Source of the DNA: an uncultured virus (IMG/VR IMGVR_UViG_3300029922_000049)
Lineage: Duplodnaviria > Heunggongvirae > Uroviricota > Caudoviricetes
Direction: 5' to 3' (one strand)
Length of the DNA stretch: 64,000 nt
Virus record (IMG/VR): IMGVR_UViG_3300029922_000049
Shown: positions 1 to 64,000 of the stretch, one piece after another
Position numbering within the stretch: position 1 is the first letter of the stretch
Layout: every line of letters starts with the position of its first letter
Made by a program: the position numbers and the translations under genes
Notes under the pieces: generated by a model
Database searches by the model: none
Told to the model about the DNA's origin: nothing
Seen by the model: only the letters and a program-made list of their open reading frames with translations

Positions 1-1505
1 ATAGTGGTTTAACAACATTAATCAATAATAGCGGATTAACAAATGGAGAATTATATTTAATTACAGATTACCAAACGGTTCATGTTATACCTAACGCAAA
101 CCAAAATTCGTATAGTGACGGTACGTTACAAATAGGCATTCAATATACAATACCTACATTGACATCAGGAGATGACTTTAGTAATGTAGGTTATGTAGCA
201 GACGGAGTTCCATTTTTCGCTACAAACACTACACCTAACGTATGGGATTATGGAACAGATGTTTATGATTATTTATATACTGGTCCTATAGAACCTTTAT
301 TAGTAACTGCAAGTTCAACTAATACTTTAAAGCCAGAATCATATTCTTCATTATGGAATCAAGATGTTATTTATTACGATTGGAATAACAATCAAGATAA
401 CGTTCCTGGATGTACAAAAGGCTATATTTATAGAAGAATTGATACATTACAAAATAATGATATACCATTTGATTTTAGAAACGTTAAGTTTCGTAGATGG
501 CAGATTGATGTAACTAATATATGGGATTCTGTAACAACATATAATCAAAATAATGTAGTTACAACAGATAATACAGTTATATATGTTTGTTTATCTAATA
601 ATGTAATTAATGTTAATCCATCTACTGATAATGAAAATGTGTGGAAATTATTTGAATGGAATAATTTGAGTTATGTTAGTACATCATCGGAATCTTGGAA
701 TATTGGAAATACTCAAATATTATGCTCAACTGGATATACTGATTATAATATGTGGAGTGATTGGTCTTATTATGATACATCATATTCAAATATAATCGAA
801 ATTCTAGATTTATCTGATACTGATTTAATGACTGGTTTTAATAATGTTATTTTCGGAAGTTATTTTAATAGTAACTCAATTGGAAGTAATTTTAATAATA
901 ATTCAATTGGAAGTTATTTTCAAATTAATTCAATTGGAAGTAATTTTCAAAATAATTCAATTGGAAGTAATATTTATTATAATTTAATTGGAAGTTATTT
1001 TAATAGTAACTCAATTGGAAGTAATTTTAATAATAATTCAATTGGAAGTAGTTTTCTAAGTAATTCAATTGGAAGTAGTTTTAATAATAATTCAATTGGA
1101 AGTAATTTTCAAAGTAATTCAATTGGAAGTAATTTTCAAAATAATTCAATTGGAAGTAGTTTTAATGATAATTCAATTGGAAGTAATTTTGGTCCTAACA
1201 CCATTGGAAGTAATTTTAATATTAACTCAATTGGAAGTAATTTTTCTATTAACTCAATTGGAAGTAATTTTTATTATAATTCTATTGGAAGTAGTTTTCA
1301 AAGTAATTTAATTGGAAGTAATTTTACAATGAACACAATTGCAAGTAATTTTACAATGAACACTATTTGTGATGGTTTTTCTGGTATAGATTTTACTTCC
1401 GCAAATTATGTATATAATAATTATAGCAAGGAATTATTTATTGCCTCAGATGCATCTAAAAGGCTCATATATGATAAAATGACAATAGTTGATGCAAATG
1501 CATAA
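1..1505 (+). CDS. Tail fibre/baseplate-associated receptor-binding-like protein, copy 1 (5'-truncated by window edge)
   Basis: Bases 1-~520 are nearly identical to 3314-~3833 in the 647-aa paralog, so the true start lies before the window. Contains (N/S)xIGSNFxx 9-aa repeats and the same C-terminus ([24 protein letters not shown]). Confidence 0.75.
   Translation, partial: SGLTTLINNSGLTNGELYLITDYQTVHVIPNANQNSYSDGTLQIGIQYTIPTLTSGDDFSNVGYVADGVPFFATNTTPNVWDYGTDVYDYLYTGPIEPLLVTASSTNTLKPESYSSLWNQDVIYYDWNNNQDNVPGCTKGYIYRRIDTLQNNDIPFDFRNVKFRRWQIDVTNIWDSVTTYNQNNVVTTDNTVIYVCLSNNVINVNPSTDNENVWKLFEWNNLSYVSTSSESWNIGNTQILCSTGYTDYNMWSDWSYYDTSYSNIIEILDLSDTDLMTGFNNVIFGSYFNSNSIGSNFNNNSIGSYFQINSIGSNFQNNSIGSNIYYNLIGSYFNSNSIGSNFNNNSIGSSFLSNSIGSSFNNNSIGSNFQSNSIGSNFQNNSIGSSFNDNSIGSNFGPNTIGSNFNINSIGSNFSINSIGSNFYYNSIGSSFQSNLIGSNFTMNTIASNFTMNTICDGFSGIDFTSANYVYNNYSKELFIASDASKRLIYDKMTIVDANA
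850..1370 (+). repeat. 27-bp degenerate tandem repeat encoding a 9-aa IGS(N/Y/S)FxxNS solenoid
   Basis: Periodic aattcaattggaagtaatttt units, about 19 copies. Confidence 0.9.
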
Positions 1506-1600
1506 AATAAAAAGACTCAGTTAAATATTTTTAACTAAGAATTTTTTATTTATATTTTATTTATAATTATAATTTTATATATAGAAATAAAAATAATCAT

Positions 1601-2188
1601 ATGACAAATTTAATATCATTAAGCGAAGGAGTTTGGATACCAAAAGATAGAGTATTTCCAACAGAAGATCAGAAAAAAATATTATCCAGCACAAATAGTG
1701 GAGATACATTAGCAAAAAATAATATTTTATCATTAATTGCATCTGGTAATACAGTTAATCCTGCAGATATCGCAATAGCAGTAAAAACATACAACGATAA
1801 AAAACCTATATTAACAAATACAGGAGATACATATCAATTTATAGCTGCTGCGGTTTCTATTGATTATATAACTGGATTGACAACAACAACATCAACAACT
1901 GAATTATCTGGATTGACAACAACAACATCAACAACTGAATTATCTGGATTGACAACAACATCAACAACTGAATTATCTGGATTGACAACAACAACATCAA
2001 CAACTGAATTATCTGGATTGACAACAACATCAACAACTGAATTATCTGGATTGACAACAACATCAACAACTGAATTATCTGGATTGACAACAACAACATC
2101 TACGTTATCAAATATTATATCTACTATTATTGTTACTGGATTTATTAATTATAAAATAAATAATAAAATAAATAAAATAATATTTTAA
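1601..2188 (+). CDS. Fibre-associated hypothetical protein with Thr-rich VNTR
   Basis: N-terminus MTNLISLSEGVWIPKDRVFPTEDQKKIL is shared with 47175..47504, which lies directly upstream of fibre copy 3. Confidence 0.7.
   Translation: MTNLISLSEGVWIPKDRVFPTEDQKKILSSTNSGDTLAKNNILSLIASGNTVNPADIAIAVKTYNDKKPILTNTGDTYQFIAAAVSIDYITGLTTTTSTTELSGLTTTTSTTELSGLTTTSTTELSGLTTTTSTTELSGLTTTSTTELSGLTTTSTTELSGLTTTTSTLSNIISTIIVTGFINYKINNKINKIIF
1871..2100 (+). repeat. 33/36-bp in-frame tandem repeat (GLTTT[T]STTELS x6)
   Basis: Near-perfect ggattgacaacaac(aac)atcaacaactgaattatct units. Confidence 0.95.
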
Positions 2189-2190
2189 TA

Positions 2191-2572
2191 TAAAGTAGGC
2201 GATTATGTAGTAGGTAGTTATAATTATGATTATGGTGGTAGTCATGATTTATTAACAAAATTAAAATATTTTATAGAAAATACTATAGGAATTATAGATA
2301 ATATTAATATTAATATTAATATTAATATTGATTATGGTACAAAAACAATATATATATTAGATATGATAATATTCCATATGAAATTGAAACATTTTTCAAA
2401 AAGACTAAAGATGGTAATTATATACAAAAACAATAAAGTACAATTAAAAAGTATACACTTTCCAATGGTTTCTTTTACATAAAACAATTTTATTATAAAT
2501 CAATATTTGATTATTCTGAAAAAAAAAGAAGATTTAGAATATTTAATAAATTCAAATAAATTCAACTTATAA
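2191..2572 (+). pseudogene. Decayed KFNL-tagged gene
   Basis: Reads KVGDYVVGSY... then, after frameshifts and a stop, ends EDLEYLINSNKFNL* like intact genes at 40-52 kb. No start codon. Confidence 0.55.
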
Positions 2573-2745
2573 TTAAAATAGTTATATAAATTAATATTAT
2601 TAATTTGCCAATATAAACTTTTTTTAAGCCAAGAAAGCATAGTTGATCATAAAGAATCAACAAAATTAAGATAGATAATAAATTATCTATCTTTTATTTT
2701 TTTATATGAAATTTAATTAGTATATTTGTAAAAATAAATAAGATT

Positions 2746-3069
2746 ATGAAGAAAATTTTAGTTTTTATAAAAAAACAGCCTACTTATGTTTTAATTAATT
2801 ATTTTTGTTGTATAATATCAATTATATTTAATATTATTGCAGCGATTACAAATAATAATACATTAAGATTAATCGCATGGATATTTATAATCATTCAATT
2901 ATCTTGTGTATTAATTCAAATTAAAATTTACAAATTTAATATTGAGGTAATGAAAGATGATATTTTTTTAGATTTTAATAACATTATAGATATGAATAAA
3001 TATAAACCAGAATATAGGAATAAACCAAATATAATTTATAGAATAAAGAGTAGATTTAAAAGAAAATAA
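2746..3069 (+). CDS. Membrane protein (2 TM helices)
   Basis: Two hydrophobic stretches. A TATATTTG Bacteroidota -7 element lies at ~2721. Confidence 0.6.
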   Translation: MKKILVFIKKQPTYVLINYFCCIISIIFNIIAAITNNNTLRLIAWIFIIIQLSCVLIQIKIYKFNIEVMKDDIFLDFNNIIDMNKYKPEYRNKPNIIYRIKSRFKRK

Positions 3070-3162
3070 ATATTTTCAATATTATAAAAAAAGTAGATTT
3101 TTTAAAATCTACTTTTTTTATTTATTATTTTTTTATATATAATAAAAAATAATAAATAAAAA

Positions 3163-5106
3163 ATGAGCAAACAACTAATTAATATTGGATCATCTCCAAA
3201 TGATGGAACTGGCGACAATTTAAGAAATTCATTTATTAAAATAAATAATAATTTCAATGAAGTATACGAATTTTCAGGCACAACTGGTGGGGGTGGAGTT
3301 ACTAATGTAACATATAGTGGTTTAACAACATTAATCAATAATAGTGGATTAACAAATGGAGAATTATATCTAATTACAGATTACCAAACGGTTCATGTTA
3401 TACCAAACGCAAGCCAAAATTCGTATAGTGACGGTACGTTACAAATAGGCATTCAATATACAATACCTACATTGACATCAGGAGATGACTTTAGTAATGT
3501 AGGTTATGTAGCAGACGGAGTTCCATTTTTCGCTACAAACACTACACCTAACGTATGGGATTATGGAACAGATGTTTATGATTATTTATATACTGGTCCT
3601 ATAGAACCTTTATTAGTAACTGCAAGTTCAACTAATACTTTAAAGCCAGAATCATATTCTTCATTATGGAATCAAGATGTTATTTATTACGATTGGAATA
3701 ACAATCAAGATAACGTTCCTGGATGTACAAAAGGCTATATTTATAGAAGAATTGATACATTACAAAATAATGATATACCATTTGATTTTAGAAACGTTAA
3801 GTTTCGTAGATGGCAGATTGATGTAACTAATATGTGGGATTCAGGTACAACTTATAATAAAAATAATGTAGTTACAACAGATAATACAATTATATATGTT
3901 TGTTTATCTAATAATGTAATTAATGTTAATCCATCTACTGATAATGAAAATGTGTGGAAAATATTTGAATGGAATAATTTGAGTTATGTAAGTAATAGTG
4001 AAAATAATTGGAACATTGGATATATAAATATTCCATGTACAAGTGAATATGTAGACTATAATATGTGGAGTGATTGGTCTTATTATGATACATCATATTC
4101 AAATATAATTGAAATTCCAGATTTATCTGAAACTGATTTAATGAATGATTCTAATAATGTTATTTTCGGAAGTTATTTTAGCAAAAATAATATTGGAAGT
4201 AATTTTCAAAGTAATTCAATTGGAAGTAATTTTCAAAGTAATTCAATTGGAAGTAATTTTTATTATAATTCAATTGGAAGTAATTTTTATTATAATTCAA
4301 TTGGAAGTAATTTTCAAAGTAATTCAATTGGAAGTAATTTTCAAAGTAATTCAATTGGAATTAATTTTTATTATAATTCAATTGGAAGTTATTTTAATTA
4401 TAATACAATAGGAAGTTATTTTAATTATAATTCAATTGGAAGTAATTCTAACAATAATTTAATTGGAAGTTATTTTGGTACTAATACAATTGGAAGTTAT
4501 TTTGGTACTAACACAATTGGAAGTTATTTTGGTTATAACGGTGGTTATAACACAATTGGAAGTAGGTTTCAAAGTAACACTATTGGTAATTATTTTCAAA
4601 GTAACACTATTGGTAATTATTTTCAAAGTAACACTATTGAAAGTTATTTTTATGATAATTCAATTGGAAGTTATTTTTATGATAATTCAATTGGAAGTAA
4701 TTTTATTAGTAATAATTCAATTGGAAGTAATTTTACAATGAACACAATTGGAAGTAATTTTCAAAATAATTCAATTGGAAGTAATTTTCAAAGTAATTCA
4801 ATTGGAAGTAATTTTATTAGTAATAATTCAATTGGAAGTAATTTTACAATGAACACAATTGGAAGTAATTTTCAAAATAATTCAATTGGAAGTAATTTTC
4901 AAAGTAATTCAATTGGAAGTAATTTTTATAATAATTCAATTGGAAGTAATTTTACAATGAACACTATTTGTGATGGTTTTTCTGGTATAGATTTTACTTC
5001 CGCAACTTATGTATATAATAATTATAGCAAGGAATTATTTATTGCCTCAGATGCATCTAAAAGGCTCATATATGATAAAATGACAATAGTTGATGCAAAT
5101 GCATAA
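3163..5106 (+). CDS. Tail fibre/baseplate-associated receptor-binding-like protein, copy 2
   Basis: N-terminus [33 protein letters not shown] resembles the T4 gp10/gp9 N-terminal motif. [13 protein letters not shown] is CBM5/12-like. About 28 IGSNF 9-aa repeats. Confidence 0.8.
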   Translation: MSKQLINIGSSPNDGTGDNLRNSFIKINNNFNEVYEFSGTTGGGGVTNVTYSGLTTLINNSGLTNGELYLITDYQTVHVIPNASQNSYSDGTLQIGIQYTIPTLTSGDDFSNVGYVADGVPFFATNTTPNVWDYGTDVYDYLYTGPIEPLLVTASSTNTLKPESYSSLWNQDVIYYDWNNNQDNVPGCTKGYIYRRIDTLQNNDIPFDFRNVKFRRWQIDVTNMWDSGTTYNKNNVVTTDNTIIYVCLSNNVINVNPSTDNENVWKIFEWNNLSYVSNSENNWNIGYINIPCTSEYVDYNMWSDWSYYDTSYSNIIEIPDLSETDLMNDSNNVIFGSYFSKNNIGSNFQSNSIGSNFQSNSIGSNFYYNSIGSNFYYNSIGSNFQSNSIGSNFQSNSIGINFYYNSIGSYFNYNTIGSYFNYNSIGSNSNNNLIGSYFGTNTIGSYFGTNTIGSYFGYNGGYNTIGSRFQSNTIGNYFQSNTIGNYFQSNTIESYFYDNSIGSYFYDNSIGSNFISNNSIGSNFTMNTIGSNFQNNSIGSNFQSNSIGSNFISNNSIGSNFTMNTIGSNFQNNSIGSNFQSNSIGSNFYNNSIGSNFTMNTICDGFSGIDFTSATYVYNNYSKELFIASDASKRLIYDKMTIVDANA

Positions 5107-5112
5107 ATAAAT

Positions 5113-5141
5113 AAAAAGAGCAAATATTTTTGCTCTTTTTT
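5113..5141. terminator. Bidirectional intrinsic terminator
   Basis: aaaaagagcaaa-tatt-tttgctcttttt lies between convergent genes. Confidence 0.8.
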
Positions 5142-5266
5142 ATTTAAATATTATTAAAAATTAATATTATTCATTATTATTGTTATCATGTGTCTCTTTT
5201 GTAAGTACTAATAAATAAATAAACATTATAATACTACTTACTTCTTGCAATTTTGTTAAATCAAAT

Positions 5267-5581
5267 TCATTTTTCATATTCGTCATTATCTATTAGTTTA
5301 TCCATTAAATCGTAAGCTTTATTAAAATCTTCAAAAATCATTTCAATATCATCACCAGTAGAAATTCCGTCAAGAAAGAACTCAGTTTCAATTTCATATT
5401 CAGGTGATAAATATTTAATCATGGAAACAAAATCTGGTGAATTTGAATACACAATTTCTTCTGAATTATCTTTAAAATTACGAACAAGATTTGTAGCGTT
5501 TTGTACTTCAGTTAGTGGATGGCGTTGTATATTACATTTATCTTCTATTGTTACTCCGCAATAAATTTTTAATGTTTTCAT
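5267..5581 (-). CDS. Hypothetical protein
   Basis: 104-aa ORF with protein-like composition. Confidence 0.6.
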   Translation of the reverse strand: MKTLKIYCGVTIEDKCNIQRHPLTEVQNATNLVRNFKDNSEEIVYSNSPDFVSMIKYLSPEYEIETEFFLDGISTGDDIEMIFEDFNKAYDLMDKLIDNDEYEK

Positions 5582-5595
5582 ATTTTTTCTAAGTG

Positions 5596-6018
5596 TTAAA
5601 TGTTAATTATTTTAAATGATTCTTTTAATGCTTCTTCTAAAGTATCTTCATAACTACGATATAAATAAAATATAACATCTTTATGATGATACCAAGACCA
5701 TTCTCGTTCAGATAAATCTAAAGGATTACCAATAAATTTATCAATACTAAAACAAAATTTAGGCTCTGTAGTACAATCAGTATTAATTTCTATAAATATT
5801 TGTTCATGCTCTCTGAACCACAATTGAAGCTCTGATTGAGTAGGTCTTGCATATATATTAGGGTGATCAAATTTACAATCAAATATAGAATCTTCTTTAT
5901 TTTCTCCGCTGAAAATACAATCTGTAAGATCTTCAAAATAGTTTTTACATTTAATATTACATTCATTTTGTTTTGCTAAATTTGCAGTTTCAAATGATAT
6001 TAATCGTTCTTTTGTCAT
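5596..6018 (-). CDS. Hypothetical phage protein
   Basis: ISFETA.LAK...ARPTQSELQ.WFRE...YEDTLEEAL pattern typical of small Bacteroidota-phage proteins. Confidence 0.6.
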   Translation of the reverse strand: MTKERLISFETANLAKQNECNIKCKNYFEDLTDCIFSGENKEDSIFDCKFDHPNIYARPTQSELQLWFREHEQIFIEINTDCTTEPKFCFSIDKFIGNPLDLSEREWSWYHHKDVIFYLYRSYEDTLEEALKESFKIINI

Positions 6019-7043
6019 ATTTATTTTAAATTATAAGTGTAATTTCCAGTATTAATTAATCTCACAACTTGAATTAATGAGTAACTCATAAATCTCACAA
6101 AAGGTATCACATAACCTTTATCATCCTTTAAATCAACTCTATTATTTATAATATAATTGATATCCAATAAACTTGTTATTTTTTGCATATATTTTCTAAT
6201 TCTTTAATTTTACTTAAAAATACTTGTTCAGCGTTCATTCCAGAACTAAGCATGAAAATAAATAAATCTTTATTTTCATCTGTGATATATTTAGCTGGAA
6301 TTTTATTTTTATTTTTGAATTTAATCCAAATACTATTTGATTTTATATAATTATCAAATACATCATCTGAATTTTGATGACCGCAATTCATAGAAGAAAT
6401 AAAATTAGGAGAGGAAACAAAATTAGTTTTTTTTGTTTTCATAATTATAAATATTTAATGAGTTATTATTAATATAATATTTTCATATTTACGAAGATAG
6501 TAAATATTTATCATATAAATGAAAATAAATAGTTAAATATTTATATTAAACTTTTTTATTTATCATAATTTTCATTTAAAACAAAAATATACTAATCCGT
6601 TTTTAACTTCAACTTTTTCAAGAATATTAATACCTTTTACTCCCATAATTGTTTTTACCGTTACTAATTCAGAATTATCTTCATTAGATAATATTGTTAA
6701 ATTATATGCAGTCCAATTTGAATTATATACTCCATCTTCAATTTTAACTTTATCTTTTGATGCGGCCATATTATTTAATTTTTGAATATATATTTTTATT
6801 ATAACTATATGATATAGAAATAACTTCTCCAAATAACTTAAACTCATATTCACGCTCTATAAGTTTATCTGTAACATTTAAATATTTTAACCAAACTAAT
6901 TCACTTCTCTCTCAGTTAAATCCTTATTTTCTTTAGACATTTTAAATAATTCTTTAAAATAATCATCTCTAACTTCTGGTGATGAAAAAATTGTTTCATC
7001 AGGACCTTGTTCATCACCATATCTATATGCTGTTTCATAAATT

Positions 7044-8221
7044 TTATATACTTTCATAATTTTTAATTTTTTCTATTTTATGTTTTCTTTCTGTTTTAAT
7101 ATCTAATTTAAATCTTCTAAATCTATATATTAAATCATTATGTCCAATCAAAGTTATATAATATTTATCAAATTTAATACTATATAAAATTTGTTTAACT
7201 TTATAAGTTTTATCTAATTCTAATATAGTGTTATTGTTATTAATAACAACTACATAATCTCCTTTTTTTAAATTTTTAACATCAATCATTAGATAATATT
7301 TTAGATAATTTATTTTTTCTGATAGTTTTAATATCTAACTTAAATCTATATAAATAATATTTAATATTACCAGTTTCTAATAATATTACAAAATATCTAT
7401 TATAATTTAAGTATTTGATATCAAATATTTCACTAATTGTATATTTATTATTAATTGTTAATTTATTTTCATTATTTGTATTATTAATACAAATAACGGT
7501 ATCACCTATTTTAATATTTTTAGAATCAAGCATTATATAATATTTTAGATAATTTATTTTTTCTAATTGCTTTTAAATCAAATATAAATCTATCAATTGA
7601 ATATATGTTCATCATTTTTAAAATATTAAAATGAAAATAAGCATCGATATCATAAAAAGGTATAATTTCTTTAATTTCATATGATTTATGTAATTTCAAA
7701 AAAATATTACTATTATCAATAACAATAACAAGATCACCTATTTTAATATTTTCTATATCAATCATTAGCTAAGATTTTAGATAATTTATTTTTTCTTATC
7801 GTTTTTAAATCAAGTATAAATCTTTCAATTAAGAAAGGATACTTATCGATTTCAACTAATTTAAATAAATAATTACCACTGGTGTTAAGAAGAATTTCTT
7901 GAATTTCATATGATTTATTTAATTTCAAAAGATTACTGGTAATAGCTATATTAATACAAATAACATTATCACCTATTTTAATTTTTTTAATATCTAAATT
8001 TGTGAGCATATATTTAATTTTTTAAGTTTCTGCTTTCTATATTCAGATAATAAAATATACTCATATTTAATATCATTAAAATAATCATCAAAGAAATGGA
8101 ATCTATTATCTTCATAAACAAGAAATGCATTAGCTTCTATATTATGGTGATAATATGATTTAAATGTATAAATTTTGAAATTACCTGATTTATTAACTAT
8201 TTTATCTCCTTGTTTAAACAT
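7044..8221 (-). other. Array of 5 overlapping small CDSs (7044-7289, 7282-7533, 7526-7765, 7758-8009, 7994-8221), KIGDxV paralog family
   Basis: Shared K(I/K)GDxV...RFxLDxKxxRKNKLSKIL. Stop and start codons overlap. Confidence 0.8.
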
Positions 8222-9842
8222 ATTATAATATGTTATTTAGTTCATTAAGAATCTGTTCTTTAGTTGACCATTCTCTCAATCCTAATATTTTACAAATATC
8301 ATTTTTTGTTGCTAAATTTGTCGGCGGATATTCATTTTTTCCAAGTACAATAAATCCTCTATTTTTCAATTCATTTGATAATTCATCATTATATAATTTA
8401 TCTAATATATCTGTTTCAAAATCACTTAAATCAATATCAATATCATGATATAATATTTTTTTATCATTAATGTAAATATCTTCTTCTTTACGCCTTTTTA
8501 ATTCATATTCAAGATCATCAGTATTTATATTTTTTAAAAAACTTCGTTTATAATCAAATAAATCAATTTGAATCTCAACATTACAATATTCCATATTTAT
8601 TTTTTATTTTTTTACGGTTCATAATATCCATATCCATTAATATAACAGTTTTTTTTAATAGTTGACAATTTAACTTTCAATGCTTTATCATTTAACGGAT
8701 TAATTGAAATGACAATTAAATCATCACTTTTTAATGGTAATGATTCTGTTATTGTATTATATTCAACATTATGAATATAAACATATTCAGGTAAATCTGG
8801 ACTATTGTTTGACATAAATTAAGGATTATTAGGATCATAATTTCCATATCCATTAATATAACAGTTATCAGTTATATCTGATATGATTATTTTTTCTGAT
8901 TTGTCTGATATAGGTTCAGTTGAATATATTTCAGATTTATAAATATATTCAGGAATATTTTTTCTAAATTCCTCATATTTATTATTTGAAAGTTGCATCA
9001 TAAAATATACAATAATACAAACTAATGCTGAAATAATTAGTATTGATAATTGAATTATTACTGAAATCGTAATAAAATACATACAATTAGATTGAATATA
9101 ATTAACATTAAATAAAAATGTCATGACAATTGCTGATAATGATATTAATTGAAATGTTCCAATTATTTTAAAAAATGGTATCAATTTATCTTTTTTCATA
9201 ATTTAATTTATTTTAATTGTTCTAATTTTAATAATCTTTTATATTTACTAATATATTTATTAAAAATATTTATTTCATTTTTATCATAAAAATCTTTATC
9301 AATTAATAAATCTTCATAAAAATTAATTTTATATTTATAATAATCTAGTAATCTTATTTTTTTAATTTTTTTATAAAACAAATAACATATTACATTAAGC
9401 ACAATAAAAATATAAAACCATTTACAACCTAAATAATTTTCATTATATGAATATTTATATAAACATTCTACATTTTCATGTGGCTCTGTTAATTTATTTA
9501 ATATAGCGGCATTACATAAAAGAATTGTTATAATAGCACATATATCAGAAATAATAGTACAAATATGAAATATTATCATAATTATGTATTCATTTTTATC
9601 ATAATATCTATTAAAAATGCTACATTTTCATAATCTTCTACTTTAACGGATTCATTCAGTTCTTTTTCAATATGATCAACATCTGAAAAATTAATAGAAT
9701 TGGTCCAAGCTTTATTACGACTATCTTGGAATTCACCACATTCACATCTAACCTGTTTAAATTTAGCTACTTCTCCAATATTAATACAGTTTGTTTTTAA
9801 ATAGAAAATTATAGAAAGTTTCTATCAAAAACTTTAGGAAGT

Positions 9843-11033
9843 CTATAACGTGACTTTTCTTGGGTTGACTGCGAACCCTCTATTCCCTTCAATAAATTCG
9901 GGAACTACTTTTTTAAATATATTTAATGATCCATTCATATCTGCGTTAATTTTAAATCCTTCGTTTGTTTTAAACTGTCCTCTATGAATTCTTTTTCCGA
10001 GATAATTATTATGATGTTTCATCTCTTCATGATCAAAAAACGAACATTTACTGGTAAAAGATTCTTCCGTCAATATTATATCTATTCCTACTAACCTTGC
10101 TTTATACTTTAATGTATTTAATAGATCAAGGTATGGTATTTGAATAAACTTTTGATTGTTTTTCTTACCCATATTACATTCATTTTTCCACTCTTTATTA
10201 TATCCAATTATAATATTTGATACGTTGTGCTCCTCACACCAGCTCACAAGATATTTTGTGACCTTGTGAATTTCACAATTTATCTTATCATTTCTCTTAT
10301 TCGTTAATTTCCTTATTTTATTAGATGTATAAATATTCTTTGGTAAATCACTTTTATATTTTGCAAGCATTTTATTATAATACTGATTTATTGATTTTAA
10401 TGGTTTACCATTGATTATAAAATATTCTTCATTAATATTATTAGTTACTGCACATAAATTATTAATTCCAAGATCAATAGCTATTTTATTATCATTTATC
10501 ATCAATTCTTTTTCAGTGACTTCATATATTATTTCTATCTTATATGAATTCAAACAAGGAATTATCCTTGCTTCTTTTAATTTTCCTCTATCTTTATTTA
10601 TAAAAGGTATTATAATATTAGTACCTGATAGTTTTATATAACCATTCAGATATTCTTTGTGTGAAATAGCACCTAATTCATATGATAATATATTACGGCC
10701 ATTAGTTTTATGTTTATAATAAGGTATTTTAGGCTTACCATTTAATTTATCTTTAATCTTAAGTAATTTAAAGAATGATTTAAAAGACTTATCTACTTGT
10801 TGTAAAACATGATTAGAAACCTTTCTTGGTAATTTAATATAATCTGGTTGATTAGTATCAATAAAAATACGATTTACAGCATTATAATTAAGGTATAATT
10901 TATTGATAAAATAGTATTGCCTAACTGAATAAAGGCATGAGTTATATAAGTTTTTAGACAAAAAACACAGATCATCTATTTCTTTATATAATTTATTTGT
11001 TTTCTTTATATTATGTATTTCAGTCAGGTACAT
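9843..11033 (-). CDS. tnpB: RNA-guided nuclease TnpB
   Basis: RuvC motifs IAIDLGINN, IIIGY..WK, and INADMNGSLNI. EESFTSKCS segment. Confidence 0.9.
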   Translation of the reverse strand: MYLTEIHNIKKTNKLYKEIDDLCFLSKNLYNSCLYSVRQYYFINKLYLNYNAVNRIFIDTNQPDYIKLPRKVSNHVLQQVDKSFKSFFKLLKIKDKLNGKPKIPYYKHKTNGRNILSYELGAISHKEYLNGYIKLSGTNIIIPFINKDRGKLKEARIIPCLNSYKIEIIYEVTEKELMINDNKIAIDLGINNLCAVTNNINEEYFIINGKPLKSINQYYNKMLAKYKSDLPKNIYTSNKIRKLTNKRNDKINCEIHKVTKYLVSWCEEHNVSNIIIGYNKEWKNECNMGKKNNQKFIQIPYLDLLNTLKYKARLVGIDIILTEESFTSKCSFFDHEEMKHHNNYLGKRIHRGQFKTNEGFKINADMNGSLNIFKKVVPEFIEGNRGFAVNPRKVTL

Positions 11034-11616
11034 TATCTGTTATTATATTTTTTAATTGCTTTCCTTTATCTCGTCCTTTTCTTAATCCGTATATTCTGGC
11101 AGTAAAGGAATAAACTATACTAACAAGGTCCGATATTAAATCTTGTTTAGTGTCTTTATCTTTATTAGTTTGATTTATTACTATAATTTCTTTACCGTTT
11201 AAGTTTAATAATAATTCTATATAATTAAAGCCAAATCTGGTTAATCTATCTTTATTTTCAACTATAAGTATATCCCAATCATCTTTAGACAATAATTTAC
11301 ATAATTTATGTCTAGTATCGTTCATACCTGATGCAATTTCAGTCACTTTATATTTTATTATATATCCATTTTTTATGGAAAAATCTTCTATTTTTTCTAT
11401 TTGTCTATTAAGATTTTCCTTTGCTGAATTGTTTGATACTCTAGCATATAAAGCCACGTTAATATTTTTATTATGATCCATTTCTTTAACTGGAATTAAA
11501 ATGTTACCCATTTCGTCCTTAAATGCTCCAGTTATTAATCCTTTATTAAATCTATTCCAGGCAGTCCTGTAACAGACATTAAATTTTTTAGCGTAATCTC
11601 GTAATTTATAAAACAT
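11020..11616 (-). CDS. tnpA: IS607 serine recombinase TnpA
   Basis: N-terminal MerR-like HTH, YARVS catalytic motif, ENKDRLTRFG, DLVSIVYSFTARIYG. Confidence 0.95.
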   Translation of the reverse strand: MFYKLRDYAKKFNVCYRTAWNRFNKGLITGAFKDEMGNILIPVKEMDHNKNINVALYARVSNNSAKENLNRQIEKIEDFSIKNGYIIKYKVTEIASGMNDTRHKLCKLLSKDDWDILIVENKDRLTRFGFNYIELLLNLNGKEIIVINQTNKDKDTKQDLISDLVSIVYSFTARIYGLRKGRDKGKQLKNIITDNVPD

Positions 11617-11816
11617 AATGTATATATTAATAGAAAAATATCATTTTTTTCTATTTTTATTAAATTAAATTCAACAAAAAATAATATCTATATAAACACT
11701 GCATTCCGCATTTTGGACAAAACATTATATCTTTAACGATATATTTTTTACCTTCAACTCTTATTTGACTATTGTTATTTGCTGTGTTTGATAAAGATAC
11801 TACTTTATCTCCGATA

Positions 11817-12161
11817 TTAAATACTTTTTTCATATTTTAAATCTCTTAATGATGATGCTAATTCGTAATTTTCTTCTTTTATTGCTTCTGATAATGATTC
11901 TTCTATATTAGTAACATTCGCAAAATATTTTGAATCTGTCCAAAATTTACCATTATTCTTTGATATATAACCACAATTACATTCTCCTTCTTCTATTTCA
12001 GTTCTTTCTCCAATATTAATAGATTGTACTCCACATTTACTACAATATGTACAATCAATAACAGTATAAACAGTTCCTTTTACTCTAGGCTGGCAAAGAT
12101 TATTTTGAGGATTTGTTAGTGCTACAACTTTATCTCCTATTCTATGTCTTATAATATTCAT
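11817..12161 (-). CDS. Zn-ribbon protein with C-terminal UvrB/UvrC (UVR) motif
   Basis: CSKC and CNC. C-terminus LSEAIKEENYELASSLRD. Confidence 0.65.
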   Translation of the reverse strand: MNIIRHRIGDKVVALTNPQNNLCQPRVKGTVYTVIDCTYCSKCGVQSINIGERTEIEEGECNCGYISKNNGKFWTDSKYFANVTNIEESLSEAIKEENYELASSLRDLKYEKSI

Positions 12162-12317
12162 ATTAATTAATATTAGATATATTTAATCTTTGATCTTTTG
12201 CTCTTTCTAATAATCTATCTTGAGCAGTATCTATTTCATTGTGAATTTTTAACACAAGTTCATTTTGTTTTGTAATTTCTGTAATTTCTATATTTTTCAT
12301 AATTTTAATTTTTTATA

Positions 12318-13229
12318 TCAAAAAACAAGTGATGATTTACTTATCCAATTTGTATATAATTTTCCGTTTTCTCTTAATATAAGATATTTAAATGTATCCT
12401 TTTTATCTAACGCCATGCAGTCATTATCAATGCAGATAGACATATCATAAACGTCATAAATTCTAGAGCCAAAAGGAAGAGTTCCTAAAAATTTATTTGC
12501 ATTACGATTTTCATATACATTCATATATGAAATTAATCTATCATAGAAAATTTTACTTGCGTTATTTTCTATCCATTTATCAATATCATTATTTAGTTCT
12601 GATTTATATAATTTTCTAAATGTAATTTGATCCGCTCCTAATTCTTTACATTTTGATAGAACTTGTTCTACCGAATAATTATCATAATCATTTACAAGAT
12701 TTAATGATAATCTTAAATTGAAATCATATTTTTTAACCAATTTAATAGTATCAAAAACATCAAATTTTAATTGCTCGTTACAACCTATAATTTCTAAATT
12801 TTTATCATTATCAAAAATATTAGAAATTGAAAAAGAAATTGTAGTGACCCCTATTTCTCTTAAATGTTTAAGATAATCATCTGTTAATAGAACGCCAGTA
12901 GTTTGAATTTCTATGCTTTTAAATGGGGTCTGAAGTTTAGAATTTATTTCAGAAAAAAAGTCTAAAAATTTTTTATTTTGAACTGGCTCACCTGTTCCAG
13001 TAAGAACAACTACATTACACCCATTATCTCTAGCAAATTGTAAGCGATTGAAGTAATCTTTATATTCAATAGAATTTTCAATTGTATCACTACCTTCAGC
13101 ATCTTCTTTAACTACATAACTTATTTTATCAATATACGGATTTGTGTGAGTTCTGCTTACACAAAATTTACAATGATTTACACACTTGTTATTTGTTGGA
13201 ACTACTATGCTTAAACTTTGAATGTTCAT
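12318..13229 (-). CDS. Radical SAM protein
   Basis: CVNHCKFC (CxxxCxxC) and LTGTGEP. Confidence 0.9.
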   Translation of the reverse strand: MNIQSLSIVVPTNNKCVNHCKFCVSRTHTNPYIDKISYVVKEDAEGSDTIENSIEYKDYFNRLQFARDNGCNVVVLTGTGEPVQNKKFLDFFSEINSKLQTPFKSIEIQTTGVLLTDDYLKHLREIGVTTISFSISNIFDNDKNLEIIGCNEQLKFDVFDTIKLVKKYDFNLRLSLNLVNDYDNYSVEQVLSKCKELGADQITFRKLYKSELNNDIDKWIENNASKIFYDRLISYMNVYENRNANKFLGTLPFGSRIYDVYDMSICIDNDCMALDKKDTFKYLILRENGKLYTNWISKSSLVF

Positions 13230-13971
13230 AAATTTTTATTTTAAATAATTATATAATGCTCTTTTTGAATATTTAAATGCTAATGCTTTAAGATCATCCT
13301 TATCAAAAATATTAACTCCTTCTCTTTTTGATATAGTATTTTTACTGGAGACATGACAAGTATAAATTAAAAAAATTGATCCATTTTTTTTGATGTCACT
13401 GCATTTTAAAATAACATCAATTGATGGTACTTCTTTACAAAATACGACATTATTATCATTAATTATAAAACCTTCTTTAGAAAAAATATCAATTATTGTT
13501 AATAAAGCGATTGATTCTTCCATTTTTTGATGAATTAATTATTATATAAGTTTAAATCTAATATATTTGATTGCATGTGATGTTTTGGATTGAAAAAAAA
13601 CTTTTGAAATGTAATATTATCTTCTTCATTAGTACCAAATTTAACGTGAATAGCTTCATCTGTAATTTTCCAAATAATTCCTATCATATCTTTTGAATAT
13701 TTGTCATTACTAACTACTTTTATTCCTACTTGCCACATTTTTCACTGATTATATCTGCAATTACTGCAGTTTCACTAGCCATTTATTTATATATTAGCAT
13801 ACAACTGAATAAGATTTAAATCTCCTCCAGTTCTATATTTATTATATTTATTATCAAATTTACCAGAATCAACAAAATCTTCATTCTGTCCATCTTTTTC
13901 AAAATCATCTACTATTTCGTTTGGTAAAACATACCAATGTCCGTTTTCGTCTTGAGTTGCTTTAACTTTTA

Positions 13972-14187
13972 TCATATTCCAATTTTTTTAGATTTATTCC
14001 AATTTTTATATCCAATAATATTTAATATTGAAAAAGATATATACATAATAATAAGAGACGTACTTATATTTATAAAAAATATTATACCAATTATACTTCC
14101 AATTAAACCTATAATAAAACCAATTTTCTTTTTATTGCAAATTAAATAGTAAGAATACAAGCTTAAAATCATCAGTAACCAATCCAT
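13972..14187 (-). CDS. Short PnuC-like membrane protein
   Basis: Three hydrophobic helices with a DW...K(K)IGFII...GY.NW pattern. Confidence 0.45.
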   Translation of the reverse strand: MDWLLMILSLYSYYLICNKKKIGFIIGLIGSIIGIIFFINISTSLIIMYISFSILNIIGYKNWNKSKKIGI

Positions 14188-14211
14188 ATTTATTTAGTTT
14201 ATTTTTATTTA

Positions 14212-14243
14212 CAAAGGTAATATAATTTTAAAAACAATCCAAA
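14212..14243 (-). promoter_or_regulatory. Bacteroidota primary-sigma promoter
   Basis: TTTG-N20-TACCTTTG upstream of 14187. Confidence 0.8.
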
Positions 14244-15149
14244 ATTTTTATAAATTTTTAATATCTTTTTTTAATTCGATGCTAAATTTTAAAGTTGTTA
14301 AATCATACCCTCTATTTTCCAATTCTTTTTTGAAATTTGTAACATCAAAATTATAAGGATATTTTTTATTTATGGTATATTTAAGAATATCATCGCAAAT
14401 ATGATTCATTACTAGTGCTCCATCACAACTACGTGGATATTTAACTACAAAATCTTTTTGTTTTTTATCATAGATTAATGATAATTTTTTATCATTCATA
14501 TTATTTTTTAAAATTTAATACTCTATATGTAAAATTCTCATATTTATTTGAATATCCTTTAATTCCAATTGAATAGGTAGTAGGATAATTTTCATCTTTA
14601 CTCCATATAAAATAATATTCATTATATTTGAAAATTGATGAAAACTCATGTTTCAATCTATAAATAAAATTTGAAACTTTAGTTTTAGTTAATTGTAATT
14701 TATTTTTAATTTCAGTAATTGTTATATTTTTAACAAAATACATATCAAAAAGTTCATCTTTATGATTTTTATATTCATCGTCATCTAATTTGATTTTTTC
14801 TTCTTTTTTCATTTTAAAAATATTTAAAGTTTATTATCAATACAATAATTTACTGCAATATCATTTTTTAGATTATTATTTTCAGCTTTAATAAAATCAT
14901 AATCATTTTTTAATTTTTCGAATTTAATTTTCAATTCAGATAATTCCAATTTAATTTTTTCTAATTCTTCATATTTTTTATTCATCATTCAATTTATTAT
15001 TTTTTATATAATATAATTTCTTTTTTCTTACATATTTTAAAATTACATTAAAATTAATAGAATCAAGTGGATCAGGATATAAATATTTTTTTGGTACACC
15101 AGATGTTATATATAATTTTTTTATAAAATATTCAATTAAATCATCCTCG

Positions 15150-16514
15150 CTATTCATTTATTTTTTTTAATTTTAATTTTCTGTTTGATTTAATATCTGG
15201 TTTAAATCTTGAATATCTATAATAACCTTTATTATCATCCTCAATTAATCTAACATAAATGTTATTCGCATCATATATTGTGTATAATGCACTAATAATT
15301 AATTTTGAATTTATTGGAATATTAATGCATATTACTTTATCACCAGGTTTGAAATTATTTGCTTTATCAACAGTTTTGAAATTATTCTGCATTTTTTATT
15401 TTTTCTAATTTATTTTTTCTTAATATGCTATTTGCTTTATTATAATATAAATCATAAGATCCATCATTTTTATGTTCTGATGTATTTAAATAAGATATAA
15501 ACCAAGATTGAGATTCTAATGAATGATTGTCATAAGGATTATCAATAATATATTCATGATAATACCAATGAATATATATCTGATAAAACATATCTTCAAG
15601 TTCAGAATATAAACGATCATTAGACCATTTTCCTATTGATTTATCTATAATAAGATTTGAATATATATCATCATAATTTGTACTCATTTTCTAATTTTTC
15701 TAATTTTAATTTTCTTAATATATTATACGCTTTTTTATAAAATCGATATAATTTAGCATTATCACGTTGCTGGTCTTTTCTTAATGTCATAAACATATAT
15801 TGTTCAGCTTGACTGAATGAATTATATGTTTCATAATAATAATTTAAATATAACTGAAATGCAATATCATCTATATCATCTGATTCTCCTTTTTCACACC
15901 AATTACCTATTGACTTATCTATTAACATTTTCTAATTTTTCTAATTTTAATTTTCTTAAAATATTATTTGCTTTAATATAATTATCGAGTATTATTTTAC
16001 TTGAATTATTACCATAATATCTAATATATAAATAAGAACTAAATCCAATTGTAAATTCATTCTTACCACATGATTTTAAATATAAATCATATGCTATTTC
16101 ATCTATATTATGTTCTAAATTATAATTCATTTGATAAATTTTTTAATTTTTTAGTTCTTAAAAAATTTTCAACATCTTTAATATCAAATTTTTCTAATAA
16201 ATTATTGATTACTTCTTTTGATGCATAGTTAATAAATCTCTCAATTTTATCTGATGTAGACATATTAATTTCATTACTAATTTCAGTTGTCCAAGATGAT
16301 TTATGTGGCATAATTATTTATTAATATTATTAATATTATTTAATTTATTTTTTCTTAAAAATCTTTCAATATCTGATATATTCATATCTTTCAATAATAA
16401 TTCTGCTTGATAAGGATTCATTTTTGCGCTTTCAATTGTACCTGAAAATGAACTACCATTAATGCGAAATTTACCTGCACCTGGATTGCAAATCATTTTA
16501 GCTGTTATACTCAT
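15150..16514 (-). other. Array of 6 small CDSs ending in RKxKLxK(L/I)
   Basis: ORFs at 15150, 15382, 15671, 15915, 16120 and 16314. Several share DxIA(Y/F)xLY...KAxxILRK. Confidence 0.75.
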
Positions 16515-16982
16515 ATTATTTTATTTATATTTTGTAATTTTCTTCTTCTATTAAATTTATCAACAAACTTTATTATTTTTTTTTGATTAAACAATTTACT
16601 GTTCATTTTTTTGTATGTTTTAAAATTTCTTTTTTAATTTCTTCTGTCATTTTAACTGATTCATCATAAAATATTTCAAATATTTTAGTTTCCAATTCTT
16701 TCATATATTTATTATCATCAAATTTCCTAGTTATAATAGAAATCCATAATAAATCAAAATCGTTTTTACAAATCCACCATTCATCCAATTTTTCATTGTC
16801 ATTGACACCAAACTTAAAATATTGTTTTTTTAATATTAATTCGCCATTATATAAATATAATCTTAATCTATATGTTAAAGGCATATTACGGGTTTCACGA
16901 TATTTATCAAATGATAAATCATATTCTATTATCTCAGTTCTAAATATCATAAGTTAATATATTTACTATTGTTTTTGTATTA

Positions 16983-17014
16983 CAAATATACATAAAATAA
17001 ATGATAAACCCAAA
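16983..17014 (-). promoter_or_regulatory. Bacteroidota primary-sigma promoter
   Basis: TTTG-N20-TATATTTG upstream of 16950. Confidence 0.8.
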
Positions 17015-17055
17015 TAATTATATAATTATTTGGTTTTTATTTAAATACAATAAAT

Positions 17056-17838
17056 TTATTTTTTGATAAATAAATCAAATTCATTTAATATATCACTGGA
17101 TTTATTAGTTAAAATATATTTTCTAATACTAATATTAAATTTATTAAAAATATATTCTTTAAATTTTGTTATAGCATTACCTAACTCTTTACCTTTTAAT
17201 TCTGGATATATTTCCATTATTATATTTCCATTAAATTTTTTAGAAATTTCTTTATTTTCTATTTCAATTAATTTATAATCTTGAATCTCTTTTTTTATAT
17301 CAGATAAATCTCTAATAGGCTTACAATTAAGTTCATCTCCACCAAAATCAGCAGAATCAAATTTCATCAATTCGTTAAAATATTTATTATTTAAAATTTC
17401 AATTTTATTTTGAATTCTAAAATTATCTAAATATTTAATCTTCATATGATTCTCAACTATATAATATATTAATTTATAATCTCCTACCATTTCTTTTACA
17501 AAATTTGCTTGATCTTCTAGCATTTCACAAGACACATATTCATGTCCAGGAGCAATCCAAGATTTTTTTTCATCACTCCACTCAGTGGTAGATGATTTTC
17601 CTAAATCATGATATAATCCTGCTAAATCTAAATTTATATCATTATATGTTTTATGTAATCTATTTACTACCAATTTAATATGTTCATAAACGTCATATTC
17701 TGGATGCCATACTTCATTTTGCATTACTTCTTTCGTTGAGTCTATTAAATCTTTCAATTCTTTTGGTGAAAGTTCATATAGATATGAAAAATAATCTACA
17801 TATAATTTATCAGTAAATTTATTAAAATTCTTTATCAT
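17056..17838 (-). CDS. HD-domain phosphohydrolase (like the HD/C-terminal part of CCA-adding enzymes)
   Basis: QNEVWHPE.DVYEH, LYHDLGK, GHE, NHM, and C-terminal NGN.IM...LKGKELG. Confidence 0.8.
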   Translation of the reverse strand: MIKNFNKFTDKLYVDYFSYLYELSPKELKDLIDSTKEVMQNEVWHPEYDVYEHIKLVVNRLHKTYNDINLDLAGLYHDLGKSSTTEWSDEKKSWIAPGHEYVSCEMLEDQANFVKEMVGDYKLIYYIVENHMKIKYLDNFRIQNKIEILNNKYFNELMKFDSADFGGDELNCKPIRDLSDIKKEIQDYKLIEIENKEISKKFNGNIIMEIYPELKGKELGNAITKFKEYIFNKFNISIRKYILTNKSSDILNEFDLFIKK

Positions 17839-18389
17839 AAAAATTAGTTAAATTATTTATTTTGTAATTTATTTCTAAAATCATATATAATATCAGAAGT
17901 AGCTTGACGAGCTTCAAATGCTCTATTTTCAGCATTTTTATGATTTGGATAACTATGTAATCTATTAAGTATAACATTTAAAAAAAGAGCATTTAAATGA
18001 CTATAATAGTCTTCTTTAAATTTTTCTACAATATTAATATTTTCTTTTAATAATTCTTCTTTTAAATTTATATCAATTAAATTATCATAAGGAAGATTCA
18101 TTATTCTATCAACTTCATTATTTCCTAATTCATAATAATCAAATTTATCATTAATAATTTTTGAGTTATCTTCAGTATTTACTGTTGTTAATTCATTAAT
18201 AAGTCTATCAGATATATCAACTGATAATATCACGTAATTATCAATAGTTTCATCTGTTGAATTAATTGTAATTTTACCTAATGATATTAACGAGTTTAAT
18301 ATAGATCTAGACGTTTCTAATCGTTTATCAAATTTTGTCATATGTTTTTATTATTATATATAATAATAAAAATTGTAGTTTATTGTAAA

Positions 18390-19139
18390 TTATTTTTCTA
18401 ATATTTTATTTACTTCTAATATATAATTAGCTGTTCTTTTATAAAATGTGTTTATAATAAAAGATGAAATTTTTGCATAATTTTTATCATTTTTTACACC
18501 CCATAAATTATTACATTTAATAATATTTGCAGCATCTTTAATTTCAGATTTCATTTTAAGTGGATCTTTACTTTTTTTTAATCTTATTGAAGTACTCTTA
18601 AAAACACTAATGTTATGTTTTATCATTTTATTGATTGGAATAATACAGCTATAACTATATTCATCAGTTTTTTTCCAAAATTCGAATTTCCATCCTATCA
18701 AACGTGGCATATCACGTTTATTATCTGGATAGTTATAGCCATATGTTTTTGGTATAATATCAATTGTTAATTTGAAAATATTAATCTTAATAGTTCTTTT
18801 TTCGACTGCTTTGCGTCCTTTTTCATAATAATAATTCCAAGAATTTTTTGCATAAGTATTTCCATTTTCACATAATTCTTTTATTCTTGTACTAGCCATA
18901 TAATAAGTGACATCAGGTGGAAAAAAATCAGTTCTAATATACAAATCTCCATCAGAGATCCAAGTAAAACCATATTCAGATGCTAAACAATTTTTATTTA
19001 CACATTGATAACCATCTTTAAGAGAAGGTGTATTATATTCATCACATGATACATGATCTTGAATATCTTCATAATTATCACGATGAGTGACTTTTAATTC
19101 AGATCCACATACAGGGCAGTAAATTTTATTATCTTCCAT
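18390..19139 (-). CDS. Hypothetical protein with Zn-ribbon N-terminus
   Basis: CPVC...CVNKNC. Confidence 0.6.
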   Translation of the reverse strand: MEDNKIYCPVCGSELKVTHRDNYEDIQDHVSCDEYNTPSLKDGYQCVNKNCLASEYGFTWISDGDLYIRTDFFPPDVTYYMASTRIKELCENGNTYAKNSWNYYYEKGRKAVEKRTIKINIFKLTIDIIPKTYGYNYPDNKRDMPRLIGWKFEFWKKTDEYSYSCIIPINKMIKHNISVFKSTSIRLKKSKDPLKMKSEIKDAANIIKCNNLWGVKNDKNYAKISSFIINTFYKRTANYILEVNKILEK

Positions 19140-20320
19140 AATATTTTTTATGTTTAATTATCAAGTACAAAGGTAATAAAAAATAGCTGATTTATATATA
19201 AATAAATCAGCTATTTAATGTTTTTTATGATTAATTAAAGTAAATTTTTCCAAGATTTATCTTTCCTATTATAATCATTTTTATCAGTATATATTTTAGA
19301 CATCATTTTACGTCTAACAATTTGTGCAGCGTGCCTGAATGATAATCCATTTACTGTTTCTATATTTTGTTTATTTGCTTTCATAACTATGTTATAATTT
19401 CTATATTAATAATATCTTTCATTGGATATTTAATTCTTATTGTATTATCTTGTTCTAAATGTCCAACAACAATTAGAAATTTTTTGTTTACATAACAACC
19501 TTTTGCTTTATATTCATATCCATAAGGTGTCGGATAAATTGTTGATTCTGATATCTTTACTATTATTCCTTTAAAATTTTTCATATTTTATTATTCTTTT
19601 TTAAATCCTTATTATTATAATGAGCGGCTGAAGAAAAAATTAAGAATAGATAAGCTCATACACTATCTTTTCCTAATGGTACAAGTAATCCTATATTAAT
19701 ATAACTATTTGAAAATAATTCATATGCGATATCATCTAATTTTCTATCGTTATACATTTCATTATAATTTAGGCATTTTCTAATTCAATTAGTTTTAATT
19801 TTCTTAAATATTTTGTTGCTCGATTATAAATTTTTTCAATATCTATATAAGATATTTCTCTTATATTCCTTTTTATTATAATAACTATATCGAAAATGAA
19901 TTGATGATAGTGGATCATGTCTTTTAAAAATATTATTATTCACATATAATTCATATGCTATATCATCTAATCTGGTTGGTGATGTTATCATAATTTAACA
20001 ATTTTAGTTTTATATTTAACATTTCCATTTTTATATGTATATTTATATGTATTGATATATTTTTTACCAATTACATCTCCTTTATCATTTGTGATTGATA
20101 ATTCATCATTGCTGACAATTTCAATTGATTCTGCTGAAAAATCACCATGAATATATTTAATAACAATTGTTAAAACTATCATCATTACTAACATGAATAT
20201 CATTTCAATGTAATCACTTGTACTATAAATTGCTTCCATAATGTTATATATTTTAGTTTATAATTATCAAATACAAAGATAACGTTATTATTTTAATTAT
20301 CAATAAAAAAGAGAAAATAA

Positions 20321-20563
20321 TTAAATTATTTTCTCTTTTTTTATATAAAGATTACAATAACACTTATTATATAATCTTAAATTTTTACAAGGGCATAATG
20401 TGTCAAATAAAGAAACGTCAGGTTGTGCACAAGTACAATACCCACAATTATTTTCTAAATTTTTTCTAATTAATGCTACCAAATTTTCATTTGGATTTAA
20501 AATCATTCCTGTATTTTCCAAGTTCATTTTATATAGGTCATTTTTAGTTGACCTATATATCAC
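20321..20563 (-). CDS. Ferredoxin-thioredoxin reductase catalytic subunit-like protein
   Basis: LNPNE...GYCTC...CPC...CYCNLY matches the FTR CPC/CPC/CHC spacing. Confidence 0.75.
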   Translation of the reverse strand: MIYRSTKNDLYKMNLENTGMILNPNENLVALIRKNLENNCGYCTCAQPDVSLFDTLCPCKNLRLYNKCYCNLYIKKEKII

Positions 20564-20568
20564 TATTT

Positions 20569-20994
20569 TTATATCATATTTTTCTTAACTTCTTCTGCTA
20601 CAAATTTACCATCTGATGTTGGAAATTTAGATTTGACTTCTTTTATATAATATCCCATATTACCGCCGCCCTTAGAAACAACTTCAATTACATATGCCGA
20701 AATATCTTCTTTTGATGCTTCTTTTGGTAAAAATGTACTTAAAAAAACAATTTCAGCTTGTTCTTTTTCTGCTAAATCACTACGATTTGCTTTATTATAT
20801 TGTTCAACTGAATCTTTTCTTTGTTTTATCATTTTTATAATGATTTTTGATTCTTCTACTTCAGTTAATTTAGCTGCATTTGCGGAATTCTCGAAATTAA
20901 CAAATTCAGTTTTCATCAATCTTAGCACGCCTAATTCAAATGAATTTCTTGATAGCATTGCCTTTTTTATTAAATATAATAAATCTAGTTTCAT
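20569..20994 (-). CDS. GatB/YqeY domain protein
   Basis: KMIKQRKDSVEQYNKANRSDLAEKEQAEI.FL..FLP. Confidence 0.9.
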   Translation of the reverse strand: MKLDLLYLIKKAMLSRNSFELGVLRLMKTEFVNFENSANAAKLTEVEESKIIIKMIKQRKDSVEQYNKANRSDLAEKEQAEIVFLSTFLPKEASKEDISAYVIEVVSKGGGNMGYYIKEVKSKFPTSDGKFVAEEVKKNMI

Positions 20995-22470
20995 TTTGTT
21001 TTTATTTTAAAATAGTGGTTTAAGTTTCATTAATGCAAATTTCATGTTACATGCTAAATTTCCAGTAGTAACAATTTGTAAAAAATCATATTCTGGATTT
21101 TCTTGTTCTAAAATATCAATTATAGTTAAACACATATCTGGCATCCACCATGCAAGACGGTGTCCATTGTTATCTTTTTCTGGTATTTCTACTGTAATAA
21201 ATTTTTTCATATAATTTATATTTATATTGCTTTTTCAGACTGGTTTAAATTCCAAACTCTAACTAATTCATTATATTCATTATCAGGTAAAAAGCCTTTT
21301 AATAATGTATGTTTGCCAACACATGATGCTTCATATAATTTACTATTCATCATTCCTATCCATTCATCATATACCCAATAATAATCATAAGCATCTTCAT
21401 CAACATCTACAAGCCTAACAATTTTATATGAATCAATAACTAATTCATTTTTATGTAATGTTATTTCATTGTTAAAATACTTAATTTTATCAATTGATTC
21501 TTGAGCTAACTCTGAACGAGTTTGAGAACACCATTGATTAAAAGGTAATCCTGATTCATTAATTAAGCACTCTCTTAAAGCATTTTCATATTTCTCTAAT
21601 TCTATCATAATTATTGTATTTTTTTAAATTAAAATATTTCATCGTATCTCTTTTTTTGCCAAGATCAGGATAATAAAAACCTATCCAAATATTATCATGT
21701 AAGTTGTCATAACTATCTAAAGTTTTATTAAAATCTGAGCATTTATTATATAAATCTGATTTAAATTTAAATGGAATGGAATCATGAGATGTTGCATAAT
21801 TATATTCATCTTCTAAACCAATATAAGTATCATCATCAGGATTTTTATCATATCTAATAGCACATCCGATACCAATTCCAAAAATTAATAATAATATTCC
21901 AAATATGGATAAATACCATGTATCGTCTACGAAAAATGGTATAGCAAATAATATAATAGCAGATAATAAAATAATAAAAAATAATATCATAGTTTTTAAT
22001 TTTTAAAATGTTAATATTAATCGATAGATTCAGATAATTTGAAAAGTTCAAGATAACTTAATTCATTAACAATAACTCCGTTATAATATACATCAAAATC
22101 AGTAAATCTGCAAGCATCTTCAATTTTAATATAATTAAGTTCATCATTTACGATTAAATCATTATGACAAAATTTATGTTTATTTAAACCTCTAACCTTA
22201 TCATTATTTTCATAAATAACTCCCACAAATAATCCAAATGTATTTTCTACTGTATCTGATAATTTATATGTATTATAAATTAATTTGCAAAATGATTCAC
22301 TATTTTTAACAAAAAAATCTCCTTTTGAGATAAATATAAATTTATTCCAATCAATGCAATTAATATTTCTCATATGTTTAATTTTTTAATAAATATATTG
22401 AGTGCAAATATAATAAAACTATTTGATATAAAAAAATATTTTTGAAGTTTTTTTATAAATTTTAAAATAT

Positions 22471-22959
22471 TTATTTTTGAACAAATGGTTTAAAATAATA
22501 AGTTAAAGATATACCAACAAAAGGCTCAGAACTTGTTGTTTTTAATCCACTATACAAATAATTTCCAGCTAATATATTAATGTGAAATGTTTCAGATAAT
22601 GAATATTCTATTGTATATGTTACTTCAGTCAAAAAATTATTTTTTGCTAAAGGTATATATCCTGCGCCAATAGTAAATGTATTCGTAAATTTACCTTGCT
22701 GAAAAATATTTAAATTAGTTCTAATTTCAAAATAAGATGTAGTATCTTTTTTTTCACTAGCTAATGATGATTTACCGTAAACTGCACCTACACTAAAAAC
22801 ATCAAATTGATGTCCTACTTCAAATGATAAATTTCCTTTATCTAATATAGTACCTTGTATTGTTGTTAAAGATGGTGTAAATGTTATATATGTTTGTGAA
22901 CATATTATTGTATTTAATGAAAATAAACATAATATTAATAAAAATAATTTTATATACAT
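22471..22959 (-). CDS. Putative small outer-membrane beta-barrel protein
   Basis: Signal peptide, alternating amphipathic strands, terminal strand VGISLTYYF. Confidence 0.55.
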   Translation of the reverse strand: MYIKLFLLILCLFSLNTIICSQTYITFTPSLTTIQGTILDKGNLSFEVGHQFDVFSVGAVYGKSSLASEKKDTTSYFEIRTNLNIFQQGKFTNTFTIGAGYIPLAKNNFLTEVTYTIEYSLSETFHINILAGNYLYSGLKTTSSEPFVGISLTYYFKPFVQK

Positions 22960-23730
22960 AAATAATTTTTATCAATATATATTAAATATTTTATATAACG
23001 TTTAATTAAAAGTATTATATTTTTTTGTATACCATTTAATAAATTCAGTTACAACTATGTAAACAGCTTCTAATTTTGATGATGCTTTTATTTTTTCTGA
23101 AGATTCTAAATAACAACCTACAATTATTTTAAATTCACATTCAAAATTATCATTATAATGTGAATATGAAACATAATGTGATGTAATATCAATTGATTCT
23201 TTACTCATTTCAGTTTCAAAAACACTTTCAATATTTTCAACGACTGACATTATATTTACCCAAGATTTATAATTTAACCAATTTATTCCATTATGAGTAT
23301 AGTCAATTGTTCCATATTCATCCTCAGCTATATACATACCAAAATATTCATTTTTGCAAATATAAGGAAATACATTTTCAACTTTCATGAAATCAGATAT
23401 GAGTTTTTCATTTTCTATTATTTCTTGATCAATCATCATTTAATTTTTTTAAAATTTAATTCTATTAATTCTCCGTTATCTAAATAATTTTTACAGATAT
23501 CACTATTATAATATTCTACGCAAGTCATTCCTAATTGAGATTTACATAATATTTCAAAAACATTATCTTTAAATACTGTATCATTAAATCCCCATTCGAT
23601 TGCTAATGATTTCTCATGTGAAGGTAAATGATTAAACAGTTCAAACATAATATCTTGATTTGAACTAATTGGAAAATCATCTATGTAAAAATTCCCATTT
23701 TCATTACATAACTTATCGTATTGTTCTCTT

Positions 23731-25500
23731 TTAATTTTCATTTTTTAATTTTTTTAATTTTTTATTTCTTAAAATATGTTCAGCTTTTTTATAATATTCA
23801 TTTTCAAATTTAAATATATCATGGCAAATTGTAAATATTTTAATATTTAAAGTTTTAATATCTAATATTTTTTCATCTGTTCTATATAATTCATATGCAA
23901 TATATTCTAATTCTGTATATTTAAATATTTTCTTCATTCAATTTTTCAATTTTTTCTTTTCTTATAATATTTTTTGCTATATTATATGCATTCTCAATTT
24001 GATTATTTTTATATTTAATATGAACAGCAATTAAATATTCTTGATAACCAGGATAATTTTCATCGTTAGTATTTTTTATTTCATCTAAATATAATTGGTA
24101 AACTACATCATCTAAATATGTAGATTTTTTATACCAATTTCCTATATTTTTATTAAATATCATTTAATTTTTTTATTTTTCTTTTTCTAATAATATTTTT
24201 TGCTTTATCATAATAAATTTTATAATAAATTTCATAGTTATTTTCAAAAATTGAATCAAAAATAAAAGAATTAAAATCAAGATATATAACACTTCTATAA
24301 ATATGCTGTTCTAAATATATATTTGTAATATTAGTAACATATAATTTATATGCAATATCATCTATATTTTCAATTTTATTATTGAACATGATTTATTATT
24401 TTTTCTATTCTATTAATTTTTTCTAATTTATTTTTTCTTATAATATTTTCTGTTTTTTATAATAATAATCACCAAATAATACATCATGACGATAAGCTAC
24501 AAATAGGTTTATACTGAGCAACTTATAATTCATATCTAAATATATAGAATAATTATCTCCAGTTATTTCTTTGATATCAGATATATATAATTTATATGCA
24601 ATATCATCTATATTTTCATTTTTTCTTCTTAAATTTGAACATATATTATTAATTTTTTCTATTCTATTAATTTTTTCTAATTTTTTTTTCTTATAATAAG
24701 TTTTTTATTTTTTATAATAATTTCTGCTTTTTTATAATATTCAGAATCATTATCATAACTAATTTCAAAAATAATTTTAGAAAGACTACGTGTAATATTA
24801 CCACATATGAAATTCTTTTTTGCATATAATTTATATGCAATATCATCTATATTTTCAATTTTATTATTGAACATGATTTATTATTTTTTCTAATTTCTTT
24901 TTTCTTAAAATTTTTTCTGCTTGTTTATAATATTCAGATAAAATTTTTCTATGACGTATAAAGAAATCTTTATCTATTATAGAAGTACTATCATGATTTC
25001 TTTTTTTATAATATTTTTTATAACATGCATATGCACAATTATCTAACTCATCATCATAAATATTATGCTCTATCATAAATTATTTAATTTTTCTAATTTT
25101 TGTTTTCTTAAAATTTGATTTGCTTGCTCATAATATTCATCTATTGAATCATGTTGATGATATAAATTTCCTCTTTGTTTATAATGATTTATAATATTTA
25201 TCATAGTCGCTGGACCTTTATCATCATGATATCGATATATTGTCATATAATCTTGAACATAAAAATTATACGCTAATCTATCAATTTCCTTAATATTATT
25301 TTCAGACGTAGATTCAGGTATAGGTATATCGTGAGGTATATCATCAGTTGGAACATCAGTTGGAACATCAGTTGGAACATCAGTTGGAACATCAGTTGGA
25401 ATATCAGTTGGAACATCAGATATAGAATTCTGTCCTAAAACTATTATAAATTTTTTATTATTTGAAGTTTTTATTAAACTTATTATTTTTTTTATTAATC
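23731..25500 (-). other. Array of small DDIAYxLY...KAxxIxRKxKL paralogs, some degraded
   Basis: ORFs at 23731, 23921, 24153, 24677 and 24864, plus untracked frames near 24400-24640 and 25080-25500. The DNA encoding MFNNKIENIDDIAYKLY is repeated. Confidence 0.7.
25345..25420. repeat. 12-bp tandem repeat (atcagttggaac; encodes DVPT on the minus strand)
   Basis: About 6 consecutive units. Confidence 0.9.
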
Positions 25501-25531
25501 TTTTAATCTGAATTCTCCTTTAAGGAAAAAT

Positions 25532-26302
25532 TTATAATTCGTTTTCATTATTTAATTTTATTAATTTATATTTTCTTATTTCTAAACTTATTAGTTTGCA
25601 TAGTTCAATCCAATCATCAGAACAAAAGTTATTAAATGTACCTAATTCATCAAATTCATCAATTACATTTATTTTATTAAAAACAAAAATTTCTTTAGAA
25701 ATAAATTTAGCTAGTCCTGGAATATCAATATTCGGTTTCATTTAATTTTATTAATTTATATTTTCGTAATTCTATAATTATTTCTTTTTCTAATTTACTA
25801 ATATCATAATTATTAAACGCACCTAATTTTTTCAAATCATCAAATGAATCTGTTTTATTAAAAACAAACATTTCTTTAGCAATAAATTTAGCTAGTCCTG
25901 GGATATCAATATTCGGTTTCATTTAATTTTATTAATTTATATTTTCTTTCTTCTATAATTATTTGTTTTTTTAATTCAGAAAAATCAGATTCACTAAAAT
26001 TATTAAATGTTTGTAATTTATATAAAACTTCAAGAGCATTTAAATTATCTTTAACAAAGAACTCTTTTATTATTCTACTTGCTAATAATTTTAATATTTT
26101 TCTATCCATATTTTTTATTAATTTCTATCAATTTTCTCTTTCGTTGAACTATATTTAAATATATTTTTAATTCTTCAAAATTCATTTTTTCATAAATACA
26201 AGATCGTTGTATAGTATGTATAATATTATTTACAGATGTATTTTTAAATGCTGCATCATTAATGAGAGCATATGCTAATTTAATCAAATCTATTTTATCC
26301 AT
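25532..26302 (-). other. Array of small paralogs (MKPNIDIPGLAKFI x2 plus related ORFs)
   Basis: Near-identical DNA at ~25680-25770 and ~25860-25950. Shared RKYKLIKLN ends. Confidence 0.75.
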
Positions 26303-27165
26303 ATATCATTAACTATGCATGATGTGTAAGAAATAATGCAACATAATATAACATCAATAACTGATAATACAAATCCAGTTGAGCTTAATGTTATATTTAA
26401 TGATTTAAAATATGATGAAATTACAATCATCATTAATATAGTTAAAAACATAATTAAAGAAAAATATTTAGGTTTCATTTTGAAAATAATCTTTGTATAA
26501 AATTTTTATTATTTATTTCATCAAGTTTTTCTTTTCTTTCTGTTTTTAACTCATTTTCACTTACTAACCATTCAATTTCAGAAGTATTTTTAATGAATGA
26601 AAATTTTAATTTTATAGCTTTTTTGACATAATCATATTGAAATATACCAAAGCCAGACAATACTTCTATGTCTATTAATTTAATTTTAGATATTCCATTT
26701 TTATATTTATCAATTTCTTCAACATATACTCTAGATTTATATTCTGTTTTATTATCATCATCTGCTGTCTTACAAAGTGTAGTAGTAATATTATAATATT
26801 CTTGAGGATATTTTTGTTTTTTCTTCATAATTATTTTTTATTTATCTCTAAAATTTTATCTTTTCTATCATTTTTTAATGTAGGAATTAACCATTCCACT
26901 TTATCGGTTTTAACAATTGATATAAATTTCTTTTTTGCGTAATTTTTTAACCAATCAATTTTATCAGGATCATCACATGCTTCAATTTCTATATATTCCA
27001 ATGCTACTTTAGATAAATTATTTTCAAATCTTTCTATTTCTATAACATATAAAATAACAACATTCTTTCGATATGCAGATTTTATTTCAAGTTCTTCACG
27101 ATAAAAACCTCGTCGTCCTTTTATTATTTGTTTTTTACCAAAAATTTTACTTATTAAGCTCATTT

Positions 27166-27783
27166 TTAATTATTTTTTAGTTTATTACTTAATTCAATAA
27201 ACATATCATACCAATTTTTTGGAGTACAAATATTTTCATCATCATATATTTGTAATTTAATTTTATTCATTGAACTAAAATTTGATATTATACCAATTTC
27301 TTTTATTTGAATACCAAAATCTAATATTCTTAATGCGTGATAAATATTTTTTGAAACATATTCAAAATTATCATCTTTATATGATAGTATTGCATTATGC
27401 CAACTTGATGATGCTAATGATATTACTTTTTTAATAAATTCTTTTTCTTCAAATTTAGAAATTTTAAAATCAAAAGTTTTTTTAACTATCATATCTTCAG
27501 GTAAGAATAAACATTCCAATACTGGCATTTGATAATTATTTATTGCATCTAAGAATCCGCCTTTTGAATAACAAGAACCTTGAATTTCTTTATCAACTGA
27601 TGATATTGCATTATCTTTAAATGATCCACTCGGTAATAATGATTTCTTATAAACTATGATATAATCATAATCGGAATATTCATCATTTGATAAATATACT
27701 CTTGAACCATATGGATATATGTTTAATATATCATTTATATCTAAATGTAATTCATTACAAATTTCTTCTGCGGTATACTTCAT
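27166..27783 (-). CDS. Pol-beta superfamily nucleotidyltransferase
   Basis: YPYGSRVY...SDYDY (GS...DxD). Confidence 0.8.
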   Translation of the reverse strand: MKYTAEEICNELHLDINDILNIYPYGSRVYLSNDEYSDYDYIIVYKKSLLPSGSFKDNAISSVDKEIQGSCYSKGGFLDAINNYQMPVLECLFLPEDMIVKKTFDFKISKFEEKEFIKKVISLASSSWHNAILSYKDDNFEYVSKNIYHALRILDFGIQIKEIGIISNFSSMNKIKLQIYDDENICTPKNWYDMFIELSNKLKNN

Positions 27784-28275
27784 AATTTTAATATACCGTA
27801 CTTAGAGTTACTTTTTTACCACATCTTTTACATATATAAATAGGTAATGTATAACCAATTGAATTCCAATATGGAAATCCGTCAATAGGATCTGTTTTTC
27901 CTATTTCTTTATCATTTTCAAAATCAACATCAGGTTCTAATCCCAATAATTCTTGACAAAAACAATAATCAGGATTATCTTGAATTTCCTTATCTAATGC
28001 TAATTTATAACGAATTGCGTTATTTTTTATTTTAGTTTTTTTATTTGACATAATATCTTCTTTTATAATATCTGTGTTATTATCAAATGCGTCCATGATA
28101 GTTTTTAATGATACACCTAATTTAATAGTAGCATGATAAAATATATGAACATCATCTATATCTTCAAGCCAATCATCATGTCCATTTATGCAACAAGATG
28201 TTTCATCATTTTTTTTTGTTGAACCACAAGTAATACAAACTGCATGAGCAGGATATTTTATATCTTCATTCATAT

Positions 28276-28788
28276 TTAAATAATTGTTACAAGTTTTAAT
28301 ATTCTTTTATTTGGATCTAATGAGACAATATCATAATTATCATCAGATAATATATTATATTCAAGTATATCTGGATTATTAAATCTATCTTTTATTGTTT
28401 TATTATTTACATAAACAATATCAGATTCTCTAATTTTTGATAAAATTGAAGAATGAAGGTTAGTTTGTTTATTTGTGTATTTTGGATAACATTCTCTCCA
28501 CTTTTGATTTTTTACAAGAATTTCGTTAAAAACATCTTCAATTAAAAAGTTTCCTATTTCACATACATTTAAATAAACTGATAATTGATTTTGAATGGCA
28601 TCAGCCATTTCTTCAATCAAGTGATCTTTATCATATGGTTTTTGTGTTATTCCGATAAGCTTACAAACTTCTGCTGAAAATTCTCCATACTCTTCATTAT
28701 ATTTAATAAATCTTTCAAGAAATTTTTTACCATCTAATTTATTTAACTCTGATATTTCTTCTATTATTTTTTCTATTTCTATTTTCAT
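28276..28788 (-). CDS. MazG-like NTP pyrophosphohydrolase
   Basis: EEYGEFSAEV...EEMAD...KNQKW. Confidence 0.75.
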   Translation of the reverse strand: MKIEIEKIIEEISELNKLDGKKFLERFIKYNEEYGEFSAEVCKLIGITQKPYDKDHLIEEMADAIQNQLSVYLNVCEIGNFLIEDVFNEILVKNQKWRECYPKYTNKQTNLHSSILSKIRESDIVYVNNKTIKDRFNNPDILEYNILSDDNYDIVSLDPNKRILKLVTII

Positions 28789-29290
28789 TTATTTCTATTT
28801 TTTCTAATTTTAATTTTCTAATTTCTTGTTCAGAATAAAAATGTGTATTTACAAAATATTCAGAATAATAATTATCATTAATCATAAAATTTTTAATTGT
28901 TGTTATTGTCTTATCATCACAATTATAATTTGTTCGATATATTATGTCTTTGATTATATAATTTTTATTTTTTTTGAATATTCCAGCAGATGTAATTTTA
29001 TAACCAAATTTACATTTACATAACAATTCATCTCCTATTTTCATTTTTAATCATTTATATTTTTACATAAATCACAACCACCTTCACAACCACATTTACT
29101 ACACCATTTATCTTGTTCTTTTTTTGATAAATTTTTAAATTCAGTACGTCTTTTTATCGTATTATTTATAATTTCTTTTTCTTTAGTTAAACGAATTTTA
29201 CAAGTATTAAAATTGCAATCAGCACCATCTGCTTTATGACAATCGTCATACACATATACTACACATTGTTTATATTTCATGATTTATATG

Positions 29291-30157
29291 TTAATTTTTA
29301 AATAAACTATTATGCTCATTTACTGCTAATTTATTAATCGCATTAACTACTTTTTCATAATCATTGCCATACATTGATGCACAATTAAATGAGTTAAGTT
29401 CAAGTAATTTATATTCATCATTATTTGTTTTGCAAACATCTATAGTATATGCTAAATCTGGTTGATATATCTTTGACATTTTAATTGCAAAATCTGTTGC
29501 ATTTTGATCTTGACAAATTCTATCATAATAAGGATTAAATGTATTTATATTTTTTTCATCAAAATATTGTGAACCAGATATTACTTCTCCATCAACAACA
29601 ATAAATCTATATTCTTCTTTTAATAATTGTTTATCTGCGATTAATACTAATGTATTCATATCTAATCCGCAATATGAATGAATTAATGAATTAAAATCTG
29701 AATCAAAATTATGATTTGATAACATTTGTCCAGGAAAAGATTTATATCCATTTGAAGGTCTAATAAATATACTGGTATTAATAAAATTATTAAATATTTT
29801 TTCTTTATTTCTTAATACATCATTTAAAGCCATCATCATATAATCTTCATTAAGAAGATAATCACCGAAATATCCATAATAATTATAACATTCATAATTA
29901 TCAATAGTTAAAAATACACCTGGATAAATTGGTAAATGAGTTAATTGTCTTCCATGACCTAATGATCCATGAAATATATTTACATCATTATTAGATTGAA
30001 AATTACTAAGAATATATTTTTTAAATGATAAATTTTTTATCTCATCATAAAAATATACATTTGCTCCTGATTTTTTTATGGATTCAACTAAACGATCTTC
30101 GTATTCATCCCATAAATTTGTGTCTATTATCCAGTTTATCATTTTTTCCTTTCTCAT
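29291..30157 (-). CDS. ATP-grasp domain protein (R2K/DUF4343-like)
   Basis: FIRP..GYKSF.G, EYRFIVVDG, YTIDV, LLELNSFNCAS. Confidence 0.8.
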   Translation of the reverse strand: MRKEKMINWIIDTNLWDEYEDRLVESIKKSGANVYFYDEIKNLSFKKYILSNFQSNNDVNIFHGSLGHGRQLTHLPIYPGVFLTIDNYECYNYYGYFGDYLLNEDYMMMALNDVLRNKEKIFNNFINTSIFIRPSNGYKSFPGQMLSNHNFDSDFNSLIHSYCGLDMNTLVLIADKQLLKEEYRFIVVDGEVISGSQYFDEKNINTFNPYYDRICQDQNATDFAIKMSKIYQPDLAYTIDVCKTNNDEYKLLELNSFNCASMYGNDYEKVVNAINKLAVNEHNSLFKN

Positions 30158-30208
30158 ATACAGTTTTTTAGGCTATATATTTTTTTAAATTATTAAATTT
30201 TTATTTAA

Positions 30209-30796
30209 TCAAAATCCGAAAAATTTATAATAAAATTTATATAAGTATTGATATAATTTACTTAATTTTATTTTAGATTTGCAGATATTTTTTATTATAT
30301 CATTATGTTCAAATGCCCATTTATAATTATCTATATCAAAAACATTAATCCATTTAACATTATTCACTTCATATAATTCACCTTCAAGTCCAATTCCAAT
30401 ATCATCAGTATTATCTTTATTGTTTAATAATACATAAAATCTATGCGTGACATTTTGTAAATATGCTGATGGAGAATCGTTAATTTCAATAGATATAAAT
30501 TTTTTTGCATTAATTTCTAATCTACATTCTTCTTTTGTCTCTCTTGAACAAGCCATTTTAAGAGTCTCGTCATAATCTAAATGTCCGCAAGGACAATTCC
30601 ATAAATATTTATGATTCGATGTACCAGAACCTCTTTGATTAGCTAATACTTGTAAATTTCCTTCATGATATCTAAATATAAATCCAGCTACTCCTATATT
30701 ACGATGTACATAATATTCATTACCATCAATACCAATTATTTTATAATTTTTCATAGTAAATATATTTTTATTGTTCAATCCAATAGCCAGCGACAA
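30209..30796 (-). CDS. Nudix hydrolase
   Basis: GHLDYDETLKMACSRETKEEC Nudix box and WAFEH. Confidence 0.9.
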   Translation of the reverse strand: MSLAIGLNNKNIFTMKNYKIIGIDGNEYYVHRNIGVAGFIFRYHEGNLQVLANQRGSGTSNHKYLWNCPCGHLDYDETLKMACSRETKEECRLEINAKKFISIEINDSPSAYLQNVTHRFYVLLNNKDNTDDIGIGLEGELYEVNNVKWINVFDIDNYKWAFEHNDIIKNICKSKIKLSKLYQYLYKFYYKFFGF

Positions 30797-31221
30797 ATTT
30801 ATATTCTATAAATTCTTTTTTAATAAAAGGAAAATATCTAATAAATCTAAATTCGTGCCTATAATAATAACGTGGTTCATAATTATTCTCTATTTTTGTA
30901 TTATATTCACACAAAAATACAAATTTATTTTTATTATAAATTTTCTTATTCATTTTTTGATAGATTTAGTATAAATATCATGAATCTCTTCCCATGTATA
31001 CGTCTTAAATGATTTTATATGAAACCATGTATCTTCTCTTAAATCATAAACATATTTATGATTATTGAAGCACCATTTAGTAAATTCTATTTCTTCTTTC
31101 ATAATTTTTATTTATTATAATGAATTATATTCTTTCACATTTATTTTGATAACCATAATGAAAAACTGACATAATATATATCTAGCATAGTTTATTTCTT
31201 TTGAATTTCTTCTTTTAGAAG

Positions 31222-32085
31222 TTATTTCTTTTCAATTTTAACAAAGTTCTCATTATAAAAAATATTAGAAGAAAAATTTTTATCAAATTTTGATAAAAAA
31301 TTATTCAAAAAATCAATTTGTCTTTTATGAAAATCTGTCCATGATTCCCATTTTCTAATTGTAATTTCCTCTATGTCAGGACAAATATCAGAATCCTTAT
31401 ATCCCCAAATTTTACGTAGTTTTTTTCCTTCTTTTATTCCTTGATTGAAACTTTCCTGAAATTGTTTTAAATCGCTTTTTATACTATTTTCAGTAGGATA
31501 ATATGAATTTTTTTTGTATAATTCTTCATTTAAAAAATATTTTAAAGTTTCTTTACATAATATAATTGATTCATCAATCCAATCTTGTTGCATGAATTCA
31601 TTTTTATAATACATATCACAAATTAATGAATAATTTTTACTAAATGGATATGGAATAAATGGATAATTACTAATTATTTTTCTTAATTTAGGCTTATAAA
31701 AATCTTCACAATCTTCTATATCTTTATCATATCTATAATAAACATTATCTTCACCATTATTTATAACTTCAATTGGAGATTTAAGTGAACTTACTTTATA
31801 AATAATAGTATCGAAGTAATCTGTAGGTAGTTCTTTATATTTTTCCTTACCGTATGGTTTATCTTTAATTCTAATATAATCATCAGTTTTTTTATTTCTT
31901 TTATATTTTTCTTCAACTACATAACCACCTTCTTCTGGTATTTTAGTTTCTGCAACTTCATATCCATTACCTATTGTAAAAAAAATTTGATTCAATACTT
32001 TAAGTTTTGAATTATAATAATTATCACATTTGTATAATGTCGGATAAGTTTGAATGCTTCTTGATATAAAATCTTTTATTTTCAT
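31222..32085 (-). CDS. Hypothetical protein
   Basis: 287-aa ORF downstream of a TTTG-N20-TATCTTTG promoter (32108-32139). Confidence 0.65.
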   Translation of the reverse strand: MKIKDFISRSIQTYPTLYKCDNYYNSKLKVLNQIFFTIGNGYEVAETKIPEEGGYVVEEKYKRNKKTDDYIRIKDKPYGKEKYKELPTDYFDTIIYKVSSLKSPIEVINNGEDNVYYRYDKDIEDCEDFYKPKLRKIISNYPFIPYPFSKNYSLICDMYYKNEFMQQDWIDESIILCKETLKYFLNEELYKKNSYYPTENSIKSDLKQFQESFNQGIKEGKKLRKIWGYKDSDICPDIEEITIRKWESWTDFHKRQIDFLNNFLSKFDKNFSSNIFYNENFVKIEKK

Positions 32086-32214
32086 ATGTATATTATAATA
32101 TTTTCACCAAAGATAATAATAATTTTTGATATAAACAAAGAAAAATCATTTATTTTTAGATAAATGATTTAAAAAGATGCAAGATCATGATATATACTAT
32201 AAATATATAAATTC

Positions 32215-32838
32215 TTAATATTCCCATATATCTTTTTTATACCCGTATGTTTGCCTAATTTCTTCCTTACTTTTATCCATTAATTTATATTCTTCTTCAG
32301 AAAATTTGCCACTTAATCCTGGATATTGTATCCATTTTTCTGTTATTTTAACATTATATTTTTTGGAGAATTCTAAAATAGATTTTCTTAAATATTTCCA
32401 ACCATCTATTGAATAGCCAGAAAATGATAATATATCATTTGGATAAGTTTTTGAGAAATATTCAAACATTTTTTCAAGTAATTTTTTTGAAACCCCCATA
32501 TTAAAAAAATCATTATTGGTCGATAAATAACTTATACTATATGATTGAGTTGACCCCCAATATGCAAATTTACAAATTCCTAATATATCTTTATTATCAT
32601 GAGCAATAATCAATCTACATGTATTATTATATTCCTTTGATCCACCATAAGATGATTGTATATCATTATAATCAAAGTAAAGAATTTTTTTCTTTAAATT
32701 ATATTTTTCATAACCATTATCATAATCATAATAGTCATTATTCTTAATAAATTTATTATAAAAATCACCTGCTTCTTTAATAGTAAAAATATCAATTTTA
32801 TAATCAATATTCTTATTGTACTGAATTATATGCTTCAT
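32215..32838 (-). CDS. GNAT-like acetyltransferase
   Basis: ISYLST..DFFNMGVSKKLL resembles acetyl-CoA motif A. Confidence 0.6.
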   Translation of the reverse strand: MKHIIQYNKNIDYKIDIFTIKEAGDFYNKFIKNNDYYDYDNGYEKYNLKKKILYFDYNDIQSSYGGSKEYNNTCRLIIAHDNKDILGICKFAYWGSTQSYSISYLSTNNDFFNMGVSKKLLEKMFEYFSKTYPNDILSFSGYSIDGWKYLRKSILEFSKKYNVKITEKWIQYPGLSGKFSEEEYKLMDKSKEEIRQTYGYKKDIWEY

Positions 32839-32959
32839 ATATTTAATATTTATAAATTTAAATACAAAGATAATAATTATTTTATTATTTACATGAAAAA
32901 TTAATATTTTATAATCTTTTTTATTTTTTATTAATATAATATTATAAAAAATATTAAAA

Positions 32960-33706
32960 ATGGGTATTGTTTATTTAATTACAAATAAAATTAATAATAG
33001 AAAATATATTGGAGTAGACACAAATAATAATAAAAATTATTTTGGTTCAGGTAAATCTATTAAATTAGCACTTAAAAAATATGGTAGAGAAAATTTTATA
33101 AAAGAAGTTATAGAAGAAAATGATAATAATGAATTCCTATTTCAAAGAGAAAAATATTATATAGAATTATATGATGCAGTAAAATCATCGGAATATTATA
33201 ATATGGCAGAAGGAGGTAAAGGTGGGTCAGGAACGCTAGCATCAGAAGAATCTAAAGAACTTCATAGATTAGGTTGTAAAAAAGCAGGAGAAATAATGAT
33301 TTTAAAAAGAAAAGGAAAAACATATGAAGAAATATATGGAGATAACTCAGATATAGAAAAAGAAAAAAGAAGAATTGCTGGATTAGGTAAAAAATATAGT
33401 GCAGAAAGAATTAAACATTGTTCAGATGGATTAAAAGGTAAATTAGCATGGAATAAAGGATTAAAAACTGGAATAGAACCTTGGAATAAAGGAAAAAAAT
33501 GTTATCATAAAAAATATATTTTAACATTATTAGACAAACAAGAATTGACTTTTTTTGGTCGTGATAATCTTAAAGAATATATTAAAAATATTAATTGTTC
33601 TGGTATAAATACTAGAGCAATTAATATTAATAATTTAATAAATAATGAATTTGATAATGATTATATATTAAATGTAATAAAATTAGATAAACCTATAATA
33701 TTATAA
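32960..33706 (+). CDS. Free-standing GIY-YIG (Seg-like) homing endonuclease
   Basis: GIVYLITNKIN.RKYIG, YFGSG, YN...GG, NUMOD-like WNKG repeats. Opposite strand to its neighbours. Confidence 0.9.
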   Translation: MGIVYLITNKINNRKYIGVDTNNNKNYFGSGKSIKLALKKYGRENFIKEVIEENDNNEFLFQREKYYIELYDAVKSSEYYNMAEGGKGGSGTLASEESKELHRLGCKKAGEIMILKRKGKTYEEIYGDNSDIEKEKRRIAGLGKKYSAERIKHCSDGLKGKLAWNKGLKTGIEPWNKGKKCYHKKYILTLLDKQELTFFGRDNLKEYIKNINCSGINTRAININNLINNEFDNDYILNVIKLDKPIIL

Positions 33707-34036
33707 ATTATTATTTATCATTTCAACTAATTTACTTTTTTGAATCATTCCACTATATGCAATTTTTTCACCTTTTTTATTAATTATAATAGTAGTTGGA
33801 ATGCTTTTTATAGAAAATAATTCTGAAATTTCCATTTCATCTTCTACATCTACTGAATAAAAATTCATATCGTTAACTTCATTTGAAACATTTTCAAATA
33901 TTGGAGTGTAAGATCTGCATGGCAGACACCAGGATGCACTAAATTTTAAAGCTATAGGTTTATCATTTTTGAATTTTTGTGTATCAAAATCCATAATTTT
34001 TTCCTTGAAAGTTTCTAATGTTAAATGTTCAGTCAT
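33701..34036 (-). CDS. trxA: Thioredoxin
   Basis: FSASWCLPC and cis-Pro motif SIPT. Confidence 0.9.
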   Translation of the reverse strand: MTEHLTLETFKEKIMDFDTQKFKNDKPIALKFSASWCLPCRSYTPIFENVSNEVNDMNFYSVDVEDEMEISELFSIKSIPTTIIINKKGEKIAYSGMIQKSKLVEMINNNL

Positions 34037-34159
34037 AATTTATTTTATTTTTTTATATTCAAACTTAGTTTAATAGTTTGAAATATATTGGAGAAATTAT
34101 ATATAAAAATAAACTACTGTTAAAAAATTTTTATAAAGGAAAAACATGTTACAACTATG

Positions 34160-34762
34160 TTAAATTTTTAAAAATGTACTATCATCTTTTTCATCTTCAA
34201 AATCTATTTCGTTATCAGAATCTTCATATTCTTCATCTTCATCTTCATCATCAGGAATAAATATTATTCTTATTGTAGAAATTTTATCATTTTTTTCAGC
34301 ATATAAACAAGTATATGAACCATCTCCGTATCCTGAACTTGATACTGCTCCAAAATCTAGCAATCCGCCTTTTTCATAAGTATCAGTAAGATCACAACAT
34401 TTACCATAAAAAGATGATTCATCTCCCCATTCGCCAAGTTCTTCTTTAGTTTTTGGATATTTTGAATCGTCAAAAATACCACATTGTCCAGAATCAACTC
34501 CAACATCAATTCCTGAATCTATCCATTTTGATTCTTCTATAATATCTAATATATCAACACTATCATTTCCAAAAGTAGTAATAATTTCTGCTACTCTATT
34601 ATCACCTTCATTATATTTTATAAATGAAGTCCATTCTCCAATATTACAATTTTTTAAAGTTTCACAGCACCATACAGTTTTTTCATAACATGGATCTGTT
34701 ATTCTTAATTCGTCACTTTCAGTATTAAATGTTCCTAATTTTTTAATCATATTTTCATTCAT
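34160..34762 (-). CDS. DUF4241-like protein
   Basis: ITDPCY, GVDSGQCGIFD, SSGYGDGSY. Confidence 0.7.
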   Translation of the reverse strand: MNENMIKKLGTFNTESDELRITDPCYEKTVWCCETLKNCNIGEWTSFIKYNEGDNRVAEIITTFGNDSVDILDIIEESKWIDSGIDVGVDSGQCGIFDDSKYPKTKEELGEWGDESSFYGKCCDLTDTYEKGGLLDFGAVSSSGYGDGSYTCLYAEKNDKISTIRIIFIPDDEDEDEEYEDSDNEIDFEDEKDDSTFLKI

Positions 34763-35083
34763 ATATTTATATTTTTTATTTAATGTAAATATAAGGATAA
34801 TAATTCAAATAAAAAAACATTTTGTAAATTTATATATAGAAAAAATAATTATTTTACAATGTGGAAATATACTAATGTTACTTTTATATATTCGAATAAA
34901 GTAGCATCAAAACATGGAGAAAAAGGAGTTGCTCCTGTTATATATACTTATGTTAAAAGTAAGTATGCATTATTACAAGCTTTACATTTTTTTGTTGAGG
35001 AGTATTATCCATGTGGAGTTTATACAAGTTTTGATCCAAGAACAGTAAAATATGATAAGCCTATTAAAGTATAATTAGAAATT

Positions 35084-35743
35084 ATGATTAAAGAATTTAA
35101 AGAATTTAAATTAATAAAAGAAAATCCGAGTTATATACGTGATGAGAATGGTAAAAAAGTATGTGATATGGATGATAAAGATTCTAAACCTTTTTATTGT
35201 GAAGTTAATGATAATCACACAAATGTAATAAATGTTTATTTTGGTGATTATCAAGATTCACATTTTAATGCAGGTTATGATGTAGAGAATCCGAGTTATC
35301 CTGGAAGATTATGGACTAAAAGTAAAATTATATCTTTTTGGATTTATCCAAATATATTATTATTTAAATCAATAATTAGAAAAATTGAAAATGAATTAAA
35401 TATTAAAATTTTTAATAATGATTGGAGAATCGAAGTAGTTAAAAAAGATGGTGAAATAGTAAAAACTAAATTTAGTAATGATATTGATGATTATTATAAT
35501 TCTGATGTAGATTTTGATGTAGAAGATTTAGTTTCTATTGAAGATTATACAGGATCAGAAAATGTACCAGAAAGAGAAAAATTGTGGCATTTAATGAATG
35601 CCAAAGAAAAAGCCGTAAAAATAGCTGCAGGTACTAATCCTAAAATTTATGGAGGTTCATATAAAACAGGTTGGGGTACAATGAATGATATTAGATGGAG
35701 ACAAGCAAAATATTCATCAGAGAGCAAACAAAATAATATATAA
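35084..35743 (+). CDS. Hypothetical (probable virion internal) protein
   Basis: MIKEFKEFKLIKE N-terminal tag. Confidence 0.6.
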   Translation: MIKEFKEFKLIKENPSYIRDENGKKVCDMDDKDSKPFYCEVNDNHTNVINVYFGDYQDSHFNAGYDVENPSYPGRLWTKSKIISFWIYPNILLFKSIIRKIENELNIKIFNNDWRIEVVKKDGEIVKTKFSNDIDDYYNSDVDFDVEDLVSIEDYTGSENVPEREKLWHLMNAKEKAVKIAAGTNPKIYGGSYKTGWGTMNDIRWRQAKYSSESKQNNI

Positions 35744-35804
35744 ATTTTTGAATAAAAAAAGGAAATTGAAAAATTTATATATAAAATAAAAATAATTTCA
35801 AAGA

Positions 35805-37223
35805 ATGAAAACATTAAAAAATTATGATCATTTTTCTAAAGAATATAGAGCAAATGAAAGTGCAAAAATCAATGAAAATGTCTTTTCTGATATTTTTAAT
35901 AAAGTAATTTCTTTTTTCAAAAATCATTTTGGAAAACACGCTTGGATATATTATGCATTATATTTACAGAAAAAAGGAAAACTACCAAAAGGTATTGAAT
36001 TAATATGTCCTCCAACATATGCTAACATATCAGATATACCAACTGATAAAGAAATTGAAGATTCTCAAATTCAATCTGATGTTGAAACTGTTGATAATGA
36101 AACAGTTGAAGATGAAAAAGAAAATGAAATTCCTGGACTTAAAGATGATGAAAATCAAGAAGAAAATAAAGTTGATAATGAAATAGAAGAATTAGAAAAA
36201 GTTAAAGAAAGTTTAACAAAAATATATTTGAATGAAAGTTTACTTGATGATAATCAAGATTTTGTAAGTTTAGATCATCCAGATCCAAATGTAGTTAATG
36301 AAGATGTTGCTGAATTAAAAGAAGAAGTAAAAAGACTTTATAATATGAATGCTCTTAGAGCAGGTAGGCATCAAGAAGAAGGAGAAAAATCTAATGAATT
36401 TGGTAGAAAAAAAACTAATGCGATATTTATTTGGGGTGCACCTGGAATTGGAAAAACTGAAATTTTACATCAGGTAGCTAAAGAATTAGATATTGCCGTA
36501 ATAGAATGGCATTTATCACAAATTGAGCCTACTGACTTTAGAGGAATTCCTAAAATTGAAAATATTATTGGATCTGATGATTCAAAAGATGAAAGAACAG
36601 TTTGGAAATTACCATCAATTTTTCCTACCAGTAATGGTAAAAATGGAAAAGGTGGTATTATGTTTTTTGATGAAATGAATAGAGCACCACAAATGGTACT
36701 TGATGCATCATTATCATTAGCATTAAGTGGTAAACATGGTACTTATGAATTACCTCAATATTGGATAGTTATTGCTGCAGGTAATAGAGGATCAGATTTA
36801 AGTACAGGTGATTTAACTGATGATAAAATTTTATGGAATAGATTTCAGCATATTAATTTTTCTCCAAGACCTTCTGATTGGATTGGATATGCAAAAAATA
36901 TAAAATCAGTTAATCCTAAACTTATACAATTTATTACTGAAAATCCAGAATATTATCATAGATTAAATACTGTTAGTCAAGCTCCAAATTGGACATCTCC
37001 AAGAACTTGGGAGATGGCATCAGAAGAAGATTATTTTGAAAGAGGATTTGATTGGAAAAATAAATTACCATATAATGAAGTAAAAAATATATATGAAGAT
37101 TTTGTTGGATATGCAAGTGCTACCGCATTTGTTAACTGGTTGCAAAAAATAGATGAGAAAGAACGTGAAGAAGAAAGAAAGAAAGATGAAGAAAGAAGAA
37201 AAAAGAAGGGAACACCAGAATAA
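35805..37223 (+). CDS. MoxR-like AAA+ ATPase 1
   Basis: Walker A GAPGIGKT, Walker B FFDEMNRA, AAGN sensor, SPRTW. Confidence 0.9.
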   Translation: MKTLKNYDHFSKEYRANESAKINENVFSDIFNKVISFFKNHFGKHAWIYYALYLQKKGKLPKGIELICPPTYANISDIPTDKEIEDSQIQSDVETVDNETVEDEKENEIPGLKDDENQEENKVDNEIEELEKVKESLTKIYLNESLLDDNQDFVSLDHPDPNVVNEDVAELKEEVKRLYNMNALRAGRHQEEGEKSNEFGRKKTNAIFIWGAPGIGKTEILHQVAKELDIAVIEWHLSQIEPTDFRGIPKIENIIGSDDSKDERTVWKLPSIFPTSNGKNGKGGIMFFDEMNRAPQMVLDASLSLALSGKHGTYELPQYWIVIAAGNRGSDLSTGDLTDDKILWNRFQHINFSPRPSDWIGYAKNIKSVNPKLIQFITENPEYYHRLNTVSQAPNWTSPRTWEMASEEDYFERGFDWKNKLPYNEVKNIYEDFVGYASATAFVNWLQKIDEKEREEERKKDEERRKKKGTPE

Positions 37224-37269
37224 TTAAAAAACCTAAAATAATAAATTATAAAAAAATAAAAAAAATAAA

Positions 37270-38808
37270 ATGATAAAGAAATATGATAGTTATTCTGAAG
37301 AATATAAATTAAATGAAAATGTGTTAAAAAACGCATGGAATGTGGTATCTAATTTTTTCAATAAAAAATTTGGTAAAAATTCATGGTTATATTATGCTAA
37401 ATATTTAAAAGAAAAAGGTGAAATTCCAACATATGTAGATGAAGATGGTAAAACTAGAGATGTAGTTGAAGTGATTATTCCAAATAATTATTTTGATAGA
37501 ATGAAATCTGGTGTTAAAGTTCCTACAGCAGAAGATATAGAAAATGAAATACGTTCAAGATTTGATGAAAAAGGAGAAAAAATAAAAAAAGAAATGCCTG
37601 TAGATGAAGCATTTGTAACTTTAAAATATCCAAGTGGTGATGAAGAAGTAATGAGAAATATAAATGTTGATGAGCTTAAAGATAGAATCAAAAGAGTTTA
37701 TAATATGAATTTACATAGAGCAACTAAGCATGAACAAGATAATTATGAAAGAACCTCTGAATTTGCCAGAAAAAAAACACATGCATTGTTTATTTGGGGC
37801 GCTCCTGGTATTGGTAAAACTGAAATTTTACATCAGGTAGCTAAAGAATTAGATATTGTTGTTCAAGAATGGCATTTATCCCAAATTGAACCTACTGACT
37901 TTAGAGGAGTTCCTAAAATTGAAAATAATCAAACTGTTTCTAAATTACCAGCAATATTTCCTACAAGTGATGGTAATGGAAAAGGTGGTATTATGTTTTT
38001 TGATGAAATGAATAGAGCACCACAAATGGTATTAAGTGCATCATTAGCATTAGCATTAAGTGGTAAACATGGTGATTATGATTTACCTCCAAGATGGATT
38101 ATTATTGCAGCAGGTAATAGAAAAGATGATATAAATACAACTGATTTGACTGATGATCCAATTTTGTGGAATCGTTTTGCTCATGTTAATTATACTCCAA
38201 CTGTTGATGATTGGGTTAAATGGGCATTAACTAAAAAAGATATTAATCCATTTCTTATTTCATATTTACAATATCATCCTAATTACTTTCATAGATTAGA
38301 TCTAGAATCTGGTAGTCCAGTATGGGCATCTCCAAGATCTTGGGAAATGGCTTCACAAGATGAATATAATTATAGAGGTGAAGATTGGTCTAAAAAATTA
38401 ACATATCCTCAAATTCAAAAAATATACACTAAATATGTAGGATTAGAACCTACATTAGATTTTATTAATTATATGAAATTACAAGAGTTCTTTAGTGAAA
38501 AAGATATTCAAGATATATATGATGGTAATGCAGAATCTAAAAAAGTAAAATGGCCTACAAGACAAGACCAAATTAGAGCTTGTTCAATTGCTATTGCAAC
38601 TTTTAAACAAGGTAAACATTTGACTGCTGATGAAGTAAAAAATGTATATGATTTCGCTACTATGGGTAAAGAAAATGAGGCAATTGTAACAATAGGATCT
38701 TATTTCTTAAAAGCTCATCCATATATTAAAAAAGAATATTTACCTATATGGACAGAATTTGCTAAAAAATGGCATTCTGTATTCCAAAAAACTATGGTAG
38801 GAAAATAA
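37270..38808 (+). CDS. MoxR-like AAA+ ATPase 2
   Basis: Same motifs as ATPase 1, plus a C-terminal helical extension. Confidence 0.9.
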   Translation: MIKKYDSYSEEYKLNENVLKNAWNVVSNFFNKKFGKNSWLYYAKYLKEKGEIPTYVDEDGKTRDVVEVIIPNNYFDRMKSGVKVPTAEDIENEIRSRFDEKGEKIKKEMPVDEAFVTLKYPSGDEEVMRNINVDELKDRIKRVYNMNLHRATKHEQDNYERTSEFARKKTHALFIWGAPGIGKTEILHQVAKELDIVVQEWHLSQIEPTDFRGVPKIENNQTVSKLPAIFPTSDGNGKGGIMFFDEMNRAPQMVLSASLALALSGKHGDYDLPPRWIIIAAGNRKDDINTTDLTDDPILWNRFAHVNYTPTVDDWVKWALTKKDINPFLISYLQYHPNYFHRLDLESGSPVWASPRSWEMASQDEYNYRGEDWSKKLTYPQIQKIYTKYVGLEPTLDFINYMKLQEFFSEKDIQDIYDGNAESKKVKWPTRQDQIRACSIAIATFKQGKHLTADEVKNVYDFATMGKENEAIVTIGSYFLKAHPYIKKEYLPIWTEFAKKWHSVFQKTMVGK

Positions 38809-38819
38809 AAAAAATAAAA

Positions 38820-40316
38820 ATGATGATAAAAAAATTTAACATATTTAATTTATTAAGTACAAATGAAGATTTAAATGATCCAAATTTAAATAAATTAGCA
38901 AAAGGTAGAGTTAGAGCAGCATTAGCATCTACTATGTCGTATTATAATTTCTTTGCTGATTTATTTTTTCAATTGACTATCGCAGAAGCATCTCCAAATA
39001 GTGGAATTGACACTATGGCAACTGATGGTAAAAGTATTTTATATAGTCCTAAATTTGTAAATGAAGTATTAAGAAATACTGAGGAAGTAGCATTTGTGCT
39101 GATACATGAAGTTATGCATAACGCAAATCTTCACTTTTTAAGACAAGGAGATAGAGATCATTCATTGTGGAATCAAGCAACTGATTATGCTATTAATATT
39201 CAAATAGCTGATATGAGTAAAGAAAAGCCTGAAGGTGCAGCATCTGTTGTTAATATATTGAGTGTACCACAAAATATTTTATTAGATGAAAAATATAGAG
39301 GTATGAGTGCTGAACAAATTTATGTGATTCTTGAAACAGAAGAAAAAAATAATCCTAAAAAACCTAAAAAAGGAGGAGATGGAGGAGGTCCAGGAGGAGA
39401 TGGAGGAGGTCCAGGAGGAGGTCCAGGAGGAGATGAAGGAGGTCCAGGAGGAGATGGAGGAGGTCCAGGAGGAGATGGAGGAGGTTCAATACCAGGAACA
39501 AATGATTTAAGAGAGCCAGGTAGTTTAACTGATAAAAAAGGACCAACATTATTTGAAGGTAATGATGAATTAGCAAAAGTAGAAGATGTTACAGATTTAG
39601 CTAGAGAATGGGGTAAGATATTAAATGATGCTAAAAGTAAAAATCAAGGAACTGGTTCAGCAACATTGAATAGATGGTTTAATAAAATTGGTAAACCAAA
39701 AGTTAATTGGAAAGCGACATTAATTAAATTTATGAATAAATGCTTTGCTAGTAATCCTAAATATGGTTATTTTAATAAGAGATTTATAGGTCAAGATGAT
39801 CCAATGTATTTACCAGGATTAAAATTTCCTAAGGATAGTGGATTTAGAAAAATTGTATTATGTGTTGATACATCTGGCTCAATTGGAGATGATACACTTG
39901 GTAAATTTGCAGCAGAAATTTATGGTATTTTTGGTTCAAAAAAAATAGAAGAAGCTATAATTATATGGTGTGATGCTGATATAAAAGGAATAGAAAAAAT
40001 AGATCTTAAAACAAAGAGTGGAGATTCTATGAATGAAGGTAAATTTAAAGAAATTCTTGCTAAACATTTTAAAGCAATAGGTGGAGGAGGAACAAGTTTT
40101 ATTCCGCCGTTTCAATGGATTGAAAATAATATGATTAAAAAAGGAACAGTTCCTTCGTTTGTTATATATTTTACAGATTCTCATGGTGTTCCACCAAATA
40201 AATTTAAATATCAAATTCCTAAATATTATGATAAAATATTATGGGTAATTACTGAAGCGCAAGAAGCTCCAGATATACAATGGCCACCTGATAATAAATT
40301 GTTTATAGACAAATAA
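38820..40316 (+). CDS. HExxH metallopeptidase-like plus VWA domain protein (DUF2201-type)
   Basis: TMATDG, HEVMH, Gly-rich linker, VWA MIDAS DTSGS...GGGGT...YFTD. The ATG at 38820 is the likely start. Confidence 0.88.
   Translation: MMIKKFNIFNLLSTNEDLNDPNLNKLAKGRVRAALASTMSYYNFFADLFFQLTIAEASPNSGIDTMATDGKSILYSPKFVNEVLRNTEEVAFVLIHEVMHNANLHFLRQGDRDHSLWNQATDYAINIQIADMSKEKPEGAASVVNILSVPQNILLDEKYRGMSAEQIYVILETEEKNNPKKPKKGGDGGGPGGDGGGPGGGPGGDEGGPGGDGGGPGGDGGGSIPGTNDLREPGSLTDKKGPTLFEGNDELAKVEDVTDLAREWGKILNDAKSKNQGTGSATLNRWFNKIGKPKVNWKATLIKFMNKCFASNPKYGYFNKRFIGQDDPMYLPGLKFPKDSGFRKIVLCVDTSGSIGDDTLGKFAAEIYGIFGSKKIEEAIIIWCDADIKGIEKIDLKTKSGDSMNEGKFKEILAKHFKAIGGGGTSFIPPFQWIENNMIKKGTVPSFVIYFTDSHGVPPNKFKYQIPKYYDKILWVITEAQEAPDIQWPPDNKLFIDK
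39371..39486 (+). repeat. 21-bp GGDGGGP linker repeat
   Basis: ggaggagatggaggaggtcca units. Confidence 0.9.
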
Positions 40317-40320
40317 AAAT

Positions 40321-40347
40321 AAAAATCCTGAGAAATCAGGATTTTTT
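40321..40347 (+). terminator. Intrinsic terminator
   Basis: aaaaatcctga-gaaa-tcaggatttttt. Confidence 0.8.
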
Positions 40348-40399
40348 ATTTTTTAAAAAAATTATATATAGTTTATAATAAAAAAATCAAATATTAAAA

Positions 40400-40984
40400 A
40401 TGAAATATTTAAAATTATTTGAAAAATCAGTAAAAGAGCATCCTTTTATATCAGCAGCAAAAAGAGGAAATACAAATGCGGTAAAGCAAGCGATAAAAGA
40501 AAATGTTGAAATTAATATGAAAGATTCTGATGGTAGAACAGCATTAATGCACGCTATTAAATTTCCATTTGTTGTTGATGCATTAATAGAAGGAAATGCT
40601 GATGTTAATGCTACTGATAAGCACAAAATGACAGCATTAATGATGGCGTCTACATTATTAGTTATTAATAAATTATTAAATGCAAAAGCAGATGTTAATA
40701 TTAGAGATATTAATGATAATTCAGCATTAGTATATTATGTACAATATATTTATGATTCAGGAACATTTATTATAATATTAAATAAATTTTTAAGTCATGG
40801 ATTTAATCTTGATAAAAAAAATAATTACGATGAAAATTTTTATGATTATATTATGAAATATAAAAAAATTAATGATCATAAAAATGAGTTTATTGATAAT
40901 ATTGAAAAATATATAACAGATAGATTTCCGCAATATAAAGAAGAATGGGAAATGAAAAGAGATGCAAATATTTTTAATTTATAA
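40400..40984 (+). CDS. Ankyrin-repeat protein
   Basis: DGRTALMHA...LIEGNADVN...TALMMA...LLNAKADVN. Confidence 0.9.
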   Translation: MKYLKLFEKSVKEHPFISAAKRGNTNAVKQAIKENVEINMKDSDGRTALMHAIKFPFVVDALIEGNADVNATDKHKMTALMMASTLLVINKLLNAKADVNIRDINDNSALVYYVQYIYDSGTFIIILNKFLSHGFNLDKKNNYDENFYDYIMKYKKINDHKNEFIDNIEKYITDRFPQYKEEWEMKRDANIFNL

Positions 40985-41282
40985 ATATAATATTTATATA
41001 ATATTTATATAATATTTATTCATTTTTTATTATCATATTGGTATTAGAAATAGGTAATCTGGCCACTGAAAACGTAACATTTTTTCCATTGCTATAATTA
41101 GATATTTCTTTTTTTTGCATTATTTCATAATAACCTAATCTAACCTTCATATAAAATAGTAGTTTTATCTGATGAATTAAAAACAAACTGTTTGCATATT
41201 TTTTTATTTATTATATAAATAATAATTATAAAAGTTTGCGTTATTTTATTTTTATATATATTATAAATTATATTTATATTAA

Positions 41283-42787
41283 ATGAAGTATATTAAACAT
41301 TTTGAAAATACTATTGAAGATTCAATAAAAAAATGTAATGAAAAGATGGCTAAAAAAGCATTGGACTATAAAAAATATTATGATAAATATGTAATATTTA
41401 AATATAAAGAAGATTATTATCTTGCTAAATTTATTAGTGTTAATTCATATTATAGTGTTAATCTTGAAATTTATATGTGGAATCCAGATGATTTAAGTTT
41501 TGAATGTAAATTAACTGATATATTATATATTTATGAAATTTATGTTAAATCATCATATGATAATATTAAAGATGCAAAAAAAGAATATCTTTTAATATTA
41601 GATACAAATAAATTTAATTTATGATAACTATATTTGAAAATTATAATAATCCAGATTTGAGGAGAATAGATGATAATGTAATATGCATAAAAAATTATCA
41701 TAAAAAATCAACTAATGAAGTTATAAATTTTAAAAAAGGGGTATATTATAAGGTTTCTGGATATTATGGTGATACAGAAGCAGCAATAAATAAATATGTC
41801 TTAAATTATTTGCCGATTGAATGTATTCATAAAGTTCTTATGTTCGATGATAATGAAAATCTACAAGAGTTTAATGTTAATTATAATAGATTTCCAATTT
41901 TTCTTGAATATTTTAATGTTCCAGAATTTACTAATGACACTAAAAATTTTAATTTATAATAAATGAAAAAAATATTTGAATTTAAAGTATTTGATATACT
42001 ACAAGATAAAGAAAATGTTAAGTTTTTAGATAAGGTAAAAAAAGAGAATTCAGAGTTATATACTAAATTTTTAAATTTAATTGGTAACAAAGGACTTAAT
42101 ATTGCTAAACAAAAATATGAAGAATTTGATCCTGAATATAGAAAAAAATTAGATATTATAGAGAAAGAACGAATAAATCATATTAAAAAAATAGGACGTG
42201 AAAAATTTAAAGAAGAAGAAAATGATAGAATATTAAAAGAATATGATTCAGAAATAACTGATATTCAAAATAAAATGTATTCATCAGAATTATATAATAT
42301 TATGTTATATATTAGTAAAGATAAAAATATATCAAAATATTTTAATAGTGCAAAAATAAAATCACGTTATGTAGATGTTTTTGATAAACTCATTAGAAAA
42401 ACTAATAATTTTACAAAAGATACTTATGGTTATTTTGAAATAGATAATATCAATTTTAATTCAGCACATATTAAAAATGTATATACTGGTAAAATACCTA
42501 ATTTTATATCTATTCATCAATTTTATAATTTAAGAACAAAATTATTCAAATATAGTATAATATTTAATGAATATTTATTTGACTCTAATATTTTTTTACA
42601 AAATATTGATAAAAATAAAAATAAAAAATTTATTGCAGATAGAGAATATAAAATTGAAGAATTGAAAAAATTCTTTATATTTAAAAATGAATTATATAAA
42701 ACAATAGATGATTTTTCTAATTTATTATCAGATGAATACTATAATGAATGGAGTATTATTAATGATACCAGTAAATTCAACATATAA
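41283..42787 (+). other. Three KFN[LI]-tagged hypothetical CDSs (41283-41624, 41621-41959, 41963-42787)
   Basis: MK/MI...FE starts. Ends DTNKFNL, DTKNFNL and DTSKFNI. Confidence 0.75.
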
Positions 42788-42911
42788 TGAGTTTTAAGAG
42801 TTGTATTTATATAATGAATAGTTTCATCATCTATTATAATTAATATCAATAGATATTATTAAAATAGCATTTAATCATAATAAAAATTAAAGATATAACA
42901 AAATAAAAAAT

Positions 42912-44066
42912 ATGATAGTAAGTTTTAAAAAATTTAAATTATTTGAGAGTGCAGATAGCTCAAAATATGAATTAGTAAATGAATTTTTAGATAATGATTA
43001 TATATCAAATTATTATGATGAACACTATTTGACTAATTATAATGAGAGTGATATTATTGATATAATAACAAATGATCCAAATATAATATCTGGAGTTTTT
43101 GATAGTGATAAATATGTTGAAGATACTATAAAAAATGAAATTAATAATTCATCAATGGATGATTTTGATGATCAAGAATTTAAAGATTATATAGAAAATC
43201 ATTTAACTATAGAAATGGAGAATAAAATAATTGAATATTATTGTGAAAATAATGATAGTGAAAAAATTATAAAAACTGAATATGATGGAATAGTTTCTAT
43301 TATAGAAAATGATGATATACGAAAAATTGTAATAACTGAAGGTGATTCTACTGAGGAATATGAAATACCTAATAATTTTTTTATTTTGGTTGAAGATGGA
43401 GATGAAATTAGTTATGATACTATTATTGCAAAAAGTAATGATGTGGAATATGATTCTGATATGATAGATGATTTAGATTCAGATCAATTAAAATATGTAA
43501 TACAAGAATATACTGATGAAGTAGATTTTTTTGATGAAATGATCAGAGATAGATATGAAGGTAGATATTTTACCGAACTATTAGTAGAAATATATTGTGT
43601 AGATAATTTATCAGAACTTATTAAAGATATGACTCCTAAAAAATTTTATCAAAATTTTAGTTCATATATAGATGATGATAAACTTGTAAAAAATTATAAA
43701 AAATTTGAAAATGATGATACTAAATCTGATTGGATAAAATATCAAATTGCAAATAGCATAGAAATACAACATTATTTAATGGATAATTTTAATGATTCAG
43801 ATAATCTTACATTGTTACTTTTTGAAATATTTGAAGATAAAGATGAGCATAATGATGATATTTCAGATGAATATGAATTTCAAAAAAGATATATAAAAGA
43901 ATATGTAAAAGAAAACGGTTATGATGATAGTACAGAAGAAGAAAAAGGTGATTTGATAGCTGATGCGTTAAAAAAACTAAATTCTAATTTCATATTAGAT
44001 TCAGAAATTAAAAAAGAATTTAAACAATATATGTTTATCGTAGATACAAATAAATTTAATATGTAA
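42912..44066 (+). CDS. Very acidic protein with an internal RNAP beta'-like barrel-sandwich segment
   Basis: D/E-rich. Contains YDGIVSI...RKIVIT...EEYEIP...LVEDGDEI. Ends DTNKFNM. Confidence 0.6.
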   Translation: MIVSFKKFKLFESADSSKYELVNEFLDNDYISNYYDEHYLTNYNESDIIDIITNDPNIISGVFDSDKYVEDTIKNEINNSSMDDFDDQEFKDYIENHLTIEMENKIIEYYCENNDSEKIIKTEYDGIVSIIENDDIRKIVITEGDSTEEYEIPNNFFILVEDGDEISYDTIIAKSNDVEYDSDMIDDLDSDQLKYVIQEYTDEVDFFDEMIRDRYEGRYFTELLVEIYCVDNLSELIKDMTPKKFYQNFSSYIDDDKLVKNYKKFENDDTKSDWIKYQIANSIEIQHYLMDNFNDSDNLTLLLFEIFEDKDEHNDDISDEYEFQKRYIKEYVKENGYDDSTEEEKGDLIADALKKLNSNFILDSEIKKEFKQYMFIVDTNKFNM

Positions 44067-44070
44067 TAAT

Positions 44071-44658
44071 ATGATAACAATTTTTAAAATATTTGAAAAT
44101 ATAGAGTACAATGAGCATTATGATAAAAATGGTAATTTGATAACTATAACTAGTAACGGTGATATTATTAGAATTAATAAGCCTAATGTTAATAATTATA
44201 GTGATGATTTTTGGAATTTTATACGTGTAGTTGATTGGAATAAAATAATTAAAACTAAGGATGAATTTGAAAATAAAGATAAAGAAGAAGAATTAAAATT
44301 GAAAATAAGAGTATTCAAAAATTTTGAATATAATACTCTTATGAATTTTAAAAATGAATATGATAAGTTAATAGAAGAACTTTATTTATATTTTAAACCT
44401 ACTTGGCTAGATAATAAATATTCAGCCTTTATGCCATCAGATGATGGTTATTTAGATTTAATTAGCTCTATTATAGGGAAAGGGGAATTTTTTATTAATA
44501 GATGTATAAATTATCACAAACTATTTATAGATATGGCTAAAAATAATAAATATGTAGAAAATTTTGGATATATATTTCAAACGAGTTGGAAAGAATATGA
44601 TGAAATTAATACTAAATATTATCCTTTATATAGAGATTCTAAAAAATTTAATATGTAA
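44071..44658 (+). CDS. Hypothetical KFNM-tagged protein (DUF4240-like motifs)
   Basis: DDFWNFI...DW, SDDGYLDLISSIIGKG. Ends DSKKFNM. Confidence 0.6.
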   Translation: MITIFKIFENIEYNEHYDKNGNLITITSNGDIIRINKPNVNNYSDDFWNFIRVVDWNKIIKTKDEFENKDKEEELKLKIRVFKNFEYNTLMNFKNEYDKLIEELYLYFKPTWLDNKYSAFMPSDDGYLDLISSIIGKGEFFINRCINYHKLFIDMAKNNKYVENFGYIFQTSWKEYDEINTKYYPLYRDSKKFNM

Positions 44659-44686
44659 AAAGAGTAGATTTAAAATCTACTCTTTT
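44657..44686. terminator. Bidirectional intrinsic terminator
   Basis: aaaagagtagatt-taa-aatctactctttt lies between convergent genes. Confidence 0.85.
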
Positions 44687-44690
44687 ATTT

Positions 44691-47504
<2,814 letters not shown>

Positions 47505-48027
47505 ATTTTTTTATTTTTTATGAAATAATTATATTGTAATAATTGTTTTATCTGCTGTAATTATACTATTATCTGCGGTAAAAAATGATGTATCAACTGT
47601 AAAATACTTCCAATTATTTTTTATAACTATTACATTTGAAATTTTCCAATCTATATTATTCACCATTAATATTCTTATTGCTGATCCATCAATATAACTA
47701 AATTTTAAACTATTTAAAAAATAATTTAAAAATGATATTATTAAATTTCCATTGTTATTATTATTAGATAAATATTCTAATAAATTTGTACTCTTACCGT
47801 AACCATATATAACACTTGGAATTTTAGTAAAATCAATATAATTATATTTAATAAAAGATATATTATTATCATCTAAAAATGTGATAATATTAGTGTACGT
47901 ACCAATTTTTATTTTGAAATATACCCAGTTATTATTTATCCATAATTTTGATTGTTTTTCGCTATTCATATTTTGTTAATTATTTTATATTATATATAAA
48001 TTTTATAATTAAAATAAATTTTATCAA

Positions 48028-48291
48028 TTATAAAATTTCTTTTAATTCATATGAGCCATTCTCCATTATTAAAAAATTATTATCTTCTGATAACATATAA
48101 ATTTCATTATTATAAATTTCATTTAATTCATATGAGCCATTCTCCATTATTAAAAAATTATTATCTTCTGATAACATATAAATTTCATTATTATCAATTT
48201 CTAATGCTATTTTTCCAGTAGTCTTTAAAAAATTAATGTAATATTTGGTGGTATTAGGTTTAGAAATTAAAATTAAATTATTTTTACTCAT
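48028..48291 (-). CDS. Hypothetical protein with an internal 27-aa duplication
   Basis: NNEIYMLSEDNNFLIMENGSYEL x2. Confidence 0.55.
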   Translation of the reverse strand: MSKNNLILISKPNTTKYYINFLKTTGKIALEIDNNEIYMLSEDNNFLIMENGSYELNEIYNNEIYMLSEDNNFLIMENGSYELKEIL

Positions 48292-49095
48292 TGATATTTT
48301 TTATATTTTAATTATATATAATTTTTTATTATTATAAATATGAGTTAATTTTTAATTTGAATGCATAACTTATAATATATAATGTATAAAAATATTTTTA
48401 AATAATGAAATGTAAGATTATAAATTCTAATAAAACTACATTAGAAGAAAAAATAAATGAATGGTTGTCTACTAGTAATATTGAAATATTCAATGTCACT
48501 CAAACTCAAGATGATGATTATATAACTATTGCTATATTCTATTATGATCAATCAGAATTAAGAAAATTAAAACTTAAAAAATTAAATGAATATTAAATGG
48601 AAATAAAAATTCAACTTGAAAAAAAATTAATAATGGATGATGTTATAGGCACAGTTGTATCAGAAGAAAATTTAACTGAAATCATAGGAGAAATAATATC
48701 ATATGATATAATAACTGGAATAGCAATATGTGAATTATATAAAAATATAGAATAATTTCAATTCTATATTTTTTTGTTAATTAAATATATATTAATCTTT
48801 TTCAAGTTCAGAATCAAATTCAGTAGAATAATCTTTATCTTCAATATTATCTTCGATATTCTCTTCATTATTTTCTTTTATGACATCTACTCCAGTGTCT
48901 GTTCTTTTAGTTTTAGTTGCTTGCTGTGAATTATAGTTACCAGTAAAATCAGTAAAACTTAATAGGTTTTCTAGTTTTGTTTTCATTATAGTTAAGTTGT
49001 TTTTTATTATATTATATATAAAAAAATATAACTCATTTTTAAAATAAATCTTAGCTTAAAAATTTATATATAATATATAAAATTTTAATTAAAAT

Positions 49096-49713
49096 ATGAA
49101 ACATCTAAAATTATTTGAAACATTTACTAATAAAGTAACAATAGGAATCGATATTGATGGTACTATATGTGATTTTGTTAATTCTTATAATACACTATAT
49201 AAAAGATATTTTCCTGATAAAGAAATAACTAGTGATCAAAATTGGCATTGGTATGAAACTATGGATTATAACGGTGAATCATCTAAAACTTGGTTCAATA
49301 ATAAAAAAGCTGAAGTGTTTGATATAGCTCAACCATATAAAGGAGCAGTTGATACAGTTAATAATATATATGACTTTGTGAAAACTTATGGATATACATT
49401 AAACATTATAACTAAACAACCAACTGAAGAATCTAAAAATGCTGCTAAAAAATGGTTAGATCATTATGGTTTCAAATATGATGATATAATATTTGTTAAT
49501 TCATCAAGTGATAAATGGAAATTTGTTGATATATTAGTAGAAGACTCTCAAAAAGTTATTGGGAGTAAACCATTAAGTAAAGTGTCAATTAAAATTGAAC
49601 ATCCTCATAATACAGAAATTGAAGGAGATTTTAATATATTTGAAATTAATAACTTAACAATAGATATTATAAAACAAGCAATTTCAAAATTAAAAAATAA
49701 AACTGCGGTATGA
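49096..49713 (+). CDS. HAD-family 5'(3')-deoxyribonucleotidase
   Basis: IGIDIDGTICDF, K.WL, DILVED. Confidence 0.85.
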   Translation: MKHLKLFETFTNKVTIGIDIDGTICDFVNSYNTLYKRYFPDKEITSDQNWHWYETMDYNGESSKTWFNNKKAEVFDIAQPYKGAVDTVNNIYDFVKTYGYTLNIITKQPTEESKNAAKKWLDHYGFKYDDIIFVNSSSDKWKFVDILVEDSQKVIGSKPLSKVSIKIEHPHNTEIEGDFNIFEINNLTIDIIKQAISKLKNKTAV

Positions 49714-50177
49714 AATTTATAAAAACATTTGAAGATAGATATTCTGATATCTTTTTCAATAGTGATATTAGTATATTTGAAGCTTGTAGAAGGGGAGATT
49801 TAGAAGTTGTTAAAGAATATATAGAAGTTGAAAAAATTGATATAAATATTATAGAAAATAATAATTATACACCATTAATATTAGCAGCAGATAATAATAG
49901 AATAGACGTGGTTGAGTATTTAATAGAAAAAGGCGCTGATATAAACTATCAAGATATATATGATAGAACCGCATTACAGTATGCTACATTAAGAGAAAAT
50001 ATTAATATAGTAAAAGTATTAATAGAATCTAATGCGAATTGGAATCTAAAAGACAATCTTGGTAATGATTTTTTGACATATTTACAACTTAATGATAAAA
50101 AGAAAATAATAGATGAATATCCAAAACAATATCAAAAATATCTAATGATAAAAAAAGCTGAAAAATTTAATATATGA
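49710..50177 (+). CDS. Ankyrin-repeat protein
   Basis: ACRRGDLEVVK, YTPLILAA, YLIEKGADIN, RTALQYA. Confidence 0.92.
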   Translation: MKFIKTFEDRYSDIFFNSDISIFEACRRGDLEVVKEYIEVEKIDINIIENNNYTPLILAADNNRIDVVEYLIEKGADINYQDIYDRTALQYATLRENINIVKVLIESNANWNLKDNLGNDFLTYLQLNDKKKIIDEYPKQYQKYLMIKKAEKFNI

Positions 50178-51045
50178 AAAAATATAAAGAATTTATTAAC
50201 GAAAATAGAGCATATGGAGAAAATTATGCATCCAATAATATGGATTTTAAATTTTTCATATCATTGGAAGATGCAGATGAAAAAAGACAACAAGAAGCAT
50301 TTGATGAATTTAGAAAATATGTGACATTAGAAACTCACAATATAAAAAGTTTATTAATTAGAGATAATGATACTGATTGGAAACGTTTCTCAGTAGATAA
50401 AAATAATTACTGGGTATGGTATATTCAAGTATATGAAAGTTGGGGCAATTCTGCAATACCAAGAGATACAATAGATTTTTTAAAACTGAGATCTGATGAG
50501 ATGAGAGGTGAGAATAACCTTATAATTTCATTAGATAATTTCCTTATAATTGGATTAGAAGGAGTTGAAACACTTTATAAAATTAAGAAAGATGCAAATA
50601 AATTTAACCTATGAAAAAATATAAACAATTCATCAATGAAAGTATTTCTGATAAATTCAGATTTGCTGTTGATATAACAAATATCACAGATGATCAAATT
50701 GATAAATTATTTGATATGATTTACAAAAAATCTGTAAATTATGATGAATATTCAGAATTTGGAAAATCAGAATTATTGAGTCTTAGATACAAAAAGGATA
50801 TTTTTGGAAGTAATTCTTTCTTTCCTTGGGCTTTAGGATTCGAGATTACTGATTATTTTAATCGTTGTAGAATAGATATATCAACAGTTACAACACCACG
50901 TTGGGGAGCAGGATATACTTATATGGAATGTATATTATCGTTAGATGAATTCTTTAAAGTTGGATTTGAAGGAGCTGAAGAACTTGTCAAAGCAAAAGAA
51001 GAAATTATCAACATGAAAAAAGATGCAAATAAATTTAATATATGA
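50174..51045 (+). other. Two paralogous MKKYK(E/Q)FINE...DANKFN(L/I) CDSs (50174-50614, 50611-51045)
   Basis: Shared terminal tags and F.F...SLD.F...G.EG core. Confidence 0.8.
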
Positions 51046-51434
51046 AAAAATATAACCAATTCATTAATGAAAATAATTACATATTAATTGATAGTAAAGA
51101 TATGATACCTGAATCAGAGCCTAATATTACATTTGTTATTGATAAAAGTACAAATAATACAATTGATAAGAAAAAATCCGCAATAAATGAAATAAAAAAA
51201 CATGTTAAATTATATTCTTGGAATGAAGAATTTTTAATATCAACAAAATATTCATAGGAGATATCATTGTATTATGATATAAATAATACTAATTATATTA
51301 AAATTTCAGGTATAGATTTCGGTAGTTCAGTAAAAGTAAATTTAATATCATTAGAAGAATTTTTGTTGGTTGGATTAGATGGAGTTGAAAATTATTTTAA
51401 ATTAAAAAATGACGCAAATAAATTTAACCTATGA
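51042..51434 (+). pseudogene. MKKYNQFINE family member split by an in-frame TAG at 51255-51257
   Basis: The frame continues past the TAG to ...ISLEEFLLVGLDGVENYFKLKNDANKFNL*. Confidence 0.8.
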
Positions 51435-51796
51435 AAAAATATAATCAATTCATTAATGAAAGTTCTAAAAATAAATTCAGATTTGCAATAAATATTGAAG
51501 GCATAACAGACGAACAAACAGAACAACTTATTGATAAACTCAAAACATATAATCTAAGTTATAATGACGAACATACTATAAGAAGGAATGTTAAAACTCC
51601 AGGCTATTATGCAATAATTGTTGAGGTTTCAAAATATTCAGAATATTCAATATCTATCAGTTCTGTTTCTACAAGAGGTTGGGGTGATGGAATAGATTAC
51701 ATGCAAAATATGCTATCAGTTGATGATTTTTTAGCTATATCATTTGATGATATATATGACGATATTCAAACTAAAAATACATGCAAAAAAATATAA
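51431..51796 (+). CDS. MKKYNQFINE family paralog
   Basis: Similar to 50611..51045 (KFRFA...WG.G..YM). The alternative frame at the 3' end gives HAKKYNI*. Confidence 0.75.
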   Translation: MKKYNQFINESSKNKFRFAINIEGITDEQTEQLIDKLKTYNLSYNDEHTIRRNVKTPGYYAIIVEVSKYSEYSISISSVSTRGWGDGIDYMQNMLSVDDFLAISFDDIYDDIQTKNTCKKI

Positions 51797-51799
51797 CAT

Positions 51800-52343
51800 A
51801 TGAAACATATTAAAAAAATTGAATTCTACAATACAAAAGAATTTACACGTGATTCAGAACCAGAAATAAATGATTACGTCAGACTCAACGAAGATTTCTA
51901 TGAATCTAAAATACCTGAATATTTTACCCCTAGAAAAAACGATACTGACTATAAATATAGAATAGGTAAAATAATATCTATAGAAACACACAGAATACTA
52001 TAACGTTAAATTTGATAAATATGAATTGTGGAATAACAATTTTTTAGTTAAACGTGAACAAATAAAAAGCTATTCTAAAAAAATTGAAGATCTGGAAAAT
52101 CTACCATCTATTGGAGATTATTGCTTACTTGGTTGGAATAATACTGAATTGTGTAAAGTAATAAAGAAAGAAAGAATTGAAAATTTTAGATGGGCTTCAA
52201 TTGATTATGAAGTTAAAAAAATGAATCCTGGACCTCACGACGGACCAGGAATTGTTAAAACTGATGATGGATCAATGAAGTATTGGTCAAGTTCTATAAT
52301 TGATATGGAATCAATTATAGCATCAAAGAAATTTAATTTGTAA
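51800..52343 (+). pseudogene. Probably one frameshifted gene (51800-52003 plus 52026-52343)
   Basis: MKHIKK start tag on the first part and ASKKFNL end tag on the second. Frame changes at an acacac run near 51985. Confidence 0.6.
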
Positions 52344-52362
52344 CTTAGGTGGGAGTCGAACC
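52338..52362 (-). pseudogene. 3' remnant of a tRNA gene
   Basis: Minus strand reads GGTTCGACTCCCACCTAAGTT-A-CAA (T-loop plus acceptor 3' strand) with no 5' half. Confidence 0.65.
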
Positions 52363-52391
52363 ATCTCATTTAGACATTTCAATATAAGACA

Positions 52392-53330
52392 TTATTTTAG
52401 CCACTTCTTAACTGTATTGCCAGTCACACCATAAACTCTACCAACAGCTTCTAAACTTGTATCAGATATCATTAATCTTAATTCATCTTTAGTTGGTCTG
52501 TTCATTACTTTTCTTTCAGATAATCTATAACACTCATTGCACTGATTTGATCTGGTTTGAATTTCTTTGCCGCATGAGCAAATATTTTTTATTGATGGAT
52601 ATTTTTTTCTAATTTTAATTTTTTTTGTTGATTTATTTTGAATTTCTTCTTTTTCTATTAATTCTTTTTCTATTAATTCTTTTTCTTCTAAAATTATACT
52701 TTTTATTTTTTCACTGTCATTAAAATTTATATCATATTCAAACATGATATTTTTTATTACATTATTATCACCTCCTCTTTTTAATCCTATTTTTATTTTG
52801 ACTTCACTGTAATTTTTGGAATTGGAAATAGATTCCAATAATTGTATCTTATCATATGTTTTCTCTGTTCCTTTATTTTTAGATCCATATGTATCTGTTT
52901 GTGTGTGACAATTTGGACATAATATTTTTAAATTTTCAAATTTATGATTTGTACTATCACCATCTTTATGATGTAATTGTAAAGCAATTGGCATATTATT
53001 CCATTCTGTCAACCCGCATTCTTCACATCTATTTTCTTTTAGTCTATCTTTAATTAATCTTTTCTTTAAATGAGTTGTGCCATATGATGGATGCAAACCA
53101 TCTAATATGTCATTTAATGGTATAGCATTTTTTGTTTGCTTATAATTATCTCCAAAATTCCATCCTTGCCCAGTAAAATGATCAATGTTTATATTATATA
53201 ATTTAATATATTTTTTTACTGTGAGAATATTTCCTCCTACTGGCACTAATCCAATATTCTTGCAAGTGCTTGAATAAGAAAATGATTTTTTAATAACTTC
53301 TTCAAATTTTTCTTTATTATATTTATTCAT
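52392..53330 (-). CDS. Free-standing HNH endonuclease
   Basis: CEECG...LQLHHKDGD..N...NL.ILCPNCH, plus C-terminal Zn finger and HTH. Confidence 0.92.
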   Translation of the reverse strand: MNKYNKEKFEEVIKKSFSYSSTCKNIGLVPVGGNILTVKKYIKLYNINIDHFTGQGWNFGDNYKQTKNAIPLNDILDGLHPSYGTTHLKKRLIKDRLKENRCEECGLTEWNNMPIALQLHHKDGDSTNHKFENLKILCPNCHTQTDTYGSKNKGTEKTYDKIQLLESISNSKNYSEVKIKIGLKRGGDNNVIKNIMFEYDINFNDSEKIKSIILEEKELIEKELIEKEEIQNKSTKKIKIRKKYPSIKNICSCGKEIQTRSNQCNECYRLSERKVMNRPTKDELRLMISDTSLEAVGRVYGVTGNTVKKWLK

Positions 53331-53355
53331 ATACTTTTTTTATTGTATATATAAA

Positions 53356-53397
53356 AAAGTGTGAGTCAATTTTTTTAATAAAATTGGCTCACACTTT
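53356..53397 (-). terminator. Hairpin at the 3' end of the tRNA array
   Basis: aaagtgtgagtcaattt...aaattggctcacacttt inverted repeat, followed by a T-run on the minus strand. Confidence 0.7.
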
Positions 53398-53398
53398 G

Positions 53399-53488
53399 TA
53401 TTCCAGGCGGGATTTGGACCCGCAGTGTGTCATTAACTGTATTAGATCCTAAATCTAACGCGTCTCAACCAAGTTTCGCCACTGGAAC
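53399..53488 (-). tRNA. tRNA-Leu (TAG)
   Basis: Acceptor GTTCCAG/CTGGAAT, anticodon arm TTAGA-TTTAGGA-TCTAA, long variable arm, A73. Confidence 0.9.
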
Positions 53489-53496
53489 ATGTATTG

Positions 53497-53570
53497 TAAC
53501 TGAGATGGGAGTCGAACCCACAAAATTCACCTTTTGAGGATGACATGGTTACCAATTACATCACTCAGTC
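53497..53570 (-). tRNA. tRNA-Leu (CAA), short variable loop
   Basis: Acceptor GACTGAG/CTCAGTT, anticodon arm TCATC-CTCAAAA-GGTGA, T-arm GTGGG-TTCGACT-CCCAT, A73, 74 nt. Confidence 0.85.
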
Positions 53571-53577
53571 ATTATTG

Positions 53578-53663
53578 TACTGATGGTGGGACTTGAACCC
53601 ACATTCTTACTTTGTTCAGAAACAGTTTCTTAGACTGCCGCGTATTCATTCCGCCACATCAGC
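53578..53663 (-). tRNA. tRNA-Leu (AAG)
   Basis: Acceptor GCTGATG/CATCAGT, anticodon arm GCAGT-CTAAGAA-ACTGT, long variable arm, A73. Confidence 0.9.
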
Positions 53664-53674
53664 ATGTTTTATTG

Positions 53675-53757
53675 TATTCCTGGTCGGACTCGAACCGACA
53701 CGCCAGTGGGCAAATTCTTTTAAGAAATTTATGTACTACCAATTTCATCACAGGAAC
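53675..53757 (-). tRNA. tRNA-Leu (TAA)
   Basis: Acceptor GTTCCTG/CAGGAAT, anticodon loop CTTAAAA, variable arm GCC-CACT-GGC, T-loop TTCGAGT. Confidence 0.92.
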
Positions 53758-53765
53758 ATTTTTTG

Positions 53766-53851
53766 TACTCTGAGCGGGATTCGGACCCGCATTGTTTCTT
53801 AATGTAATACTTTTTAAAAGTATCGTGTTTCGCCAGTTTCACCACCAGAGC
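53766..53851 (-). tRNA. tRNA-Leu (TAA)
   Basis: Acceptor GCTCTGG/TCAGAGT, anticodon arm ATACT-TTTAAAA-AGTAT, long variable region, A73. Confidence 0.88.
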
Positions 53852-53861
53852 ATTTTATTAT

Positions 53862-53900
53862 AAAAGAAAAACCTCAATCAAATAAATGACTGAGGTCTTT
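53862..53900 (-). terminator. Attenuator terminator (3:4 hairpin) upstream of the tRNA-Leu array
   Basis: ACCTCAGTCA-TTTATT-TGATTGAGGT followed by TTTTCTTTT, about 10 nt before the first tRNA. Confidence 0.9.
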
Positions 53901-53921
53901 TTAATATGCTTATATTATTTG

Positions 53922-54014
53922 TTACAATAGATATGACATAGTACTCTCAGTCCGATTATTTTGTAATAATAGGTTTAAGAGTAGCAAGTTCATTATGTTA
54001 TTGTAGTTTTTCAT
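53922..54014 (-). CDS. Leu-rich leader peptide (30 aa, MKNYNNIMNLLLLNLLLQNNRTESTMSYLL)
   Basis: ATG at 54014 to TAA at 53922. Codons TTG CTA CTC TTA AAC CTA TTA TTA. Below the ORF-track size cutoff. Confidence 0.85.
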   Translation of the reverse strand: MKNYNNIMNLLLLNLLLQNNRTESTMSYLL

Positions 54015-54068
54015 ATCAGTATATATTCTTTAAAAAATATGATTTTTTTCTATTTTTATTATGTAGTA

Positions 54069-54100
54069 CAAAAGTACGGAAAAGTTTTCAATTCACCAAA
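54069..54100 (-). promoter_or_regulatory. Bacteroidota primary-sigma promoter for the leader/tRNA operon
   Basis: TTTG(54100-54097)-N20-TACTTTTG(54076-54069). Confidence 0.85.
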
Positions 54101-56332
54101 CTTTTTATTGAAAAGTTTTATCTTTTTTATATTCATTATTTACAATAGCATCAAGAATCTTTTTTTGTCCTTTTTCAGAAACATCATCAAAAGGAAAATC
54201 TTCTCCCATTTCTAAGCAATATACATCATTTTTATATGTATAAATCGCTTCAACTTCTTGGTTATTTGTGAATACGCATGGCGTAGTATGATTCTTACCT
54301 AATATTTCTAAAATTTTTTGTTTCATATTTTTATTTTTAATTAATTATTCGGACCAACTTCATCAATTCCGATAGATTTCAAATATTTTAAGCATTCAAA
54401 TTCAGTTTTAAACTTTATTGGTTTATAAGAATTATTATAATCTCTTTTTATTTTTCTTATTTTTTTAAAATTTTCATAGAAATCTTCATTATCTACTTTA
54501 TATATCAAGTCATGATCATCAAAATAAGGATATTCATAATTAAAATATTTTTCATTATATAAAGTGACGTATATTTGTTTTTGTCTTGTTTCGACGTTAC
54601 ATAGTAATCTTACATTTTTATATAATTTATCTTGCATTTGTTCGTGTACTGTTTTGAATTCATTTGATAATTTTACATCTTTTTTATAATCAATCATATA
54701 TCATTCAATTCTTTTAATTTTTCAATTCTTAATTTATTTAATTCAAATTTTTCTTTTATTTCTTTTAAATATATATTTAGTTTATCAAATTTTTCCCGTA
54801 TCTCAATGAATTCGATTGTATTATAACTTATATTATAAAGTATTCATTCCAAAGATAAACTTTTTTTCTCTAAAAATACAATTTCATTTTCAATATCTTT
54901 AAATTTCATGATATATTATTTAATTCTTTCAATTTTTCGATTCTTAATCTATTTTCTTCTAATTTTTTATAAAGTATATTATTTTCTTTTTTGAGTTCAA
55001 ATTTACGATATATTAAATTAACATATTCTTTATCAATCAATCTATTACTATTTAGCATTACGTTAAGGTAAAATATTCTATTATCATTAAATAAAATTTT
55101 ATTTACAATATCTTTTGATGTCATGATTAATATATTTTTATATTAAATTATTTCTCCTCTTTTTATTTCTTTTCTTCTATTTATGATATTTACTTTTTCA
55201 TGAATCTTCATTCTTATATCATCTTTAGAAAATATTTCAGATTCAATATGACCATATATTTGGAATATAAATTTTGGAATTGTTTTTATAATTATAGGGC
55301 CAAATATTAAATATTTAGGATGACTAGCATAAGTAGTATTATAGTAAAAATATGTTTTTTCACCACAATTATCTTCAACTTGATGATATTGATATTTTTT
55401 ACCATCATATACAATTTCTTTATATTTTGGATCTTTATAATCTTTAAAAATAAAGGTTTTATTATTTAATTTTTTAGTTGTCATATTATAGTTTATTAAT
55501 TTCTAATATAGCTTCTGCTACATATAAATATTCAATTTCTGTATTATCATATTCAAATGTTCTATTTTCATCTCTATAGTATATTGATTGACCTAACAAT
55601 TTACGAATACAAATATAGTTATGTTTAATTCTTGATTTAAAAACATCGCAATCAGGATAAAGTATTTTTACTTTATCTATCAATTCTTTTGTAATTTTAC
55701 TCTTGCTCATTTTTTGTTTTTGATATGTGTTATTTTTTCAGTTACTACTAATAGCTGACTAATATCTTCAGCAGGTGAAAACAACCAAGATGTTTCATTA
55801 AAAATATCTTTAATTGTATCACATCTATTAATTATGAGACTAATTGCTTTTTTGAAATCTTTTTCTGTTATATGTGTAACAATAACTTCTTGATTATCAA
55901 TTATTTGTATTTTACTTTTCATATTTTATTGTAATTTATTGTTTTACAAAGCAGTCATTAATCCAAAATGTTTTGGTATATAAATATGAAGGATTAGTAA
56001 AACATATTTGTTGAATTGTTGCGGTTTCCATCCAAATCATTCTACCTTTTAAAATTAATGGGTACCATAAAAATTTAGTTATTAATCTTACGTCTCCATG
56101 ATCACCAAAATTCTTATTTTTTCTAAAATCTATTTGCATACAATTTTTATTTACGTTTCATAAATTTATTCATCAATCATAATATAAATGATAGACTCTA
56201 CAATTAAAAGTGCACATATTGCTATTATTGCTGACATAATTTATAGTTTTTAATTTGAATAAAATATTGAATACAAAGATAAAAAAAAGTCCTCACATAA
56301 GCAAGGACTTTTTCATTTATTTTCATATTATT

Positions 56333-56650
56333 TTAAACTTTTTCTTCTATATCAGGTAGTTCATCTTCTTTTAATTCTTCTATATTAGGTATTTCATCTT
56401 CTTTTTTTGTTTTCCAAATAAAGTAGAATAGACTTAAAGAAGTAAGAGAAGCAGCAACAAATACCACATCGATAAAATTAATTGTTGAATGTTGAGTCTG
56501 TAATGTATAATATGCATTATCATTAGTAAATTGCTGAGCAGCTGCTGCTGAATAATCTTGTGATGCTTTACGTGAGATTAACTCATGTGATACTCCGAGA
56601 AAAATCAAAAGAATAAAAACCAATAAAGATTTAAATAATTTATTTTTCAT
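56333..56650 (-). CDS. Two-TM membrane protein coupled to the SPFH gene
   Basis: Two hydrophobic helices. Start overlaps the upstream stop. Confidence 0.65.
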   Translation of the reverse strand: MKNKLFKSLLVFILLIFLGVSHELISRKASQDYSAAAAQQFTNDNAYYTLQTQHSTINFIDVVFVAASLTSLSLFYFIWKTKKEDEIPNIEELKEDELPDIEEKV

Positions 56651-57600
56651 TATCGTTTTGTTTTTGATGTGTTACTCATACTAGTTAAGCCATACAATTC
56701 AAGAAGTGAGAAATTTCCACCAGCGATTGTACTTGGCACTTGAAGTTTACCATTTTTAAGTGCATCAGCAAATGCTAATTTAATTGCAATATCTGCATCA
56801 AGATGACTCTGAGCTTCAATAGCTGCTTTTGCTTGTGCAAACTTATTGGCTGAAATTACTTTATTCTGAGCAGTTTGTATATTCATTTCAGAAGAATATT
56901 TTTCATCAATAGCATCTTGAATAGCTTTATTTTCATATGAGAATTGTCCAGCAGAACCAATATTCATAATTTTAATACCATATAAGGCAAAATGTGCAGA
57001 TACATCTTTAGCCATTTGAGAAAATACTACACTTCGTTCATTTTGTCCTTGTGTTAACGTTCTATCTCCAAATGCTGTAGTTAAGCAAGTTTGAACATAT
57101 GCTCGAACATCACTATCCATCAAATCTGATAAAGATCTTCCACTATAAGAATATAAGAATAATGTAGCCCATTCTTCTGGAATTGATGCAGTTGCAGTTA
57201 TACAAACTTCAAATCCGATTGATTCTCTAGACTCTACTTTAATTGCATCATTTGAAGTTTTATTCGAACCTCCACCTGCTTGATTCCATTCACGTGTAAC
57301 AGGAGTTCTATTTACAATAATAACTGTATCAGAAGGCATCCAATAACCAGAATTATTACCTCTACCAGTTTTTTGCCATTGTGTAGGAATGTAAATTCGT
57401 TTTGCAACTACTTTGTTCTTTTCCAAATAATCCTGAGATTTTAATTTAGTTTGATTAGTTTGAGTTCCATTCTCCAATGGAATAAGGTAAGCTGTTTCGT
57501 TAGGTTTAACCTCAACGATTTTCTGCTTTTGATAAGGTTTCATACAGGATGACATTAATGATACTACAAGCACACATACTAAAATCAATTGTTTTTTCAT
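56650..57600 (-). CDS. SPFH/band-7 family lipoprotein
   Basis: Lipobox-like LMSSC, band-7-like core, C-terminal Ala/Gln coiled coil. Confidence 0.7.
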   Translation of the reverse strand: MKKQLILVCVLVVSLMSSCMKPYQKQKIVEVKPNETAYLIPLENGTQTNQTKLKSQDYLEKNKVVAKRIYIPTQWQKTGRGNNSGYWMPSDTVIIVNRTPVTREWNQAGGGSNKTSNDAIKVESRESIGFEVCITATASIPEEWATLFLYSYSGRSLSDLMDSDVRAYVQTCLTTAFGDRTLTQGQNERSVVFSQMAKDVSAHFALYGIKIMNIGSAGQFSYENKAIQDAIDEKYSSEMNIQTAQNKVISANKFAQAKAAIEAQSHLDADIAIKLAFADALKNGKLQVPSTIAGGNFSLLELYGLTSMSNTSKTKR

Positions 57601-57652
57601 ACTTTTTTGTTTTTTGTTTTTAATAATTATTATTTATGTTTAATTGAGGATA

Positions 57653-57684
57653 CAAAGATAATACATATTATTTTATTTACCAAA
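57653..57684 (-). promoter_or_regulatory. Bacteroidota primary-sigma promoter
   Basis: TTTG-N20-TATCTTTG upstream of the SPFH gene. Confidence 0.8.
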
Positions 57685-57729
57685 CATTTTTCATTATTTT
57701 TCATATAATAAATTAAAATAATTTATTGA

Positions 57730-58521
57730 ATGTCTAAAATAGAGAACGATAAGTATTATACCCCAATAGAAATTTCTAAATATTGTATTGATAAAACATT
57801 TGAAATACTTAATAATGATATTATTACAGATATTATTGAACCAAGTGCTGGTAATGGCTCTTTTTCTAATCAATTAAATTGTACTGCATATGATATTGAA
57901 CCAGAATCTAAAAATATAATTAATCAAGATTATCTACAATTAAATATACCATATAAAAAAGGTAGATTAATTATTGGTAATCCTCCTTATGGTACTAAAA
58001 TGTTTTTAGCTAATAAATTTTTTAAAAAATCAATAGAACTTGGAGATTATATATCTTTTATTTTACCAATTTCTCAATTAAATAACGTTGCAAGCTTATA
58101 TGAATTTGATCTTATTCATAGTGAAGATTTAGGTTTACAGTATTATACAGATAGAAATATTCATTGTGTTTTAAATATTTATAAAAGGCCAGAAAAAGGA
58201 TTAAATTCTAAGCCTGATTTTAAAATGAAGGACTTGACTATAATAAGAGAAACTTATAAAGGCTATAATGATATTGATAATTTTGATTTGAGAATGGTAT
58301 ATTGGGGATCAGGATGTGCAGGAAAAATATTATCAAAAGATGATAAAAGATATGCTGGAGAATATAAAATATTTATACATAATGATAAATTGAAAAGTAG
58401 AATCATTGAAGTTTTATCGAATACAAATTGGAAAAATGAAATAAAAAATGTTGCTATGATGAGAATTAAACATTATCACATATATAATGTATTAAAAAAA
58501 GAAATTCCTGAAATTTTATAA
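57730..58521 (+). CDS. Orphan N6-adenine (or N4-C) DNA methyltransferase
   Basis: YYTP, IEPSAGNGSF (motif I), IGNPPYG (motif IV). Confidence 0.88.
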   Translation: MSKIENDKYYTPIEISKYCIDKTFEILNNDIITDIIEPSAGNGSFSNQLNCTAYDIEPESKNIINQDYLQLNIPYKKGRLIIGNPPYGTKMFLANKFFKKSIELGDYISFILPISQLNNVASLYEFDLIHSEDLGLQYYTDRNIHCVLNIYKRPEKGLNSKPDFKMKDLTIIRETYKGYNDIDNFDLRMVYWGSGCAGKILSKDDKRYAGEYKIFIHNDKLKSRIIEVLSNTNWKNEIKNVAMMRIKHYHIYNVLKKEIPEIL

Positions 58522-59531
58522 CTTCAGGAATTTATTTTTATTTTAAACAAATTGATTTAAAATCTTCTAGTATTTTATCCAATATTTCACTTTCATGAAT
58601 CTCATCATATATTTCTCCTGTTTCAAAATTATATGGAATTGCATACACATCAAATTCACCATCTACAATAGAGTATATACAAACAAAATCATTATTAATG
58701 TCTATTGATTCAGGAAAATCTAATGACATAAATACTTTTTTTGCACCTTCATTAAAATATTTTTTAGCTCTATTATAACAAGATTCAACATCTCCTCCCA
58801 ATGCTAATGCATTCATTTCAAATTTACCATCACTGGTTTCTACAAATAATTGAAATGGATAATGTCCATAACATTCTTCACCGTCCATCAACTCAATTTT
58901 AACTAATTGTTCTACAAATTCTTTTACGTTTTTCATATTTTATTATTTTTTATGTTATACTCAAGTTCTTCTAATTTATTTTTTCTTAATAATATGGTAA
59001 TATTTAAAATTTCATTGTTATATGTATTTGTATATCTTGATTTTAATACTCTTAAATTATTTGATACTATTGATATTATTAATGATGTCATAAATGATAA
59101 TGTATAATTAAAATTAAAATTATGCTTACTATTAGAGTATTTACTTAAAAATATTATAATACAACTAGAATTAAGAAATAAATTTAATTTTACATTATTT
59201 TTTGGAACAAAAATACTATCAAAAAAAATTATTGTTTTTTCATTAATATTTTTTATGAAATTATTTAATTTTTCGATATCTGATAAATATTCTGTGCCTA
59301 TTATTATTCTATATCCAAATTTAATAAAATCTTTTTTGATCATTATTAAAAAAGATTTACTGATAGAATCCATAATTAACTCAATATAACTTCCTTTAGA
59401 TTGTTCTATTGCATTTAATATATCTTCATAACTCATAATAATTATTTTATAATTTTAATTTAGATTATATTTTTTGATATAAGTCAGGAGAGTTGTAAAA
59501 AATATAGAAAATTATATAAATATTTATAATT

Positions 59532-60992
59532 TTATAATTTTTCACGGAGTATTAAATAATAATCTTTTTTGTAAGGATTATTATTTAATGCTTGGATAAG
59601 CCTCTCATTATCCGTCCATACCTTACTGTCAATAAAATCATTGATCAAAAGGGTTCTTTTCTTATTCCTGTCATTAACTGTGTAAAACAATTTTTCGCCG
59701 AAACGTTCTTCGAAATTATATAATGTTTTACCTGCATTAACATCAGCATTTATTTTTTTACCACAGCAAAGACATTCAAATTCTTTCTGTGATTTTCTAT
59801 TATTTTTGTCTATATATCCACATTTACTACAAGTCTGGCTTGAGTAAGCTGCATCAATAAATTTAATTTTAACTCCGTAATCTATTTTTAATTGATTAAG
59901 TTTACTCTTGATAATACTTAATCCAAATCTATGGAGTAAACGATTATTCTTTTTGCCAATGTTACTACCTTTAAAATCTAAATCTTCCATGATTAAGGTT
60001 TCTGGTTTATATTTTTTATAAATTTTATTAAATATCCGATTGATCTCGTTTTTACTGAAATCTCTAATCATATTAACTAATTTATTATATTCACTAAACT
60101 CAGATAACTTTACATACTTACCATGAATTTCTTTCAAATGATTAGTTAATATCATTAATTGATCATCTAATTTCTTTAACTTTTTCAAGTACCATTTACC
60201 GTAGGTTTCTCCATTATTTGTTGCTAACAGAATATTTAATCCAATGTCAAACGATAATTTAACTTTACTTAATTCTGGTTTAATAATATCTAATTCTTTA
60301 GTTATCAATACACTATTGAATTTATGATCTTTGAATATTAATGTACAAGAAGTATTAAGTTTACCTTCAAATTTGTCAGCGTATTTATTATTTAGTAAAG
60401 GAATGTAATAAAATTTACCTTTGATATTTTTTTTTCCTGATGATAATTTAATTACATATTTTATATTAGAATTTAAGCCAGTTGGTGTTTCAATGACGGC
60501 AATTTTATACTGAAGTACCATGTTAATATTTTTGCATGATGGTAATTTACCAAAGAAGTTCTTGAATATCCAACGACCAAGTTTAATTGTTTCGTAATTT
60601 ACCTTGTGATTTTTACCATGAATGTCTTCATTAATGAAAAATAAATTCCTTTTATTTACTAAACATAAATCTTTCTTTATTTCGTTACTTAAGTTACTTG
60701 ATAGTACAATCTTGTTGAATTTACGCTTGAAATTACTGACTTTAGATTTAAACAATCCAACTACTTGTCTATTTATTGCATCTTTATAACGTTCAGTTAG
60801 AAATGTATAAACGTCTTTGTAGAGCGAGTTATCAATACAAATTGAATTATATTTATAGTAATGATTCATATGTTTATTTATTAACACTTCAGCTACTCTA
60901 CGCCACTCTGGATATAATTTATCCTGAATGTGTTTTGTTTTAATATCATTTGCGTTGGTGATAAATTTATAAGATTTGATCATTAAATTCAA
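59532..60992 (-). CDS. tnpB: Solo TnpB (IS200/IS605/IS607-type RNA-guided nuclease)
   Basis: SFDIGLN, MEDLDF, YSSQTCSKCG...FECLCCG...NADVNA. No adjacent transposase. Confidence 0.88.
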   Translation of the reverse strand: MNLMIKSYKFITNANDIKTKHIQDKLYPEWRRVAEVLINKHMNHYYKYNSICIDNSLYKDVYTFLTERYKDAINRQVVGLFKSKVSNFKRKFNKIVLSSNLSNEIKKDLCLVNKRNLFFINEDIHGKNHKVNYETIKLGRWIFKNFFGKLPSCKNINMVLQYKIAVIETPTGLNSNIKYVIKLSSGKKNIKGKFYYIPLLNNKYADKFEGKLNTSCTLIFKDHKFNSVLITKELDIIKPELSKVKLSFDIGLNILLATNNGETYGKWYLKKLKKLDDQLMILTNHLKEIHGKYVKLSEFSEYNKLVNMIRDFSKNEINRIFNKIYKKYKPETLIMEDLDFKGSNIGKKNNRLLHRFGLSIIKSKLNQLKIDYGVKIKFIDAAYSSQTCSKCGYIDKNNRKSQKEFECLCCGKKINADVNAGKTLYNFEERFGEKLFYTVNDRNKKRTLLINDFIDSKVWTDNERLIQALNNNPYKKDYYLILREKL

Positions 60993-61123
60993 TAATTATT
61001 TGGTTTAATCAAAATATATTTGTATCTTTGTACTATATATAAATAATATAAAATAAAGTTTAATATAATATTTTTCTATATTATTGATTAAAATTCTATA
61101 ATATCATTGATAGATTATAAGAC

Positions 61124-61648
61124 TTATATTTTTTTAATGTTGTCTATTTTATCAAGTTTAATTTTTCTTACTGCTTTTATTGTATCACTATAAGATAGAT
61201 TGTTTTTATGTTCAGACCATATTCTATTTTTAATTCTATCGTCTGAATTATCATAACAAGATTTACAAATTGTTGATATCCATCCTTTTGTAAATCCAAT
61301 ATTTTCAGTTGATCCACAAAATTCACAAGTATTTGCAGACATATTTTCAGCAAATCTTACCATACCATCTATTTGTTCATCGCCTCCATTAAAATAGAAA
61401 CTTAAAGTTCCAAATTTTTCTTTAACTTGAGTTGCAACAACTTGAGAGATTTTTTTATCATCAGATCTATATTCGTTATTATTATCTATATAATTTTGAA
61501 TAGAATAACATAACTGATCTAATATCCAAAACCAACCATCACCATGTTCAAATCCCCAACACATTGCAGTCTTAGTCATACCTTCATAACGATCTATGAA
61601 AATTTTTGGATATTTTTTAACTAAATAGTTATCTAATTTTTCAGTCAT
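61124..61648 (-). CDS. Conserved phage hypothetical protein with Zn finger
   Basis: GDGW..I...QVKEKFG.L.FY...CEFCG...C..C. C-terminal RKIKLDKI tag. Confidence 0.7.
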   Translation of the reverse strand: MTEKLDNYLVKKYPKIFIDRYEGMTKTAMCWGFEHGDGWFWILDQLCYSIQNYIDNNNEYRSDDKKISQVVATQVKEKFGTLSFYFNGGDEQIDGMVRFAENMSANTCEFCGSTENIGFTKGWISTICKSCYDNSDDRIKNRIWSEHKNNLSYSDTIKAVRKIKLDKIDNIKKI

Positions 61649-61655
61649 AATAATT

Positions 61656-62405
61656 TTATTTATCTAATACATATTTATCATAATAATCATTAAATCCATC
61701 CATCATAGTGGTAATTGAATTTGAATTATCATCTTTTAATCCAATAATAGTATCGATCAAACCATATTGTACTGCTTGATCTGAATTTAACCATTTATCT
61801 CTTTGACAAAAATTGTGGATTTCTTCAAACGGCTTTCCAGTATTTTGAGAAAGAATCTTGAATAATAAAAAATTATATTTTTCAGTCTCCATTTGACTAA
61901 TACGAGTGTCATCTACTTTACCACTAGTTCCAGCAGCAACATGATGTAACATAACGGTAGCATTAATTAGTGATGAACGTTTACCTTTTTCACCAGAAGA
62001 AAGTAGAACAGACCCCATTGACGCGCACATTGCTAAATTGACTGTAGACACATCAGACTTAATCCAGTTCATTACATCAATGATACCAAGTCCTTGTATA
62101 ACTGACCCGCCTGGACTTGAAATTTGCATTGTAATATCCTTTCCAGGTTCTGCATTATCCAAATATAACAATTGTGCTTGAATAATATCTGACATAACAT
62201 CATCTACTTCTCCAGAGACCCATAAAATTCTATCTAAAAGCAATCTATCAAACACAGATAATTGTGTAACATTTAATTTTCTTTCTTCTAATATCATAGG
62301 GGTTAGTCCATAATTCTTAATTTGATATTTTATTGCATTATCTACCACTGTTGAATTCATACGTAAATGCTTAGTAGCGTAGTTTTTGAAATCGTTTTTC
62401 TGCAT
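61656..62405 (-). CDS. clpP: ATP-dependent Clp protease proteolytic subunit
   Basis: AQLLYLD, ISSPGGSV, CASMGS (catalytic Ser), MLHH, RDKWL...YGLID. Confidence 0.95.
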   Translation of the reverse strand: MQKNDFKNYATKHLRMNSTVVDNAIKYQIKNYGLTPMILEERKLNVTQLSVFDRLLLDRILWVSGEVDDVMSDIIQAQLLYLDNAEPGKDITMQISSPGGSVIQGLGIIDVMNWIKSDVSTVNLAMCASMGSVLLSSGEKGKRSSLINATVMLHHVAAGTSGKVDDTRISQMETEKYNFLLFKILSQNTGKPFEEIHNFCQRDKWLNSDQAVQYGLIDTIIGLKDDNSNSITTMMDGFNDYYDKYVLDK

Positions 62406-62442
62406 AATTTAATATTTTAGTTATTATTTAATTGATTAGATA

Positions 62443-62473
62443 CAAAGATAAGGAAAGTTTTTGAATTACCAAA
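62443..62473 (-). promoter_or_regulatory. Bacteroidota primary-sigma promoter for clpP
   Basis: TTTG-N19-TATCTTTG. Confidence 0.8.
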
Positions 62474-62492
62474 GGAAACTCAATATTTTTTA

Positions 62493-62550
62493 AATAAACC
62501 TATAATTATCAAGTAAATTGTATAATGCACTTGATAATTATAGGTTTATT
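62493..62550. repeat. Perfect 22-bp inverted repeat with a 14-nt spacer
   Basis: aataaacctataattatcaagt / acttgataattataggtttatt. Confidence 0.9.
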
Positions 62551-63853
62551 ATAATGATTTTTTAATTAGGCTTCTGTTGTTTCATCTTCAGATTCAACTT
62601 CTGTTCCTTCTTCTTCATCATTAAGTTGTGATAGCATAACATCTTTCAATTTCTGCATTCTTTCGTCTGAGAAAAGAGATTTTACTTTTTCATCATCAAT
62701 TGGATATGAAATTTCATTATCCAACACATGATAAAGATAATCAATAGCTAAATCTTGATCAGCTTTTTCACAAAGGAAATCAATTAATGCTAATTTGTCA
62801 GTTTCACTAAGATCAAAAATTTTAATTTCTTTAACCTCATTAAGAAATTCTTTTTGATTTTCAGTTGTTGGATCAGTTAATTCTGATAATTTTTCTGTAA
62901 TGTTCATAATTTTTTATTTATAATTTTTTATTGTTTAATATATTTTTAATTAATATCCTTCTTCTTCGTCGTCTTCTTTATATGAATTATTGATATCTTC
63001 ATCATCATTAAGATCTTGTACATCAGATACTACAGTTTCTACAATTTCTATATCATCATACACTAATGTATTATCCTGCATAATACTTTCTGAAAGTTCT
63101 TGTGCATATTGTTCTACTCTTTCATAATCAGCGTCTTCCGATTCAATTGAAAGAGTCATTTGAATTTTATATTCCTTTTTTTTCATATTTTATTTTTTAT
63201 TTTTTATCTTCTTTTACTTCGATTTTTAATATTCTATGTGATGGTATAAATAAGAAATCTTTATCAAATTGTTGCCATACTCCATTATTTCCTATTCCTG
63301 TCACATTTTGCCTTAATGTGTATTCATTTTCATACTCAGTAGGTATTGTTATTTCTGTTTCATCATCAAGATAAACTATTATATTATAATTCATAAATTT
63401 AATTTTTTCTTATATACTAAAAGAAAAACAATAAGTTTATAATAAGTTTATAATAAGTAGTCTTCTATCTCTGATAGCGGGGGTGCACCCTCCAAATATG
63501 TATATCTTAACCTGAATCGGCAGACTTCTTATTATAAACTAGATTTATTTTCTAAATATTTAACATATTGATATAGTATTACATTTTCTTTAATTGATTC
63601 ATCTATTATTTCAAATAAAATATCAATTTCTGAATTTAGCCAATTAATTGGCTCTTCTTTCCATTCATCTGGTATAATACCAATAGGAGTAGAAGATACA
63701 AACATTTTTATTTTTTGCTTTGCATCATTAATAACATTAATATTCTCATCAATTTTATTTCTTACATCTTCAATAGCCTCAAAAGACATTCTATTAAGAT
63801 ATACATTTGCTGTAAAATCTGTTCCCCAACCCATAATTATATTTTTATATCAA

Positions 63854-63953
63854 CAAAGATAATATATTTATTTCTAATTACCAAATTAATTGTTCAATAT
63901 TTTTGTTTATTTTTATATCAACAAAGATAATATATTTATTTATACCTACCAAA
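63854..63953 (-). promoter_or_regulatory. Tandemly duplicated Bacteroidota promoter
   Basis: Two copies of TTTG-N20-TATCTTTG, 68 bp apart, with shared flanks. Confidence 0.8.
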
Positions 63954-64000
63954 TTTATTTCTCAAAATCTTCCTTTATTTTATATCCCCGTTTTTCCATA

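Follow-up and report, generated by a model that had tools for sequence, protein, structure and literature searches.

The purpose of the tRNA genes carried by phages has long been debated. The proposals (PMC10264068) include compensation for codon usage, replacement of degraded host tRNA, and escape from defences that target tRNA. The locus described here raises a narrower question, namely what controls the expression of five consecutive tRNA-Leu genes that stand directly behind an intrinsic terminator, which itself follows a short open reading frame containing a run of leucine codons. It lies in a stretch of 64,000 nucleotides (referred to below as the window) from the genome of a huge, AT-rich uncultured phage with a GC content of 21-25%. 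We consider it probable that the five genes form an operon that is gated by a ribosome-mediated leader-peptide transcription attenuator.

Organization of the locus

All the features discussed here are on the minus strand of the window. A Bacteroidetes-type promoter is predicted from a motif match at 54067-54100. Its sequence, TTTGGTGAATTGAAAACTTTTCCGTACTTTTGTA, consists of TTTG (54100-54097), 20 nt, and then TAnnTTTG (TACTTTTG, 54076-54069). The extended form of this promoter, TTTGGTnnAnnnAAAACTT-N5-TAnnTTTGTA, has a single exact match in the 64-kb window, and three matches when up to three mismatches are allowed, compared to 0.02 expected from shuffled sequences. It is also found upstream of three leaders (L013, L015 and L017) in the phage LR756502, which is discussed below. 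From the promoter motif alone, the host would be expected to belong to the Bacteroidetes. A further motif, ATATATAC (54019-54026), is located 5 nt upstream of the leader ATG. This motif or its near variant ATATATAA occurs shortly 5′ of the ATG in 10 of 15 aligned leaders, and it could function in translation or as an additional promoter of phage type.

The leader ORF (53922-54014) consists of 30 codons and a stop codon, and its sequence reads MKNYNNIMNLLLLNLLLQNNRTESTMSYLL. Codons 10-17 (53964-53987) make up the putative regulatory run LLLLNLLL, in which 7 of the 8 codons are Leu. Segment 1 (UACUCUUA, 53983-53976) is within this run, and segment 2 (GGACUGAGAGUAC, 53941-53953) covers codons 21-25 and has two possible partners, which are segment 1 and the 5′ arm of the terminator. 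The intrinsic terminator (segments 3 and 4, 53858-53900) starts 24 nt after the leader stop codon, and has a 14-bp stem (53900-53867) followed by a T-rich tail; segment 3 (CUCAGUC, 53894-53888) belongs to its 5′ arm. Three terminator-like sites were found in the scanned region, against 0.4±0.7 in shuffled sequences.

The five tRNA-Leu genes have, in order, the anticodons UAA (53765-53851), UAA (53674-53757), AAG (53577-53663), CAA (53496-53570, which is 74-75 nt long with a short variable region) and UAG (53398-53488). All were identified both by ARAGORN and by the Rfam tRNA model, with scores of 46.5-53.7 bits compared to a gathering score of 29. The operon is closed by a terminator hairpin with a T-run (53350-53397, -17.9 kcal/mol). 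The stem of the first terminator is separated from the first tRNA gene by only 15 nt, and there is therefore no space for the array to have a promoter of its own. A sigma-70-like match at 53881-53852 (9 of 12 positions), which overlaps the 3′ arm of the terminator, was considered as an internal promoter and rejected, because shuffled sequences yield at least as many matches of this kind: the region contains 16, against 18.6±3.4 in shuffles. The promoter, the 30-codon ORF, the terminator and the five tRNA genes, all of them Leu, had been described in the initial annotation of this DNA, and each of them was confirmed in place.

Leucine codons of the leader

Stretches with at least 7 Leu in 8 codons occur in just three places in the six reading frames of the 64-kb window, of which one is the leader ORF and the other two are in non-genic frames. 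The nine Leu codons of the leader are, in order, TTG CTA CTC TTA CTA TTA TTA CTA TTG, and all nine can be read by anticodons of the array. The first four (TTG, CTA, CTC and TTA) represent all four anticodon species of the array, for which the chance is 0.015 given the codon usage of the genes. In the long ORFs of the window, TTA makes up 70% of the Leu codons, and CTC makes up 1.1%.

Folding of the leader RNA

The minimum-energy fold of the leader contains the pairings UACUCUUA/UGAGAGUA and CC/GG together with an inner AUUAUU/AAUAAU stem. This is the pairing of segment 1 with segment 2, including the inner stem, that had been proposed earlier. The leader folds more stably than shuffled sequences (z = -5.83), with none of 200 shuffles being as stable. 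The calculated helix energies are -11.7 kcal/mol for 1:2, -13.5 kcal/mol for 2:3 and -18.3 kcal/mol for 3:4. In the alternative pairing, GACUGAG(A)GU of segment 2 forms a duplex with ACCUCAGUC, which is part of the terminator's 5′ arm, at an energy of -12.9 kcal/mol. When the upstream sequence was shuffled, the 2:3 duplex reached only -5.5±1.7 kcal/mol, and none of 300 shuffles attained the observed value (z = -4.4).

The switch was modelled using a transcript cut just 5′ of segment 4, together with a modelled ribosome footprint. In the free RNA, none of the 11 stem bases of the terminator arm is sequestered. When the ribosome is stalled in the run, 9 of the 11 become sequestered, whichever of the 7 Leu codons it occupies, while a ribosome at the stop codon again leaves all 11 free. 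Folding with and without the Leu run blocked was a check suggested by the initial annotation, and the 1:2/2:3/3:4 logic that it put forward holds in this model. In an equilibrium fold of the whole transcript, the terminator always prevails, even in the presence of a stalled ribosome, and the switch must therefore be kinetic. Known attenuators work kinetically. The equilibrium fold of the whole leader, which never opens the terminator, was for this reason dropped as a test of the switch, and the truncated-transcript model was used in its place.

Leaders of tRNA arrays in other phages

A search for further pairs of leader and cognate tRNA array was made using a fixed rule, which required a terminator of -12 kcal/mol or lower at most 350 nt 5′ of a tRNA, and took the longest ATG ORF ending at most 110 nt before the terminator. 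The regions searched were those with tRNA genes in LR756502 and LR756504 (two 640-kb phages), in a 235-kb relative, and in the window. In these regions a short ORF precedes the terminator in 15 of 15 strong pre-tRNA terminators; besides the window, there are 13 pairs in the two 640-kb phages and one in the 235-kb relative. Over all leaders, 177 of 413 residues are cognate to the downstream tRNAs, compared to 71.4±12.3 when the arrays are permuted among the leaders. The maximum reached by permutation is 138, and none of 100,000 permutations reaches 177. The scan for other pairs, suggested when the locus was first annotated, was strongly positive, both in these 14 further pairs and in the IMG/VR sample described below.

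Several of these leaders have a distinctive composition. The 235-kb relative has a Thr/Gly/Ala/Pro/Val/Arg leader, the GC-rich TTGTATTTATTPVTGGRPVA, ahead of exactly those tRNAs. In LR756502, the leader MTTSFQQQQQQQINRTD (Q7) is found ahead of four tRNA-Gln genes and a gene for a class-I Glu/Gln synthetase (GlnRS-like). A leader containing LSLCLSLSLSL precedes tRNAs for Leu, Leu, Ser, Cys, Ser, Ser, Leu and Leu, and IAIVEIAVIGGAEEGV precedes tRNAs for Glu, Ala, Ile, Val, Gly and Glu. In the multivalent leaders, as many as six amino acids are represented. The correspondence extends to codons: leader codons sample 64 of the 69 anticodon species of the arrays, AGA being used for Arg with Arg(tct) and CGN with Arg(acg/tcg), and ATA being used for Ile with Ile(tat) and ATT with Ile(gat). 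In all 15 leaders the cognate codons share one reading frame from ATG to stop codon. A regular 13-33 nt separates the stop codon from the terminator, which in each case is a canonical intrinsic one with a T-run, with energies of -12.9 to -19.3 kcal/mol. We regard the comparative evidence for codon-matched leaders before tRNA arrays, which comes from sequence, as decisive.

The 2:3 complementarity is significant (p ≤ 0.013) in 9 of the 15 leaders and not significant in the other 6, with a mean z of -3.2. When the crude ribosome model was applied to 16 leaders, the terminator arm was free in the naked RNA in 4; a ribosome at the stop codon likewise left the arm free in 4. The full three-state behaviour therefore appears not to be general across leaders in this crude model. 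By the rule given above, the tRNAs of L018, L019, L024, L026 and L028 in the two large phages have no leader, and neither do the first tRNAs of L022 and L027. Several of the leaderless tRNA genes in these phages are single or paired.

A second sample was taken from IMG/VR, anchored on the extended promoter, and gave 46 loci, 31 of them distinct. A terminator and then tRNAs follow in 16 of the 31 distinct loci. In the nine leaders that were kept, 49 of 290 residues are cognate, compared to 28.2±7.1, and 91 of 50,000 permutations reach 49. In the other 15 distinct loci, no terminator with a tRNA behind it is present within 350 nt, and the extended promoter pattern is therefore not specific to tRNA leaders. 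Most of these 15 loci lead into ordinary genes; a few have a terminator, with no tRNA in the 870 nt examined.

Close variants and RNA-library contigs

The Leu leader itself was found in just three variants, with identities of about 94% or more. At the position of the fourth Leu codon, variant B has TCA (Ser) in place of TTA, so that one Leu codon is lost while a stem pair is improved (U.G to C-G); it also has a change within segment 2 that disrupts one pair of the 1:2 helix and leaves a weaker 2:3 helix of 7 bp. Three of the four substitutions between variants A and B are non-synonymous. Conservation and covariation in related phages had been suggested as a check. The first was found, in that the Leu leader is present in three close variants, although with one Leu codon fewer in variant B; the second was uninformative, because three such close variants provide no real covariation. 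The nearest record (125 kb) has the same five tRNAs only. A blastn search against 50,697 deposited phage records gave just seven with short matches, of the size of a tRNA or promoter, LR756502 being among them. An exact-pattern search with the 3′ half of tRNA-Leu(CAA) gave no contigs beyond three that were already known.

Contigs identical to the leader are present in two of three RNA-library runs, covering 53890-54012 (depth 22) and 53845-53991 (depth 2-3). Run X21 gave just short pieces, which diverge from the window sequence beyond the match. None of the RNA contigs falls within the protein genes on either side, although an absence of cover is uninformative. The contigs show no transcript ends, strand or level, and give a weak hint that the leader is transcribed.

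Comparison with known systems

The enterobacterial trpL, leuL, hisL and pheL attenuators have the same parts as the Leu unit: a promoter, an ORF with regulatory codons, segments that pair as 1:2, 2:3 or 3:4, and a terminator before the genes. The helix energies of the trp leader are similar to those calculated here for the Leu unit. The multivalent thr and ilvGMEDA leaders likewise parallel the multivalent leaders of the other phage arrays. There are also clear differences. The enterobacterial attenuators control biosynthetic enzymes, whereas the Leu unit would control tRNA genes, whose product would feed back directly on the quantity that is sensed. The Leu unit is in a phage, has a Bacteroidetes-type promoter, and has no sequence similarity to the enterobacterial leaders. 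In addition, its stop codon comes after segment 2, whereas in the enterobacterial layout it is between segments 1 and 2. The terminated state of the Leu unit would therefore need 1:2 to form again behind the ribosome.

The pheM leader of E. coli pheST controls a synthetase only. As proposed here, the phage units would resemble the pheST attenuator in applying leader-peptide attenuation to the translation apparatus, the nearest parallel being the Q7 unit of LR756502, with its tRNA-Gln genes and GlnRS-like gene. Unlike in pheST, tRNA genes come first among the genes regulated in the phage units, and in the window they are the only ones. Like T-box riboswitches, the Leu unit has a terminator/antiterminator switch and translation-related genes, and it would respond to the state of one particular tRNA. 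However, T-boxes bind tRNA directly and without translation, whereas the cognate codons of the Leu unit are in the frame of an ORF.

An Rfam search of 52800-54600 (cmscan, E up to 10) found no Leu, Trp, His, Thr or Phe leader family and no T-box. The only matches above threshold were the five tRNAs. The sole leader hit was rnk_leader, whose 27.7 bits fall short of the gathering score of 50. It was rejected, as were hits to Spot 42 and microRNA families, all being below threshold and attributable to the chance resemblance of a hairpin followed by a T-run.

Alternative explanations

The locus might consist of a chance short ORF and an ordinary leaky terminator that only insulates upstream genes. 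Constitutive readthrough would then supply the tRNAs, and the Leu run would be an accident of AT-rich sequence. The Leu codon TTA is indeed common at 21-25% GC, two further Leu runs of this density are present in non-genic frames of the window, and the Leu leader is kept among close relatives only. However, all 15 pre-array terminators have an ORF that tracks its own array, which was matched in none of 100,000 permutations and which reaches the codon level, and AT bias does not explain a GC-rich leader such as that of the 235-kb relative. The 2:3 complementarity (z = -4.4) and the regular distance from stop codon to terminator also argue against an accident, which we consider very unlikely. 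Alternatively, a translated leader could sense cognate decoding and, rather than controlling transcription termination, affect how the tRNA precursor is processed or degraded, or the access of Rho, so that the hairpin and T-run would be an element for processing or stability. This would fit with the 12 of 16 leaders for which the crude model gives no clean terminator-on state in free RNA, and with the position of some leaders directly 3′ of another tRNA in a longer operon, where processing is required. It is nonetheless unlikely, given that a canonical terminator stands behind every leader, and that 9 of 15 leaders have a segment, inside the ORF or just 3′ of it, with significant complementarity to the terminator's 5′ arm, the signature of antitermination and not of processing.

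The location of the cognate codons in a single frame between ATG and stop codon in all 15 leaders bears on a further possibility, which is that uncharged tRNA-Leu is sensed directly and without translation, as in a T-box, using the Leu codons as specifier-like sites. The regulated genes are related to tRNA and the element is a terminator/antiterminator switch, as this would require; but a single specifier could not accommodate the up to six amino acids listed per leader, and the Rfam search found neither a T-box nor any other leader family at threshold. Direct sensing is extremely unlikely. It is also conceivable that the products of the short ORFs are small peptides with a function in trans, and that the location of these ORFs before tRNA arrays is incidental. 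Many of them begin MK(T/N) and are 17-38 residues long, and there are known examples of trans-acting leader peptides, such as peTrpL. Against this, the peptides are not conserved as proteins, their composition shifts with the tRNA content of the array, and the substitutions between variants A and B are mostly non-synonymous, so that we judge a function in trans to be highly improbable.

Proposed mechanism and significance

We therefore return to leader-peptide attenuation. The parts and their order, namely an ORF with Leu codons, an intervening terminator, a mutually exclusive antiterminator and Leu-linked genes, are present in the window, as are the alternative pairings, and the design recurs with other amino acids. 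Assuming that transcription and translation are coupled in the host, transcription would start at the promoter at 54100-54069, and the 30-codon leader would be translated on the nascent RNA. If Leu is decoded fast, the ribosome would reach the stop codon, 1:2 would pair again, the 3:4 terminator would form, and polymerase would halt 15 nt before the tRNAs. If Leu-tRNA(Leu) is short for any of the four anticodon species, the ribosome would stall in LLLLNLLL and cover segment 1, leaving segment 2 to pair with the terminator's 5′ arm, and polymerase would continue into the five tRNA-Leu genes. The outcome would be a negative feedback, in which the supply of tRNA-Leu is matched to the demand of decoding. 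We infer that the leader is translated and that readthrough follows the speed of Leu decoding, and likewise what might cause a shortage in nature: the candidates are a mismatch of codon usage with the host, host shut-off, and host tRNA nucleases. A link to host anticodon nucleases in particular is speculation. Amino-acid starvation would also cause readthrough, although additional tRNA would not cure it.

A full-text search found no published account of leader-peptide control of tRNA genes within the literature that it covered. This agrees with the view of the initial annotation that no phage tRNA array regulated in this way had been described. One match, PMC10914365, combined jumbo phage, tRNA and attenuator and was discarded as unrelated, and the main text of the huge-phage survey PMC7162821 contains none of the terms "attenuat", "leader" or "terminator". 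The use of leader-peptide attenuation for tRNA genes is apparently real and undescribed. It would extend this type of control from the supply of amino acids to the supply of tRNA, in a direct feedback loop.

The leaders provide a readout, from sequence only, of the tRNA regulatory units in uncultured huge phages, and they may serve synthetic biology as compact sensors specific for an amino acid or a codon. On balance we favour the broader suggestion that huge phages have a multi-channel, codon-resolved tRNA homeostat, in which every tRNA block has a leader of its own that spells out the amino acids of the block and samples its anticodon species. The phage would in this way sense, in real time, which decoding capacities of the infected cell fail, and replace only those. 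The Leu unit would then be its single-channel form, and the Gln unit with its GlnRS-like gene would extend the same logic to phage synthetases. If host defences that cleave tRNA are the main trigger, the phage would have made an inducible counter-defence sensor out of a classic attenuator. For the debate on what phage tRNA genes are for, a leader-gated tRNA block would reveal the signal to which the phage responds, namely slow decoding of specific codons, and it makes the question testable by reporters.

Anatomy of the tRNA-Leu unit

The tRNA-Leu unit reads as a compact single unit on the minus strand (54100-53350). It opens with a Bacteroidetes-type promoter, predicted by motif, in which TTTG at 54100 is followed after 20 nt by TACTTTTG (54076-54069, minus strand). 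A 5′ leader of about 50 nt separates the promoter from a 30-codon leader ORF, MKNYNNIMNLLLLNLLLQNNRTESTMSYLL (54014-53922, minus strand), and a terminator scan places an intrinsic terminator with a 14-pair stem and a T-rich tail at 53900-53867 (minus strand). The scanned region holds three terminator-like sites, against 0.4 ± 0.7 in shuffles. The first tRNA begins just 15 nt past the terminator, and ARAGORN finds five tRNA-Leu genes (53398-53851, minus strand), with anticodons UAA, UAA, AAG, CAA and UAG, which score 46.5-53.7 bits with the Rfam tRNA model (gathering score 29). A second strong hairpin with a T-run, located by terminator search, ends the operon (53397-53350, minus strand). The leader RNA folds at -43.4 kcal/mol (z = -5.83), and none of 200 shuffles was equally good. 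The promoter, ORF, terminator, five tRNA-Leu genes and stems named in the initial annotation are all borne out by sequence, ARAGORN, Rfam and folding, and its stems are exactly those of the computed leader fold.

The motif ATATATAC lies 5 nt upstream of the leader ATG (54019-54026, minus strand), and 10 of the 15 aligned leaders from two 640-kb phages, LR756502 and LR756504, and a 235-kb relative, G002, carry it or a close variant a short way ahead of their ATG. Leaders without a TTTG/TAnnTTTG promoter are among those bearing it, and from its position it may be a phage-specific promoter or initiation signal.

The tRNAs themselves have some unusual features. tRNA-Leu(CAA) (53496-53570, minus strand) has merely 74-75 nt, a 5-nt variable region and a class-I shape; the remaining four carry the long arm expected for tRNA-Leu. 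LR756504 and LR756502 likewise have short 'Leu' tRNAs (fetched loci L014, 3004-3164, and L017, 2644-2802). Anticodons starting with A are unusual in bacteria except in tRNA-Arg; they are found here in Leu(AAG) (53577-53663, minus strand) and in Thr(AGT) and Val(AAC) of the second array of G002 (L011, 2554-2708), and may point to decoding by inosine or unmodified A34. CCA is encoded in none of the five genes (53398-53851, minus strand), each being followed by CAA, and an ORF at 17056-17838 (minus strand) matches the phage tRNA nucleotidyltransferase family phrog_2244 (E = 4.8e-11). Between the annotated tRNAs of the second G002 array are tRNA-like stretches (L011, 3268-3504 and 2457-2554, minus strand) that receive no ARAGORN call, one scoring just 33.7 bits in Rfam; these may be odd or decaying tRNAs.

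Modelled states of the leader

Segment 1 lies inside the Leu run (53983-53976), segment 2 at 53941-53953, and segments 3 and 4 are the terminator arms. Folding gives helix energies of -11.7 (1:2), -13.5 (2:3) and -18.3 kcal/mol (3:4). In equilibrium folds the terminator prevails in every case, a ribosome footprint on the Leu codons included, and the switch must therefore be kinetic, as in classical attenuators. The transcript was consequently modelled as it stands just before segment 4 is synthesized, with a ribosome footprint. In this model, 1:2 forms in the naked truncated RNA and the 5′ arm of the terminator stays unpaired. Stalling of a ribosome on any one of the seven Leu codons in the run releases segment 2, and 9 of the arm's 11 stem bases then pair with it. 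With the ribosome at the stop codon 1:2 forms again and the arm is free. The 2:3 complementarity (-12.9 kcal/mol) was reached by none of 300 dinucleotide shuffles of the upstream region (-5.5 ± 1.7). The 1:2 / 2:3 / 3:4 logic originally proposed for this leader is thus supported by the three modelled states and the folding energies. Under it, fast Leu decoding would carry the ribosome to the stop codon, 1:2 would re-form and the terminator arm would be free, while a stall on the Leu codons would release segment 2, and 2:3 would sequester the arm.

At least seven Leu within eight codons occur in only three places in the six frames of the 64 kb, the leader being one. Genes of the window use TTA for 70% of Leu codons and CTC for 1.1%; the first four Leu codons of the leader, TTG CTA CTC TTA, correspond one to each array anticodon species, and the probability of covering all four species in four draws from gene usage is 0.015. 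All nine Leu codons of the leader can be read by array anticodons.

Searching IMG/VR for exact matches to part of the first tRNA returned seven contigs with two variants of the unit, and a third variant came from a promoter-pattern search. The three are at least about 94% identical across promoter, leader and terminator, and so tell little about covariation. In variant B, the fourth Leu codon changes from TTA to TCA (Ser), converting a U.G pair of stem 1:2 to C-G, and a G-to-A substitution within segment 2 disrupts another pair and also shortens 2:3 to 7 bp; the modelled three-state pattern is kept (0 / 7 / 0). A terminator G.U pair becomes G-C in variants B and C. B lacks the 73-codon gene found ahead of the promoter in the window, implying that promoter, leader and array move as one module.

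RNA libraries

Contigs identical to the leader were found in two of three RNA-library runs, from different studies. They cover 53890-54012 at depth 22, and 53845-53938 and 53909-53991 at depth 2-3. No RNA contig in the three runs covers the neighbouring protein genes; a DNA run covers 25 of 30 bins of the stretch, flanking genes included. This fits an abundant short leader transcript, the contigs being silent on ends, strand and level and open to DNA carry-over.

Leaders before other tRNA arrays

A scan for further pairs of leader and cognate tRNAs, as the initial annotation had proposed, was positive in G002, LR756502, LR756504 and an IMG/VR sample. The second array of G002 (Arg, Pro, Ala, Gly, Gly, Val, Val, Thr, Thr, Thr, Arg) has the ORF MNNISRHITTGTATTTATTPVTGGRPVAYLGDNNLS and a terminator upstream, and UUUGGGU in the leader pairs with the terminator arm ACCCAAA. 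AT bias cannot produce a leader as GC-rich as MNNISRHITTGTATTTATTPVTGGRPVAYLGDNNLS. The 642-kb phage LR756502 contains a stretch with 75.5% identity to the window's promoter and 5′ leader, and this stretch is followed by a Gln/Asp/Pro-rich ORF, a terminator and tRNA-Pro, Pro, Asp, Asp, Asp. About 800 nt downstream are MTTSFQQQQQQQINRTD, a terminator, four tRNA-Gln genes and a class-I Glu/Gln-tRNA synthetase gene (PF00749, E = 9e-93). This leader has seven consecutive Gln codons, and no terminator was found between tRNA-Gln and the synthetase (L013, 4065-6094, LR756502.1); the tRNA-Gln genes and synthetase may be under one attenuator. In LR756504, MKAMILSLCLSLSLSLQKLGVVGVCKVIS and a terminator precede Leu, Leu, Ser, Cys, Ser, Ser, Leu, Leu. 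The first tRNA here is 276 nt past the terminator, with a 90-codon ORF lacking a Pfam match in between (L014, 1416-1688, LR756504.1).

These observations were made systematic as follows. The tRNA matches listed numbered 50 in LR756502 and 45 in LR756504, and every tRNA region was fetched. A terminator qualified at -12 kcal/mol or stronger, at most 350 nt ahead of a same-strand tRNA; the leader was the longest ATG ORF of 8-80 codons ending at most 110 nt before it, and the array comprised all tRNAs until the next qualifying terminator. Variant B (L012) was left out of the residue count, and regions L020, L021 and L029, where ARAGORN found no tRNA, were outside the analysis. A short ORF was present at all 15 qualifying terminators, with a stop-to-terminator gap of 13-33 nt. 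In these 15 leaders, 177 of 413 residues are cognate to their own array, and none of 100,000 permutations of arrays among leaders reached this number (71.4 ± 12.3, maximum 138). At least one leader codon samples 64 of the 69 anticodon species, and array anticodons can read 159 of the 177 cognate codons. The match extends to codon choice: AGA occurs with Arg(UCU) arrays and CGN with Arg(ACG/UCG) arrays, ATA with Ile(UAU) and ATT with Ile(GAU). No qualifying terminator was found for the single or paired tRNAs in L018, L019, L024, L026 and L028, or for the first tRNAs of L022 and L027. Leader gating would not extend to every phage tRNA.

For a second, independent sample, IMG/VR loci were chosen by the extended promoter pattern and not by their tRNAs. 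This gave 46 loci, 31 of them distinct; a terminator and then tRNAs follow in 16 of the 31. Examples are THKHFSKSNKWF before Phe, His, Phe, Trp, and MPQPMQDQD before Gln, Pro, Asp, Gln, Pro, Asp. After removal of Leu leaders and of peptides more than 70% identical to kept ones, nine leaders were left, in which 49 of 290 residues match, compared with 28.2 ± 7.1 (reached by 91 of 50,000 permutations), arrays being seen only within 870 nt. Judged from sequence, we consider the other arrays to be the decisive evidence for the proposed reading of the Leu unit.

In four IMG/VR loci (L034, L036, L039, L049), a short conserved ORF (MYRNLYINEEMCNNEIINNIDDTSQLTEK and variants) comes with a terminator and a clear 2:3 pairing potential, and ahead of an ORF that has 65-134 codons (83 in L034). 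Next in L034 and L049 is tRNA-Met; L036 and L039 show no tRNA within the 870 nt fetched. The composition of the short ORF (Asn, Ile, Glu, Asp) is mismatched to tRNA-Met.

Structurally, the antiterminator is significant (p ≤ 0.013) in 9 of 15 leaders and not in six (mean z -3.2). In all 16 modelled leaders most stall positions lead to a sequestered terminator arm; a free arm is seen in only 4/16 as naked RNA and in 4/16 with the ribosome at the stop codon, using a crude footprint model. The window's leader is among the clean three-state cases. In the remaining leaders the translating ribosome, not a 1:2 hairpin, would have to block antitermination.

Genome setting

The window has a GC content of 20-29%. 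Its nearest record is a 125-kb IMG/VR contig, whose CheckV completeness of only 18% points to a very large phage. The stretch is present in metagenome runs from peat, permafrost and freshwater. Its genes include a baseplate/tail-fibre-connector-like N-terminus, several homing and HNH endonucleases, a tRNA nucleotidyltransferase-like gene, ClpP and TnpB-like genes. Two TnpB/Cas12f-like ORFs (OrfB_IS605, TNB domain) and the ClpP protease gene are at 59532-60992, 9843-11033 and 61656-62405 (minus strand). Directly 3′ of the array's terminator is an HNH endonuclease gene (52392-53330, minus strand; PF01844 weak, phrog_10822 E = 1e-42), and in LR756504 a 234-codon ORF without a Pfam match (L014, 2226-2930) interrupts the Leu/Ser/Cys array. 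Mobile genes seem to use tRNA arrays as landing sites.

Relation to known attenuators

The initial reading of the whole as a leader-peptide attenuator is supported by folding, codon matching and the other arrays, and the mechanism is probably a leader-peptide attenuator of the tRNA-Leu genes. In the Rfam scan the element is neither a sequence member of the leader families nor a T-box. No account of leader-peptide control of tRNA genes was found in the full-text literature searched, which largely leaves out subscription journals, in agreement with the earlier statement that no phage tRNA array is known to be under such control. The terms 'attenuat', 'leader' and 'terminator' are absent from the huge-phage survey PMC7162821, as far as its main text goes. 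In operation the Leu unit would correspond to the leader-peptide attenuators of trp, leu and his, and its multivalent phage relatives to the leaders of ilv and thr. Within the translation apparatus, its closest functional counterpart is pheST with its pheM leader; the LR756502 Gln unit, which includes a synthetase gene, resembles that case. The Leu unit differs from known attenuators in that the regulated product would be the tRNA, acting back on the very step that is sensed.

Follow-up and report, generated by a model that had tools for sequence, protein, structure and literature searches.

A short ORF on the minus strand of this phage DNA, with 7 Leu within 8 codons, lies upstream of five tRNA-Leu genes. 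We interpret it as the sensor element in a ribosome-mediated (leader-peptide) transcription attenuator that gates a self-contained operon of these genes, with a probability of about 0.78. The interpretation is carried by the anatomy of the locus, by its alternative RNA pairings and by a match between leaders and tRNA arrays that extends across the family. Throughout, the window denotes the whole stretch of 64,000 nucleotides that was analysed. Positions 54100..53350 of its minus strand form one compact unit, consisting of a promoter-like element, an A/U hairpin, the ORF, a terminator, five tRNAs and a closing terminator.

The window is AT-rich phage DNA (G+C ∼ 22%) with PHROG matches to a head maturation protease, a baseplate protein, HNH and GIY-YIG homing endonucleases, transposases and a tRNA nucleotidyltransferase. 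The transposase-like genes (PHROG 506, 6620 and 12300) are located inside the phage contig at 9843-11616 (-) and 59532-60983 (-). The closest record to the window, G001, is 125 kb long and is rated 18% complete; the phage is therefore probably a megaphage of several hundred kb. G001 and relatives were used as stand-ins for the window's genome in comparisons. The DNA runs that contain the stretch are labelled as peat, freshwater and permafrost metagenomes.

The unit begins with a promoter-like element that matches the pattern TTTGGT-N6-AAAACTT-N5-TAnnTTTGT exactly (54068..54100, minus strand). Exact matches occur twice in the window, compared with none in 100 shuffles, and tRNA arrays in LR756502.1 and in IMG/VR contigs are likewise preceded by this element. 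We take its TTTG / TAnnTTTG pair to be of the kind found in Bacteroidota promoters. The element is placed between the upstream ORF and the leader. A second copy (62442-62473 (-)) immediately precedes the gene for the head maturation protease (61656..62405), which suggests that the tRNA operon may share a promoter class with structural genes. The 5′ untranslated region contains a hairpin made of A and U only, followed by ATATATA (54031..54052, minus strand; read directly). This arrangement is also kept between promoter and leader in several relatives (L016, L028-L030 and L060), whose form is TAGAAAAAAA-tgac-TTTTTTTCTA.

The leader ORF (53922..54014, read from the minus strand) has 30 codons plus stop and encodes MKNYNNIMNLLLLNLLLQNNRTESTMSYLL. 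Both its start and its stop are present, with the promoter pattern (54100..54068) upstream, and the ORF is kept in 8 related contigs with 0 to 3 amino-acid changes. Its regulatory Leu codons (53964..53987, minus strand) are TTG CTA CTC TTA (53987..53976), then AAC, then CTA TTA TTA (53972..53964), exactly as the original prediction had read them. That list had missed two more Leu codons, CTA TTG (53930..53925), just before the stop. Reading the sequence ahead of the ATG, we found no evident ribosome-binding motif. Contigs from two RNA libraries cover the leader and the terminator only: X19 spans 53890..54012 at a depth of 22 and X20 spans 53845..53991. None lies above 54012, and the tRNA genes are touched only by two short partial matches in X21. 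Such contigs cannot show starts, ends or transcription and the libraries may contain DNA, and we give them no weight.

ARAGORN places five tRNA-Leu genes at 53851..53398, all matched by the Rfam tRNA model, and these are the sole tRNAs in the 64 kb. In order of transcription they carry the anticodons TAA (53765..53851), TAA (53674..53757), AAG (53577..53663), CAA (53496..53570) and TAG (53398..53488), all on the minus strand, and the anticodon set predicted for the array is thereby confirmed. A closing terminator hairpin followed by a U-run (53356..53397, minus strand) was found by folding (−18.5 kcal/mol, z = −7.7, 0/200 shuffles as good). The CAA tRNA, only 75 nt long, differs from bacterial tRNA-Leu in its short variable arm; its counterpart in L067 is of the same short kind, that of L133 is long-armed, and the charging identity of the 75-nt molecule is uncertain. 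All five window tRNAs (53398-53851) and the Leu tRNAs of L133 (1423-1965) have a G1.U72 wobble pair atop the acceptor stem, then A73, then CA. Neither set encodes CCA. A tRNA nucleotidyltransferase-like gene is located at 17056..17838 (-). HNH endonuclease genes lie directly 3′ of or within tRNA arrays in the window (52392-53330 (-)), in L067 (about 530-1720 of the oriented stretch) and in L011 (2461-2895); in relatives they appear to split the arrays. Three relatives, L014 (G002:C1:1-5000), L017 and L001, have many tRNAs with A34 (Val AAC, Thr AGT, Leu AAG, Pro AGG and Gly ACC), which raises the question of whether A34 is deaminated broadly by these phages or their hosts.

The leader RNA can adopt mutually exclusive structures. 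In the MFE structure (z = −6.9, 0/200 shuffles as good), region 1 (UACUCUUA; 53976..53983, minus strand), which is contained in Leu codons 11 to 13, pairs with region 2 (GGACUGAGAGUA; 53942..53953, minus strand), itself inside the ORF and delineated by duplex and truncated-RNA folding. The part of region 2 that pairs with region 1 is UGAGAGUA. Both C's of the CTC codon pair with G's of region 2, so the suggestion that this codon is constrained by the 1:2 stem was correct. Regions 3 and 4 (53867..53900, minus strand) fold into an intrinsic terminator of 14 pairs with a loop of 6, whose U-run extends to about 53858; it stands between the leader ORF and the tRNA genes. Region 2 also contains GACUGAG, which is perfectly complementary to CUCAGUC in the 5′ arm of the terminator (region 3); the resulting 2:3 antiterminator duplex reaches −12.1 kcal/mol compared with −4.7 in shuffles (0/200 as good). 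Since UGAG of region 2 is common to both pairings, 1:2 and 2:3 exclude each other. When the RNA was cut before region 4, the free molecule formed 1:2 and left region 3 open, whereas a ribosome placed at codon 12 (with an assumed footprint geometry) allowed 2:3 to form. The full-length MFE structure retained the terminator with the ribosome masked at any codon. At equilibrium the full-length RNA thus always prefers the terminator and the decision must be kinetic; the same preference holds for trp. The two arms, GACTGAG and CTCAGTC (53945-53952 and 53889-53895), also repeat the first seven acceptor-stem bases of the CAA tRNA, GACTGAG (53564-53570). This may be chance, because related terminators share CCCAGTC-like cores.

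How the switch would operate, from leader translation and stalling to readthrough and its physiological trigger, we infer from this sequence and its relatives. Transcription would start at the phage promoter, of the class that also precedes the head-protease gene, and a ribosome would translate the 30-codon leader. If the Leu codons were read fast, or if the leader were left untranslated, region 1 (Leu codons 11 to 13) would hold region 2, the 3:4 terminator would form and RNA polymerase would stop before the tRNAs. If charged tRNA-Leu were scarce, the ribosome would stall on the Leu codons and leave region 2 free to pair with region 3; the terminator could then not form and the five tRNA genes would be transcribed. 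Because the product is the sensed tRNA, such a device would constitute a negative feedback loop on decoding capacity, not on amino-acid synthesis. The model presumes coupled transcription and translation in the host.

The same tRNA-Leu array was found in seven IMG/VR contigs, whose leaders fall into two variants. In variant B the fourth Leu codon, TTA, has become TCA (Ser), and a U.G pair of stem 1:2 becomes C-G; structural constraint is judged here from such natural variants alone. BLAST against phage records returned tRNA-level matches only, plus one weak match of the promoter region to LR756502.1, a 642-kb uncultured phage. In LR756502.1 the same promoter element precedes short ORFs and terminators that front tRNA arrays, and the arrays are sorted by amino acid: four tRNA-Gln have MTTSFQQQQQQQINRTD upstream, and an Asn/Leu/Val/Ile/Thr array is preceded by an ORF with abundant Asn, Leu, Thr, Val and Ile. 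The window's own lineage has a second array (L014, in G002), where Arg, Pro, Ala, Gly, Val and Thr tRNAs follow a leader with the core TTGTATTTATTPVTGGRPVA. L133 has the window's anticodons in the same order plus a tRNA-Arg(TCT), and its leader contains AGA three times. In L167, the fusion of a Glu/Tyr with an Ile/Gly/Ala array is mirrored in the leader, which is likewise fused. L023 carries two tandem leader-plus-terminator modules (MTQFSKHSKSFKFWSH.. and MRVSSKHSSSFKFWSQ..) ahead of one Phe/Lys/Trp/Ser/His array. The Lys/His/Phe/Trp array of L142 ends in a tRNA with the anticodon TTA, a possible ochre suppressor that hints at stop-codon recoding in that phage.

We scanned IMG/VR with the promoter pattern and added the tRNA clusters of five more large contigs. 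A candidate was a terminator with a tRNA at most 900 nt downstream and, ending no more than 100 nt before the terminator, an ATG-ORF of 8 to 60 aa, of which the longest was taken; this rule returned 55, of which 50 had arrays, plus 5 more. Across all 50 rows with arrays, evident false ones included, leader residues belonged to an amino acid served by the leader's own array in a proportion of 0.346, compared with 0.172 ± 0.015 for permuted arrays (0/20000 as good). Within single genomes the true pairing of leaders and arrays was the unique best of 5040 arrangements (LR756502.1), 5040 (G007), 720 (G009) and 6 (G011). Later tests used 47 unique leaders, after removal of duplicate peptides, of four rows from L013, L044 and L020 (unrelated hairpins) and of two rows where the longest-ORF rule had chosen a non-leader. 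Among these 47 the match was 0.381 in the ORF frame and 0.15 to 0.19 in the other five, and the ORF frame was the best in 36; such frame specificity favours translation over an RNA-only reading. The antiterminator was searched for in 46 leaders, each of the two non-leader ORFs having been replaced manually with the alternative ORF of its locus. Complementarity was matched by at most 10/200 shuffles in 25/46 leaders and by none in 13/46, and the best region 2 was inside the ORF in 43/46; the simple 2:3 test was no better than shuffles (> 10/200) in 21/46. Homologous leaders are not independent in these counts (those of the Arg/ACG type form a single orthologous family), and the arrays may be incomplete where ARAGORN misses tRNAs or loci are cut. 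Across relatives, the amino acids of a leader list the tRNAs behind it.

Whether the choice among synonymous codons carries further information is a separate matter. In its long ORFs the window uses the Leu codons at frequencies of TTA.70, TTG.09, CTT.13, CTC.01, CTA.06 and CTG.01. The original prediction held that the leader's Leu codons look non-random, and as a set they are indeed atypical (log-likelihood P = 0.015 for 7 codons and 0.003 for 9), with P = 0.014 for at least three CTA and P = 0.08 to 0.10 for the presence of CTC. Their coverage of all four isoacceptor classes is another matter: draws from the window's Leu usage achieve it with P = 0.098 (7 codons) or 0.175 (9 codons), and four-class coverage alone is not beyond chance in the window. 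Usage in the window's long ORFs, taken in place of the genome-wide usage whose comparison had been proposed, confirms that CTC is rare, but the atypicality is not specific to the sensing codons. Across the 47 related leaders, the share of G/C-ending codons is 0.30 for array amino acids and 0.28 for the others, against a background of 0.128, and the RSCU difference between array and non-array codons has p = 0.067. Since leaders are G/C3-rich in all codons, rare codons as such say little, and we rejected rare-codon enrichment as a sign of tuning.

Codons do follow anticodons for two other amino acids. Before arrays whose only tRNA-Ile has the anticodon TAT, 12/14 Ile codons are ATA, compared with 3/13 before GAT arrays (p = 0.0018) and 34/90 in leaders without a downstream Ile tRNA (p = 0.001). 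Arg codons are CGN in 10/12 cases before ACG/TCG arrays and in 0/10 before TCT/CCT arrays (p = 1e-4); leaders without a downstream Arg tRNA have 28/54, from which the TCT type differs with p = 0.0034 and the ACG type with p = 0.058. These Ile and Arg tests comprise 4 to 5 leaders per class, several of them orthologous. For all amino acids together, 292/348 codons are decodable by the leader's own array, compared with 268.8 ± 6.9 when arrays are permuted within each amino acid (3/5000 as good). These data point to isoacceptor-level tuning in the family for Ile and Arg. For Leu, 50/60 codons are decodable by the leader's own array versus 46.4 after permutation (572/5000 as good). The predicted covariation of codon sets and anticodon sets among homologues is thus seen for Ile and Arg and not for Leu, where it was judged on 11 Leu-bearing leaders, most of which have full anticodon sets.

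That the sensor would read tRNA supply and not an amino-acid pathway had been part of the original prediction, and the amino-acid sets, the frame specificity and the Ile/Arg covariation bear it out. Amino-acid starvation would not be relieved by making extra tRNA, the match of multivalent leaders is to arrays and not to pathways, and Ile and Arg show isoacceptor resolution; for these reasons we favour sensing of tRNA supply over sensing of leucine synthesis.

We consider it very improbable that there is no translated attenuator at this locus, and that the hairpin merely ends the upstream gene behind a fortuitous ORF or the RNA senses tRNA directly in the manner of a T-box. The lack of an evident ribosome-binding motif before the ATG would suit such a reading, but the promoter element separates the upstream ORF from the leader, the amino-acid match is specific to the ORF frame in 36/47 leaders, the permutation tests back the leader/array pairing, and an Rfam cmscan of 52000..56000 at E up to 1 gave no match to a T-box or other riboswitch. 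Sub-threshold matches in this search, to rnk_leader (27.7 bits versus a gathering score of 50) and to mir-3156, were rejected as noise or hairpin matches. A more specific proposal, central to the original prediction, accepts the attenuator and holds that the four Leu codons were selected to test each isoacceptor (CAA, TAG, AAG and TAA) separately, such that losing or cleaving any one would open the operon. All four classes are represented in both the window and variant B, relatives track Ile and Arg at the isoacceptor level, and a mixed set is unusual given that classical leu leaders repeat one codon, with three CUA cited in PMC1183508. The coverage is nevertheless within chance (P = 0.098 to 0.175) and is incomplete in other lineages. 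L133, with the same five anticodons, uses only CTA, CTG and TTA, without CTY or TTG, and covers 2/4 classes; L011, L116 and L127 cover 3/4. The sister variant has even exchanged its fourth Leu codon for a Ser codon, TCA. Among the 11 Leu-bearing leaders, CTY is present in 4/6 with an AAG tRNA and in 3/5 without, and TTG in 4/7 with a CAA tRNA and in 2/4 without (both p = 1.0). The leader of L067 differs from that of the window at three bases (one synonymous, two amino-acid changes) and keeps CTC, but its array is TAA, TAA, TAG, an inserted gene and CAA, with no AAG tRNA in its 32.9-kb contig. Furthermore, the Watson-Crick codon of AAG is CTT, which the leader does not use; reading of CTC by AAG assumes inosine at position 34, which is rare on bacterial tRNA-Leu, and the C's of CTC are in any case paired in stem 1:2. 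We therefore regard selection for separate testing of each isoacceptor as doubtful, and with it the claim that loss of any one tRNA-Leu species would be the trigger.

A stronger contender, although we lean slightly against it, is that RNA structure and base composition alone set the codons and that the leader senses bulk Leu-tRNA. Any Leu codon can be read by a full isoacceptor set, and the anticodon match would for that reason be incidental. The equally raised GC3 of array and non-array codons (0.30 and 0.28 versus 0.128; RSCU p = 0.067) is consistent with this, as are the construction of region 1 from Leu codons 11 to 13, the non-significant Leu permutation test and variant B, which with TTA to TCA gains a C-G for a U.G pair at the price of a Leu codon. 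A need for G and C, however, cannot explain Ile ATA before TAT arrays or Arg codons that are exclusively AGA before TCT arrays, and across the whole family decodability exceeds that of permuted arrays (3/5000). We suggest instead that within the attenuator the Leu mix is best explained by a requirement that the operon's tRNAs can read every codon, together with chance and the base needs of stem 1:2 (the C's of CTC). Four different Leu codons would also suit a leader that reads several isoacceptors; deliberate sampling of one codon per isoacceptor is not required. The one-codon-per-tRNA match for Leu is real, yet it is no conserved rule, and we suggest that the four-for-four agreement in the window should not be read as a designed feature.

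Leader-peptide attenuation is textbook knowledge for amino-acid operons, whereas for tRNA genes we found no printed account: a full-text search of literature outside subscription, judged on listings and abstracts, returned no published case. The classical leu/ilv/thr leader attenuators resemble the window system in having a short ORF with a run of regulatory codons, which are rare ones, and pairings 1:2, 2:3 and 3:4 that end in an intrinsic terminator. Some leaders, at ilvGMEDA and thr, are multivalent and list several amino acids. In contrast to leuL and its like, the window system would control tRNA genes, not biosynthetic enzymes, and the molecule sensed would also be the product. Its leader mixes four Leu codons where the leu leader repeats one, and has no sequence or model similarity to leuL (no match to Rfam Leu_leader in the cmscan of 52000..56000, E up to 1). 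It is also found in a phage, behind a promoter presumably of the Bacteroidota type. The pheM leader of the E. coli pheST operon is likewise a leader-peptide attenuator over a component of the translation apparatus that responds to charged tRNA, although it controls a synthetase and not tRNA genes, is devoted to a single amino acid and is cellular. Effects of hisR on his attenuation are also known. The T-box binds uncharged tRNA directly through one specifier and has a conserved T-box sequence. The window system would resemble it in sensing the state of a specific tRNA and switching a terminator, but the window leader has many in-frame codons in a putatively translated ORF, and the cmscan of 52000..56000 (E up to 1) found no T-box. 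Biased regulatory codons, the CUA codons of the leu leader and isoacceptor-selective charging are documented in PMC1183508, where the choice of codons by isoacceptor is an established theme.

In these phages, attenuation appears to be the standard control of tRNA arrays, with leaders that read like the parts list of the array. A bolder version, which we offer tentatively and consider possible but would not favour, is that megaphages wire each tRNA operon to a translated list of exactly its tRNA species, isoacceptor-resolved in split codon boxes. The phage would thereby notice when particular host tRNAs are damaged or depleted, for instance through anticodon nucleases or through its own shut-off of the host, and replace just those on demand; in the window, loss of any one tRNA-Leu species would then open the operon. 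The attenuator itself would provide compact natural sensors of individual tRNA pools and an annotation rule, in which the composition of a leader predicts its array. It also offers a direct and testable account of what makes large phages express tRNAs of their own, and at what time: they would do so on demand, once decoding becomes slow.
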